Positions 1 to 64,000 are shown, numbered from the stretch's first letter. The stretch is 64,000 nucleotides of DNA from Entomortierella parvispora E1425 (GCA_020891255.1 BQFW01000001.1:62001-126000); one strand, 5' to 3'. Numbers and translations: made by a program. The notes: generated from the letters alone by a model not told the origin.

Positions 1-470
1 CTGGCGTGTTGATCCAAGCGGCAGAGGAGTCGATCGGAATTGTTTCTGCACCCGCCATTGCCGCCACTCAGGAATTGACTGGCCGAGCCCTTGGTCCCGA
101 CGCGAAAGAGCTGATCACAAATGCGTTGGAGGGATTGAAAAACTTTACACTCGTCTACTTTGATAGCACAGGTGTTTCACGCAGGGCTTTCTTGCAGACG
201 TCCAGAGTCGCGGCTCTTCAGACGGCTCAAGAGGTCAGGGATGGAAAGATCAAGATGAAGCAGCGCTCAAAGAACCCCTCTGACCATATCCAGGGCATTT
301 CTCTCCCCTCTGTTCCTTTGGCAGCAACCGCTAGCGCAAAGGCGAGCCAAGTGAAAGAGCTGATTTTCAGCTACTTTGTCAAGGATGATGGCCAAGATGG
401 TGCTGCTGCCGTTGCTGCAGGTTCCTCTTTTTCGGAGGGCTCGCCTGCAAAGAAGAAGAAGACTGAGTGA
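1..470 (+). CDS. 3' end of an unidentified protein-coding gene (5'-partial), ending in a basic KKKK motif
   Basis: Open frame from the window start to TGA at 468-470 with protein-like composition, followed by a (GA)n tract typical of UTR/intergenic DNA here. No family recognised. Confidence 0.4.
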   Translation, partial: GVLIQAAEESIGIVSAPAIAATQELTGRALGPDAKELITNALEGLKNFTLVYFDSTGVSRRAFLQTSRVAALQTAQEVRDGKIKMKQRSKNPSDHIQGISLPSVPLAATASAKASQVKELIFSYFVKDDGQDGAAAVAAGSSFSEGSPAKKKKTE

Positions 471-1387
471 CAATGTGGAGAGAGAGAGAGAGAGAGAGAG
501 GATGTTACTTTGGAGTAAAGAAAAAAAATGTTCGTAAACAGTTGTTTTGCTCCCTCTTCTGGAGGATTGAAGGTCAATTTGAAGACGTCCACTCTTGCAG
601 CTGTGTTCCCCGTGACCACCCGATGTTGTGCCCACTCCTGACCGCTTTGTTGTTATTGCTTCCGTCCCTTGGGCGAAGCACTTGCAACGGTGTGAAGAGC
701 CCTGCTCGGCTGGCAACCTTCTTTGTTGACCTTGCAGTTAGACAAGCCGAATGCCCCATTATTGTAAACGCCAAGTTTTTCGCTCCATCCCCCCCAAAAC
801 AAAATAATAAAGGCCCATCGCTCCACTCCACAACAGGGTTGTGGAGGGAGGATTTGACCCCAGGCAAGCATGTGCACAGGAGAGGGGGAAAGACAAGTGC
901 TCATTTATTTCTCCAACCCAACTTTGTTCGACTCCATCTTCCTGCCATTGAGTTTGGATTGCACGAGCACACTGGCCAGACGAGATGAGCAACCGCAAGC
1001 CGAGAGGTCCCACCGCAATTGGTGTTGCCAGCAATTGCACGAGATTTATTGTTGCCCTTCTTCATTACGTTTGGGAAGCTAGTTGTCTCCTAGCCCATGG
1101 ACCATGCGTGATCACTTCCGAGGGCTATATTACCCAACACCGCAACTGGCTTTAGATGGTACTGTACAGCCTTGCATTGACACGCAATGAACTGTCTCAA
1201 AAGGGTCGGCTCTCTTTTTCTTTAAAAGAGATTGACCTCTCGGCTACCTCTTTACTTTTTTTTTTCTTCCTCTTGTCCTCTGATCCCAACCCAATTTCTC
1301 TTTTGCTCTCAACCTCCACCTTTTCCCCTCTTTACTCCCTCCTCCTCCCACCAGCTACTTCACTCACACACTCCCCCCACATTCACA

Positions 1388-2825
1388 ATGGCAAAAGGCG
1401 ATATTCTTACTCCTCCCGGCACCGGGTACATTGACTGCCTGACCCCTGATCAAAAGAAATCGCTCAAGGAGGTCTGGTCCATTGTCTTCTCGATTGCCGA
1501 TTCCGGTGAAGCCGTCGTTCCAAAGGACATGATGCTTGAGGTCGAAAAGGAGGCCAAGAGTTCGGGCGCTCAATCGGCCACGGTCGCTGCCGCCGCCAAG
1601 GCCGGCTGGTTTTCTGGTAACAAGTCCGCGAAGGCTGAGGAGGAGGCCAAAGCTGCCGGCTATGGTGCCGGCATGGCCAAGATCTCGCTTGCAGACTTGG
1701 GCTTGAGTGTCGAGAAGTTGCGACCCATCCTTTGGGACAACGCTATGGGTGATCATCCAGGTACTGAATGACATGTGCTGGTGCCGGACGTTTTCAAGAT
1801 TTTTTTTTTTTAGCGGGAGAAAAGTGACTAACTTGAGTTTGGATTTTTCTTTTTTCTTTTGGCTGTGGGTGCACTACATAGATTCTCTGCTCTTGCGCTT
1901 CATTCGAGCTCGCAAGTGGAACACCATCAATGCTTTGAACATGATGTTCAAGGCCTTCAAGTGGCGTCTGGACGAGGATATCCCCGCCGTCAAGTACTCG
2001 ACCGATGAGGAGCTCAATGCTCTCTACCCTAAATTCTACGAACAACTCGAGTCGGGCAAGTTTTTCATTCACGGCACGGACAAGGAGGGTCGCATTGTGG
2101 CCTACTTGAACGTCCGTCTCCACTACCCCAATGACCAACCGGCCAAGACATTGGAGAAGTTGACCGTCTACGTCATGGAGGCTGGTCGTGTTTTGGTACA
2201 ATACCCCGTCGAGACAGTGTGCTTGGTCTTTGATCTCACAGGATTCTCTCTCTCCAACATGGATTTCGCCATGGTCAAGTACTTGGTGACAGTCTTTGAG
2301 GCCTACTACCCCGAGTCCCTTGGACGGATCATTATCCACGGAGCACCTTTTGTTTTCTGGGGCGTCTGGAAGGTGATCCAGCCCTGGTTGGATCCTGTCG
2401 TGGCTGCCAAGGTGGTCTTCACCCGCAAGGACGAGGACTTGATCCAATACATTCCTGCAACACATTTGCCCGACCACTACAAAGGAGGACTGGACAAGTA
2501 CAAGTACAAGTACATTCGATCCAAGCCAGACGAGAACAAGTGCATGGACGATGTGGAGACCAAGGACCGTCTGGTGGCAGAATGGAAGGCCACCTTCTGG
2601 AAGTTTGAGGCCCTGACCCGCGAATGGATCGCCGTCGGAACGCCCGAGGCAACGTCCACAAGGACGGAGGTCGAGATTGAGGTGGAGCGTGAGCAGTGCG
2701 CCAAGGATTTGAGAGTCGCCTTCTTCAAGATGGATCCTTACATCCGTGCCAGAAACATGTTCCACCGATCCTCACCCCCAGTTGCTGAGGCGGACGGCAG
2801 CGTCAACTGGGTCTACAACAACTAG
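1388..2825 (+). CDS. CSR1: CRAL-TRIO (Sec14-family) phosphatidylinositol transfer protein, Csr1/Sfh2-like; 2 exons (1388-1760, 1882-2825)
   Basis: Splicing GT1761..AG1881 gives the motif DHPDSLLLRFIRARKW. The CRAL-TRIO core follows (HGTDKEGR..Y.NVRLH, VFDLTGFSLSNMDF, FEAYYPESLG, APFVFWGVWKVIQPWLDPVVAAKV). Confidence 0.9.
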
Positions 2826-3357
2826 AGGCCCTGATTTTCTCTCTTTTTTTTCCCCTACTCCTCCACCATCGAATAATAAACAGCGCCGAGCGATATACCA
2901 AACGGATCAACTGTGCATAAGGGGGGTCGAGCCTGAATACCAGGATGACAGATCTTTGCATGCAAAGAAGTTAGAGGAGAAAAGAGAGCGATGTAGATTA
3001 GTGGTGCTGACTATGGGTCGGTACTTTTGTTATCTCATCCTCTTTGCCTTCTTCATCAGATGCTCATCACTGACATTGTCATTCATTTCGGTCAGTACCT
3101 GCGTATTAGAGACCTGAGGTCTTGCGTTAGAGCCTACTTACTAGCTACCTCTCTCGAAATTTCACCAGGATAAAGAAACAAACACGGCCCTTGGGAGGCT
3201 GGTTGCTTCACACATTGCCTAGAAGAGACTTTATTGTAATTATTTTTTCTTCATTCCAATATCAGAAATAAACCAGAAAACACAATGAAGGTTGAAAGTG
3301 AAGCATCCTTGGTTCTGGTCGAAAGGTTTGGTCAATGAAGAAGGTGCTGCGACCCCT

Positions 3358-3762
3358 CTATTGTGAAGTGACAATTCTTTTGTTTGTCTTCTTTTTTAGA
3401 CGATAGAGAGGCTCAAGTTCGTAGTCTTCGATCTAGTCCGTTTGAATGAAGGCAGTGACAACAGTGCAGTGCTAGTTAGCAGATCGCGATTCATTTTGAT
3501 CTCTTTGCTGCATGGTTCTACCCGATCTGAATTTTTTGAGTTGCCAACAAAAAAAAAAAAAAAATACCTTGGGCATCTGGGGTTGTTCCCCAAAGGGAGA
3601 GACCATCCCGCGTCGATTCATCAACTCGAGAACATTCGCAAAGAAGTCCGGGTTAGTGGTCATCTCGCACATGATGTTGAACCCTATGCAAGGGGTGAGC
3701 CTCGGAACCGGGGTTCGCGAGGGTGTTTTGGGCTGGTGCGACGTGTCGGCGTTTTGGGACAT
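3358..3762 (-). CDS. possible small two-exon hypothetical gene (3762-3568, 3432-3358)
   Basis: ATG at 3762, GTATTT donor, T-rich intron with GCTAAC branch and TAG acceptor. No recognisable domain. Confidence 0.25.
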
Positions 3763-4905
3763 GGTGACGAAGGGCTAGACAAGGTGCTCAAAACGTGAGC
3801 ATTAGAAGTCATGGAATGCAATGGAATTGGCAATTCACGCGAGTTCATGGACATGCTCTTACCTGCGATTGTCAATGAGAAGCTGGGAATGCGTGTGAGA
3901 AAACGAATACCGTGATGAGGAAGGGATGGCGAGTGAAGAGAAGGAGAAAGAGCCAAAGTGCAGACGGTGGCGCAACCGTGCGCGTGCGCGCAGCGTTTTA
4001 TTCATTTCATTTCCTCCGTGCATGAAGGGTCTTTTCAATCCTCCATCAGCGGCACAAGCTCACGAGCGGTAAATCCTCAAACGTCGTGACTCCGCCTCTT
4101 GCGTTCGCGCCTGCCCATGTGATGAACTCCTTCGTCTTTGGTCCATAGTAGCCAAACTCATGAGTGTTGCGCATCATCTCTGTGATAATGCCTCGCGCTG
4201 CCGGTGGCATCTAGAAAGGGACGAGAGCGCGTCGTTTTCACGAAGCTCGGCCTGGCGTCCATGCGCCTCTCTGGACCTTCTTGCCAGGCTTTGTACCTTG
4301 GCCGTTGCATGTTCCTTCGTATTGCCTCTGTTAGTCTGCTGCCTTTGCCATGGGTTGTCCACACCACATCAAGGATGTACTGACGGTCAACAGGTGAAAG
4401 TCGTTCGAAAGTCCTATCAAGCAGGCACAGAGTGGCATGGGAGGAGGGCCCTTTATTTCCATGCAGAGTAAAGTAGGAAATAGCGGTCCCAAAGAAGGCC
4501 GTCTTTCCTCTGCTCTCCGCTTTTGTCCTTCTCCCCTTCAGTTCCCCTTTCTGCTGCTGTGGAGTTGCATCCCACCATGGTCCACGGTCTTGAATCTCAC
4601 GCCCCGCCTTGACCCGCACCCCACGTCGGTCTAATAGTGGCAATATCGCTATCCTACCATGGCTTACGAGTTTCAAGGATGACGAGATGACGAGGGCTCA
4701 CGCCCATGTATTCATTCAGCCCCTGCCCCTGGGAAGCAGTGTCGGGTGAGAGCACGGAAAGGCAAACAACACCGCCCATGGAACCATGGACCAGGACTCT
4801 CATTCCTCCCGCTCGTTCGCTCATTCTCCCATTCCCCCCTTTTCTCTTCTCTTGACATCTCCACTCTCCATCCTCCTTTCGAATCCAAACGCGTCTTTTC
4901 ACTGG

Positions 4906-7115
4906 ATGATGGCCAATTCGAACCGCTCCCCCAGTCCTGACACGGGCTCGACGCGATGCAAGGCCATCGCCGCCAGCACTGGGCAGCGATGCACCCGCTC
5001 AGGCAAGCTGGACGGCTACTGCTCTGCGAAACACAAGGAGCAACAGAATGGCTTCTTTGGCATGCATGCCAACCCTGCTGTCAATCCCTTCACCGACTCT
5101 GAGGGCGACGAGCCCGCCGCCTCCAAGACCACAAAGGCTAAAAAAGCCGCCGGAACAAAGACCACAAAGGCCCTGAAGGCCCTGGGTGTCAAAAAGTCGT
5201 CTACGCTGGACTCGGACGAAGAGAGCACGCTTGCTCCTGCTGTTTCCCATGCCCCTACCCCTGCGCCTGTCCCTGCACCTCCTGCCCCAGCAAAAAAGAC
5301 GTCGTCCACCAGTGCTGCCAAGAAGAAGGCCACGCCAGCAGCCAAAATGACCCCCGTTGCAAAGAAGGGTGCTGCACGCAAGAAGAAAGCAGAGGTTGAA
5401 TCCTCGGACGAGTTTATTGACGACGAGTCGGACGGCACTTATGAACCAACGGACAGCGATGCAGACTACAGCGATTACCAGGGAGATGAAGACGAGGACG
5501 AGGACGAGGACGAGGAAGATGAGCTCGAGGAGCTGTCAGGTCAGTTGGCGTCGGTCAAGATCAAGAACGATGACCCGACTCTGCCTCCCCGTCCCGCTGG
5601 CGCTAAAGCCAAGGCTAAGGTTGCCCGAACAAAGTCAAAGATCTTCAATACCAACAAGGTTCTTCCTCCTCCCAAGAGCAAGACTACGCCCACATCAACA
5701 GGCAAGCCCTCTGGATTCTGGGTCCCTGCCCCTCCTCCTGCAAAGATCCCAGAATCCACCATCAAGATTCTGGCCTCTGTTAAAGAAAAACTCAAGCTGG
5801 AAAGCCTCTCCAACTCGAGTTCCTCAAATGACGACTCGCGACATCAACTAACTGGCGGCAAAAAAAGTTCTGGATTCTTCAACTACAAAGCCCAGGTTCA
5901 CCATTTTTTGAATCCTGACAAGGAGGATTTGGACCCAGACTCGAAACGTGCCAGCGTCCGCAAGATTGCTCATTCCCTCAATGCATTCTTTCACAAGTTC
6001 AAAAAGTCGTCTGATTCGGATCTCAAGAGCTCTTACCATGACCAACAGAACCGGCCGTTGCCTGCTCTCCCAACTAGCGAAGAGAAAAAGTCGACGGGTG
6101 GACGAAGAGATTCGACAGAGAGTGTGGACTCTGTGACCAAGAATGTCCAGGCCATGTCTATAAAGTCCAACGATTCTCAGGATGAGTTCCCTAACCAATG
6201 CCAAGGATTCAACACCAACGGACATCGATGCAAGCGCAAGGTGAAGCTGGATCGACCTATCGCCAAGGGCGAGGTTCTGCTGTGCCACGACCACGAAGTG
6301 GATGAAGACGACGAGGTTGTTGTCCACATTGAAGGAAAAGGAGGAGTCTTGCTTCAGTGGCTCGACGTTGCTGGTAAGTGGATGACATTCTTGTGATGAA
6401 GAGTCAAACTCTGGAAATACAGGACATGGACCATTGACTGTATTACAATCCGTGATTCTTTAGCATGGGTCAACCCCAATCTGCCCGACTATGTTCAGAA
6501 CAAGTTGAGAAAGGCCATGGAGCGTCCCGTCTCTGACACGGACAAGCCAGGCTATATCTATGCTTATCATCTGTTGGAGAGTAAGTTACCTGTCCGTAGT
6601 GTCTTTTCAATCTCGACATGCCTGATTGCTGGAGAAGAATGAAAATAGGCTAACGGAAACCCTTTTCTTTATCAATTGCAGCTCGCCAAACCGACACTCA
6701 TACCCTTTTCAAAGTGGGTCGCACCGACAATGTGTACCGCCGTATGAACGAATGGTCGGACAAGTGTGGTTCGCCCCCAAGATTGATCGAGGTCTTCCCA
6801 GAGCAGGGATCTTTGGCGCCCAAGGATGACAATGATCTTGCAGATTCTGCATCAGGCGGAGCAGGAGATAATGAGGTGACAGGCCTTCGCTGCAGATACT
6901 CTCATCGCGTGGAGCGATTGATCCACATTGAGCTGAAGCCGTTCCATGACAAGGACCACATCTGTGCATGCAAGACGAACCACCGCGAGTGGTTCAAGGT
7001 TCCTCATCAGCCTGGTTTGAAGGACTCCCAGCAGATGAAGCAAGCTTGGGAGCAAATCCGCAGAGTCATTGTCCACTGGATGTCGTACATGGAGAAGGTC
7101 TACGGACCTGGTTAA
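4906..7115 (+). CDS. T5orf172/MUG113 (GIY-YIG-like) domain protein with long K/A/P-rich and acidic N-terminal region; 3 exons (4906-6373, 6464-6580, 6682-7115)
   Basis: The spliced product gives DKPGYIYAY...FKVGRTDNVYRRMNEWSDKCG...HRVERLIHIEL...C.C...HREWF, the T5orf172/MUG113 signature. It also has two C-x7/8-G-x2-C Cys/His motifs. Both introns have GTAAGT donors. Confidence 0.8.
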
Positions 7116-7213
7116 TCTTTTGGGACCAACGTGGAGGTAGTTCAGAGCGAACTTTGACCCAAGGTATTTATTGACATTATATTCTCAAAAGAATAAAAAA
7201 AAAAATCTCCAGA

Positions 7214-8130
7214 TCAATGCTTGTTCCTCTTTGGCGAGTTGGCAACGATTGCGTTGAGATCTCGCGAGGTCATTGGGGACGTGATATCGGTTTGCCAGAG
7301 GAAGCTGTCAAGCTCAGCATCGGCTCCCGCAGCTTTGACCTCGGACTGGATCCTGATCAGATGCTCCTATTTGGGGGCATGAACACGTTAATTGGCAGTT
7401 TGAAACCCAACGACAAAGCAGATCATCCGTGCAACGGTAGAAATACCACATATTCGACCAATAGCCCCAGTGTCGAACTTCTCAAAAAGACCTCCAGCTC
7501 ATCGGCTGTTTGGGGTAGCGTGATCACCCTCTTTGCAAATGATCCTGCCACGTAAATATCCTCATATCTCCTTAAATACATGATCACCCCGCGATACCCG
7601 CTTGCATCCATGAACAAAATGTATTCGTCCGTGTCAAGTTGAAAGGTGGTGTGTAACTGAAGATAGGCCAAATGGCCTTGTTAATGCGAATATTTCTTTT
7701 TGTCTGAACCAGGGCCTGTACAAGCCCTTGTTTCGACTTGGGAACGGCCTTGAACTCGCTATTATTGAGTTCAAAGGCTCCCCACTTCACACGTGGGTCC
7801 ATCTTTCGGCCGCAGATACCGATGGTCTTGTCGTTCAGTTCTTCCTCCTGAAGAATCCTGATCTCATTTGTAGCCTCCGATGTGATTCCGCTTCTGGAAT
7901 TGAACTTTAGCGTGTTAGATGCAGGAACATTCAGCGTGATACAAATGCCATTCATTTTGTAGTGATCATGGACTCACGGCTCAAAACGAACTCGGCCTTT
8001 GGCGATGTAAGCACATTGCCATCGACACTTGACGTGCGGTCTTTGTGGTCTATAGCTCCATGGCCACCCTCTTTTGTTCTTCTGTTCCAAGTCGCTCGAT
8101 TATGGTCAAGAATTCTTGATATGCCTTGAA
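7214..8130 (-). pseudogene. degenerate member of a Mucoromycota multi-copy family with a PD-(D/E)xK-like motif (GRKMD...ELNNSEFK...KRNIRINKAI)
   Basis: Protein-like segments in shifting frames with plausible introns (GTGAGT..CTAAC..CCAG; GTATTT..ATAG). A one-base loss near 7672 breaks KAI-LAYLQ, and there is an upstream in-frame stop. Confidence 0.5.
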
Positions 8131-8322
8131 ATGAGAAGAAGGTGTGCCTCTTGCGCGATTGGTGATGAACAGGTCGATATCTCCCCACTGGGACTCGTTC
8201 TGGAGAAATTGAGCGGGTAGGCGGTCCATCTATGGTAGGGAAAAAAAGTATGGCGGCAGTAAATGACCACCGAAATCGCAACAAAAAAACATATTAAGAG
8301 GAGGGCGATGGTTGCCAGCTTC

Positions 8323-8940
8323 TGGTGTTTTTGAGCTGCCGTGTTGCAATCCATCAGCAGGTTAAGTCGCTGTGGACTGCATTGCTGCAGTCCCAGTGAC
8401 ATCAGTTCCCATCGAGTGGGTTCGGACCTTTCACCAGTCTCACAGACCGAGCAGGGAAAGTGTTTTTCGGGTATGGACCATGTGCAAGGATGCGCAAGTG
8501 TCGTCCTAGTTCCTGTCCGTGCAAATTCTTTTGGAACCAGACGCGTCAGGAACACCAGTTCCCATTGAAGGGTTCGGGCTTGTCACTTTCCCCCATGTGT
8601 CAGTCTACAGCGCTGAAAACCAATAAATGAAAAGGGGGAATATACAACTCTTGGTGTTTTTGAGCTGCCGTATTGCAATCCATCAGCAGGTTAAGTCGCT
8701 GTGGACTGCATTGCTGCAGTCCCAGTGACATCAGTTCCCATCGAGTGGGTTCGGACCTTTCACCAATCTCATAGACCGAGCAGGGAAAGTGTTTTTCGGG
8801 TATGGACCATGTGCAAGGATGCGCAAGCGTCGTCCTAGTCCCTGTCCGCGCAAATTCTTTCGAACCAGACGCGTCAGGAACACCAGTTCCCATTGAAGGG
8901 TTCGGGCTTGTCACTTTCCCCCATGTGTCAGTCTACAGCG
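8323..8940. repeat. tandem direct duplication of ~290 bp (8323-8612 and 8652-8940), 39-bp spacer
   Basis: Direct comparison shows six transitions plus one substitution/indel site between the copies. Confidence 0.95.
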
Positions 8941-10089
8941 TCATATTTTTACATTAGATACCGGTCCTGCGGAGAATCGGAGCGCTTGTCCTTGAGTCTA
9001 CATTGGATCTTGTTCTTGGCGGTATTAGGAATGAAGGAAAGTTGGAATGAGGGAAAGTGGTGTTCATGCAATCAATCAATCAATCAATCAATGAACCTCC
9101 ATTACTTGTCTCCGCGTGGTTTCAGGTGGCTTGAAATTTATTTCCTTGCATGGTTGGAAGTAATTGCATTCTTCGTGCAACACCACTCCACCAGCGCCCT
9201 TTCCAAGACCTCTGTTCCCTAGCAGAGCGTAGCTTCGCTGCCCTGACTACCATACGATCAAGCGTTCGGTCTTCGCCGTCCTAAAGGAGATGTCGTCGCG
9301 TCCAGTTCGGAGTCCCGATTGTGTCGTATTGGAGATTGAATTAGGTCAACTCTGGGGATTGGCGGATTGAATAGAAAGTGCTCCTGAATCCGAAATCCAA
9401 TGGCTGCTTCATCAGAGCGAGTTGGCGGGAGGGGAAGAAAGAGAGCAACAGGGTGAGAGAGCAAACGCTCTTGAAAGGACACCAAACAAACACTCACAAC
9501 TCTCCCAGGCCTGCTGTGTGGTCTATGCGCGTGCCAATCTCGAGTTGCCTTATTTCCTTGTAAAATATAGAGACAGCAACTTGCTCACGGACTGGCATGT
9601 GCAATCCATGTGGCATGCCCCTGTACCTGTACCCCTCTCTCTTGGCTCTCTTGGCTCTCTTGGCTCTCACTCATTACGCTAACGCCATTATTCTGTCTTG
9701 TCCCTCGTCTCTGGTGCAACCTCAAACTTGTCCATCCTCACTTCAAGCTGGCTTTGCTCACACATAACGTACCTTGCATTGTGCTCGGCAATGGTCTCGG
9801 CAACGGCGTCTACCGGCTGCGCTGGCCACTTTTCGGCATACTGCTTCAGGGACAGCCGTTCGTTCGATCGGTGATCTTTCTGGGGCTAGAGCATTGCAAC
9901 TGTAAAAGACAACTAAAGAATTCAAGTCCATGGTATACCGCAGAGAATGAGGGGTTCTTTCTTTTTTTTTTTTAAGTGCGGGATTTATTACAATGAAGAT
10001 AGATATATAGAGGTATCAAGAAGGGCTACTAAGAGTTGGCCATCCAAAGTGGTGCAAAATGAAGAGTGAGAGGATGAAAGGAGTCGATT

Positions 10090-11725
10090 TTAGTTGACCT
10101 CAGCCTTCTCGCCAATCTGCTGCTCCTCCATCTTTGCGACATCGGCGTTCATTCTCGACTCGGAAGGAGGGAGAGAGCGAGTCTTCCAGGCAGGGAGATC
10201 CGAGTTGAAGACATCCTCCATCTCCTCGAGAGTGCGACCGTTGGTCTCGGGGAACATGAAGAAGACGTGGATGGTCATGGCCACACAGAAAGCAGCAAAG
10301 ATGTAGTAGGTCTTGTACTGGATGCTCTGCAACAGTGGGGGGACAGCGTAAGCCAAAGCAAAGTTGAAGGCCCAGTTGGCAGCAGTGGACAGGGAGACGG
10401 CCTTGGAACGGATGCGGAGAGGGTAGATCTCAGCAGGGTAGGTCCAGGAGACGGGTCCCCAAGAGATGGCGAAGGAGCAGACAAAGAGGTAGGAGCAGGC
10501 AATGACGGCGTGAGAGGCAGAGGGGTTGTTCTGGATAGCCCAGGTGGTGGTGGAATTACCCTCGAGGACAGCAGGGGCACCAAAGTGGCCCATGAGACCA
10601 CCAACCAGGAACAACCAGAGGGCCATGAATGCGGAACCAATCAGAAGGACAGGGCGACGACCCCAGCGATCAATGAAGAGAATGGCGGGGATGGTCATGA
10701 GGACGTTGAGGACATACTGGATCGAAGAGGCCTGCAAGTTGGCGTTGCCAGAGTAACCGGCTCCCTGGAAGATGAAGACAATGTAGTACATGGCGACGTT
10801 CATACCAGTCAACTGGGACCAGGACTGGAGGGTGATACCAAGGAAGACCTTGCGCAAGTTGGGCTTCTGGAACAACTCGAGGTAAGAGCGAGCAGCCTGA
10901 GTGCGATCGAAGCGAATGACCTCCTGAATCTCCTTGAACTCGGCCTGGACAGCAGGGTCGTTCTTGTCACCACCAGCACGCAAGTTAGCCAGAACCTCCA
11001 AAGCCTCATCCCAACGATCCTGATCAGCCAACCAACGAGGGGAGAAGGGGAAGAAAGAGATACCAACAAGGAGAATAAGACCAGGAACGACCTGAATACC
11101 CCAAGGGACACGGAAAGCGGCGTTGGAGTTGATGTAGGAGCAACCGTACTGGATAAAGTACTGGATCAAGATACCCCAGGTAATAGCCCACTGCTGCATC
11201 GAAACAATACGACCACGGATCTCCTTGGGGGCAATCTCGGACTGGTAGATGGGAACAACCATGGAAGCCAAACCGACAGCAATACCGTTGATGATACGAC
11301 CGACGATCAACATGGCAACACTGACCGAGGCGCACTGGATGATGGAACCGACAATCCAGATGGAGGCAGCCAACATGATGGTGCGCCTACGGGAGATTCT
11401 ATCACTGAGATTACCGGCCAAGAGGGCACCAAAGAAGGAACCAGCGGGCATGGAAGCGACAATACCACCCTGAAGGGACGAGGAGGGGTGGCCAAAGTAG
11501 TCCTGGTACTGATTCGTACCGACAGCTCCGGACATGGAGGAAATATCGAAACCAAAGAGCATACTATTGAGAGAAAGGAACAGCTTTGTCAGGGGGGCAC
11601 TCCACAAAGGGACATTCCAGAGACCAAGGGAATGGGATCAAAAAGAGATACACTTACCCGCCGATGGTGGCGAACATGCCCAAGAAGTAGACGTTGCTGA
11701 GCAACTTGTATTTAGCGGAAGCCAT
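10090..11725 (-). CDS. MFS sugar porter, high-affinity glucose transporter HGT1-like; 2 exons (11725-11658, 11563-10090)
   Basis: Motifs GMLFGFDISSMS, D.ISRR, PIYQSEIAPKEIRGR, P.SPRWL, QLTGMNVAMYY, IDRWGRRP, W.Y.AEI.PL.IR.KA and PETNGRTLEEM. The intron has a GTAAGT donor. Confidence 0.93.
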
Positions 11726-11897
11726 TTCGATCGACGGTGTGGGGAGATAGAGATTATAAATTTACAGGGGATGATACAACGTGGGAGGAGAAAGGTGTGG
11801 AGGAGGAAGGGCGCGAGAGGAAGAAAAGGAGGGGGAGAAGTGGCTGCTAGGGACTGAACAGTGGAGAACAAAACCAGGGGACCTGGGCATGGGTTCT

Positions 11898-11905
11898 CTT
11901 TTATA
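11898..11905 (-). promoter_or_regulatory. TATA box (TATAAAAG) upstream of the hexose transporter
   Basis: Consensus TATAAAAG on the minus strand, ~175 bp upstream of the ATG and followed by a CT-rich leader. Confidence 0.55.
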
Positions 11906-14900
11906 GAAAAATAGCGAAAGGAGCTAGCTGTAATTGAAAGGTGGGGAGGGTCAGGGGATTACAATTGCCGCCGGTGTCAGACTGTCTAAAAGGGAAACTA
12001 GAGTACAGACACACAAGGCGAGGAGGGAGGAGGTGTGGAGAGAACTCAATGCATGGAAGAATCGCCAGCGATATAGTTGAACACCAGAGTCATGTCCAAT
12101 AGTCGGAGAAAGATAGCACAATAGCAGCAAACCTTAGAACGAGGGGGGAAGTGCTTGGGGCACTGAGCAACGATCGCGCTCATGTCATTGGACAGCCGGC
12201 GGCTTTGGCGAGTGGATAGAATTGGCCCAAATGAATAGAAGCGGGATATATCCGGTGGTCACTGACAAAGTTACACCGCCAAACGGTCAAAAGAAGGCGA
12301 ACGGTGCCCACGACAAGGTTCGACGATTGCGGTCTATCCATGAACCATGTTTTTTTTCTCTGTGGTCAAAGTGGGGGGGGGGGGGATGCATAGTATAGAA
12401 GAGTAAACAGAAAAGCCACCCAAGAGCTGGTGATAAGGATAAGGACGTCGTCAATTTGCATGCACTGCATACTGTACCCCCTTTCAACTCTACTGCTCTA
12501 CCTTCCAGGCTTCTTGGTCTAATCGCCCTCAATATGGACATTGTTGTGTGTATGCTCTTGTTCACTAGCGCGCTGCTGATAAACCCTTCCCTTTTGAGCA
12601 ACAACCTGACTTGACCCCGATTGAACAAAGAAATGCAGGGTGTACACATTGTACATGGATACAATTTACATCGAGTAGCCCTCTCATTGGCGAGTGCCCG
12701 CTTGGGCAGCACGCGATAAGGAAAAACGGACGAAACAACACCTCTCCTTCACGCTGTCGAATGAGGACCGAGAGCCAGGCCTCAAGGTCGCAAAGAAGTT
12801 GTGGGGTTGGATCTCTCCTCCACATTTCAAACACCATTGCTGCGCCTAGTCCGTGGAAAACTTCAAAGATAAGGATTCAAAGTGCTGTACAACGTGGCCT
12901 TAGAAACTCATACATGAACATGTACTTTCTCCTGTGGAGAGATAAGCAAAAGGGCGCAATGTAGACACTCGCGCGTCCCCCAGATATTCACCCACGTCTT
13001 TTCATTCTCTCTCCTCTCCCTTCCTTTGCATGATCTTGTGGAGAACAATCGCCAAGCCCGCCCCCACATCTGATGTTTTTCTTCATGTTTTTCAATGAGA
13101 TAAGGGAGAGTTGTTGCTGCTGACAAGTAGACCACTGAACCATCAGGAGATGGCCATGCTCTCCATATCTCATCTTCAGCTTCCAAGAAAATAAAAAAAT
13201 GATAGTGATAATCCCATTGCCGATAGGGTCGCGTCCTCTTTCTTTGTAGGATCTCCCTTTCCCTGCCTAGATTTTTTTTTTTTTTTTTTTTTTTTGGTTC
13301 TAGGGAAAATCAGTTTCTCCACAACTTGGAACTTTGGACTTTGGAGACCAGCTCGCTCTTGTGTGGAGTCGTGAGACCCGCTCAGGTGGACAGGTATGAT
13401 GTACGCGCGGGGTCGTACCCAAGACTGAGACCCTGCATCTAAGCTCAATTTACACAGCACGCAGTAGGGGAGGGGAACCGTCTGGTATTGTAGACTAATA
13501 ATTAGCCGACATTGGCACCAGGCTTTGTAGGGTCCGATCCAAGCAACATTGTTCTAGTTAGCGACTAGCGTCATTCATTTCATTTCCTCCACGTTGTAGT
13601 CCTCTTTCTTTGACCTTTTGGTTCTTTTCCATTGGGAGCATTCCAAAGCCCAAAAAGAACGAGGGAAGGGAGGATCGGGCAATTGAACAGAAGGGGATTG
13701 ATAGTTCACACAAAGAACAGCAGGGGGCTGCTGGCAAAGGCAAAGGCACCCGTTGTGTACGACCCAGGGCATTTTATTCTCTGTGGCTGACCCAAAAAAA
13801 AACGCTCCCGCCGACACCAGATGGACCGAACAACAACAAAGAAGCAACGATGCGACGTCAGATCGTCAGACAGAAACAACAGAAGCACCTACTCAACTGT
13901 TACCTTGTCCACGGACACAGTTCGGACTGCCAGAAGAATCTGAAGAAGTGACAGAAGTGACACAGCACATAGTCATCCGTCCAAACCCCCCCGCCCTGCC
14001 CTCAAAAAGAAACTCGGGTCGTTCAAACTCAAAAGAGGCAAGGTTGGTCCAGATGCTGCTAATCGCAGCCAATCAGCGGCGAGGTGCACACAAGGTTCAA
14101 AATTCGCCCGGCGTGAGTTTGATCATCTGAGGTGTGCCAGAAGCCAGCTTTTTGTCCTTTTTGCTGAATTCAATTCTCCGTGCCGCCCTTCAGCCCTGTG
14201 GCCCAACTGGCTTTGCTTCCCTGGCCCTCGGTTCACATCAATGGTGCGACCCCTTTTTTGTGGTTCTTTTTTTTCTTTTCCTTCCTCGGCCCATGGCTGC
14301 ACGGCTCGCTTTGCCTGCTCTCCCCTGTTCGTTGCCTTTTTGGTAGAAGGAACAAAGAATGGCTCACTTCATGGCTCTCTTTCTCTCTCTGTCTGTTTCT
14401 CTTGGAACTGCAGTAGTCTGTTTGTGTGGCGTGGCTCTCGATGGATGACAGAGCAGACTACTTTTTGGACAAATATCCTCGTTAGCCTTTGTCCCTTGCT
14501 GATGTCACCAGATCCGGGCTTCTGAAGGAGGAACATTCAGCCTAATGTAGGTCCTTGGATAGAGTTATGACGATTAATAATGTCGTTCGGGTGGAGTGGC
14601 TTAAATATCTTTCCATCTTCTCCACCAGCAGGTGTTGGTGGCTGTGCTTCCTGGACACCGAAGGCGTTGGCGAACAGGATGTTCTGGTACCTGGAAGAAT
14701 AAATCACCAAGCTTTCGGATCCACAATGGCCGGGATGACCTTGTTGAACAATAGTCCCACTTGTAACGCCAATGGAGATGAGAACGCAAGGCTGCTATGT
14801 AGATGACCACGAAGGAGATGGTACGCCTGCCGTATCCAGAACAGCCGACCAAAGCCGTCCCATTGCTGCAGGTCAATGTCAAAGAGCCCTTCGCAACAAA

Positions 14901-15726
14901 ATAAATCTCGCAGAAAAAGCACGCGTCGTCTTTTGTTTGTCGTCAAGATGGAAGGATCGGGGATTCAGATGCTTTGATGGTTAACATCTCCGTCATTGGT
15001 GTCCAAGGTTGTTCCTTGGACAAACAGGAACCGGAGGCGGAAGCGGGGAGTTTCTAGGCTTTGGCGGTAATAACGGACATGGCTGACTTCAAAAAAAAAC
15101 GTGAGTTATCATCATTTATAATTTTACATGCATGCCTGCTGTCTGCTTGGTTTCTAATTCTACCCCAGAGGATATATAATACCGGATTGTAAAAATAAAA
15201 CGATGGATCATCTGCATCCCCAGCCCGCCCGAGCATGGAGGTGTACAGTTACGGTACTCTAATTCATAGGGGCTGCCGACTCGGGTTCAACTTTTTGGGA
15301 TTACTGTATTTTTTTTTTTGATCTCGCGGAGAGCTAATCCCTTTCACAAATGTCCGCGTGGTTCTAGATCAAGTTAGGGCCTGATGGCGGTATATACCGC
15401 CGCCACGTAAATACCGCGTCGATGAGGTCAGCTACAAATAGCAACTACCACGCCACGCGCTCGCCCATTTGTTGCACGAGAATGTTTGTTCGTCTAGCTA
15501 GTTTTCACATGAGATCGGTCTTTGGCTCCGAGATTAGTAATGCTCTATGCTCTCTGGCCGCCGTTCAAGTTGTATGAATTACAATGACTAGTAAAGAGCA
15601 AAAAAGTGAGTAGACTCCACTGTGACCAAAGAGTCGCCCTTTCCCTTGTATATATAGAGACCGGTCGACGACTCCATCTTTACAGCCATCAACAAAAAGA
15701 GAAGAGACAAAGAAAAGAAAGAGTGT

Positions 15727-17391
15727 TTATTGGACGAATTTGGATGAGGGATCTTCGACCGCAATATTGTTATCATTGAGATACTTTTTCAATCGATCGC
15801 GAGTGGACGGCAGGTGGGACAGACTGGATTGAACTCGTTTCAACTCTGGCCAGTTCCTGACCATCCACTCCACATCAGCCAGCTCCATTCCTCGGTCCAA
15901 ATATGCATGAGAGAGCGAACACAGCTTTGTCAGACTTTCCAAGGCATCCATGCCCGCTCTCAATGTGAGATCCAAGCCTCTGTAAGTGGGTGACAAGTTC
16001 GCTCTGTTAACCTGATGCAAAGAGAGCGTCCGAAGTTGAGTCAAGGTCGAGAGTCTCTGAAAGACGGTGCGTTGGATGGAATGAAAGACGGCCTCAGATT
16101 GGTCTTGATCTTGACGTAGTGTCATGTCAATGTCGATGTAGAGCTCCCGTAGATTTCTGCAGATCCATTCTTGACCCTCGATAATATCCATAACCCTGAT
16201 GCGGCGGAAGCGTAGATACTCGAGCGCTGGCAAGCTGGATAGAATTTCTTGGGCGAGAGCACTGGACAGCCTTGTGCAAACCATTAGGTCGACGACTCTG
16301 AGAGTCTCGGGCCGAGTCCAAGTCTCCATGGGCCTCGTTCGCGCAACAAAGTCAATCGATAGCTTCACGGCAGCAAGAATATTATATTCAGTCTCGAACG
16401 ACTCGATCCTCTTACCCGCCTGACTGGATATAATCTGACGCCATTGCTCGTCCGAAAGATCTCTAAAGGCTCTGTTCCAGACCCAAACTTCTCGCAGTTG
16501 TGGCCACAGGTCCGGACCAGAGAACAGGGCCAGGCACTCATCCCCGCCTTCTTCCAAGAAAATTTTACATAGGTCCTGACAGTGTCCAAAGAGATGAATA
16601 TCTGGCAGATTTCTGTCATCGCAGCTGATCAGACTGAGCCCATAAAGTCTAGAAAGCGGAGCCCTCGGAAGCAAATCGGTGGTGGACGACGTGGACCCTG
16701 GAGAATCGGCTGCTATTAGTCTCCAGTCGGGTAGGACGCCATTTCTCCAAGTCAGCGTCTTGATCCGAGAGATCGCATTCCAAAAGAGAGTTGCATCCTG
16801 TTGTCGGATATTGCAAGACTTTAGCTCCAGTGTGTTCAAATGGACACATCCTCGGATCGCCTCCAAGATCGGAACCGTCATGACCTCTGAGAAAGAAGGG
16901 TGTATGATCAAGGTCCGAAGGGTGCATTGAGCGTCTTGAATCAGGCCCCGCCAACAGGACCACTGTGAGAGTGAGAGTAGTTGCGGGGGCCAGAGCGGGA
17001 TGGTTGGATTTCTTCTGGCCGTATCCAAATCGCGACTAGGGCGGGGTGTATATCCCAAAAGGGCCAAATAAGAGAGGCACCGGAATTCTAAGGACATGCC
17101 AGGGGGGAAGACAAAGTCTTTGACAGTGAGATCCAGGACCCAGTGCTGGTGCTCTTTAAGGTCAAGCATGGGCGGGCAGGGATCTGGGATCCCGGTTAGA
17201 CAGATGGTGTTGTACACAAACGGTGCAAAGGACGCGTGCCAATCGCGGTTCACGCAGGCGCAAGCGATGATTGAGCTGGAGTCGAGGTGCAGCGCGATAG
17301 ACCGGCGGATCTCCTCCATGCCTAGGGCACGGTCGCGGTGGGAGAGGGTGGTGGACAGCATGTCCGCAGTTGGGGTGGCAGCAGTGTCCAT
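15727..17391 (-). CDS. F-box-like / leucine-rich-repeat protein of the family expanded in Mortierellaceae; intronless
   Basis: N-terminal ALGMEEIRRSIALHLD...ACACVNRDWH.SF.PFVY F-box-like motif, LRR-like segments, and the family-typical C-terminal VFQRLSTLTQLRTLSL...GLDLTLRAGMDALESLTKL...MELADVEWMVRNWPELK. Confidence 0.8.
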   Translation of the reverse strand: MDTAATPTADMLSTTLSHRDRALGMEEIRRSIALHLDSSSIIACACVNRDWHASFAPFVYNTICLTGIPDPCPPMLDLKEHQHWVLDLTVKDFVFPPGMSLEFRCLSYLALLGYTPRPSRDLDTARRNPTIPLWPPQLLSLSQWSCWRGLIQDAQCTLRTLIIHPSFSEVMTVPILEAIRGCVHLNTLELKSCNIRQQDATLFWNAISRIKTLTWRNGVLPDWRLIAADSPGSTSSTTDLLPRAPLSRLYGLSLISCDDRNLPDIHLFGHCQDLCKIFLEEGGDECLALFSGPDLWPQLREVWVWNRAFRDLSDEQWRQIISSQAGKRIESFETEYNILAAVKLSIDFVARTRPMETWTRPETLRVVDLMVCTRLSSALAQEILSSLPALEYLRFRRIRVMDIIEGQEWICRNLRELYIDIDMTLRQDQDQSEAVFHSIQRTVFQRLSTLTQLRTLSLHQVNRANLSPTYRGLDLTLRAGMDALESLTKLCSLSHAYLDRGMELADVEWMVRNWPELKRVQSSLSHLPSTRDRLKKYLNDNNIAVEDPSSKFVQ

Positions 17392-17901
17392 ATGGGTGCG
17401 GCAGTGGGTGAATGTAGGTGAATAGACGCAATGGCGGTGATTAGAACAGGACTGAAGAAGGATGCACAGCGCACAAAGAAAGGCACCATGGGGGTGACGC
17501 AGAGCGCACGGTTTGCTGCGATCAATGCCAGATCCAGGGTGCTGGTCCCACTGCATGGGTCGAGTGAGCATGATGTCGGACAGACACAGCGATGACAGAC
17601 GAGACCGATGGACCGATGGACCGATGGAAGAAAGAACAGCATGCATAGCATATGCATGCCACGCAATGCTATGTATGCACCTTTGTCTCCCTCACTTCCT
17701 TCCTCCCTCCCTGCATTGCTTCGCCTTTTGCTCCTTCTTCCCATCCCTTTCTGGTTTTCTTTCTCCTCGTCTTTTTTCTTTTCTTCGCTTCTCTCCCTTC
17801 TCTCCTCTTGTTCCATTCCATTCCATTCTTTCATTCTTTCATTCTTTCATTTCATTTCCTTCTCCTTCTCTTCATCCCATCCCTTGACTCCCATTCTTGA
17901 C

Positions 17902-20626
17902 ATGGCCACTCCTCCCGTCTCCCGTGAGGCCCAGGCTAATGCCACTCTGCGCAATCTGCAGAACAAGCGACCCGTTCCCCAGATCGACTTTACAGTCCAT
18001 ACCATGGACGATGGCACCCAGGCATCCACTGTCGAGCGATTCAACAAAGGTTTGTGCTCTCGTCCGCTGCTCTCTGCTTTGCTCTGCTTTGCTCCGCTCT
18101 GCTCTGCGTCGAAGTCGTTCGTCTCCGTGTTCGTTCCAACGCAACGCGGCCAACGCGTCCGTTGTCCATGATCCTGGTCCGCGCTAACCCTGCCCCAATG
18201 ACTTTCTTGATTGACTGTCTATAGACGTCCAGGCTCCGGCGGTTTCCATCCCCACAAACGACATGTTCTTCTCAAAGACACACCCCGACAGACCTGACGT
18301 CAACTTTTTGCGCAACCACTTTTTCCGTGAAGGACGACTCTCGGAGGAACAGGCCATTTATATTCTCCAGAAGGGAACGGATGTCCTCAGGAAAGAGCCC
18401 AACCTGCTCGAGGTCGATGCGCCCATGACCAGTAAGTGGAGTTTTCGGCCCTTGTCAGTGGCTCGTTCTTTAAAGACAAGGATGCAGCCATGCGTGTGCT
18501 GGGGGGGGGGCAAAAAATGCCAGTAGCCTGGGCAACAACCACAAACAACATTCTGATCCCACGCACGTCCATGCTTTCAGCGCACGCGACCTATGAGCAC
18601 TAATTTTGTTTCTTTTCTCCGGATCGCAATTCCCGCCAATTCCCTACTACTTTACAGTCTGCGGCGATATTCATGGACAGTACTACGACCTCATGAAGCT
18701 GTTTGAGATTGGAGGAAACCCAGAGACGACACGCTACCTCTTCTTGGGAGACTATGTGGATCGTGGCTACTTTTCGATCGAGGTAAACAAGATGGCCATG
18801 GGATACATACTCTTTGGACATGGTGGATTGTCATTGACCTTGGAGCTACTATCCTTCTTCATCGTAGTGTGTCCTCTATCTCTGGACCCTCAAGATCTGG
18901 TTCCCCGACTCTATGTTTCTTTTGCGAGGCAACCACGAGTGTCGCCACTTGACAGACTACTTTACTTTCAAGACGGAATGTAAGTGTGGCTGCGCACGTT
19001 TGTCCCGAGGTCTGAGTCAGGTCTCTCTGACCCCATTTGCAATTTTGTTTGTCTCGCAACGCCATGACGTTTTTAGGCAAACACAAGTACTCTGAGAGAG
19101 TGTACGATGCCTGCATAGAATCGTTCTGCACTCTGCCCCTCGCCGCAGTGATGAACAAGCAATTTTTGTGTATTCATGGAGGACTTTCTCCCGAGCTCAA
19201 CACTCTGGATGACTTGAGACAGATCAACCGATTCAGGGAGCCCCCTACACATGGACTCATGGGTGATTTGCTTTGGGCGGATCCTTTGGAGGATTTTGGA
19301 CAGGAAAAATCAAACGAGTATTTTATCCACAACCATGTCCGAGGCTGCTCTTATTTCTTCAGGTATATTGTCGTATTTCCCTTTTTTTTTATGAATAGGA
19401 AGAGTGTCTGAAGCAGGAAGGTGAAAGAAAAAAAAAAGAAAACTAATCATTGTGTTTCTATATTTGTTCGTCATGTAGTTACCACGCAGCTTGTGCATTT
19501 TTGGAAAAGAACAACTTGTTGTCGATTATCCGAGCTCATGAGGCGCAGGATGCAGGATACCGCATGTACCGCAAGACCAAGACGACTGGATTTCCATCTG
19601 TCATGACCATTTTCTCTGCACCCAACTATCTTGATGTTTACAACAATAAGGGTAAGCCATAGCACAAGATATGACTTTTCATCACCTTAACAACGCCTGG
19701 CTAATTCTCAAGTGTTTTGATTCCCCATCGTAGCTGCGGTCATCAAGTACGAGAATAATGTCATGAACATTAGGTATGGACTGGTGTTTGCCCTCATCCG
19801 ACATTTTGACAGCTTCCCAGTAGTAATGTTTGCGTTTGTTAACATATTCCTCCCCATTCTTTGGACTCGTAGACAATTCAATGCTTCCCCTCACCCCTAC
19901 TGGCTTCCCAATTTCATGGATGTCTTTACTTGGTCGTTGCCTTTTGTCGGTGAAAAGAGTAGGTGCAAACGGATGATTTTTCATCTTCGTGCGGATCGCT
20001 CTCAGTCTGTCGACGATTTTCTCATCTTTTCTTTTCTTTATAATCTCTTTTCACCCACAGTCACGGACATGTTGTTGGCCATTTTGAATACTTGCAGCAA
20101 GGAAGAGTTGTTGGAGGATGAGGCCATCTTTTCAAATCTGGCGGACCAAACAAGTGGAGTGCATATGGCCGGATCCCCAACCTTGCCGGATGGAACCACA
20201 GCCGCCATTGCTGGCAGCGACGTGGAAATGGGCAGTGCGGACGAAAAGGAGGCCAACAGGAAGCGCATCCGACAAAAGATCTTGGCCATTGGTCGCATCT
20301 CCCGTGTCTTTTCGGTTCTGAGAACAGAATCCGAGTCCATCTCAGAGCTCAAGGATCTCATGGGCACGACCCGTTTGCCTTATGGATCCCTGGCCCTGGG
20401 TGCTGAGGGCTTGAAGAGGGCGATCCACTCGTTCGAGGATGCAAAGAGATCCGATCAAGAGAACGAGCGTCTGCCACCTACAAAGGAGGAGAAGGTCAAG
20501 GAGGAGCATGAAAAGATTTTGAAGGCCATCGACGAAGCCAGCCACACCCCGCAATCCGAGCTGGACGAGTTGACCGCCATGAAGATGGCCGAGGTCAAGA
20601 ATACGGCGGCTGCTTCATTGTCCTAG
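17902..20626 (+). CDS. CNA1: calcineurin catalytic subunit A (PP2B), multi-exon
   Basis: PPP motifs GDIHGQ, GDYVDRG, LRGNHE and SAPNYLD. Also the CnB-binding [23 protein letters not shown], calmodulin-binding [18 protein letters not shown] and autoinhibitory [16 protein letters not shown] segments. Confidence 0.97.
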
Positions 20627-20852
20627 TTGTCTACGGAGGGGGCAATCCTGATCAAGCCTCACTCACCACTCTCCGCTGCATCTTATTATATATTTCTTCC
20701 CTCCCTCTCTTTCATGATAAAACTTGTTTTATGTTTTTGGGGCATTTCCAGATGCTGTGCCAACAATGTTGCCCGTTTTGTCTGAAACTGGATGGGGATC
20801 AGGCGGACTGACCCCTTCTTTTTTATTTTTATTTTTAAATAACCAGCTGAAT

Positions 20853-23800
20853 TTATCCAAGATCGCATTGGAACCATTCGCCAGTGCCTTCTGCCACTCG
20901 GGTCTGGGCTCGGCTGCTGAGGTGCCTCTGTCGGATCTGCATCAGAGCCAGCTCCTCGATTTGAATCTGATACAAACTCTTCTTTTGGTGTCGAGCCTTC
21001 AGCAACATGTTTCTGTCCCGCAGTTGTTGGTTCTGAATGATGGCAAAGGAGGAGAGCGTCGAAGTCGAAGTCGAGGTCGGGGACGAGACTGGTCCGATCA
21101 GCGCTGACATGCCCGAGGCAGAGAGCGCGGTTGCGGTCGAGATGGGTCCTGTTGATTCAAAGGACGACGCATTGTTGGGCGCACGAGCGACAGAATCCCG
21201 GTTCTGATTCGAGTGGGAGTTCTGGTTCAGCGCAGGAAAGTCATGAGTCGACGAAGGTGAGGTCAGTAAAGGATCCGATCCAGAATTGGAACTGCCCTCA
21301 GACCTGGGGTACATTTGACTCTGATGTCGAGTGACTGCTCGCAGTGGTTCTGGGATGGCATCCATTCTCCAGGGGGCCTCTGTGAATGCTCGCTCCACTC
21401 CACTTGGACGTCTATAAAAGAAACGTAGGGGAGAGAGTTAGTTCAATATAAATGATCATTACGATTTCCTTAATCTTTAGCCACAAGAGACAGATCCATT
21501 CTTACAAGGTCTCCTTCACAGGCTTGGAGGTCGCCATGGCGACTCTTGGGACCTCTTTGGGCTGAGCTCGAAGCAAAGCGAGCTCACCCTGTTGAATATC
21601 CAAAAGCGAAGGCGTTCCCACAGGACTGCCGCTAACGATCTCAACTTCAGAAAATCCGCCCATACTGCTGCTCCTTCTCAGCAGTCCCGGCGAGTGTCCA
21701 TGCTCCGTCCGACTGCTATCCATGGCGCCACTAGGCACGACCTTTGCCCAGGCTACAGGTGAGGGAGAGCCCATCGAGTCCAGGGATGGCGATGACACTT
21801 CTGAATGCTGCTGTTGTTGTAAAAGTCGTCGACGCTCCTTTTGTGACAGCTTGGGTGCCTTGACTCCTGTCGATATTCCTGCGGAACTGTGTGATGACGC
21901 CAGACCTTGTTTCTGCTCCTGCTCCAAAATCTCTCTCAAGGATGGCTTAGGTGGCATGACCATCATGGCGGACGAAATTTCAGACGATGCTCCTCCCTCT
22001 GCCCCTGCTTGCGCCAATGAGGCGTTTCCAAGTCCCTCGGCAACATTCTCTATAGAATCGCGAGAGCGATCTTGCAGACCAGTGACTGGAGCCCAACTTG
22101 TTTTCCTGATGGGCGGCTGAGGGATGTCTCGCATTTCACTCGTATGTGCACTACTAGCAGAGAGTGTCGGCCAGTGGGAATGAGCATCTTTACTACCGGA
22201 AGCTTCAACTGTGCTTGGACCATGTCTGTCCGTTCGGATCTGCTCTGCGGATAGTGTACGAGTAGCCATTGCAGGAGCAGACGAAATTGTCGGAGTAATC
22301 GGCGTCGAGAGAGAAGAAGGTAAGACAGTTGCATTTTGTGATAGCTGCACAGACGGTTTACGAAGCTGCTGCCCAGGCGGAAAAGTCGGGGTCGACTCAC
22401 TCCTGAAGAGTGGGGTCAGTGGGCGGTAGTATTCTGTCCCATCCAGTGCTATTTTCTTCCGCATCTCTTCCACCGCAGCCTTGTCAGGAAGGTAGCCCCC
22501 TGATCGCACGAACGGCATGAGCGTGTCCTGTTTCTTGTTCAGAGCAGCCTCCAGCAACAAAAGGATCTCCTCATCTACATCATCCAGCCATCTAATGTTC
22601 GCGGGTGAAGTCAATATATAGATGTTAGCTTTCATGTTTCTTGAATGCGTAATGAGTGAAGTGAACCAGATGGTTCGAATCTTACCTCTGATCCAGAGCC
22701 ATCTCGAGGTTGTCGCAAAGATAATCCACACATGTTTTCTTGAGCGCATCGGCGGCATACATGAGCGCGATTTCCAAAAAGCTGACCACAGTCTTGGCTC
22801 GAACTGAGTGAAAGACACACGACGCATATTAGATACAAAGCTCAAGCCTCAACGTATGGGCAACGTTCAATGAATTACCTTGCTCGCCCAACACCTGTTC
22901 ACAGATCTCCTTCAATCGATCCATCAAGAACTCGTCTGCAATCTTGAGAACGCTTATGACAAGCTGAAGCAAATCATCCATCTCTTCTTTCTCTGCGGAT
23001 AGAAATAAGGTGGAAAGTATTAGCATCTAGTTTTCCAAGCTCATATCTCTATTAACGTTTACTCCAAGGCACGTTGACATACCGGCATTATTGAACATTT
23101 CTGGTCCGCAGTCCGTATAAATGTATTGCATTACGAGTGTCATTGATTCCAAATCTAGCTGGTCCATGTTGACTTCCAGGATCCTTCTATCGGGGTCGAC
23201 AAGGCCAGTATGTTTAGCAGGCAGACGACGAATGTCCTGTCGGTCTCGAGTCCACTCGTTTGTCCTGACAAGCATAGCGTTGAAGAACGGCGAGCGATGA
23301 CCTAGCACCATTTGGTGGGCCAATAAATGGTTGTCGTTTTTCAAGAGCAGCTTCACATCAAACAATCCCGCAAACAGTGCTGGGGATTCGATCACCTGCG
23401 CAAGATTGCTGAACAAGCTGGCGCTGCAAATGTGCGTGAAAGAGTACTGGAGTGCTGCCTGCAGCGTGGGTAAAGCCAACTCGAGAGCAAGATGATAGAG
23501 TTGCTGTCGTACTTTGGCAAAGTCTTGCTTTTTGGCATTTGGAAGGTCGAGAGCGTCCCAGATTGGATCAAATCGATCGCTATACAGGAATTGGAGTAGC
23601 AGCACCGCTGTTGTGAATTCCACGTCAAGGATGATGGTATAGAGTGGGCGGCCTGTGCCATCAAATTCCGTGGCTGGGACAACGGACACCAAAGAGCCAA
23701 CGGTGGTCTTGAGTCGGGGTGACTCCACAAAACATCTCCGGAAAACATGACTTCTAGATGCGAGAATGATCCGATGGGCTCCAATGGTTCGCTTCCCAGC

Positions 23801-25912
23801 TTGAATCTCTACATCAAAGAGATGGCTTCCTGACACTGACTTGTCAAAGTTCCCAGTCCTGGTAGACGAGTCTAAAAGCGGTATCAAGTCGTGGTCCCAA
23901 CTTAGCTCAAGATCCTGCCAGCCGCGCGTGCTGATCTTCCAAGGATTTGGTACAACCTTTTCCTCGTCGTCATCCTCGTCGTCTCCAATGTCTGCCTCCA
24001 CCTCGATACTTTCGCCCTGATTCTTTTCATTGTCCTGGTATATATGGAACTGCGACAAAGACTGTTCGAGATCTGCTCCCAAGGCTCCCGGCCGGACCGA
24101 TACGGGTGTCAAGGTTGGATCTGATCTGATAGCTGCCCATGCTCCACTTGGATTGGCATGGACCTGCACGATTTTATCCAAGTGAGGCACCCTATAAGAA
24201 TAAAAAGAAGGCAGCATTAGCAAAAACATTCTGAACGGTGGTTCATTTCATAGCATAACGGTGTTTCTGCAACATTTACCTCTGCCATTTCACATTTCGT
24301 CCCAATGAGGCACCTTTGTTGGTGCCGATATAAACATGTCCGCCTTTTGTCAACAAAATGACGGATCCGTTTTGGCCAAGTGCAAAGTCGATGGCCTGAG
24401 TTCTATCACCTCCATATGTCCATACTCTCCTTGGTCGGTCGGGCATGGCGATGGATAAGAACGGAATAGAGTGGTTTGAAGGCAAGGTCCCCAAAGTTAC
24501 ACTCGAGTCAACTTCAGGATAGCTCCAAACGTGAATGTCACCCCAGCCTGTCATCATCCCAAACTTGTTTTCAGAGCAAGAGATCTTCCGAGGACGATTC
24601 TCATTCACGACACGAGGATAGTTGAGCTCCGAGAATCCATCCGGATATGGGAAAAGCGAGAATGAGACTTTGTGGTATGCGTACTTGTAAAAGACCACGA
24701 CGTCGTTGGAGGACATTAAACATGCCGTTGCATTGTCTGAGGCAGCCACTTGCATAATCAATCCTGGAGGCATCGAGGCTACTTTTCGAGGGCCGAGCTG
24801 AATGTCGCCTTTCCTTTCATATCCAAGCTGTCCATAGTTGAATCCAAACGTATAAAGCTCAGTTTCGGTATGGACGACTGTATGCCATTTGGAAGCCGCC
24901 GCTCCTTTCACAAATAGCTTGGCAATGCTCAGTAGGACCCTCTTTGGTGAATACTGGATCGGGTCCTGTCCGTTTGGAGGAATCTCTAACGCATATCCGA
25001 GTTGCCCAAATTTGTTGTTTCCGAGTGTGTAGACCTCCCCTTTGCTGGTGACAAGAACTGTGTGGTCCCTTCCAAGGGCAGTTGTAACGACTGTTCCTGC
25101 TATGCCCGTAATAGGAAACGGACTCGCCTGCATCTTTCGATCCAAGCCGAGTCGTCCACTGGTTCCAAAACCCCAGACCTTGGCGCTCTGTCCTGCCTCG
25201 GACGTCGCCACGACAGTATGGAATTTGCTCATGGACAGCTGATAGAGGATCGATTTGGCAGCCTTGACCCTTGGGAATGTGATGACACTGGTCCGGTAAG
25301 GGAATCGAACGAGCTCTGGCATTTTTCGATCATCTCCGTCATTGTGACCCAGCGTAAAGTTGGAGTTGGAACCCCATGTGTAGAGAGCGTCGCCAGGGCA
25401 AGGACCTCTCTCCAGGATAACTGGTAGCGTGGCGTGACATACATCGAAGGGAGTATTCCTGTCCTTGTCCTAGAGTTTGCGCAGCAAGGGACCAAGAGAA
25501 GAGTGAGTCCGGATTGTTGATTTTTTTTTGTTGTTGTTGCATGCATCTAGTATCCTGTGAGCATGCTGACGACATATACCTCCAGTGCTATATTGATGTC
25601 CTTGTGCCGCAACAAAGCGAGGGCAATACGAAGATGTCCGAGATAAAGGGCCCTACAAAGACAACAAAGAGTACAGGGGAAAAAAATGATCTTTAGCTAT
25701 GCATTCAACCTTCCCATGGCAGACAGGTTGTAATGTAGCAATGAAACCATGAAATCCTACCGATGCAGAGCTGTCCATCCAGACTCTATATCCTTTTCGT
25801 TGACATTGATCTGGGGATGTTCCAGCAAACGGCAAACGAGCTGAAAGTTGTTGCCCGCGACTGCGCGATGCAGGGCCGTGGTTCCATTGTCGTCCTTGAG
25901 ATTGACATCCAT
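20853..25912 (-). CDS. ankyrin + RCC1-repeat + tandem BTB protein (IBTK / S. pombe Btb1-like), multi-exon
   Basis: Ankyrin (GTTALHRAV, D.ESGWTALHR), RCC1 repeats (YTWGSNSNFTLGH, GRLG, GNNKFGQLG, FGFNYGQLG), two BTB domains (AHRIILASRS..F; AHQMVLGHRSPFF) and a C-terminal SL.QIQ.EE motif. The start codon is uncertain. Confidence 0.87.
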
Positions 25913-26394
25913 CGCAGGGTCCAACTGCAGAGGACGGGGGTTCTGAATGGAGTTTGTGAGGGGAAGAGAAAGAGAGCGCATGAGCGCGTGCGAGGTTAAG
26001 TGAGCAGGACCATGGCCATGGGTTGTCGACATTGAGCGCAGGCGAGGAGCGAGATGCGGATGACAGACAAGCGGAGGGTGGAGAAAAGAAGAAAAAAAAA
26101 AAAAAAAAAAAAAAAGACCGAAGGACCGACTGAACTGAACGAAAGTAAAGGGCGGCAGATGCGACGCCACCAAATTCATCATTCCACGTCACCTGGACCG
26201 AAATAGAGAAAGACACCATGTCCCAGGCACCTTCACTTTCGCAACTATTTATTTCCACACGCTGGCACTCTCGAGTCGGCATCAACGATCTTTATGTAGT
26301 GGAGCACATTAGAAATATATATCAAGTTAAACTACATAATTACATATGTAAAAAAAGTGTCGTTCTTGTCGCTCGGTCCTCCTTGTCCTCTTTC

Positions 26395-27065
26395 TTAGAT
26401 CTCGTACAGTCCTTGTTCATAGCCCATGGCGATCGTCTTCTGGAAGGGATACAAGCGCATGCGCACATAGAATCGCCAGACCACAAAGTACATGTACAGG
26501 TTCAGCACATAGTCCACCACAAGACCCGCGATGAAGAGCATGATGAACGTGTTAATGGGCGTGTTGCAGTAGAAGGCGGCCGCAGTCCCCTCAGGACTGT
26601 ATCCCTTGTCATCCACCGCTCCCCAGCACTCGGACGAGATCTGGTCCTTGTTCTGTTCCAGCTGGAACGCCATCATGCCAATACGGGCCGTGGCCAAGAA
26701 AGCCACCAACCACTCTACAAAGACAAACATCCTTGTCATCATATAGGACCACTATTGTTTTTGAATAGAGAGCGAGAGCCAAGGTCAGTCGGACAATGAA
26801 GAGGACGCACAGACGAGACGAAAACACCTTTAACACCTAGGTCAATCCCACTTACATTACAGAGCCCGAGAAAAGCGATTCCGGCTGTGATGGCCTGAAT
26901 GACCGAGAAACCTGCAAAGAGCATGGCCATGGTCGAGGAGAAGAAGTAGGCCCCCCACAGGAAGAGGAGGATACCTCCAATGGCGTTGATTAAGATGACC
27001 AGTCCTGCCAACCACATGGCGCCTCCACGGACCGGAAAGCACAGGCAGCAGTTGTTGCACCACAT
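26395..27065 (-). CDS. small four-transmembrane (tetraspan-like) membrane protein; 2 exons (27065-26856, 26751-26395)
   Basis: Cys-rich N-terminus (MWCNNCCLCFP), four hydrophobic segments and a Cys-containing loop. The GTAAGT..ATAG intron joins the exons in frame. Confidence 0.72.
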
Positions 27066-28380
27066 TCTGGTAGCGAGTTAAGGTTGTAGATAGAGAGCGA
27101 GAGAGAGAGAGAGAAAGAGAGAGAAAGAGAAGAGGGGTGTGGTGCCTACAAGTCTAGTTCGAGTAGACAATCAATCGTGTCGGTTCAAGTCGATGGGCGA
27201 TTCCTGGCCAGGTAAAAGCGGATGAAAGGCAGCAAGAGATCCAAGAGAAAGGCTGAAGAAGAGAGGGGAGAAGGTGGCAACTGTGAGGAGGTTCGGGGGT
27301 GGAGTGTCGACAAGAGGCGTCCAAGGAAGGATGGTATGAAGGGGCTGATATGTTGCGAGGTTCTAGGGGTCTCAGGAGCGAAGAAGACAACAATAACAGA
27401 GTGGGGAAGGAGCAAAAAGAACAGGAATGGAGGAAACCAAGAGCGAGAAGAAAAGAAAAAGTACAAAGAGGCAAGGAGGGAGAGAAGAAAAGGAACGAAG
27501 GGCAGAGCAGGAACCGCCAGGTCACACTGTCACTCCCAAACTGACAAAGTAGGATAGCCCTGGGCGACATGCCATGATGCAGGCACACATCATCAAAGAG
27601 CTGACTGGCAGATCGGATGGGTTGTCAGTCGGTTCCTGACGCCCTTCTCTCTCTAAAAAAAAAGAAAAAGGGTGACTTTTTTGGATACTATCATTCGTGC
27701 ACGTTGTGTTTGTGCCAGAGGGAGTAGGATCCCATTGCTCGGACAGGGGCTTCTTCTCCGCAGGTAGCCCCTTTCTTTTAGCAGACAGGGCATGTGCCGG
27801 TGTGATCAGTCTTGGTTTACCCTGGCTGCATGTGGTGTGTAAGCAACACACACACAGAGAGAGAAGCAGGGGCACGCTTCGGCCATGTGGTCCATGCTCT
27901 GCCTCACAGATCAAAGCCAAAAATAACATTGGTGTTTATCGTGTTTTTGGTTGTGAACTTGTGCGAGCAAGGTCGCGCTCTCTAACGCCACAGCACAGCC
28001 CTCGTTTCGTCCACACTTGTGATTGACGAGGAGCAGGCCGCCAAGGACAGGACACACGTGCATGATGGAAAGTGCACCTGTTCTCTTTTGTCTCTGTCAC
28101 CAGCGCATGGACCATCCTATTCAATGTCAAACCGTTTTGATCATAAGTTCGTACATGGAACGTTTGGGAAAATTCAGTCGCTCTCATTTATTGGGCGTGT
28201 GTAAATACTGAGCTTGGCCTTACTTGACCATGTCGATTCTCGCCGTTAGAGAATATCATGTAGCAAACATGAGACCGGAGAGAGAAAGGGAAAAATAAGT
28301 CGAGTTGGTGAACTATTGACTGGCAGTTACGGAGCCATAAAAAAAAAGAACCTAGCCATGGATGGTGAGATGGTCCTGAT

Positions 28381-28660
28381 TGTTACGACCCCCTGCTCCG
28401 GGCCCTGGCAAGAGAACACCTCCACGAAAGCAATGAATTGCCACCACCTCACAATTCTTGCAGAATATCGAAAACGAGGATGGATGAGAGACGTGCGCAT
28501 CGTCCTCTGCCCTTCCATAGATTCTGGCCCATCATTTTGTCATAAACAACCTACTGCAGTGCAACATATGCTCGGCACACAGCGAAGAATGAGGAAATGC
28601 CCTTGCTTGTTACGACCTCCTGCTCCGGGCCTTGGCAAGAGAGCACCCCACGAGAACGAA
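28381..28660. repeat. two ~50-bp direct repeats starting TGTTACGACC (28381 and 28608); possible LTR remnants
   Basis: tgttacgacc(c/t)cctgctccgggcc(c/t)tggcaagaga(a/g)cacc occurs twice. TGTTAC is a common LTR 5' end, but no matching 3' end was found. Confidence 0.5.
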
Positions 28661-28861
28661 GATCGACCCTCGTAAATTTTTTGCGGTGACGTTTTCATGC
28701 GCCAAATGCGCCGTGAACAGGAGCCTTGCTTTTGCCCTTTGTTCTCTCTCATATTCTCTAGCTTCCAACTACAGTCCACTCTAGCACTCGCCTCACTCTT
28801 GTTTTCCCGCGGCACCCACTTTATTGTTACGTGAAAGCCCATCAAATCCTATTGCCATCAG

Positions 28862-29760
28862 TTGTTCGATTGCTATCGCTTGGATGACGCTGGCAAAATG
28901 CAAAAAGAGCAGCTCCTGGAGCAGGCTAGGAGCCAGATGAGTGAAAGGATGTAGACACTGATGAAGGCGGATCGGTGCACAAGACGCCAAGATGTGCGGT
29001 CGTACCATTGACATGCCGTGCCTCAAAACGCAAGCATTGTTCACACCACAAGAGTGGAGGGAGGTTGTCTCAAAAGCTCCGCATCTGCACAAAAGGACTT
29101 TGGCCTTTATTGAGAAGCTGCATCGAGACCCTTTGCGAGGATAAGCACCTGTATACCGTCCCGCTTCCCAACGACTCTACCATGTGTGATGCCGATTTAT
29201 TCGACTACAAGTCAAGAGTCAAGACAGGGGTCGAATGGTAAATTACATTAACGTTTTACTTCTATGATTCGGTCAAACCATGACGGATAGGGAAAGGCAA
29301 CCATTAAACTTGCTTGGAATCGAATCACCCCAGAAGCCGCATTGAACGCTGTTATAAATGTTTTACCGAGATACAGGGAGTAAGTCATTTCTTTGGATGC
29401 AGAAGCTTGGGACAGTTGAATACTAATCCTATTATTGCTTTGCAGCTTAGGCACAGGCTATACACCAAAGAGCCCTGATGCCAGACAACTTTGCAACTCT
29501 ACTCGAAGCCGGCGCTGACGTTTGCAACAATGCAATCGAGAATCGACTAGCTGGAATCTCTACACGAAACCTCCAGTTTCGACAACTGGCGCCACCGTTT
29601 GTTGTTGACGACCTTTCCGAGTCCTGATGGGCACGCGCGTCATAGGCCATCCTCTTTAATCTGCTTGACGATGTTCCTAGCATCCTCAAATAAATTCGCT
29701 CTTGCCAAAATGTAAAGGACGTGTGGAGTACGGACCAAGTTGGTGAAAGAATTGGGAAAG
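28862..29760 (+). pseudogene. decayed gene of a Mucoromycota multi-copy hypothetical family (LFTPQEWREVV; DLSES*WARAS*AILFNLLDDVP)
   Basis: Protein-like segments interrupted by stops, including TGA at 29625 and TAG at 29643 at positions where Trp (TGG) would fit. Family assignment is by motif memory. Confidence 0.4.
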
Positions 29761-31942
29761 ATAGTCCCCAGATCTACTCTATAGAATCCAGGCCAGAGCC
29801 GGGGCTCTGAAAGAGAAATTAAAAAAAAAATGCGAATCAGATCATAATCGACCTCAAGAAAAAAAGACTGATGACAGTGTGCTCGTACAGTAGTGATTGC
29901 ACTTCTTTCAAGAACAAGAGTGGAAGAAAAGGGAGTTACAAAATACTGTAGTTCAAGATCTTCCACACTCCTTGTAATACACCTTGGCCAGCCTGGGTGA
30001 ACAAAAGTTATTATTGACCAAATACCGAGTGGATTAGTGGCCCCCCTCCCCCCTCTTCTCTTTTTTGTCGCAATGACTGTAGTGGAAAGAAAGGTTGAAT
30101 GAAAGGTATCATTATTCAATAAGGATCGGTGTTGACATCAGCCAAAGGAGAGTGAACGTAATGAAGATGGATTGGTCGGCCTGTGCCTTGGATGATAAAT
30201 TCTTCAATTTATTTTATTATGTGGGTGGGTTGCTGCCACTGTGGGCGGGGCTAGCATGGTCAGCGAGCAGGATATGGAGATTGCGTGATCTAAACTGCAG
30301 TCCCTCCACTCATGTTGCACTTCTGGGGGCCGGCTCACAGCGTCTGGGTAGTCAAGTCTCATACGGATGATCGTACAATCTAAAAGATTGATGCGTCTAA
30401 TCAGGCACCTAATTGCAGAAGCTACCCCCGCCGTGAGGGAGATAGAAGAGGGGGAGGAGGTTGTGAGGGGTGCTAGTCTAGGGATGTAAGTGTATGGAGT
30501 GAGGGCGGCTAAGGCGGGGCGGAGCCCACTGGGAGAGGACGAGGAGATGGCGTCGAATCAACGATGTGGCGGGTTGGAGAAGGAGCTGGTAGCAGCGGAT
30601 GGACGGGGGATTAAAGATTGACGCCCTGGAATGTTGGTCGAGAAGGAGGGGCTAGCAGCGACAGACGAATGAGGCCGGACAGGGGGACCGGGGGGAGCGA
30701 TGGAGGGGGGAAAAGAGGGGGCGGCGAACGAACGAGGGAGTGCGATTGCGCTGGGGCGCGCGGTCCAGGGGGGTAGAGGAGGAAGAAGAGTATGCAAAGA
30801 CGGCAGACGGGAGGAGATGTCAGTTGGCACTGAGAAGAGCCTTCACAAAAAAACAAACAAAAAAAAAACACAAAAACGATATACACTGGTGGAGACTTGG
30901 GTAATGATCTGAGGGAATCGTTGGACGACTGAAGGAGAGAAGAAAATGTATACTTGGAGAGTGGGCAAGTTTGAACTCGTACTGGCGTGTGCCCATGTTC
31001 ATACGTACCCTGTCCCTCCACTTCCATAAACTCAACCCTCCCGCGTTTTCCACGATCTATAGCACGATAAATCACATTAGACATTAACTCCGTTGTGTAC
31101 TCTGCGGCACATTCTCATCTACTTGCTAAAATACCTTCGTGGACACTCTCGCGATGTCTCTCGTGACCTCGGCTGGAGACATCTAATTATGATAATAATG
31201 ATAAAGCTGATGGCAGTATGCTCTAAGGGAACTATGGAGACTGCGAGCTTCCCTCAACTTTCTCTGAGTTTCTCAGCAAATCAAAGAGAGTATGAAGGTC
31301 ACCCCCAGCCTCCAAAAAATCTCTGGAAGCCAATTTCCTGGCGTATGAGGGAGGTTGGCTGCCGTTTGAGGCACCTCCACTTTCTCACCATCCACAGAAC
31401 GAATCCTGAGGCGCTGGAGTAGCGGTGAATATCTATCCCAAGGAACAAGGGATGACGGTATTGGATCCATAGCACAAATGGTTATTGAGGGCACGAACAG
31501 TGTGTGACAAAGAAGCCATCTTTGAGGTGGATCCCAAAACAGTGGGCGTCGCACAGACTGCGAGTGGTTGCGGTAAAAGAGGAAGTAATGCCGGAAAGCC
31601 AGGGACTATTCCCGGGGGTGGCACCGACAACACGCATCGCTGTACTTACATGTTACGACATATCGGTAAGCGTGGGCTATAAAATGAGGCAGGAGGTGCA
31701 GTCGAGCGTGGAAGTAAATGGCGTGGAAGGAAGTGAGGGGGGGAAGGAGCTGAGGAAAAAAGAAAGTCGGTTTATAAGGGTCCGCGTCGGCTGACAATGA
31801 GCTTACTTTGTCATGATGCAAATGATCATCGGTGTCTCGCTGATCTGATGCCGTCAAGTTGGCCCCATACTCCAGTTCTTCTTGGTGCTTGCTCGGACCT
31901 CTGAAGGATGGCATGCGGCCTTGCCTAGAGTGAATCCCACAA

Positions 31943-32495
31943 AACCTTCATCACCGATCAACATTGTTTCGGGCTCCTCTGTATCATGTAGTAAGTCATG
32001 GCTGTAGATCCAGCGCGATCTTAATGTGGATCCCGCTCACTTCTTCCCCTCTACAATCCATGTCAGAACAAGACTGAGAGGACAGAGCACTGATGGGCAC
32101 TGATGGGTTGTGGTCCAAAAGCGTGTGTGTGGTTGTGCGCGCAGGGTGCTGCCGTTATTTCCAGCATGTTCCTTTCCAACAATGTAGCACTGTGGGACAC
32201 AAACAAGAATGATCGTTTTGATGCCTCACCTCGCTTCTTTTTTTTTTTTTTTTTTTTTTGCTTTGAAACTGACTTTCTCTCTTTGTCTTGATCTTTCTAT
32301 ATGCACAAACACGCAGACACTAAGCCTACCCTACCCTGTTCTCAGAAACAGCCTCTTGCTCCTGTCATGATTCTCCACGAAAACACCATACCTCAGCTCA
32401 GCCTTCTCAGGAACCAACCACGATATGACTATATTCGATGGCACCAGATTTCAGCAAGTCCTGGATCAGTTTGCGCATGATCAGAACGGTGTCGC
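31943..32495. repeat. left arm of a ~553-bp near-perfect inverted repeat (partner 37586-38139)
   Basis: Reverse-complement comparison shows identity throughout the compared sequence apart from the length of the poly-T/poly-A run. Confidence 0.95.
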
Positions 32496-32844
32496 TCTTG
32501 AAATATATGGAGACTCGGCCTACACCGCCAATGGCCACGTTTTGATCGGCTATCGAGGAAACGGACTGCCTCCAGACCAGATCGCATTCAACCGCGTCAT
32601 GTCCAGTCTACGTGCCACGATCGAGTGGACCTTCAAACACATCGCGCAACAGTTCATGGGAATCGACTTTCCTCCGACTCATCGACTCCTGTCCACATGG
32701 ATCGAAGGTCACTATAGATTCGCATCTTTGTTTTCCAATATCCACACATGCTACAATGGTGGAGAGGTGAGCACCTATTTCAATATCAATCCTCCCACAG
32801 TACAAGAGTACATTAGTGCAGCAGCAATGAGCGTTTTATTTTGA
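32389..32844 (+). mobile_element. 5'-truncated PIF/Harbinger-type DDE transposase (DDE_Tnp_4 C-terminal half)
   Basis: SGTNHD...IYGDSAY...FNRVMSSLRATIEWTF...SNIHTCYNG...YFNINPPTVQEY matches the G..HD / GD.AY / N..MS..R..IEW.F catalytic motifs of Harbinger-family transposases. The N-terminal half is absent. Confidence 0.85.
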
Positions 32845-32892
32845 GATATTAACTTAAATTATATTACAATGAAGAACTATAGGACGTCAAAT

Positions 32893-34191
32893 TCATTTTT
32901 TGAAGGATGCCATCATTTCAGCGAAGGCCTTAGCTTGCAGCATGAGGGCCTCTGCCGTCTTAGCTGCAGCCTCCGCCTGAATCTTGATCGCTTCCGACTG
33001 ATTCTTCAAAAAGGCGGAAAGCTCAGCTTGTTGAGCACTCTGGGCAAGATGTCGCCTTTCTTCCGCTTCCATCTTTTCCTGGAATCTCCTCCTTTTTTCG
33101 ATACGATCTTCCTTCCATTCATTGAGATGTTGCTCCTGTAATTTGAAGTGTTGCTCCTGCATTTCTGCTTGTTTCGCTCCATTCGCCATCGCAGCCTGCA
33201 TGTTCAAAACCAACTGGGCTTGAGCAGTCTTTCTCTTCAGAGCAGGCGTTCGTGGTTGGTGCGATGTAGTACTTGACTCCGACTCTGTTCTAGATGAAAT
33301 TCGACCAAATTGTGCAGGCGAAGGCGAAGAATTACCTTGTAAGTCTGACACCAGTTCATTAAGTATGATATCCAGTGGACGTTGTCGTGGTGTTGTTGGC
33401 GTTGGTGTTGCGGATCGAGATGAGCTTGGGGACGCAGATCGAGACGAGTTCGGGGTTGATGCTGAAGACAGGGCATACCGAGGTCCAGCTCGAGACCGTT
33501 CCAAGAGTTCTAAGCCATTCGCCTTATTGGTTTCCACGTGTTCCCTTGCCAACATCATTTGATTGCTCCGTTGCGAGTTTGCCTCTCGGGCTGCAAGTTC
33601 ATGCTCATATACAGATTTGCTGTACTTTAGGACCTCAGTGAGCTCAGGGTTGATTCCTGTACCCGTTTTGAGTCGACACTCATATTCTTGATAGGCTTTG
33701 GAGAGGGCATTCCAGTTCTCCCTACAGGTCCGTGTTGTGACGCCCTCAAAAACTCTTGGTTGTCCTGCCTTCTCTTGATCGTCATCATAGCGATGAAGCT
33801 GCACAACGACCAACCCCCAAGCTTCTTCTGTCTTACCATAGCCAGCCGCGAATGGCCTCACAACCTCCAACACCTTGAGAAGCTCTATCTGCAACGTGGA
33901 TTTCCTCTGTTTATCCACAGGTACGCTCATAATGTCGGTGGAGGCTCCAATTTCCATTGCAAGAAGGCCGTCAGCGACGTCCGGCATATTTCCCGTCTCC
34001 TCATTTGCCTCGTCTGCATGGACCCCAGAATCAATGTTGGACAGCGATGTATCGTTTGATATGTTCCCAATTCCTTGGTTGAGATCAAATTGGTCTAGAT
34101 TCCCTTGATTCCCGTCGTCGAGGTGGTTCATGATAGTGGGAGGATGCGAAGGATCAGTGCGTTCTGCCTTCATCTCGAACGCGATGCGCAT
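32893..34191 (-). CDS. Myb/SANT-like (trihelix) DNA-binding protein, accessory ORF of the PIF/Harbinger element
   Basis: An uninterrupted frame of >400 codons lies tail-to-tail with the transposase (48-bp gap). The motif LLKVL...RPFAAGYG...AW..V...L...TTRTCRENW..L..Y...LKTGTG is followed by a low-complexity linker and C-terminal coiled coil. The start could be 34191, 34173 or 34131. Confidence 0.72.
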   Translation of the reverse strand: MRIAFEMKAERTDPSHPPTIMNHLDDGNQGNLDQFDLNQGIGNISNDTSLSNIDSGVHADEANEETGNMPDVADGLLAMEIGASTDIMSVPVDKQRKSTLQIELLKVLEVVRPFAAGYGKTEEAWGLVVVQLHRYDDDQEKAGQPRVFEGVTTRTCRENWNALSKAYQEYECRLKTGTGINPELTEVLKYSKSVYEHELAAREANSQRSNQMMLAREHVETNKANGLELLERSRAGPRYALSSASTPNSSRSASPSSSRSATPTPTTPRQRPLDIILNELVSDLQGNSSPSPAQFGRISSRTESESSTTSHQPRTPALKRKTAQAQLVLNMQAAMANGAKQAEMQEQHFKLQEQHLNEWKEDRIEKRRRFQEKMEAEERRHLAQSAQQAELSAFLKNQSEAIKIQAEAAAKTAEALMLQAKAFAEMMASFKK

Positions 34192-34472
34192 TTTATTCTC
34201 ACACAAGCCACACGGTTTTTTTCTTACTTCTCCCACTAGTGGCTTAGGAGGAGTCGGAACTTCCAGTACATGAAAAATATTTTAAGGGGTGGGTTTTGTT
34301 GGCTGGAGCTCATCACTGTACGTGAAATTCGGGCCACACGAACACGAAAAAAAACACGAAATGACATCCCTCCATCGTCATGCCAGGTTTGATACGAGGC
34401 TGCAAGTGCCGACCGTTGTTCTTTTTTTTTCTCTTTACCTCTCTACATCTACACACCCAGAAACATCTAACA

Positions 34473-34712
34473 ATGCCCTACCCCGACATCAAAGATCTCC
34501 CCGGCTCCGTTCAAGAGCACCTCCCCAAACACGCCCAAGAGATCTACAAGGAAGCCTTCAACCATGCTTGGGAGGAATACAAGGATCCAAAAGACCGCCA
34601 AGATGAGCACTCGTCGCGCGAGCAGACGGCTCATAAAGTAGCCTGGGCTGCTGTGAAGCACAAGTACGAGAAGAATGAGAACACTGGCAACTGGGTTGCA
34701 AAGACAGAGTGA
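34473..34712 (+). CDS. chaB: ChaB-family protein (79 aa), bacterial-type, intronless
   Basis: MPYPDIKDLPGSVQEHLPKHAQEIYKEAFNHAWEEYKDPKDRQDEHSSREQTAHKVAWAAVKHKYEK closely follows the ChaB consensus MPY....LP.SV...LP.HAQ.IY..AFN.AW..Y.........REE.AHKVAWAAVK..Y.K. The start context (ctaacaATG) is fungal-type. Confidence 0.93.
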   Translation: MPYPDIKDLPGSVQEHLPKHAQEIYKEAFNHAWEEYKDPKDRQDEHSSREQTAHKVAWAAVKHKYEKNENTGNWVAKTE

Positions 34713-35231
34713 TTTGAAGTCCGGATCCTCTCCTCAAACCTCGCATCTTTCCATATAAAGCAAAAGTTGTTTCCCAAAACATGCTGTCTCGTCGCATGCT
34801 TCACCTGTCTGTATATCATATAAAGACTGTGTGAGATTGACGACAGATATATAGCTCTGTTTGAAACTGGCTGGGACTTGTCATTGTTTAGCATGGCCTC
34901 CATTCAAATTGCGACTGTACTATTGGAATAGCCAATGGTTGTTGGAAGACGGAATGCTCTAAATAGACGATGGTTCTTGGTTCAACCCTTTGGGAACACG
35001 ACAGCATCTTGAGTAGTAGCCCAACGTCACAAGAGAAGCAGGTAAAGAAACCTCTCTTTAGCAGTATCAAATAGGCACAGAGCCTGCGTTGAGTGGGGCT
35101 CACAGATATGCTTCTCATGGGAGCGGGAGATACGAGAGGATACTTCTTCACCCTCCAAAAATGGCGTTGAGGGCCGGGAGTATATGGCCTTGCAGGATTC
35201 AGGAATTCGTTACGTCACGTGACGATTCCGT

Positions 35232-35392
35232 GCGGGATCCACACTAAGATCGCTGGATCTACAGCCATGGCTTCCAACATGATATAGAGGAGCCCGAAAC
35301 AATGTTGATCGGTGATGAAGGTTCAACATGGATGGACATGAACGGGAGGATGTCTAAGAGTATACTGATGGGGTGTGTGTGTGGTTGTGCGC
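35232..35392. repeat. third, rearranged partial copy of the inverted-repeat module
   Basis: 35232-35364 is a diverged direct copy of 38046-38180. It is fused to ctgatggg..gtgtgtgtggttgtgcgcgc, which matches ~32100-32142 in the opposite module orientation. Confidence 0.85.
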
Positions 35393-35677
35393 GCCCGGAA
35401 TCCTCACGTGACGTAAAGGAGTTCCTGCTCGCTCTTGCTTCATTTACGTTCTTCATTATTTAATTCATTCCCGCGCGTCATTGCGGACATTTTCATCGCG
35501 CGCTTGGCGTTCTCTCCCTCTTTCATTTGCTCAACCACTCTCTGTCATATCCACTTGCTCCTCAAGTACTGCGTGAAGTTACATCAAGGTAAGTATAACG
35601 GTCTTTACAGCACCGTTGTTTTCTCCCTTTTGAACAACCCTGGCAAATGCAGAGGTATGATGTGATGCAACCATGTT

Positions 35678-36036
35678 CTTGCGACATGGTTTATTGCTGT
35701 GGCCTCTCTTGCAATGACGACTGTGTCGGGCACTCGTTCCGGCAGTCAACTCGTTGTTTTCTGAGATGGCGAGCACAGCGATCGCGTCTGGAAACCTCCG
35801 GTGATTGCTGAGCTTGCTCTCCGTGATGATATGTACGAGTACCATAGCTGCGTCCCTTGCGACGTGATGCTATCTCTGTGGCCTCTCTTTGCAATAACGA
35901 CTGCGTCTGGCACTCGTTCCGGCAGTCAACTCGTCGTTTTCTGAGATGGCGAGCACGACGATCGCGCCTGGAAACCTCCGGTGATTGTTGAGCTTGCTTT
36001 CCGTGATGATATGTACGCGTACAGTAGCTGCGCCCG
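35678..36036. repeat. tandem duplication with ~180-bp period (two diverged units)
   Basis: ctgtggcctctctt(t)gcaat...cactcgttccggcagtcaactcg...ccgtgatgatatgtacg is repeated at 35697 and 35876. Confidence 0.92.
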
Positions 36037-37585
36037 CGACTCTCTCCGGCAGCTAAAGGTATGTATGCAGTGGGGTGCCATCACCGCTAGGTACACCACA
36101 CCACCTTGTTGGTATCCAAGGTGGCCCCCTTATAACGATCCTCGAGCTGTTGTGATATTCGATACATGATGCAGGACCGCTGTTTTTTCCTCTTTAAGCC
36201 CCCTTGTTGTTTTTTCTCCCTTTGAACTCAAGTCAATAATAGGCGCTGCGAGTAATACCCCTCGGACATTTTGCAGTCTCAGTGGCCACCTTGCACAACG
36301 ACTGTGCAGTAGGATATGAACTTTGGCTCGAGTGCCCAAGCCGATCCATCCGGCACTACCGTGATTCGTGAGTTTTTTTATTTTGTTTTTTTTAATATTT
36401 TGCTTTGTGGATTGCAAACCCACCCTTTACTCTTCTCTAGTGCCCACAGGAAACCAGTGAAATGCTATTTGCGGTTGTCGAAGAAGCCAGTTGACCTGAA
36501 ACCAGACGAGGACGCAAACGGACACCGCGCAGGACGCGAAGGGGCACAGCAGATTCTGACTCCACTAGGTCACCGTGCACCCAACTGCCTATCTGAAGAA
36601 CCGAGCATCTGAAGAAATGAGCATGCTTGGACTGGTATCGGAAACCAAAGCTATTCAAGGAATCATTGGGGCTGCTCCAATACCACTACCTCTGGTACAC
36701 GGCCTCGAGTACAGCATGGATGTTATGAGACCGGTCTAACCCCCCGTGCTTTCTTCTTGCACAAAATGATAAGAGTACCTGTGGACACAAGGGGATAGCA
36801 AGCATGATTCGAGTCGTTGAAAACCTGGAAACCGACGCAAGAAAGAAAAACACATCCCCGGATGGGATAGTACGACCCTTGTCCTTTTTTTTTTTAATGA
36901 AGATAGGCAAGTGAGGAAATAAATCACCTTTCAGAATGTACTACGTGGGATCCATGCTTGCGCGAGGAGTGCCCTACGATTGATTGTTTGCAGGACGTCT
37001 TTTGTGGCGAATGGACACAAGGAGCAGAGAAGACAGGTGGCGGGATCGAACAAAGTTGAACTTATCACTTGTGGTAATTTGTATTGAGAAATAAAGACCT
37101 GGCGGGCAAGAATCGGCCAACTGCAATTACCAGGCACCTTTCCACTCCTCCCTGTTGGGTGCATGAGGCGTCAATATCCACCTCAGTGACTGACTTGGGA
37201 ATCGTTCGAGCTTCACTCAATGCAATGTGGCCCGGAAGTCGTGTTGTTGCCACCAGACACGATTTGTGCCGTTGTCATCGCAATCCCGGTTGCTGCTGCA
37301 ACCATGAGTGATTTGAAAGCCTAATGGCTGCTTTCTTGTCGCGATCTTGCTGTAGACATCTTGATCTCGACTTTTTGGACGAAATTCGCTAAGATGATCT
37401 ATGGAAGTGAGGGGAAACATGGTGCAACTTCCTTTGTCTTGATATTTCTACACACACAAGCACACCATGATTCTCCACAGCAGCAACATGCAAACCCTTT
37501 GACTGCAAACTTGCAAAAAAGGAACAGTGGATAAGGGGACAAAAAAACTTCATTTTCGGCGTATGCATGGCCGACGTAAGTTTTT

Positions 37586-38139
37586 GCGACACCGTTCTGA
37601 TCATGCGCAAACTGATCCAGGACTTGCTGAAATCTGGTGCCATCGAATATAGTCATATCGTGGTTGGTTCCTGAGAAGGCTGAGCTGAGGTATGGTGTTT
37701 TCGTGGAGAATCATGACAGGAGCAAGAGGCTGTTTCTGAGAACAGGGTAGGGTAGGCTTAGTGTCTGCGTGTTTGTGCATATAGAAAGATCAAGACAAAG
37801 AGAGAAAGTCAGTTTCAAAGCAAAAAAAAAAAAAAAAAAAAAAAGAAGCGAGGTGAGGCATCAAAACGATCATTCTTGTTTGTGTCCCACAGTGCTACAT
37901 TGTTGGAAAGGAACATGCTGGAAATAACGGCAGCACCCTGCGCGCACAACCACACACACGCTTTTGGACCACAACCCATCAGTGCCCATCAGTGCTCTGT
38001 CCTCTCAGTCTTGTTCTGACATGGATTGTAGAGGGGAAGAAGTGAGCGGGATCCACATTAAGATCGCGCTGGATCTACAGCCATGACTTACTACATGATA
38101 CAGAGGAGCCCGAAACAATGTTGATCGGTGATGAAGGTT
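37586..38139. repeat. right arm of the ~553-bp inverted repeat (partner 31943-32495)
   Basis: Reverse complement of 31943-32495. Confidence 0.95.
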
Positions 38140-38143
38140 CAAC

Positions 38144-38600
38144 ATGGATGGACATGAACGGGAGGATGTCTAAGAGTATAGGGGAGTATTTCTCAAAAAA
38201 ATGGAGGAGTGCGAGCGTTGTATGATTCGCGTCGCTGAGGATGGGACTGAAAAACTCGTCCTTCCAGACGACTACAGCCCAAAAGAAGGGGAGCGGCCAA
38301 TCATCGTCTACACTCACGACGAATCAAGATTCTATTCGAACGATGGCAAGAGCAGTACCTGGAGGCCAGCTGGAGAGATGTTACTACGGAAGAAGGGTCA
38401 AGGTCTCTCGCTCATGGGTCCGAGTTCATTTCAGAAGTTTGTGGACCACTATCCTATGAGTATTTGGAAGCTGGAGTGGCAGTGGTAGAGTCATCTGTTG
38501 AATTCCTCAACTCCGGAATAAAGCGCGATGGATGGTGGACAGGAGACGACATGGCGAAGTAGTTTCGGAAGGCAATATCCATTCACAAGAAACATCCCAG
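38144..38600 (+). mobile_element. degenerate DDE transposase fragment, IS630/Tc1/mariner-like family with HDES motif
   Basis: MDGHEREDV*EYRGVFLKKM...IIVYTHDESRFYSNDG...W...GE..LRKKGQGLSLM, then a frameshift near 38414, then SEFISEVCG...RDGWWTGDDMAK*F..AI.IH. Stops at 38171 and 38561. Confidence 0.75.
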
Positions 38601-40335
38601 TCAGCCTATTGATAGCCCAATATATTGGCTTCGTAAGCACATCCTTCGCTGTCGTTGACCATCACAACACCAAGCTTTGTTTACATAGTGGAGCTCTTAA
38701 TTCAACGACACTCAACACTGCTACAGCCTGTCCCTTTTTCACTTTTGATTGCTTTGCCATGATCAATGGGCGGTCAAGTTTTTCTCGACTTGATTTTTCT
38801 CCGAAAAAAGATGATACATTGGTAAATGAAGCGGCGCAGACGCCTCACATAACAAAAAACTGCTGTATGATGTTCAAATGAAGTTGCTCTAGGCGCTCTT
38901 TACTTGGCGGCTTTGCTCAAATAGCTTCTAAAACGTCTTTCAAGGAGTGCTGCAGCTTTAGTCATCTAGTTTTCATATCTCTTCCGACTCGATTAACGCC
39001 TTGTAGGTACCCATGGATGATTGCCTGTCGCTCAGTTTGAACTGTCCTCGGAAGTCCAGGTTGCACCTGGCGTGCGTGATATTTTGAAGGCATTTGCTAG
39101 GGTTATGAGAGAAGCCTCAAATTGATTAACTGAAGAAGCAGGGATACTTGTACGTATTGAGACACCACATTCAGGACCACTGACGCCGTAGCCACTCCTC
39201 CATTCGGCAGAGCCCAGAGGTGTATCTGCTGGAACAGAAGCGGAACCACACATGGCGCAGCGTCTCAGAAGGTACTGCCACCATAATCCTCAGTAATGAA
39301 AAGGGATACAGAAAAAAACTTTGTCGACGCTCGTCAGAGCACTCAGGATGTAAAAAGAATTTCAAGGATGTGTGCGAAGAAAAAGGATGACAACGCAAGA
39401 GTTTGGATGTAAAGATGCTGTGCCCTGGATGGTCATGTAAAAAAAAAAAAAAAAAAAAAAAATGGACGGCTCACCGAATACATTTAATCGTCTGGACTTC
39501 AGCGCTATGCCCTTGCTCGCTGCCCACTGTGCCCCAAATGTCTGCAATGTCATGGAATGGAATGATCGTGGCGCTGGATCAAATTGGCAATGTCGGCTCT
39601 TTGATCAAAGGTAGCAAAAGCCCTCCTCCCCGCGTGTTCCCTTGGCCACTACGCTCAGTTCGTGGATTCGACGCGTGTCCGCCAGCGCTGCTGAACCTAA
39701 AACAACCAACTCCGCCACCACAACCCTTCCAGCTTCAATCCGTGAGTCAGCAGAGCACAAACCGCACTAGATACAACAATTGGTCGCCACTACAACGATG
39801 GAAAGAATCCATTGATGTGTAGAAACCACAGTATTGGCGTGTCTTTCAACCATCCTCTATCGCGATATTCTGCAGGGAGTGCGAGGCAGTGCGGACCTAT
39901 GGCTTTCGTGGAAATTTGCCCATGCCAGGGTCTGAAGCTGGGGAAGCGCCTTCGTATCACTCCACGGTTCTTCTTTCGCCCTTCCGTAGCTTCCGTACTA
40001 CTCGCGATGAGAAGAGAATGCCTCTTTCACTATAAAGGGTGCAAAGGGCGAGAGATATGGGAAAGCTGTCTTTGCCACATACTTCTTTCCTACTATTTCG
40101 TCGCTGCTTCTTCTGCCATATGGACAGTGGTTCCATACGAGCAGCAGGCGAGAAACCTTTCGGAGAACCCGGAAAAGAACACAGCTGCAACCTGGAGAAC
40201 ATTTATTTCACGAACGCTTCAGGCTTGAACAACAGGCAAGAGAAGCCTGACGTCGACGAAAATGCTTTCGGAGCAACCAGCTCATCCTTCCAACCTCTCG
40301 GGCTTGGCGGGCGTCCTTCGATCCACCACGACGCG

Positions 40336-42159
40336 ATGTCACGTGCATTGTCACCAACAAGCCAGGAAAGCAACAAGTCGCCCTTCTTTCTTTCTACTTT
40401 GTCATCCCCTCTGCGGTATTCCCTCCTACTACGACGATGTCCGACCGTACCTTCGAAAGCGACAGTGCCGAATCTAAAAAAACAGTGCCTATTTCCTTTG
40501 TTGAAACCCTATCAAGTGGTGCGGTGCCTCGCCGATTTGGGGTTGACCTTCAATGCGGACGACCTTGAGAATCCCACGCAACAAAAGACTATGGAGGTTT
40601 GCGAAACCTTCATGCATCTGGCTCAAGGGTTCACGGAAGATGAAGCTCAACTCAAGGATGCCTTCCAAATGCGTCTCAGAATGAAGTAAGAAGAAGACAA
40701 ACAAGACGAAAGTTCCGCAGATCTTCTTCTTCCTCACTCATACACAGTACGCTAATATGATCATATCCTCTCACTGCGCATGTAGGAGTTCGTGTTTGAA
40801 TGTGCCCTTCGCTCGACTGTGCGTATACTCATCAATGACGTAAATATCGCGTGCATCTCTCCGTTGCTATCAAGTGATTTTAACATTTGTTGATTTTAAT
40901 GCTCGTAGCTCAAAGATGATGCACGATGTTGGGATTTTGGATTTTCTTCTCTTGATCTAACAAACCCGGAGGCAGGCCGGGCGCGGAAAATGATCGGCGC
41001 TTTGGTGAACTTCATCAAATTCAAACAGGAAAGGGAGGGTGCATTCTTTAAAATGCTGAAGGAGACGGACTGCATCCTGGAGAGATACACACAACTTCAA
41101 GAAGAATACGACACAATGCTTGCAACTGTGGGAACGATCAAGTAAGCTGAGACTTTATGAGTATTTCTCAGATTTCTCAAAACTGGGCCATGTTTCTTTT
41201 CCTAGTTATAAAGTACAGTGTAAGTCGCACATTAGACCGAATTTCGGTCCATTGTGCGACTTTGCCAGTCTGTTCTTCGAAAATCAATTCAATGGTGACC
41301 TTTGTGGCCAACTTTTTGATATGTGGATCTCAACAAAAAAAAGGAAAAAAAAAAAAAAATGGAAAAAAGTGAAAAAAAATTTTGATTTTGACATATCAAA
41401 AAGTTGGCCACAAAGGTCACCATTGAATTGATTTTCGAAGAACAGACTGGCAAAGTCGCACAATGGACCGAAATTCGGTCTAATGTGCGACTTGCACTGT
41501 ACTCTCTAACACATTCCATTCTCTTTTTTCATGATTTTAGACTATCGCGGTTTGGCCAGGACTGAAAAGGAGGATGCCACGGCTCACTTGAACGCTCTAT
41601 TATTAGAGAATGGTGAATTGATGGCTGCGGACGTAAGAGTCCCCGTCTTTTTTTTCTTGTTCTTTTTGCAGGATTCTCCACGGTTACTGATTTTGTAATC
41701 TTCTTCCTTACTTTCATAGAGTGAGTTGGATGGGCTCCTTGAAAGAGCCACTGAAAAGTTGAACAAGATGCAATCAAAGTTGTCGATGTCCCCGAGGGTT
41801 TGCAGGAGGAGCTATCTCAGCTACCCATCAACATAACCGGTCTTCAAATGCAGTCAGTGCAGTTACAGCAAGATATTGATGCCCGATCTAGGGTCATTAG
41901 TTGTATGGAAACTGATGTAACAAAAGCACAGGGAGTTCAGGACGTCCTGAAGGACACGGTTGGCCTTCAAAAACAGCTTGACGATGAGACTACGGATCTT
42001 AAAACGATCCCATCGGCTATGGAGGAGTGTTATCTATCGGAGATAGTTCCACTTCGTCGAAGAAAGGAAAAGCTGCGGAATTCTTTCCTGAAAGCGGAGC
42101 AACAGTTGGTAAATCATCAACAACGTTGTGGCCTGTATCGAACTTCTTCAAACTTTTAA
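40336..42159 (+). pseudogene. NUF2: Nuf2-like kinetochore protein gene, divergent and frameshifted, with a MITE in one intron
   Basis: Calponin-homology segment LFPLLKPYQVVRCLADLGLTFNADDLENPT. After splicing it reads RLSKMMHDVGILDF, (frameshift ~40944), SSLDLTNPEAGRARKMIGALVNFIKFKQER, which matches Nuf2 G..DF...DL..P...R....SA..NF..F.E.R. A coiled-coil tail follows with further frameshifts near 41775-41795. Confidence 0.62.
41216..41499. mobile_element. 284-bp Tc1/mariner-type MITE with 109-bp terminal inverted repeats and TA target-site duplication
   Basis: TA|CAGTGTAAGTCGCAC...GTGCGACTTGCACTG|TA. The arms 41216-41324 and 41391-41499 differ by one base and flank a 66-bp A-rich spacer. Confidence 0.93.
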
Positions 42160-43392
42160 GGTAATGACCCGATGTAAATGATGGATGCTGTTGAATTGTT
42201 GTCACCGTACCAAAAGTATTGTTTTGATTGTACCTCTAGGCAATAATGGACACATGTAAAACGCAGAAATATAGCCAAACTACTCCTGAGCAGGTAGACG
42301 ACGAGGAGCTCCCAGAATCTATTGTCCACGACCAACAAGTATTAGCCTCCCTCTTTCTTGAGTGCCCAAGAGAATCAAATCTGTTTTTTTCTGCTTTCCA
42401 GCGAGAATCAAGTTACACAAAACCGAAAGAAGGGCCAATCAACTCGAAGAATCAAGAAAGGGATTCTCTTGGCCTCGAAGAAAGGAGGCAGGCTATTTCC
42501 TCCTCGACAAAATCACTCTTCGGTAATACAAAAGCCAAGTCTGTTTCAAAATGTCAAGAGCATGGACCTAAATAATGAAGCCCAGGAAGAGCCCCTCATT
42601 GCAGGTTCGCAGTTGTACTGGCCGTACAATTTTCTCGGTGCCTTTGCCCTCATGATCGAGCTGGTTATGGTGAGCTTTTTTTTCTCTTTCCCGTCTGTGC
42701 TACGATGGAGTGAGCGACGAATCGTCGCCGGTAAATTCTCTTCATGACTTTTCCGACTTGCTACAGAGACCGGATCCTGGACGGAGCTAAAGGTATTGCC
42801 CGGTACCCGATGAAAGTGCTGTAAATGTCTTTCTCTAGGTTATCGTAAGAGTTTCATCCAAATAAAGTCAAGTGCTGTAGCTGCAAACCACAAAACCGTC
42901 GTTTTCAATGGCCGGGGTTCACAAACCTCCTCTCCACCTACAGTGAAAAATATCTATTATGGCAACATCAACAACAATAACAATCAGTTGTCAATGATAA
43001 ACGGTCAGCCAAGCAGAGCATCAATCCTCTTACTCGGTGATGACCAGAAACACAAGTTCGAATCAACACAGCAAGGGAGTGAATGAATTAGGTGTCCGCG
43101 GCTGGCACCTGCAGATCTGGTGGGTTATCTTTCTCCCTGCACAGGGACATGCAAAGCATACATAGAATCTACAGACAAACAAACATGCGTAGTGTTTCTC
43201 AGATGACAGTTTTTTTTGGGTGCTTTTGATTGCTTCTTTTATTGCTTGCCATGAAAAAAATCGCGACAGGGGAATAAAAAAGGAGCCGAGTCAGGGATTT
43301 TGTCTCCATGATTCAATTGGTTTGTTCCTTTTTCCGAAAAAGCCGGGACTTGTAATTGGACAATTGGAGAACAAAAGGGACCTGAGCCACTC

Positions 43393-43925
43393 TTAACGGG
43401 TCTTGAAGTAATCCAAGAGGACGTTCATGGCCTCAGACTCCTCACCGAAATCCTTGACGACGACGCAGGAGCATCCGACGACCTTGCGGGCGTTACCCTC
43501 ACGATCGATCTTGCAGAGACCGGACCACTCTCCGAGCTTCTTGGCATCAGAGACCTTGATCAAGTTGATGTTGTGCTCAGCGCAGAGAGCCTCAACGAGC
43601 TTGATGTACTCCTTCTCAGTGCAGGTCTCGACGAGGACGGCCATATGGGCCTGACGTCTGTTGATGAAAAGAAAAAGAAAAAAAGTGTCAATTGAGGTTG
43701 TACAGGGGGTGGGGAACAAGAACAACAGAGTCTGGAGAGCCATTGAACAATTATTTACCTGTCAAGAGCCTTGGCGCACTCACGGAGACCGCGAGCGAGA
43801 CCGTCGTGGACGAGGGCACGCTTCAAGACCTCCTGGAGGGCCTCCTCAACGGACATCTGACCACGGGGAGCGGCATCGGCAGCAACCTCAACCTCGGCAA
43901 CAGCGGCATCTCTTTCTGCAGACAT
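43393..43925 (-). CDS. RPS12: 40S ribosomal protein S12 (eS12); 2 exons (43925-43759, 43657-43393)
   Basis: [28 protein letters not shown]|RQAHMAVL...[54 protein letters not shown]. Confidence 0.97.
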
Positions 43926-44021
43926 TTTTGATAGATTGTTTTTGTGTTTGGGTAGACGTCCTCGCTGGAAGAGAAAGAAGAGAAAGAAAGTGTGTAAGTC
44001 AAGAATGATTCAGGAGATTTG

Positions 44022-44224
44022 GATCTGGATCAGATCCATGAAAATAATGTGGCCGAGAACAGATCCAGATGCTGGAGCATTCCAGGCCGATTCCTCAACA
44101 AAGCATGTGCTGTTCCTTGGTAGAGATCGGTGGATCTACTACCAGGTCCGCAAAGAGAGACTGATCCTGCGAGTTGATCCTCGAGAAGACGATCGCAAGG
44201 CACAAGACAGTCGAACAGATGATC
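44022..44224. promoter_or_regulatory. GATC-dense segment upstream of RPS12
   Basis: Ten GATC sites within 203 bp (44022, 44028, 44033, 44062, 44125, 44133, 44163, 44176, 44191, 44221), ~100-300 bp upstream of the RPS12 ATG. A regulatory role is inferred only from position. Confidence 0.35.
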
Positions 44225-44753
44225 AGGATGTGTCGCAACTTACATGTCACAAAAGTGAAAGAAGCCAAAGAAACATTTTTCTCGGCTGAATATATACTGT
44301 TATAGCATATGCGACTACCAAACATTCTGTGACGATTACATTTTTTTTTTCCTGGTGCGAAAGCAAACAGGGCAAGAAGTCAACGAAAAAAGGGCAGGAG
44401 GCCAACTGAATTTACCAGGCCGTCCTCTCTGTTTCGATCGTATCTAGGAAAGCTGACGCAGAGGTATTTGTCTTTCTCAGCACAAGGATACCATTGTCAC
44501 GGACTAAAGAGGTAGATGATTTGTGGATTGAGGCACAAAGAGAACGGATCATTCTGTCTACAGGCGAATGAACAGGTAGACTATCGTGGCCATCTTGATC
44601 AGGAAGAGTTCAACACTTTGCTACTGTCGAAGAGAGTTGACAGCCTTCATAGGACAAATAAACACCAGAACCAGTTTGTGTTACCCTCCCTTTGACTTTC
44701 CCTCGATGGTTTTCTTTTGGGCGTCTTGGGAGTCAATTGGACAGATTTTTTAT

Positions 44754-45305
44754 TTATTTCTCGGTTGTCTTGTCTTTTTTGCTTGCAAAGAGAAGAGGTG
44801 AGATGCAAACTCCTACGAAAATGAGAAAGTAGCATATATATTTCAAGAGTCGCATTCGAAATTGGTACTGATATTGCCGAATCTGTGGATGAATGAATCT
44901 TCCCGCGGCATCTTTTCCGAATCTAGCCTTGAACGCCAACCTAAAGGCATCAAAGTCGTCGCCCCATTCCTCGCGGTTCTCCTCAAACCAGACTTTGGTT
45001 GAATTATCCACAAAGTACACAGGGATGAGGTTGAGCTTGAAACTGGAGCTCCAATTGTTGGCCCGTGCTATCTGGACAAACTCCACGATCCAGTCGGTGG
45101 GTTCGTCAGCTTCCGGTTCATAAGCTCGAAAGTACCTCGGGGTACCGAATTGAAGGTGTGGGTGATTGCAGCATTCTCGCCCTGTGGAGGCTTTGGCACC
45201 ATCATCGTGATTACCTTTATTGTCGACTTTGTCGGACTTTGAGCAAGCGAACGAGCGCTCCAACAGGGTGGAGGTGCTGGTTTTGGTGTCATAGGGAAAA
45301 GCCAT
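44754..45305 (-). CDS. stand-alone Ty3/gypsy Gag capsid-like protein (183 aa) with a C-terminal hydrophobic helix
   Basis: PRYFRAYE....EPTDWIVEFVQIARANNWSSSFKLNLIPVYF.....KVWFEEN...W.DDFDAFRLAFKARF resembles the retrotransposon Gag N-terminal capsid lobe. The ORF is intact, with a CT-rich leader and acaatcATG context. No LTR or pol is adjacent. Confidence 0.65.
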   Translation of the reverse strand: MAFPYDTKTSTSTLLERSFACSKSDKVDNKGNHDDGAKASTGRECCNHPHLQFGTPRYFRAYEPEADEPTDWIVEFVQIARANNWSSSFKLNLIPVYFVDNSTKVWFEENREEWGDDFDAFRLAFKARFGKDAAGRFIHPQIRQYQYQFRMRLLKYICYFLIFVGVCISPLLFASKKDKTTEK

Positions 45306-45579
45306 GATTGTAACGGTGGACTTCCTTCAGGGACAGGACAGGAGGGAAAGCAGGGGTGAAGGGGCAAAAGGAAGAGAGGAGGAGTAAGGGCAAAGAAGAC
45401 GGATAAGCATGAAAATGGGCGGTGCAATGGAGGGCGAGGTGGGAGTGAGAGAAGGCGAGAGCAAAAGATGGAGGGGAAGAGAGAAAGAATGCTCAGCCAC
45501 ACTGCGCCCATCTCCCTTCCCAGGAGCAAAAGGGCGCTTTTACGTCGTCTCCCGTCGACTTCACCGGGAGGAAAAAGAA

Positions 45580-46070
45580 GGAAGAGAAAGAGAAAGAAAG
45601 AAAGAGAGAGAGAGAGAAAGAGAGAGAGAGGGAGAGAGAGAGGGCGAGCAAGGAGCAAAAAGAGCACTGTTGCATCATGCATGGACATGTCGCAGTCGCA
45701 TGCTGTGTTTCTTCTCTTGTTTCTTCCTTCTCTTCTCTGTGTTGCTATCTTCTCTCTCCAACCCCCTTTTTCCAATCTCGACATATCCCCAAACACGCGC
45801 ATCTGTCCACTGTCGCCATCCGTCCCCGCTATCTCGCCTTTCTGTTCATTCTCCTTTTCATCCATCCATCCATCCCTCCTCCGTTCCTGACTGGCTGACT
45901 GCAGTGACGGACTGCCTGCAGTGACTGACTGACTGGCTGACTGACTGACTTATTGTGACCAGACACACACACACACACACACACACACAGACGCACACAA
46001 CCGCATTCGTTCATTCATTCATTCATTCATTCATTCATTCAAACACGCACGCACGCACGCACGCACTCGC
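45580..46070. repeat. composite microsatellite cluster: (GA)n, (TCCA)n, (GACT)n, (CA)n, (TTCA)n, (GCAC)n
   Basis: Read directly from the sequence, in the divergent intergenic region between the Gag-like ORF and the SPRY gene. Confidence 0.9.
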
Positions 46071-46288
46071 TGCATTGACCTCCCTTTCCTCTTCCTTTTC
46101 TCCAGTTTGCTTGGTCACCCACCTCACTCTCTCGCTCTTCATTGGTCCTTTTCCTCTTCTCCCTTTGCATTCCCCCTCGTGGGATCCCCCCTCCGTCAGT
46201 TGCTGACCCCCTTCTTCCCTTTCAGAGTCGATTGTCCCTCCTCCTTTCCCCCCCTTCCTTGTGTCTCATTTCTTTCTTTCATTTTGAA

Positions 46289-48548
46289 ATGTCGACGTCC
46301 TTCCCTCCTGTCCTCTCCCCCAGACCTTCCAGGAACAGCCCCCGTCCACGCAAAAGTCAAAGACCGTCTCGTCTCCCTCAAGAGCCCCAGCCAGTGCTGC
46401 AGGAGGTGCTGCAGCAGGACAAAGACCAGCTGGACCCAACACCGTGGTGGTATCCCAGCGATAGTCAAGACCCGTCTGTAAAAGACACTCTTGACGACAC
46501 TCTTGATCCATTTTTTCAACAGTTCCAGTCGAACCAGCAACAACAGCAGCTGCACCGTGAGTTACCATCATCGCTCTTGGCCTTGTCCTCGCCCGCATCT
46601 TTACCCACGGCCGCTGCAAGACCTACCCGCCAAACTCAGCCGTCTTTCCAGTCTCAGTGGCAGCCCTCTGCTGTGCCGCTCCCCTTCCCGAACCCGCCGC
46701 CAGAGACGGATGACGAGGACGACGCAAGCTGGCTGGTTATTATTGTGTTGAGTACAGTTCTCATCATTACGATCGTATCCGTGATCCGGTCCTGTGGCCA
46801 AAAGGCCGGTTGGCTCACAGGCTCAGACGAGAATAGCAATGGAGGTGGAGGCAGTCGGGACCGAGGACGAGGCAACGCAGGGAGGAGAGGACCAGGAGGC
46901 GCCAATGGAGGCATGGGTTATTCTGGATCAGGGCCTCACCCAGTGCAACTCGAGGATGCTGCCACTGATTTCTACGAGACAGAGGAACGCCTGGCGCAAC
47001 TGACTGATACCCAGCGGCAAGCCTATGATGTCGCCAAGGGTAAGATACAACCAGGAGAAACGAAAAAAGAAAAAAAAAACGTGTCGATGGCCTAGAATGC
47101 CACTGGTACTCTTTGAATTTTTTTTCTCTTGTGTTTGTTATTGACTTTTTCCCCCTACATTTTCTTTTCCTTCTTGGCGCTGCCAGCATTCCAAATAGCG
47201 AACCCACCCAACAGCGTACCAACCGACATCTCGCTCTCACAGTATCTCTCCATTCAGGAAAAGGGTGTGTCCGCTTGGGAGTTTGAAGCCTCGTATGACC
47301 ACCAACTCTTTGTGCATGACCGGACAGAGCTTTCATTTTTTGATCGAGAGGCTTGCGTGCAGACAAACCTGCCCTTGCCCAAGCAGCAGGAGGTCTACTA
47401 CTGGGAAGTCAAGATGTTTGAAAAGAGCCCCCAGACCACTATCTCGATCGGAGTCTCCACAAAGCCTTACCCAACCTCCCGCCTGCCAGGTAAACTTTGT
47501 TTGTGATGCTTTTTGATCTACAACGGGCAGGGAAGAAAAGATGGCGCTAGTAGACCCAGTTTGTCCGCAACAACGGCCGCAACCATGGTTTACTGTCGTA
47601 TGACTGACGCTCCGTACTGTCTTCTTTTGTGATGATCATGTTTCTCCAGGATGGAATCGCTTCTCAGTGGGTTACTTTTCCCATAATGGCCAAAAGTACT
47701 GCAACTCTCCTTGGAGCGGATACCCCTATGGGCCGATCTACTTTGAAGGAGATGTGATTGGCTGTGGCTATAGACCCCGGAATGGCAACATTTTCTTTAC
47801 ACGGAATGGAAGGCGTATCGAGGATGCCTACACGGGCTTTGGTCGCACCAATCTGTTCCCGACCGTGGGCGCCACAGGTCCCTGTGTGCTCCATGTCAAT
47901 TTTGGACAATCTGGATTTGTTTTTGTAGAAGCCAACGTCAAAAAGTGGGGATTAGCCCCCGCGAGCGGATCTTTGGCCCCCCCACCAGCGTACGGAAGTG
48001 AATTGGGCTCCATTTTGCTAGAGGCCTCTGGATCCGCAGGACAGGCTCCAAATTCAAGGCTCCCAAGGTCCTTGTCGAATGGACTGGCAGGCGCAGGAGG
48101 AATGGTCGGAGCAGGAGTTGGAGCGTTGTTGAGAGCTAGTGGAAGGTCAGGAGCTTCCTCGACAGGGTCCTCAACACACTCTTCCAGGAGACCTATTCTT
48201 CAATCTTCTCAGTCAAGATCTCGTATTCAAGCAGCAGGAGCTCTTCAGAGTGAGGATGGCGCTGTCGATGACAATTCCCGATCCTCGCCAGTTCACATTT
48301 CCTTGGGCAACATGTCGGCGCCTCCACCCCACTACTCGAGCCTGGATCGTTATGGCAATGAAGTGACAGGGTCCTCCGGCTCTTTGCATAGACAAGAGTC
48401 TAGCGCAGGCAGCACAGAATCGGTGACGCTTTTGTTGGGCGACGCTGTGCCTGATGTGGAGGAAGAAGACGAAGAAGAGGATGAAGAGGCTGCAAGATCG
48501 CATAGTACGCCAGCTGCTACCGAAAACGGGACCAGACGGAGTAGATGA
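46289..48548 (+). CDS. SSH4: Ssh4/Ear1-like single-pass membrane SPRY-domain protein (Rsp5 adaptor family); 3 exons (46289-47039, 47187-47489, 47650-48548)
   Basis: TM segment WLVIIVLSTVLIITIVSVI, and a SPRY domain VQTNLPLPKQQEVYYWEVKM...GVSTKPYPTSRLPGWNRFSVGY...GDVIGCGYRPRNGNIFFTRNG...VNFGQSGFVFVEANVKKWGLAP. A PPAY and a PPHY motif are present. Confidence 0.87.
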
Positions 48549-48855
48549 GGGAAGGATAGCGCATCCAAGGTGAAAAATAAAAAAAAGATAAAAAGCGTCC
48601 ATCTTCTGGCCCCCAAAGTGCACATGGACATGAAGCACCTCTGCTCTGGACGGACTCGCCCCACAGATCGATCGGCTCGGAGTTGCATTGGCTGAAAGTG
48701 AAACGGAGTGTCTGTGCGCGACAACCAGACGAACGGCTGCTGACCGAGCTCTTTCCTCTTCTTCTTTCTCCAGTCTCTGCTCATTCCTCTTTTTCTTTTC
48801 TCTCCATCTCTTTTCCCCTCATCCTTTCCTTCAAAGACGCATTCATCGTTTTACA

Positions 48856-50062
48856 ATGTCCACCGAAAAGTCCAATCGCAAGCAAATTGCCAACCACAAC
48901 TACAGCAAGCGTGCCTACAAGGTCGACGGCTACAACAGCTTTGAAGAGTTTTACCCTTACTACCTCTCTGAGCACTGCAACACGATCAACCGCCGTCTGC
49001 ACCTCTTTTGTGAGTCGAACGATCTGTCAAGGGCGACGCTCATGACATTCTCGCCCTTTTTTTTTGTTTCCCTTTTCTCTTTTTGTTGTCCATCCGTCTC
49101 GTTCATCTTTCCTGTCTGTTTTGACGCGTCCGTTGGAGTCGACTGCATTCCTCTGCTTAAATTTGGACATCGGTGGACGTCAAGACTCTGTAGCACAGGG
49201 GGGCAACCAGGACACGAGATTTTTGACCTTCAGGCGCAGGGCCATTCAGTGGCAGAGGACCCACCCCCTCGACCTTTTTTCGTAATCAAAGAGGATTTCC
49301 GGCGCGGACCAAAATAACAATATTGGCAACCTAGCAGGATGGGAGGCCACTTTGAACATCAATGTCCCTCACTTTCTTCTCTTCCTCCCTCTCTCTGTCT
49401 CTCATTTTGTCCCAAGATGGAGGTTGTTTCCTCCTAAAAGATTTAGTTTTTATTTTGTTACTAATTTCTTTCCTTTTGTTTTTTTTGCATCCTCTTTCAC
49501 TTCATAATATAGCCACGACCAATGTCGTTGCCATCACCTTGTACTTGATCCTGACCAAGCAGCCAAAGTACTGGTGGGTGACGTTAATCCAGGGCTACGG
49601 ATTTGCCTGGATCGGTCATTTCATCTTTGAAAAGAACAAGCCTGCGACCTTCAAGCACCCCATCTACTCTGTATGTCATTTGTGTGTATTTTGTTTGTTA
49701 TTGTTTTTTGTCTAGAGTGACATGAATCCCCTCCCCCTTCGTTTTTTCATCCTGGGGAATTTCCTCCGCGTGTGTTTTTTTTTCATTCTTACATCAATTA
49801 TCCATGACATCCTAACCCCTATGAATTTGTTTTCGCTCTTCCTTCTTTATTTTTCCGCTGTAGCTGATGGGCGACTGGAAGATGTGGTTTGAAGGTAAGG
49901 ATAACCGCCCTCCCCCATTCAAGCCTGAAGTGCCTTGTCCGCCGAAAACTATTCTTGCCTCCCACTTTTGCAAGACACAGAGAAAAAACACTGACATATC
50001 GATCTCGTCTCTTTCTACCCTTTCTTCTATTTCTAGTGGTCACTGGACAGCGCAAATTCTAA
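48856..50062 (+). CDS. DUF962 / Mpo1-like small membrane protein; 4 exons (48856-49009, 49513-49670, 49864-49894, 50037-50062)
   Basis: SFEEFYPYYLSEH....NRRLH...GYGFAWIGHFIFEKNKPATFKHPIYSLMGDWKMW, the DUF962 signature. All splice phases are consistent. Confidence 0.88.
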
Positions 50063-50506
50063 GAATCTTTCACGATCCCCGTCCTCCTTTCAAATGAATA
50101 CCAAAAAAAAAAAAAAGAGAGAAAATGAAAAAACGTCTTTTTCGTATGCCCTGAAATGTTCATTTTTGCAATTCTCCAACTCTGTCAGGCTCATCGACCT
50201 CACTTCCTGATATCCAGATACCTTGCTACATTCTCCAATAGCAGCAGACAGGGGAGCCTGTGTTTGTTGGGTGTTTACCGACCATTCTTAATAAAATAAC
50301 AAGTTCTCTTCAATGCCGATTTTTTTTTCTTTTTTTTTATATATACGAGCTGTTCTATCGTTATTTTTCTATTTACAAAAATTGCGGACGGATGGAAAAT
50401 CAAAGGGTAGGGAGAGTATTAAAACAGACGCCTCCCCGGTATATCGAACTGAAGGTCGGAGGGAGAGAACAAAAAAGAGACCATTTTGACAGTCTTTCAA
50501 ATCTCT

Positions 50507-52359
50507 CTAGTTCTTGTAGGTCCAGACCGAGGTACCATCAGCCTGGAGAACGGGGTGCTCGGAGCGGTGGTACAAGTTGCGGGCACGGATATAGGGGTCC
50601 AACTTGAAGTAAGCGACTCTCAACTCCTTGGTCAAGGCCAAACGCTCAGCCTCGATCACCTCCTCGGCACGAGCACCCTCAGTCTTTTTGCAGGCGATCC
50701 ACTCGCGGGTCAAGGCCTCAAACTTCCACATGATGGCCTTCCACTCCTCCAAAAGACGCTCCTTGGTCTCGGTATCCTTCATGCGGTCGTTCTCACCAGC
50801 GACCACGGGCAAGTACTGGTAAGCGTACTGGTCACGACCACCATCGTACTTGGTGGGCAAGTGGTCAGCATCAATGATCTCGGTCAACTCCTTGTCCGTG
50901 CGGGTGAAGCGGATCTTGGAGGCGACGACGGGGTCCAGCCAGGGCTCAATGATCTTCCACACTCCCCAGAACACGAAGGGAGCCTTGTGAATGACCAAGA
51001 CTCCGAGGGACTCGGGGTAGTAGGCTTCGAAGCACTGAACCAAGAACTTGACAAAGCTGTTGTGTTTTAAGGGCGCAAGAGTAGAAACATCGTTAGCGAT
51101 TTGAAAAGATGAAACAAAGAGATAACCCATAAATGAATAAAAGACGTTACCCATAGTCCATGTTGGAAAGACCGAATCCAGTCATATCAAAGATCAAGCA
51201 GGCAGTCTCGACAGGGGGCTGGATCATCAAGCGACCAGTCTCCATGACGTAGATGGTGAACTTTTCCAAAGCCTTGGGGTCCTGATCAGCGGGCTTGTGA
51301 AGGCGGACGTTGATGTAGCTAATAGAGAAAGAGAAAAGAACCGGTTAGACAACATGTCTACATAGAGAATAGCCACCACAGCCCTTGCCGACCACTTTTT
51401 TTTCCTGTAATATGCAGCTGAGCGTCATCCACCGGCATTGCCTCTGCGCAAAGGCTCAACTAATGTTACATGTTCCTGCAAAAGAACAGTCGTCTCCGCC
51501 TCCTCCTGGCCCATTACACCATCGATTAAAAAGAGATTAAAAAGAGAGAGAGAGGGATGCTTACACAACGGGACGTCCAAGCTTGTCGGTGCCGTGAACA
51601 TAGGACTTGCCCATCTCCATCTGGAGACGGAAACCACGGTACTTGGCATCAAGCTCATCCTCGCTCTTGGACTTGACCTCCTCAATGTCATCCTCCAAAC
51701 GCCACTTGAAGGCCTTGAGGATCATGTTCATGCCGTTCGTCACGTTCCACTTGCGAGCTCTCAAGAAGCGCAACAAGAGCGAGTCTACAAAGGAAAGCAA
51801 GGCGAAAAAAAGTGGCCACATCTGTTAGTGCTGGTCATTCTTTTTTTTCTTCTTCTTTGGCCCTCAATTTAACTGTTGCCCCTGGAAAATATCCAATTGT
51901 CCAATGACACTGTCGTCTTTGACTCCTCTTATTTTTTTTTTTGAATGTCGATGCCAACAAAAAAAAAAAAAAAAAAGTCAGGCGAGCAAAAGGAGCAACA
52001 AACTTACCAGGGTGATCACCCAGGATGTTGTTCCAGAGGGCAGGGCGAAGCTGATCGACCGAGAGACCAATGTCAGCAAGGTTGACACGGGTGGAGGCCT
52101 GCTCAACAACGACGGTGGTGGTGGTGGTCTCCTTCTTGGAACCGAACCAACCCTTCTTGGTGGTGGTCTTGGACTTGATGGATGCAGTCTCGACAGCAGC
52201 ATTGGCGGCGGGGAGAAGGTCGTTGGGGACATTGAGGGCACCGGAATCGGCAATTTGGAAGATCTCGGCCCACATCTCCTTGAGGAGCTCCTTCTGGTCA
52301 GGGGTCAGTTTGCCGACGAGGCCGGTGCCGGGAGGGGTGGGGATGTCAGTCTTTGCCAT
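50507..52359 (-). CDS. CSR1: second CRAL-TRIO Csr1/Sfh2-like phosphatidylinositol transfer protein; 4 exons
   Basis: MAKTDIPTPPGTG..., DHPDSLLLRFLRARKW, HGTDKLGRP, FDMTGFGLSNMD, FEAYYPESLG, PWLDPVVASKI. Clearly paralogous to 1388-2825. Confidence 0.9.
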
Positions 52360-54537
52360 GATGGAATGGGAGGGATGAAGATGGGGTGGAAGAGAAGAAG
52401 AGAAGGGATGGAGAGGGAAGGGGATGGAATGAAAGAGGAGGAAGGAGAGAGAGGAATGAAGACTCGATGGAACGGTGATGCAGAAGAAAAGAAAAGAAGA
52501 AAAAGTGGAAAGAACCAAGGTCTTATTTAAAGGGAAAAGGGAAAAGGGTCCATCCATTGGCCAATGGGTCTGTCTCTTTCCTTTCTTCTTTTCTTCTTCG
52601 TCTCGGTTTGAACGGGTGGATCTTGACTGACCGACTGACTTGACTGGCACTTGAAAGAACAAAAGAAAGAAAGAGCCTTCCTCTTTTGCGCCGGTTGCTG
52701 GGATCCAAGGCCTGTGCAACGAGCGTTTATTATTGTGGTTACAACGCCCGTTTTGTGTGTGTTTGAATGAATGTGAATGTGCGTGCCTCTCCTCTGTTCC
52801 TGTTGCTGCTGATGATGTGGATGCTGTTGCTCTTCTCTTCAAGGCAGTGGCAGAGTGGACAGGCACGTCGATCGCATGTGCTTCTCTCTCTTTCTCTCTA
52901 TCCACCTTCACTCTGAAACGACCTAACGACAGCTCTTCAGTGGATACCTTGCAGGATCGTGTGCTATCAGCCCTTGGTCGTTGTTGCTTCCCTTGGGCCA
53001 ACAGTCAAGGCACAGACAGACACGCGCGTGCACGAGTCAACCGCCTCTTTCTCTCTCTCATTCATGATAATATCATTCATACCATTCACCCTCCATTGAT
53101 TTCATTTGCCCTTGGTCTACTGCTGTTCTCGATCATCACCGTTACGATGTGCTTACTTACTCTTTCCTCATGGTCCCTTTCGTCTATCCCCTTGTTCATA
53201 GACACACATTGCACATTCATTACACCCACCCCACACAGAACATCGATCGGAAACCGAAAAAACTGTGAATCTTCTCCACAATCCAGTCGACCAGTTTAAG
53301 TCGCTCGCTCTGTTCAAGTCACTTTAAGCAGACAGGGTCCCCCAGGGGATGAAATGCACGCAATCGAAATGAATCTCTCTTTGTCTGTTGTTCTTGTGGA
53401 GAACGGTTGCGTTTTTGGGGTGAGGATCTTTCTTGGACCCAAAAAAAAAAGTCGATTCTTTCTCCTCCCATCCAATTCATCCTTGTTCTTCTTCTTTCCT
53501 TCAAGTGTCCACATCATGCGGAAATGAAGCTACCGTCGTCGCTTGACACGCCGCCATTCTTATTTTTCTGCCTCTCTCATATGATAGCCCAAAAGAGTAC
53601 ACCACTACCTGCAAGAAGGTATCGTTCTTTTTCGCCCCGATTCTTCCTTCATTTTTTTCTCTTTTCCCCGTGAAGGCACTGGGCACCAGTGTGGCCATAA
53701 AGGCATAAAGTCAAAAAAAAAAAAAAAAAAAAAATGAGAGCCATCCGTTCAAAAAACTGAAAAAGAGAGTTTCTCTCACAAGGTCATCTTCCTTCCTCCC
53801 CCTACCTCTCCACTTCTCCTTCTGTCTCCTCCACTGCTCTTCTCACCTGCCGCCCCACGCCCCCCAGCCCCAGCTCTCTATCTCTTCGCCCGTGCCAGGC
53901 AGCCACGCACGAGCCGAAGAAGAACCAAAGTCTATTGCCGAAATTTAACAGGAAACTCGTTTTTTTGGTTCTTCCTCCCCTCTCTCCAGCCGAAGTAGCT
54001 GAGTTTGTGAAAATTCACAGGAATGTTCAAGACCGCCACTAATTGTCCTACTGGCCTCTATCGCGGTTCGATGTGCACATGTCCAAACAATAATATCGTT
54101 CATTATTGTTGTCTGTCCTCTTCTCCCCTTCCCTCATGTCCCTCCCTCTTCAAACATGTACAGTCGCACAAAAAAAAAAAAAAGCTCGAAGCACGAATAG
54201 ATGCAATGCCCGACAAGAAAACCGTTGATTTTTGCGACTTTTTTTTCTTCTTTTAACAAAAAAAAAGGGCAGGGCCCTTTTCTTTTCTGTGGGCTGACTA
54301 CAATTACTGCCGGCTCACGCTTTCCTACCACCGTCGTCTTCATCAAAGACCGGCAGGAGGAAAAAAGGTAGAGAAAGGAATAATAATAAAAAAAACAAAA
54401 AAAACAAAAACTCGAAAGATAAATAAACGGATGGTAAAGTGGGGCAAGGGGGGTATCTATCGTCCAGGGAGAGGCATAGAGGCCAATGGATCCCCCAAGG
54501 CTGTCCTAGAAGGGGAGGTTGCCAAGGAAGAGATGGT

Positions 54538-56370
54538 CTAGGTCGAAGAGGCGACCGACATAGTGGATCCTTTCGACCCTATCTTTGGATCCAAGATCGC
54601 GACTGACGTCGATTCGAATAATACCGTCACTTGTTGTTGTTGCTGTTGTGGGCCGCTTGATGCGGTCACACCTGATCCTGAGGCTTTTGTCCTAGGAGGA
54701 CTCGAGGGTATCGACAAAGGCACCGAAGGCAAGGCCTTTTGTTGGTTGGCAATAGTGCTGCTCGATCGGGCAGGGACCATCGAGGACGCTCCTCCCTTGG
54801 CGAGACCCCGTTGTTGCAAAGAAGGAGGCGAGGACGCCAACAGCTCATGCAGAGGAAGCAAATCATCATCATCAGCCTCATCCTCTTCCTCCTCACTCTG
54901 CTGGTTGTTGTTTTTGACGCCATTGTTCACCAACGGGGCCGAGCTGGAGCCGCGCAGAGACTTTGTCAGAGAGGAAATGGACGACTTTTTCTTGTGCCTG
55001 GACGACGAGGATGAAATGGGGACAAAAGTCGACGTCGATTTGGGGGACATGGGCGACAAGGAAGGCGACAAAACGGACGACTCTGTCCTGGCCGGGGATG
55101 CGAGCGGCTGCGACTGCGGCTGGATCTTCTTTTGTAATTTGGCTGGCAGTTGAGCACGCTGGTTATGGTATTGTTGCTGTCGAGGGACAATCACACCCAT
55201 GAGCTGGGCCACATTGTTGCTAGGGGCTGGTGTTCCTGTGGCAGTGGGTGATGTGGCGGCGGCGGTAGCGGCTGCTCCTGTTGCTGCCGGGGATGTAACG
55301 TTGAGATCTTTGAAATCCGTCGTCATCAACGCGGTTGGCTGCTCAAAGTTATACGTCTGACGTGCCAGCTGTTGCTGCTGTTGTCTATGATGCTGCTGCA
55401 GAAGCGACTCTTCTCGGACCTTGACCTCATTCAAGGGTGCATTCGAGGATGCCGAGCGGGCCCGTGGGACTCGCAAGGGCTGTTGAGCCGAATGCTGAAG
55501 TTGCTAAACAGGTAGGGATGGCGACAAAAAAGAAGAATAAGAGAACAGAAATAGCGATTAGAAACTCCATGTCTCTTGGTGTTCACGGAACAGAGGGATG
55601 GGAAGACGATCATGATTTTTTTTGTTTTTGTTTTTCTGCTGCTGCACCTGGGCTGAAAAGAGACCCGAATGGGTGCTGCTTGTGGCAGCCCTCTGATGGA
55701 GCGCAGGATGGTTTCGATCGTTGAGAGACATGGACCTTCGAAGACTTACTCCTCCCTCATCTAAAAAGAAAGAAAAAGGGGGAAAAAATTCGGGCGAAAA
55801 ACGGTGGCAAAAGATAATAGAGTAAAAAAACAGAGGTCAGACGGCTGATTGCATGGATGGCGTGTAGAGACATGGGCGCAACCAGAGAAAGAGAAGGATG
55901 GAAAGGATGCTTTTCGGCCCAAACAAGTCACCTTTCCCTATTTTTTTTTCTCTCTCTTTCTCCCATTTTACTCTGATCTGCTTAATGGTCAGCCCCCTCA
56001 GCAGGGAATACTCGATTTAATTAGACACAGAGAGAAATTAGATATATGAGAGGCAGAGTGAAAAGAAGAGCAAGAGAGTAGGAACTCGACAAGCACGAAA
56101 AAAAGGTGGAATGATAAAGGAAGGGTGACAAAATTGGCTCGGAGAGAGTCCAACAAATGGTGTATAAGGATATAAGGATGGAAGGACGAGTATGTTCAGA
56201 GTACGGCCTGAAAGAGAAAAAGAGCACAGAGGAGAATCCGGAATGAAAAGTAGGAGTGAATGAGAGAGGAGCTTGCACCCTCTACCTTGAGGGTCACTGT
56301 CAAGTTCCGCCATGGCACTTCGTGGTACAACAAGAGAGCCAGCCGTTACTTGTTCTTCCTCAATTAACAT
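54538..56370 (-). CDS. low-complexity Ser/Gln/Pro-rich hypothetical protein (~387 aa); 3 exons (56370-56286, 55760-55648, 55503-54538)
   Basis: Three phase-consistent exons, one using a weak GTGCAG donor, with a 322-codon last exon. No recognisable domain. Confidence 0.5.
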
Positions 56371-56544
56371 AGGCGTGCTGCCTCACCGTAGCACCGTCGT
56401 GTGCTGGTGAGGTTGGAAGAAAGTGGATGAAAACAAAAGTGAGGGACAAAAGGAACAAGAAGGAAGGACGGAGGTGTGGCGGAATCGTGCATGTGGGTAG
56501 ATGTGGATTGCCTCTTCCTTATTTTTTCTTTCGTTTCTTCCTTT

Positions 56545-59520
56545 CTATCGTCGAAGATCCATGACTCCCCTGCTGCTCTCACCTTCGATTCGGCCGCCGG
56601 GGGTTCCAGGGGATACGGGTGTCGTGCCCGAGGCCTCAACCATTCCTCCCTTTATCACACCCTCCCCTGAGAGTCCTCCTCCTCTGCTCGTCCCTGGGCT
56701 AGTAGCTGTTGGTGTCGAGGTGCCAGAGGCCGAGCTGTTGGTCATGTTGTTTTGCTTGACTCGGTTCATCATCACCTCTCGGTACTTGTCCGTTCTCGTG
56801 AACTTTGGTACAGAGTCCGTCGACATCAGTCGGAAGATGTGGTCATGGATGCCATCGAACAACGAGATATGGATGAGCTCCTTCTGATGACCGAGACCAT
56901 TCATCGATCGCTCGCTGTCGCTCATTTCTGCAGAGGTCGAGGATGGAGAGCCAGGGACAGAGCTGGTACCGGCTGTGGTCTGGTTCGTGGGTGCAGACTG
57001 GTTAGTGTCCATGTTCCGCACTACCGCTTGCATATAGGCTGTAATGTCTTGGCGCATCTGATGAGGCAGATTGACTTCTTTGGAGGCCCCGGAAGCCAGG
57101 TAGGTCTCGTAGATAGAAAAGGCCTGCATGCAGATCTTCTTTTCTAGCTCGCGGAGAGCTGGAGGATGGACCTGCTGCTGTTGGGGCAGCGAGGGATCTT
57201 GCTGGGTATAGGTACGGGTCGAGTTGATCAATGTCACAAACTTGGCCCTGTAATCCAAGACCTCGAGGTAAAAGGACAAGTTTTCCTCGCAAATGTTTTG
57301 ACGCAAAAAGCTCTTGAAAAGATCTCTAAGAGTCGCGTTCGCCAGAATGATGTTCAGCCGAGTCGTGTTTGAGGTCAAGGACTGGGAAGACGAGTTCATG
57401 ACCGACGAAGACGACGTGGGTCCAGAACCACCAGTAGACTCTCGACCTCCAGAGGAGGAGGACGCGTAGTTGGACATTCCACCCATGCCTCCGGTAACAC
57501 TTCCAGGCCCAGACTCTGAAAGCGCCGCCAATTGGAAAGCTGGATCATTCAGAATTTGGGACAATCGTCGAGCTGAGCCCTTGCCGTTATTACTAGGGAG
57601 CTCCTCGTATGGACTACTGCTGTTGTTACTATTGCCATTTTCTTCAGCCCCAGGGACAACTGCTTGTTCCCTGGCAACAGAGATGGGTAGCCTGGGTAAC
57701 GTGCTGGCGATCAGTCTGAATTGAGCCGACAGGTTCTTGATATCAGCATGGTTGTGCTGTGACTTTGATCCGCCAGACGTTCCACGCTCTAGCGCATCGA
57801 AAATAGAAACTAAATTAGTGAGTGTGGTGTTGAAAGAGGGAGAGGGAGAAAACGGGGAAGGCGTCATGGTCCACGTTGTTCATTTGATCATCAGTATTCC
57901 ACAGCTGTTGCAAAGAGATAAAAAAAACCCCCACACTCGACTCCATTTCATTCTTTTTACCTTCCATCCAGTCATTATTGATGCTGCTGCCACTACTAGA
58001 AACCAAGCTCTTCCAGCCTGCCTGTGCTCGTCCGAGCTCTGTAAGGTGATAGAGCGCCGAGTTTCCAGTCTTGAAGAGCGACCGGCCACCAGTATTTTCC
58101 TCGCCCACTTGCTCAATATAGCCACCAGTCACCATCTCCTGGGCAATGCAAATGGCCTCCTCTTTGCTAATCACAGTTGAATAGTCCATCAGCCATTCCA
58201 CAGCAGCCTTGCCATAGAATGTGTGTTTGTAGATGTCGTAATTGTGCTGCTGGTCCTTGACCTCAATGCCGTTGCACAGATCTGGAACAGAGTGAGTGCG
58301 ATCTCGACCGCCGGGGCTAGAGGCGCTCAATGGGGACTCGCTCCCAGGTGATCCAACCTTGGCCACATTTGGTTCTGGCCCCGCGAATCGTTTAAAGAGG
58401 ATCTCCATTTGTTTTTGGCTCAAGATGATGGCATCCTCGTCTTCAGCACGGTCCAAATAGACAAGATGAGCGGTGGCGTTGGCAGTGATGTGTCGGGTTT
58501 CATCCACGGGAAGAGCGTTCCGATGGACAAACTTAGCCAAGATATGGGCTCCCTTGCCAGTCACTTGATAAATGCCCTTGTTTTGGAACTCGCGTTTGTT
58601 GGGATCCGAGGCACTCTCAAACAGACGCGCGTCCATGAAGGTCTGGCAAAGGTTCTTGGCCATGTCCCTCGATAGCGAAAACTGGGTCGTGACGACATGG
58701 GTGATGATTCGGGTCGGGTCCATGGGGTCAGCATCACGGTTGGACTGAATAAATTGGAGTCCTCCCAAATTGGCGATGGCCTCCTCAGCTGTGAAGCTGT
58801 TGGGGTAGTTCTTAAACAGGATCTTGTGGTTCTCGATAGGCAAGGAGACCATCAGAGTCGAGAACAGATCAAAGATGCCCTATCAAGGGAGAATAAAAAA
58901 TAGGTTGAGTACAAGATGGTCTTTGTTGATCCGAGCGTTAAATTGCATGTCGCACACGACATGCTGGCGGTGGGGGCGCGCTCTTTCTGCCATTTGGGAC
59001 CTCTGACCATAAAACACGAGAAACCCATTTTTTTTGCCTTGGTCTCCCAAAAGAAAGGCATCTTGAGCACGATTCATGCAGGAGAAGTGCAGCTCGGAAA
59101 ATAGTCTCACGCAAAGATCAACAACGGTACTGGCCTGGGCCTCAAAGATCACTGCCATTATCTTGCTCTTTTCAACGGTGGGAAGAATTAAAAAAAGAAG
59201 GTCCATCGGCGTAATATAAAAAAAATAGATAACAAAGCTTGCAGACTCAAACGAGTCAGGGGTCGAGCAAGATATGCATCTTCAAAAGGGGTCGCTAAAG
59301 TAACCACCCAAGGGTCGCCCAAAAAAAAAAAAAAAAAAAAAAAAAAGAGAGAGAGAGCAAGAGAGAAGAGATTGCCGGAGATGAAGGGGAAGGGTCCGAT
59401 GAGAGGAAAATAAAGGAAAAGAGGGAGAGAGGAGGTAGAGTGATGGTGTGCTGCGTATGATGATCATCCAAGAGTCAGCCTCACCTTTGCAAAGGCACGT
59501 CCTGAAGTGGTAGTTCTCAT
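56545..59520 (-). CDS. regulator of G-protein signalling with two DEP domains and an RGS domain (Sst2/FlbA-like); 3 exons
   Basis: MRTTTSGRAFAK|GIFDLFSTLMVSLPIENH...NSFTAEEAI (FlbA/Sst2-type N-terminus). The second DEP reads TFYGKAAVEWLMD and the RGS box reads LRDLFKSFLRQNICEENLSFYLEV...IYETYLASGASKEVNL...MSTDSVPKF. Confidence 0.9.
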
Positions 59521-62331
59521 TTCGAGAGTTCTCTTGAGTTCCCGCCGTTCTTGTCCAGATGAGGTTCGACTTGAGACTGTCGCGAGGTGATCCCGATGTA
59601 AAAGAACCCTTCAGAGCTGCCGTTAGATAACAGGTTGCCTTGGAGTTGGGGTCTTTTGGATATCCTGAAGAAGAGAAAGAGGTGAATAAAACAAAGAGTC
59701 AACAGCTGTTCCACTGTATTGATAGCACAGGCGTGCGAACCCCAAGTTCGCACACGTTTCGCCGACAAAGAGAAAGGTGATGACCAAGTGCCCACTTTTC
59801 ATTACCGAGTGACAAACTAAAATGTGAGTGGATGGACGACAAAGAAGAGTTGCACAGTAAGGGCGAAGAAAGGACGAGGTAGAAGAAGAGGTGGAGAGAG
59901 TGACCAAGAAAAAGATGCAGTAAGGATCGTAGTCGCCGAAAGTGAAAGGTAAGATGAACAAAGACAATGAGAAAAAAAAGTGGGGAAAGGGAATGAAAAG
60001 AGGAAAGAGAGGAAAATGATCGAGTCGAGGGAATGAACGGTCCTTTCAATTTTGGGAGATGTGCTGCACCTTGAAAGAGAGGAGAGAACCTGGACAAATC
60101 AACAAAAAAGTTGATCCCTCGTTTTTCTTTCATCTTTTTTTTTTTTTTGCAGTCTTTGTGCTGCCCCTCCTCCCACTGCCGCCTTACTCTTCACGCCCAC
60201 GGCGTAAATGGGCTGGTTCCCCTGCACCAACGAACCCCATTCGCAAGGTCTTGTCTTAACGTCCGAGAAAAAGGAGGGAAGGGGTTTCTTTAGCTGGTTG
60301 AAGGTTTGGTGGTGGGTTGTCGGACTGGAAGGTGAATTGAAGACAAACAAAGCGCGAGGGGCGACCGCGAATTGCGAATACCAAAAGCACCTTGGGACGC
60401 GGGGCTACTGAGGCGAGGGCTCTCAAATGCCTCTCCAAGGGGATACCAGTGCTCCCAGGTCGTGTCTGTAAAAGTCTTTTCAGCTCCATCCGTACACATC
60501 GTGGTTGCTGGACGTTTGGGCTCGTGAAGAGCAAGGAACAATGTAAACATAAAAAAGAAATGAGGAAAAAAAAAAGGAGAAAGGGGGCTACGGCAGGGAG
60601 TCCTTGCCATAAAAGAGAATGCTCTCTTCGAGTGCCCATTTGTCCATGGTCGCGGACCTTGGGAGGCCTAGCCTGGCCTGATTCCCAGTTTGAGCAGCGG
60701 ACAACGTGTAAACAAGGAAATGAAATAAAGGGCACGCGAAAGGAGAGAGTGGCGCCCAGGGGCAGTAGGAGATCGCCACGATGGACTGATACCAAGGGAC
60801 TCTGCAGCCTGTTCTCAAAGAGCGTTTTGTTCCACTTTGCACAGACGTACTGGGTACTTTGATGCTCCTGTTTGAATGCATGAGCCGCTGGACTAATGCC
60901 ACACGAACAAACACCACTTGATCAAGGGACATCTGGGGACAACATCGGCAACTCCTCGACTCTTTGCGGATGCAGTAAGCAAGCAGATCACTGGCATCGA
61001 TGTCATCGAGAGAGTTTGCACGCGTAGGGGCACAATACGGAGAACTCTCTCAGAGAGAAAAAGTGAAGGAAGCGTACAGAGAGCAGGGACAGGAAGTCGC
61101 TCTCGTTGGTGGCAAATTGCTCAAGCCAGTTGTAGTCTGTCCAACACTGGCCACATACCTGGAATGACGTGGTCTGGTGTATCTTTTTAAAAAGATTCAG
61201 CGGAGCGGGCGGCGGTTGCTCTAGTGAAGGCGTGGTTTGATGATGTTTGGAATGAGAATGAGAGCGAGAGCGAGAGCGAGAATGAGCATGAACAGATTGA
61301 CAGCATGCAAAAGTCTGAAAAGTGATGGAGAGAAAGAAAGAAGCAAAACAGGGCAGGGCAGAGTTGGCCAGAGTACGGCAGGGCAAGGAAAGGGCAAAAG
61401 AGCGCGCGCGCTTGCTGCCCCCCACAAGGATTTCCTGCGAGTCGAGCGAGGGGACCCCCCTGAAATGGTTTTGGGGTCGGTGTCCATGCGCTTTACTCCT
61501 TCCAGACTCCTTTGCACTGGCTGCTGCACGATGCTTGCATGCATGCATCGCTTCGCTTGCAGGCAAGGCAGTGGCTACCTTTGGGGAAGAGCCCCTTGTC
61601 CTCCAGTGTATCATAGCCAGTATTGACAGTTGCCGGAAAAAGGCAAGATCAGGCGACGAATGATGGGTGCAGGGGGGTGCAAGGTCGAATGGGTACCATC
61701 CACCAACGCCAGCGATCCCCGCCCTGCTGGTTCCCCAGGCTTGTGAGCCAAGGGAGAGCAAAGACGCGTGCTGTGAAAGAGCAGAGTCAAATGTTGCCAC
61801 CAACTAAAAAAAGGTCGCGAGACTGGAAGGCGAAGAAGAGAAGAAGAGAGAAGGAGCCCTGGCGGGAGCTGATTGGTCGATTCAGTGCGCACCTGTCGCA
61901 TTGGCTGGAGTGGGGTAAGGCGAGCGCAGACCGTGCGATGATGCCGTCTTCTTTTCATGTGGGGTCTCTGGCTGCCTGTGTTTCTGTGCGCGATTCATTC
62001 ATTCCTTGCCAGTGCCAGGCACGCACGAAGGAAAAGAAGAGCAAAGAAGCCAAACGAACCCAGCTGGGAGGGAGGACTTGTCTGTCTACCCTGCACCATC
62101 TCGCCATCTTGCCTTCTTCTTTTCATCATCTTCATCACAATCGTCCTCTCTCGACCTCCTCCTTCTCCTCCCCCTTCCCTGCTCCCGTCTCTGCTGCCAG
62201 ATATCGCACACTACTCTCGTCCCTTCTTCCAAGTCGACCGTGTGTGCTTTGTTCTTGTTCGTCCTCTCTTGTTGCTTGCTTCCTGCCAACCTACTTCTCA
62301 ACCCCATCTCTGCTGATTGATAAAAAGCTCA

Positions 62332-64000
62332 ATGCTTGCCCACACCATGCACTCTTCAAACTCGATTCACTCTTCCACCGAAGGCACTTCCTCCTCATCC
62401 TCTGCTGCCGCAGAGATGCAGATGTTGCACCAGGCTAGGAGCGAATCTGCTGCTGCCATCGCTGCTTCCGCTGTCGCCTCTGAGGTCTTGAACCAGACCG
62501 AGGATGAACCCGTCGAACCCGTTTCTGTCAAGCAGGCCACCCCCCGCAAGGTCCAGAGCCTCGATCTCGATTCGATCTCCATGTTCCCTTCGCTCGGTTC
62601 CTCGTCTGCTGCTCCTGCCCGTCCTGCCGCTACCTGGGGTGCCGGTCCTTCGTCCCGTGTCAAGTCTGCTGCTGGCAAGTTGGGTGCTGTTGGTGATCAA
62701 CGCCGTACTCCCGCTGCCGCCGCCGCTGCTGCCGCTGCTTCTGCCCCCAAGGTCAGCAGCTCCGGTAACATTCAAGATCGTATGCAGATCCCCTCGGCTC
62801 AGATCTCTGGTTTTGGAAAGTCCTCTGTGGGTGATATTGCCAAGGCTGTCATGACCTCCTCTGGCGCTCGTATTGAATCGACAACCTCTATGACCAGCGG
62901 CACCACCACCTTCTTGATCTCGGGCAAGCCTGACGCCGTTGCCAAGGCTCGCCGTGATCTTCGATCCAGCTTTGCAAAGAAGGTAAATTGACGCGAATCA
63001 ACATTGAAATTTATTCATGACTTTGGACCTAGCTGATCTGATCGTGGGTAAAAAAAAAGAAAAGAAGATAGGGTGGATGAAGATCGCCAGGTGGTGGAAA
63101 GGATCCATTCTCCTCGGACTGTTGCCTGTTTTGCTTTGGTTTTCTGAATTGTCGCTGGTGGCAAAAAAGGGGGTGAAGAGGGACCGAGGCAAAATATTAA
63201 GACTGGAGTCAGATAAAAAGGCAAAGGGGGTGCGGGGGTGCGAAGATCAGCACTGAAAATATGCTCAAGGGGCGGCTCCACGTCTAAACTCACGCCATCT
63301 TGTTTTCCCCCACACATAGGAGAAGATCCAGTACTCTGTTCCCTCGTCTGCTCGTCCCCACCTTCTCGGATCCAAGGGCCGCACCCTTATCGGCATCCAG
63401 ACCAAGACTGGAGTTCAAATCACTGTTCCCCGTCGTGACCAACAGGAGACCACTTTTTCCACTGTCACGGCTTCTGAAGATGACCTGGACGCTGAGGAGG
63501 AGATGGTCGATATTGACATCGAGGGTGATGAAGAGAGCATTAGGGCTGCCAAGGAGGAAATCGACTCCATTGTCTCCAAGGTTTGTTCACAGAACGCGTT
63601 CCTCTGCATGCGGATCAAAAGTGCAAAGCGGCGGAAGACTAACATCAGTTTATATTCATTTGAAAATATTAGGCCTGCAGAATCAGCTACCGTTTGACCA
63701 CCGTCCCTGCCACGTATTACCCCTTCATTGCTGGAGCTCGCAATGTTCACATTCAGGCTATCCAGCAGGAGACTCACACCCGTATCAACATGCCCTTTGT
63801 CACGTCCCAGGAAGAGGATGAGGATGAGGATGCCAAGGATACCGCTATCGTGATCCAGGGAGACCGCAAGAACATCCGCAGGGCTATCGAGGCTATCGAG
63901 AACAGCTACCATGAGATTGAACGTACCACCCGTACCATGACCATCAACATCCCCAAGCGTCAGCATCGTTTCTTGGTCGGTACTAAGGGCGTTCACATCA
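62332..64000 (+). CDS. SCP160: vigilin / Scp160-like multi-KH RNA-binding protein (3'-partial, runs off the window)
   Basis: N-terminal FPSLG motif, KH repeats with (H/F)LLGSKG, PFIAGARN and HRFLVGTKG, and consistent introns after 62982 and 63580. The start could also be the Met at 62417. Confidence 0.85.

Follow-up and report, generated by a model that had tools for sequence, protein, structure and literature searches.

A bacterial-type ChaB gene resident in the genome of Entomortierella parvispora, with the Mycoavidus lineage as its most likely donor

The stretch of DNA analysed here, which we call the window, is 64,000 nucleotides long, comes from the fungus Entomortierella parvispora, and contains a small gene for a ChaB protein. 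The account that we hold to be fairly probable is that of a resident, functional nuclear gene of bacterial origin, with the lineage of Mycoavidus, a Burkholderia-related endobacterium living inside the hyphae of Mortierellaceae, as the most likely donor, and with one old transfer followed by vertical inheritance. The transfer, from endobacterium to host, would predate the divergence of the sampled genera; vertical inheritance under purifying selection, with changes of neighbourhood, would have followed, and the pieces of PIF/Harbinger transposons that now lie beside the gene would be later insertions, not its vehicle. The gene itself is described in one line:

34473..34712, plus strand: ChaB coding sequence, ATG at 34473, TGA ending at 34712, 79 amino acids plus stop, intronless

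A first reading of this DNA, made from the sequence only, had described an intronless frame of 79 amino acids that matches ChaB nearly from end to end, and the Pfam search bears this out: the profile PF06150 aligns over all of its length (1-60 of 60 positions) with residues 9-77, and scores 87.1 bits against a gathering threshold of 27 bits. The NCBIfam model of the enterobacterial equivalog, PRK09582 / NF007136, gives 108.9 bits; since its cut-off is 120 bits, the window protein is a member of the family, not an equivalog of Escherichia coli ChaB. The structure of the latter, PDB 1SG7, is matched with an E-value of 5.7e-24. An AlphaFold2 model of the window protein (pLDDT 87.9) places helices at residues 11-16, 19-35 and 49-64, and strands at 65-67 and 74-76 that form a two-stranded sheet. 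When this model is submitted to Foldseek, 1SG7 is the sole significant PDB match (E 2.9e-7, TM 0.80/0.84). The product is thus a complete ChaB, and in the model its three helices pack on a small beta-sheet in the manner of 1SG7, which is the fold of this family.

The window protein and E. coli ChaB (1SG7; PF06150; 'putative cation transport regulator') have the same family, length and fold, with about 60-64% identity over residues 2-74, and the window protein retains, at residues 38-49 (DPKDRQDEHSSR), the acidic loop that connects helices 2 and 3. In contrast to its E. coli counterpart, the window gene scores below the equivalog cut-off, is outside any cha operon, belongs to a eukaryote, has fungal codon usage, and lacks a ribosome-binding site. 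A search of open reading frames and Pfam domains in the window found neither chaA nor chaC adjoining it, and the Mycoavidus gene, set between FUSC and RecC genes, has neither of them as a neighbour. Proteins of baculoviruses and phages carry the same ChaB fold as a small module; these are distant, matching the window protein as folds at 21-45% identity, and often carry in addition a prohead protease/XkdF, DUF2213 or gp32-like domain. Unlike these viral and phage versions, the fungal protein is of the stand-alone proteobacterial type. An upstream in-frame ATG, at position 34380, would add 31 residues including a hydrophobic stretch: it was rejected as the start, since the orthologues begin with MPY and the contig of run X2, discussed below, begins at 34430.

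We now turn to the relatives of this protein. Among 5.8 billion protein clusters, the best matches are four proteins of Mortierellaceae, from Actinomortierella ambigua (78% identity), Gamsiella multidivaricata (73%) and two assemblies labelled "Mortierella alpina" (71% and 69%), for a range of 68-78%; bacterial and metagenomic ChaBs reach at most 72%. The fungal orthologues are intact, intronless and 76-80 amino acids long. They are found on contigs of 4-362 kb, where their neighbours are intron-bearing eukaryotic genes: Pkinase, glyoxal oxidase, SNZ, LIM-RhoGAP, CLC, Spt6 and others. ChaB is common to at least four lineages of Mortierellaceae. ChaB had been described as foreign to the standard gene set of eukaryotes, and the searches are consistent with this remark, as Mortierellaceae are the only eukaryotes among the named close matches, and clusters of the protein atlas that contain ChaB come from Bacteria or viruses. 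No close match was found in the annotated proteomes of other Mortierellaceae. This could reflect loss of the gene, or a short gene overlooked by gene callers.

Maximum likelihood trees were computed on two sets, of 112 and 49 rows, over 78 alignment columns, with support given as UFBoot / SH-aLRT. In the tree of 49 rows, a proteobacterial clade of 19 tips, supported at 92/95, unites every fungal copy with Mycoavidus and with a single uncultured group of gammaproteobacteria. Inside it, four fungal copies and Mycoavidus form a core (95/75), with the window copy just outside, beside the uncultured gammaproteobacterial group (87/58). With 112 rows, eight Mycoavidus ChaBs are grouped with four fungal copies in one clade (97/87), whose sister (73/76) is composed of the window copy and a dubious AT-rich metagenome sequence. 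The latter was rejected as an informative sister: it lies on a contig of 929 bp, its GC content at third codon positions (GC3) is 0.19, its branch is long, a gene of bacterial style stands 57 nucleotides upstream, and its position in the tree shifts between runs.

The claim of a transfer from bacteria to fungus is thus supported by a phylogeny of bacterial and fungal homologs, a check that had been proposed from the sequence: the fungal copies nest in the proteobacterial clade (92/95), beside Mycoavidus, and other eukaryotes are absent among the named close matches. These sequence comparisons point firmly to a proteobacterial origin of the fungal gene.

The donor can be narrowed further. A profile built from the five fungal sequences scores 160-169 bits with the four fungal proteins of the database, 146 and 144 bits with two Mycoavidus clusters, and at most 139 bits with all others. 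The ChaB of Mycoavidus cysteinexigens (BBE08972.1) is among the top bacterial matches to the window protein and, together with those of Mycoavidus sp. SF9855 and HKI, it is the nearest bacterial relative of the fungal ChaBs by both tree and profile score. Rare states common to the Mycoavidus and fungal proteins are D/E5, D44 and H/R63, to which N73 is added for M. cysteinexigens. An AU test of an exclusive clade of fungi and Mycoavidus gives p 0.45, and two tests of fungal monophyly give p 0.18 and 0.36; the tests made on a further set, of 103 rows, combine large likelihood gaps with non-significant p-values, and we read them as 'not rejected'. We hold, with moderate confidence, that descent from the Mycoavidus lineage is the best-supported reading of the sequences.

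The Mycoavidus protein differs from the fungal ones in having 81 amino acids, a C-terminal tail KKKSDV or KQKSNA, and E51 in place of Q51. Its gene differs in having a GC3 of 0.44-0.46, a GGAG ribosome-binding site eight bases upstream of the ATG, and an operon context, FUSC-ChaB-RecC, that is found in every Mycoavidus genome with an overlap of 8 nucleotides with recC. This conserved arrangement indicates that ChaB is a settled bacterial gene in Mycoavidus.

Assuming a transfer from this lineage, did it happen once or several times? The hypothesis of several independent transfers states that Mycoavidus-like endobacteria gave ChaB separately to lineages of Mortierellaceae, at different times, each copy branching from the endosymbiont stem. 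The topology of the best trees speaks for it: Mycoavidus falls within the fungal copies instead of being their sister, so that the fungal copies form a grade, and the window copy is not firmly joined to the other four. The neighbourhoods speak for it as well. A tblastx comparison of the 64-kb window with five other fungal ChaB loci, including up to 10 kb of flank on each side (some contigs end sooner), matched the ChaB coding sequence alone; across fungal genera, neither upstream nor downstream flanks align beyond the coding sequence, and the neighbours of ChaB differ in each genus. The two copies labelled M. alpina share an SNZ-ChaB arrangement. The synteny comparison across Mortierellaceae that had been suggested thus gives a pair of related loci within M. 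alpina and no shared neighbours between genera. The absence of synteny between genera agrees equally well with relocation and with independent insertions, and flanks without similarity cannot decide between one transfer and several.

Against it stand features of the coding sequences. Residue Q51 is present in all five fungal ChaBs, in none of nine Mycoavidus ChaBs, which all have E, and in 2.4% of 425 other ChaBs; four or five parallel changes from E to Q are unlikely. The window copy has its best identities with fungal copies, 77-78%, versus at most 72% with any bacterium. The AU tests permit fungal monophyly, and adaptation to fungal codon usage has gone equally far in each of the fungal copies. 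We consider several transfers unlikely on these grounds, and a single old transfer is favoured by the sequences, through Q51, the proximity of the window copy to the fungal copies, and their equal codon adaptation. A one-residue insertion in the acidic loop was considered as a possible shared marker and rejected: the two M. alpina copies are not alike in it, so that it arose more than once.

The nesting of Mycoavidus among fungal copies also raises the question of direction. An ancestor of Mortierellaceae could have received ChaB from another proteobacterium, and an ancestor of Mycoavidus could later have taken the gene from its host. The neighbourhood of chaB in Candidatus Glomeribacter is unlike that of Mycoavidus, as this scenario would allow; with different neighbourhoods, however, synteny shows neither vertical descent within endobacteria nor the direction of transfer. 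Several features of the Mycoavidus gene run against a fungal source: it lacks the fungal Q51, its codon usage is bacterial (GC3 0.44-0.46), and the operon-like overlap with recC is fixed in both Mycoavidus clades. Moreover, the ChaBs of Ca. Glomeribacter and of other beta- and gammaproteobacteria belong to the same wider clade as the fungal copies, and the nesting itself has weak internal support, with fungal monophyly not rejected. A transfer from host to bacterium is, in our view, very unlikely.

The next alternative concerns the vehicle, and requires a description of the transposon sequences around the gene and of the unique segment that contains it:

31943..32495, plus strand: left arm of an inverted repeat, 553 bp, 5' part of a Harbinger copy, extending over the first 24 codons of the frame with the transposase fragment
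32425..32844, plus strand: DDE transposase fragment of PIF/Harbinger, C-terminal (Pfam DDE_Tnp_4, E 1.3e-6, profile 76-131 of 158)
32893..34236, minus strand: second open reading frame of PIF/Harbinger, Myb/SANT-like, 447 amino acids, likely start at ATG 34131, multi-copy family
34160..35315, no strand: single-copy segment carrying ChaB, a contig of run X1, 1156 nucleotides, 0 differences with the window, depth 84.2
35232..35364, minus strand: solo Harbinger 5' terminal fragment of 133 nucleotides, 94.8% identical to 38046-38180 and 92.6% to 31943-32036, 520 bp beyond the stop codon of ChaB
37586..38139, minus strand: right arm of the inverted repeat, the truncated and inverted 5' part of a second Harbinger copy, with family similarity on to 38180

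The frame of 447 amino acids has no Pfam match. It resembles Myb/SANT-like clusters in the protein atlas, with a language-model feature score of 0.90, and its form of 412 amino acids is matched there letter for letter; together with the adjoining DDE_Tnp_4 fragment, these features make the label 'Harbinger Myb/SANT ORF' a reasonable one. The sequence-only reading had placed a divergent frame of this kind about 0.3 kb from ChaB, and had ChaB lie inside a 553-bp inverted repeat. Both statements stand: the distance from the start of the frame to the ATG of ChaB is 237 nucleotides, or 341 if ATG 34131 is used, and ChaB lies between two arms, 31943-32495 and 37586-38139, that are 99.8-100% identical. 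The same reading had ChaB as the sole intact non-transposon gene in about 16 kb, which is roughly right: between the end of the Ank/RCC1/BTB gene, at about 26.3 kb, and Nuf2, at about 39.4-40.7 kb, no other Pfam-recognisable host frame was found, in a search that covered open reading frames only.

Two public sequencing runs contain DNA of the window; both come from one sample, and neither is listed as RNA. Run X1 is DNA-like, and contigs of its independent Logan assembly were compared with the window. In this run, the segment carrying ChaB has a depth of 84, other unique stretches have depths of 73-85, and the body of the Harbinger element has depths of 190-700 with many variant letters. The multi-copy depth, with its variant letters, extends up to positions 34096-34133 or so, which puts the boundary of the repeat at about 34133-34160, some 320 bp upstream of ChaB. 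The gene is thus found in a unique island of 1.07 kb amid Harbinger debris. In four other fungal assemblies, no Harbinger-like sequence was found within 10 kb of ChaB.

It had been supposed that DNA transposons moved or captured the gene, that is, that a PIF/Harbinger element picked up ChaB, which would now lie between the inverted terminal sequences of the element. The position of ChaB between inverted 5' copies (31943-32036 versus 35232-35323), as well as between the 553-bp arms, and at 237-341 nucleotides from the Myb/SANT-like frame, agrees with this supposition. However, ChaB is present in a single copy, with a depth of 84, and the element in many, with depths of 190-700; the boundary at about 34133-34160 excludes the gene; and the arms, which contain the start of the transposase-fragment frame, are partial Harbinger sequences, truncated and internal, and not matched ends that would enclose a cargo. 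Given these observations, and the four assemblies without Harbinger-like sequence near ChaB, capture is unsupported and highly improbable. Transposons inserted beside a resident ChaB explain the locus better: this preference is drawn from the single-copy gene versus the multi-copy element, from the boundary outside the gene, and from the lack of Harbinger in the other genera.

ChaB is integrated in nuclear fungal DNA, at single-copy depth. The uniform-coverage check proposed from the sequence gives equal depths for ChaB (84) and its unique flanks (73-85) in run X1, and both ends of the contig 34160-35315 reach into Harbinger-derived sequence, which is not what is expected of a bacterial contaminant. 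The ordinary eukaryotic genes of the window are BTB, RCC1 and ankyrin frames at 23.0-26.3 kb, Nuf2 at about 39.4-40.7 kb, and an RPS12-type frame at 43.4-43.7 kb. That the assembler joined a bacterial segment carrying ChaB, for example from an endosymbiont, to fungal DNA can hardly be believed: the unique segment is just 1.16 kb long, with repeats on either side, and the Logan contigs do not reach host genes, but its depth is that of the unique fungal flanks, its contig ends in fungal transposon sequence, its GC3 is 0.67 versus 0.45 in Mycoavidus, it has neither Shine-Dalgarno sequence nor bacterial neighbour, and its product differs by at least 28% from every bacterial ChaB and is nearest to the copies that other fungi carry on long eukaryotic contigs. 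The RCC1 frame of the window has its best named match, at 78%, in M. alpina.

The context of the ChaB start codon is ctaacaATG, without Shine-Dalgarno sequence, a context that had been interpreted as fungal, and this interpretation is supported. The GC3 of the window copy is 0.67, that of the fungal copies 0.66-0.75, and that of Mycoavidus 0.44-0.46. Within the window, ordinary genes have a GC3 of 0.53-0.56, and the RPS12-like frame has 0.72. By these values, ChaB has the codon usage of a fungal gene, with a pattern like that of genes under high expression.

The supposition that the gene is kept by selection is likewise supported. The ratio dN/dS between fungal ChaBs is 0.10-0.27 where dS can be estimated, dS between genera being near or past saturation. 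The pair labelled M. alpina gives dN 0.07, dS 0.5-0.7 and omega 0.10-0.16; as both members have the common SNZ-ChaB arrangement, their divergence certainly took place inside fungi. These ratios indicate that amino-acid change in the fungal protein is constrained.

The second run, X2, is composed of about 24 Mb of short contigs: it is patchy, with zero depth in adjacent intergenic bins, and has adapters at contig ends. We infer from this behaviour that it is an RNA library, the library type being our guess. Its sole contig near ChaB, 34430-34684, has a depth of 693, the maximum in the 5.7 kb examined, and an Illumina adapter stands directly before position 34430. A leader can be placed on this basis:

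34430..34472, plus strand: putative 5' untranslated leader, CT/CA-rich, placed from the start of the X2 contig and its adapter, library type guessed

Strong transcription of ChaB, with a start near 34430, about 43 nucleotides upstream of the ATG, is likely, in a single run whose RNA nature is itself deduced and in which neither strand nor poly(A) tail is seen.

Transfers from Burkholderia-related endobacteria to fungi of this group have been described before. Burkholderiales are a main source of the xenologs of Mortierellomycota, an example being NOD-like receptors derived from Mycoavidus (Ciach et al. 2024, PMC11291939). The ChaB transfer would be an event of the same kind, from the same proposed donor group, with the difference that ChaB is a very small gene of a single domain, and the receptors are large and multidomain. 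As such transfers are already documented, ChaB adds an example, not a new principle. Neither the text nor two supplementary files of that study (PMC11291939) mention ChaB; a full-text literature search found no paper on ChaB in fungi, and PF06150 in no main text. The interest of the example is that it is tiny, clean and intronless, and that a simple survey of existing genomes can put the donor lineage, the lineage of the host and the direction to the test. There is also a lesson for annotation. The exact window protein has no copy in a collection of 15 billion proteins, from which it follows that the window copy is apparently unannotated: fungal gene callers, and screens for horizontal transfer based on annotated proteomes, miss short xenologs.

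What might such a protein do in a fungus? The function of ChaB is unsettled even in bacteria. The E. coli protein is reportedly small and cytosolic, with a charged loop that has a weak affinity for Mg2+ and Ca2+. Its gene is induced by salt, and its deletion leads to higher salt tolerance and lower cellular Na+ (bioRxiv 10.64898/2026.05.15.725350); in Klebsiella pneumoniae, deletion of chaB alters metal-dependent growth and capsule production (PMC7874612). The fungal product would be, like E. coli ChaB, a small, soluble, cytosolic protein of three helices with an acidic loop. It would act by binding a partner, not as an enzyme, and could tune a cation/proton exchanger or the general stress response. 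Fungal exchangers of the CAX/Vcx1 type, which share the CaCA superfamily with bacterial ChaA, would be candidate partners. By analogy with the bacterial protein, the fungal ChaB may thus be a modulator of cation or stress responses. Its being kept under selection, and with the codon usage of highly expressed genes, in a eukaryote that has no cha operon argues that ChaB can do its work without ChaA and ChaC. Mortierella alpina can be transformed, and the fungal gene offers a second, genetically tractable system in which to look for the function of ChaB.

A broader conjecture, which we consider unlikely, goes as follows: ChaB would be a relic of an ancient symbiosis with Mycoavidus, highly expressed across genera of Mortierellaceae even without the bacterium, and acting at the interface between host and endobacterium, for example by setting cation or stress conditions for the bacteria. 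A variant of this conjecture replaces the relic by repeated transfers from endobacteria to different hosts.

The bacterial genes provide some further context. The bacterial chaBs nearest the fungal clade adjoin genes for Hsp20, or for BON, hemerythrin and DUF883 proteins. Elsewhere among bacteria, the ChaB domain occurs in fusions with a stress module (YflT), with STAS and with Rho_N.

Three pieces of a single PIF/Harbinger family, the multi-copy transposon family that flanks the bacterial-type ChaB gene, were found around that gene:

31943-34160, left PIF/Harbinger copy
35232-35364, second piece of the same family
37586-38180, third piece of the same family

Two of the three pieces make up a perfect 553-bp inverted repeat, with a separation of 5.09 kb. 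Such a repeat could mediate an inversion, or it may have arisen as an artefact of assembly. The left copy has the appearance of a derivative shortened by internal deletion: other copies in the genome, as loose contig ends show, diverge from it upstream of 32390. Immediately outside the right arm of the inverted repeat lies a further reading frame:

38201-38488, plus strand, ORF of 95 amino acids

Its stretch 'IVYTHDESRFYSNDG' recalls Tc1/mariner-type DDE transposases; the ORF has no Pfam match at E 0.01.

The reads and the assembly differ by an indel at about 37464, where a contig of the DNA-like public read run X1 (depth 74) has about 64 additional letters between 37463 and 37465. One X1 contig matches the CT-rich leader of ChaB over its final ~50 nt only (34423-34473) and carries unrelated sequence before 34423; there may be a second locus that shares the leader or promoter-proximal sequence of ChaB. 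At 35678-36035 lie two units in tandem, each about 180 nt long and 89% identical to the other: their read depth is raised, reaching 267 in 35811-36001, and the same peptides are repeated in ORFs of both strands.

We now turn to ChaB in other genomes. The bacterial genes nearest the fungal clade are found at two loci:

L006:822-2572, Hsp20-ChaB-Host_attach/baeRF-DUF4404
L085:4503-6642, BON-ChaB-hemerythrin-DUF883

Both surroundings are of stress type, which speaks for a role in general stress, and not one in a cha operon, for this subgroup of ChaBs. Two assemblies labelled Mortierella alpina also contain the gene:

L003:10001-10240, ChaB in the first assembly
L087:1959-2198, ChaB in the second assembly

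Their SNZ-ChaB loci are syntenic, but at the DNA level the two copies of ChaB share only 85% identity, with dS 0.5-0.7. The assemblies probably represent different species under a single name.

Elsewhere in the window, one row of ORFs resembles the architecture of IBtk, the inhibitor of Bruton tyrosine kinase:

23027-26285, minus strand, BTB, RCC1 and ankyrin ORFs in series

The nearest protein, 91% identical, comes from a JGI metagenome. Downstream of Nuf2, a 129-nt inverted repeat (41205-41333 and 41382-41510, 95% complementary, 48-nt spacer) is a long structure of hairpin-forming or MITE-like type. The segments 8316-8531 and 8645-8860 are a 216-nt direct repeat with 96% identity and a spacing of 329 nt.
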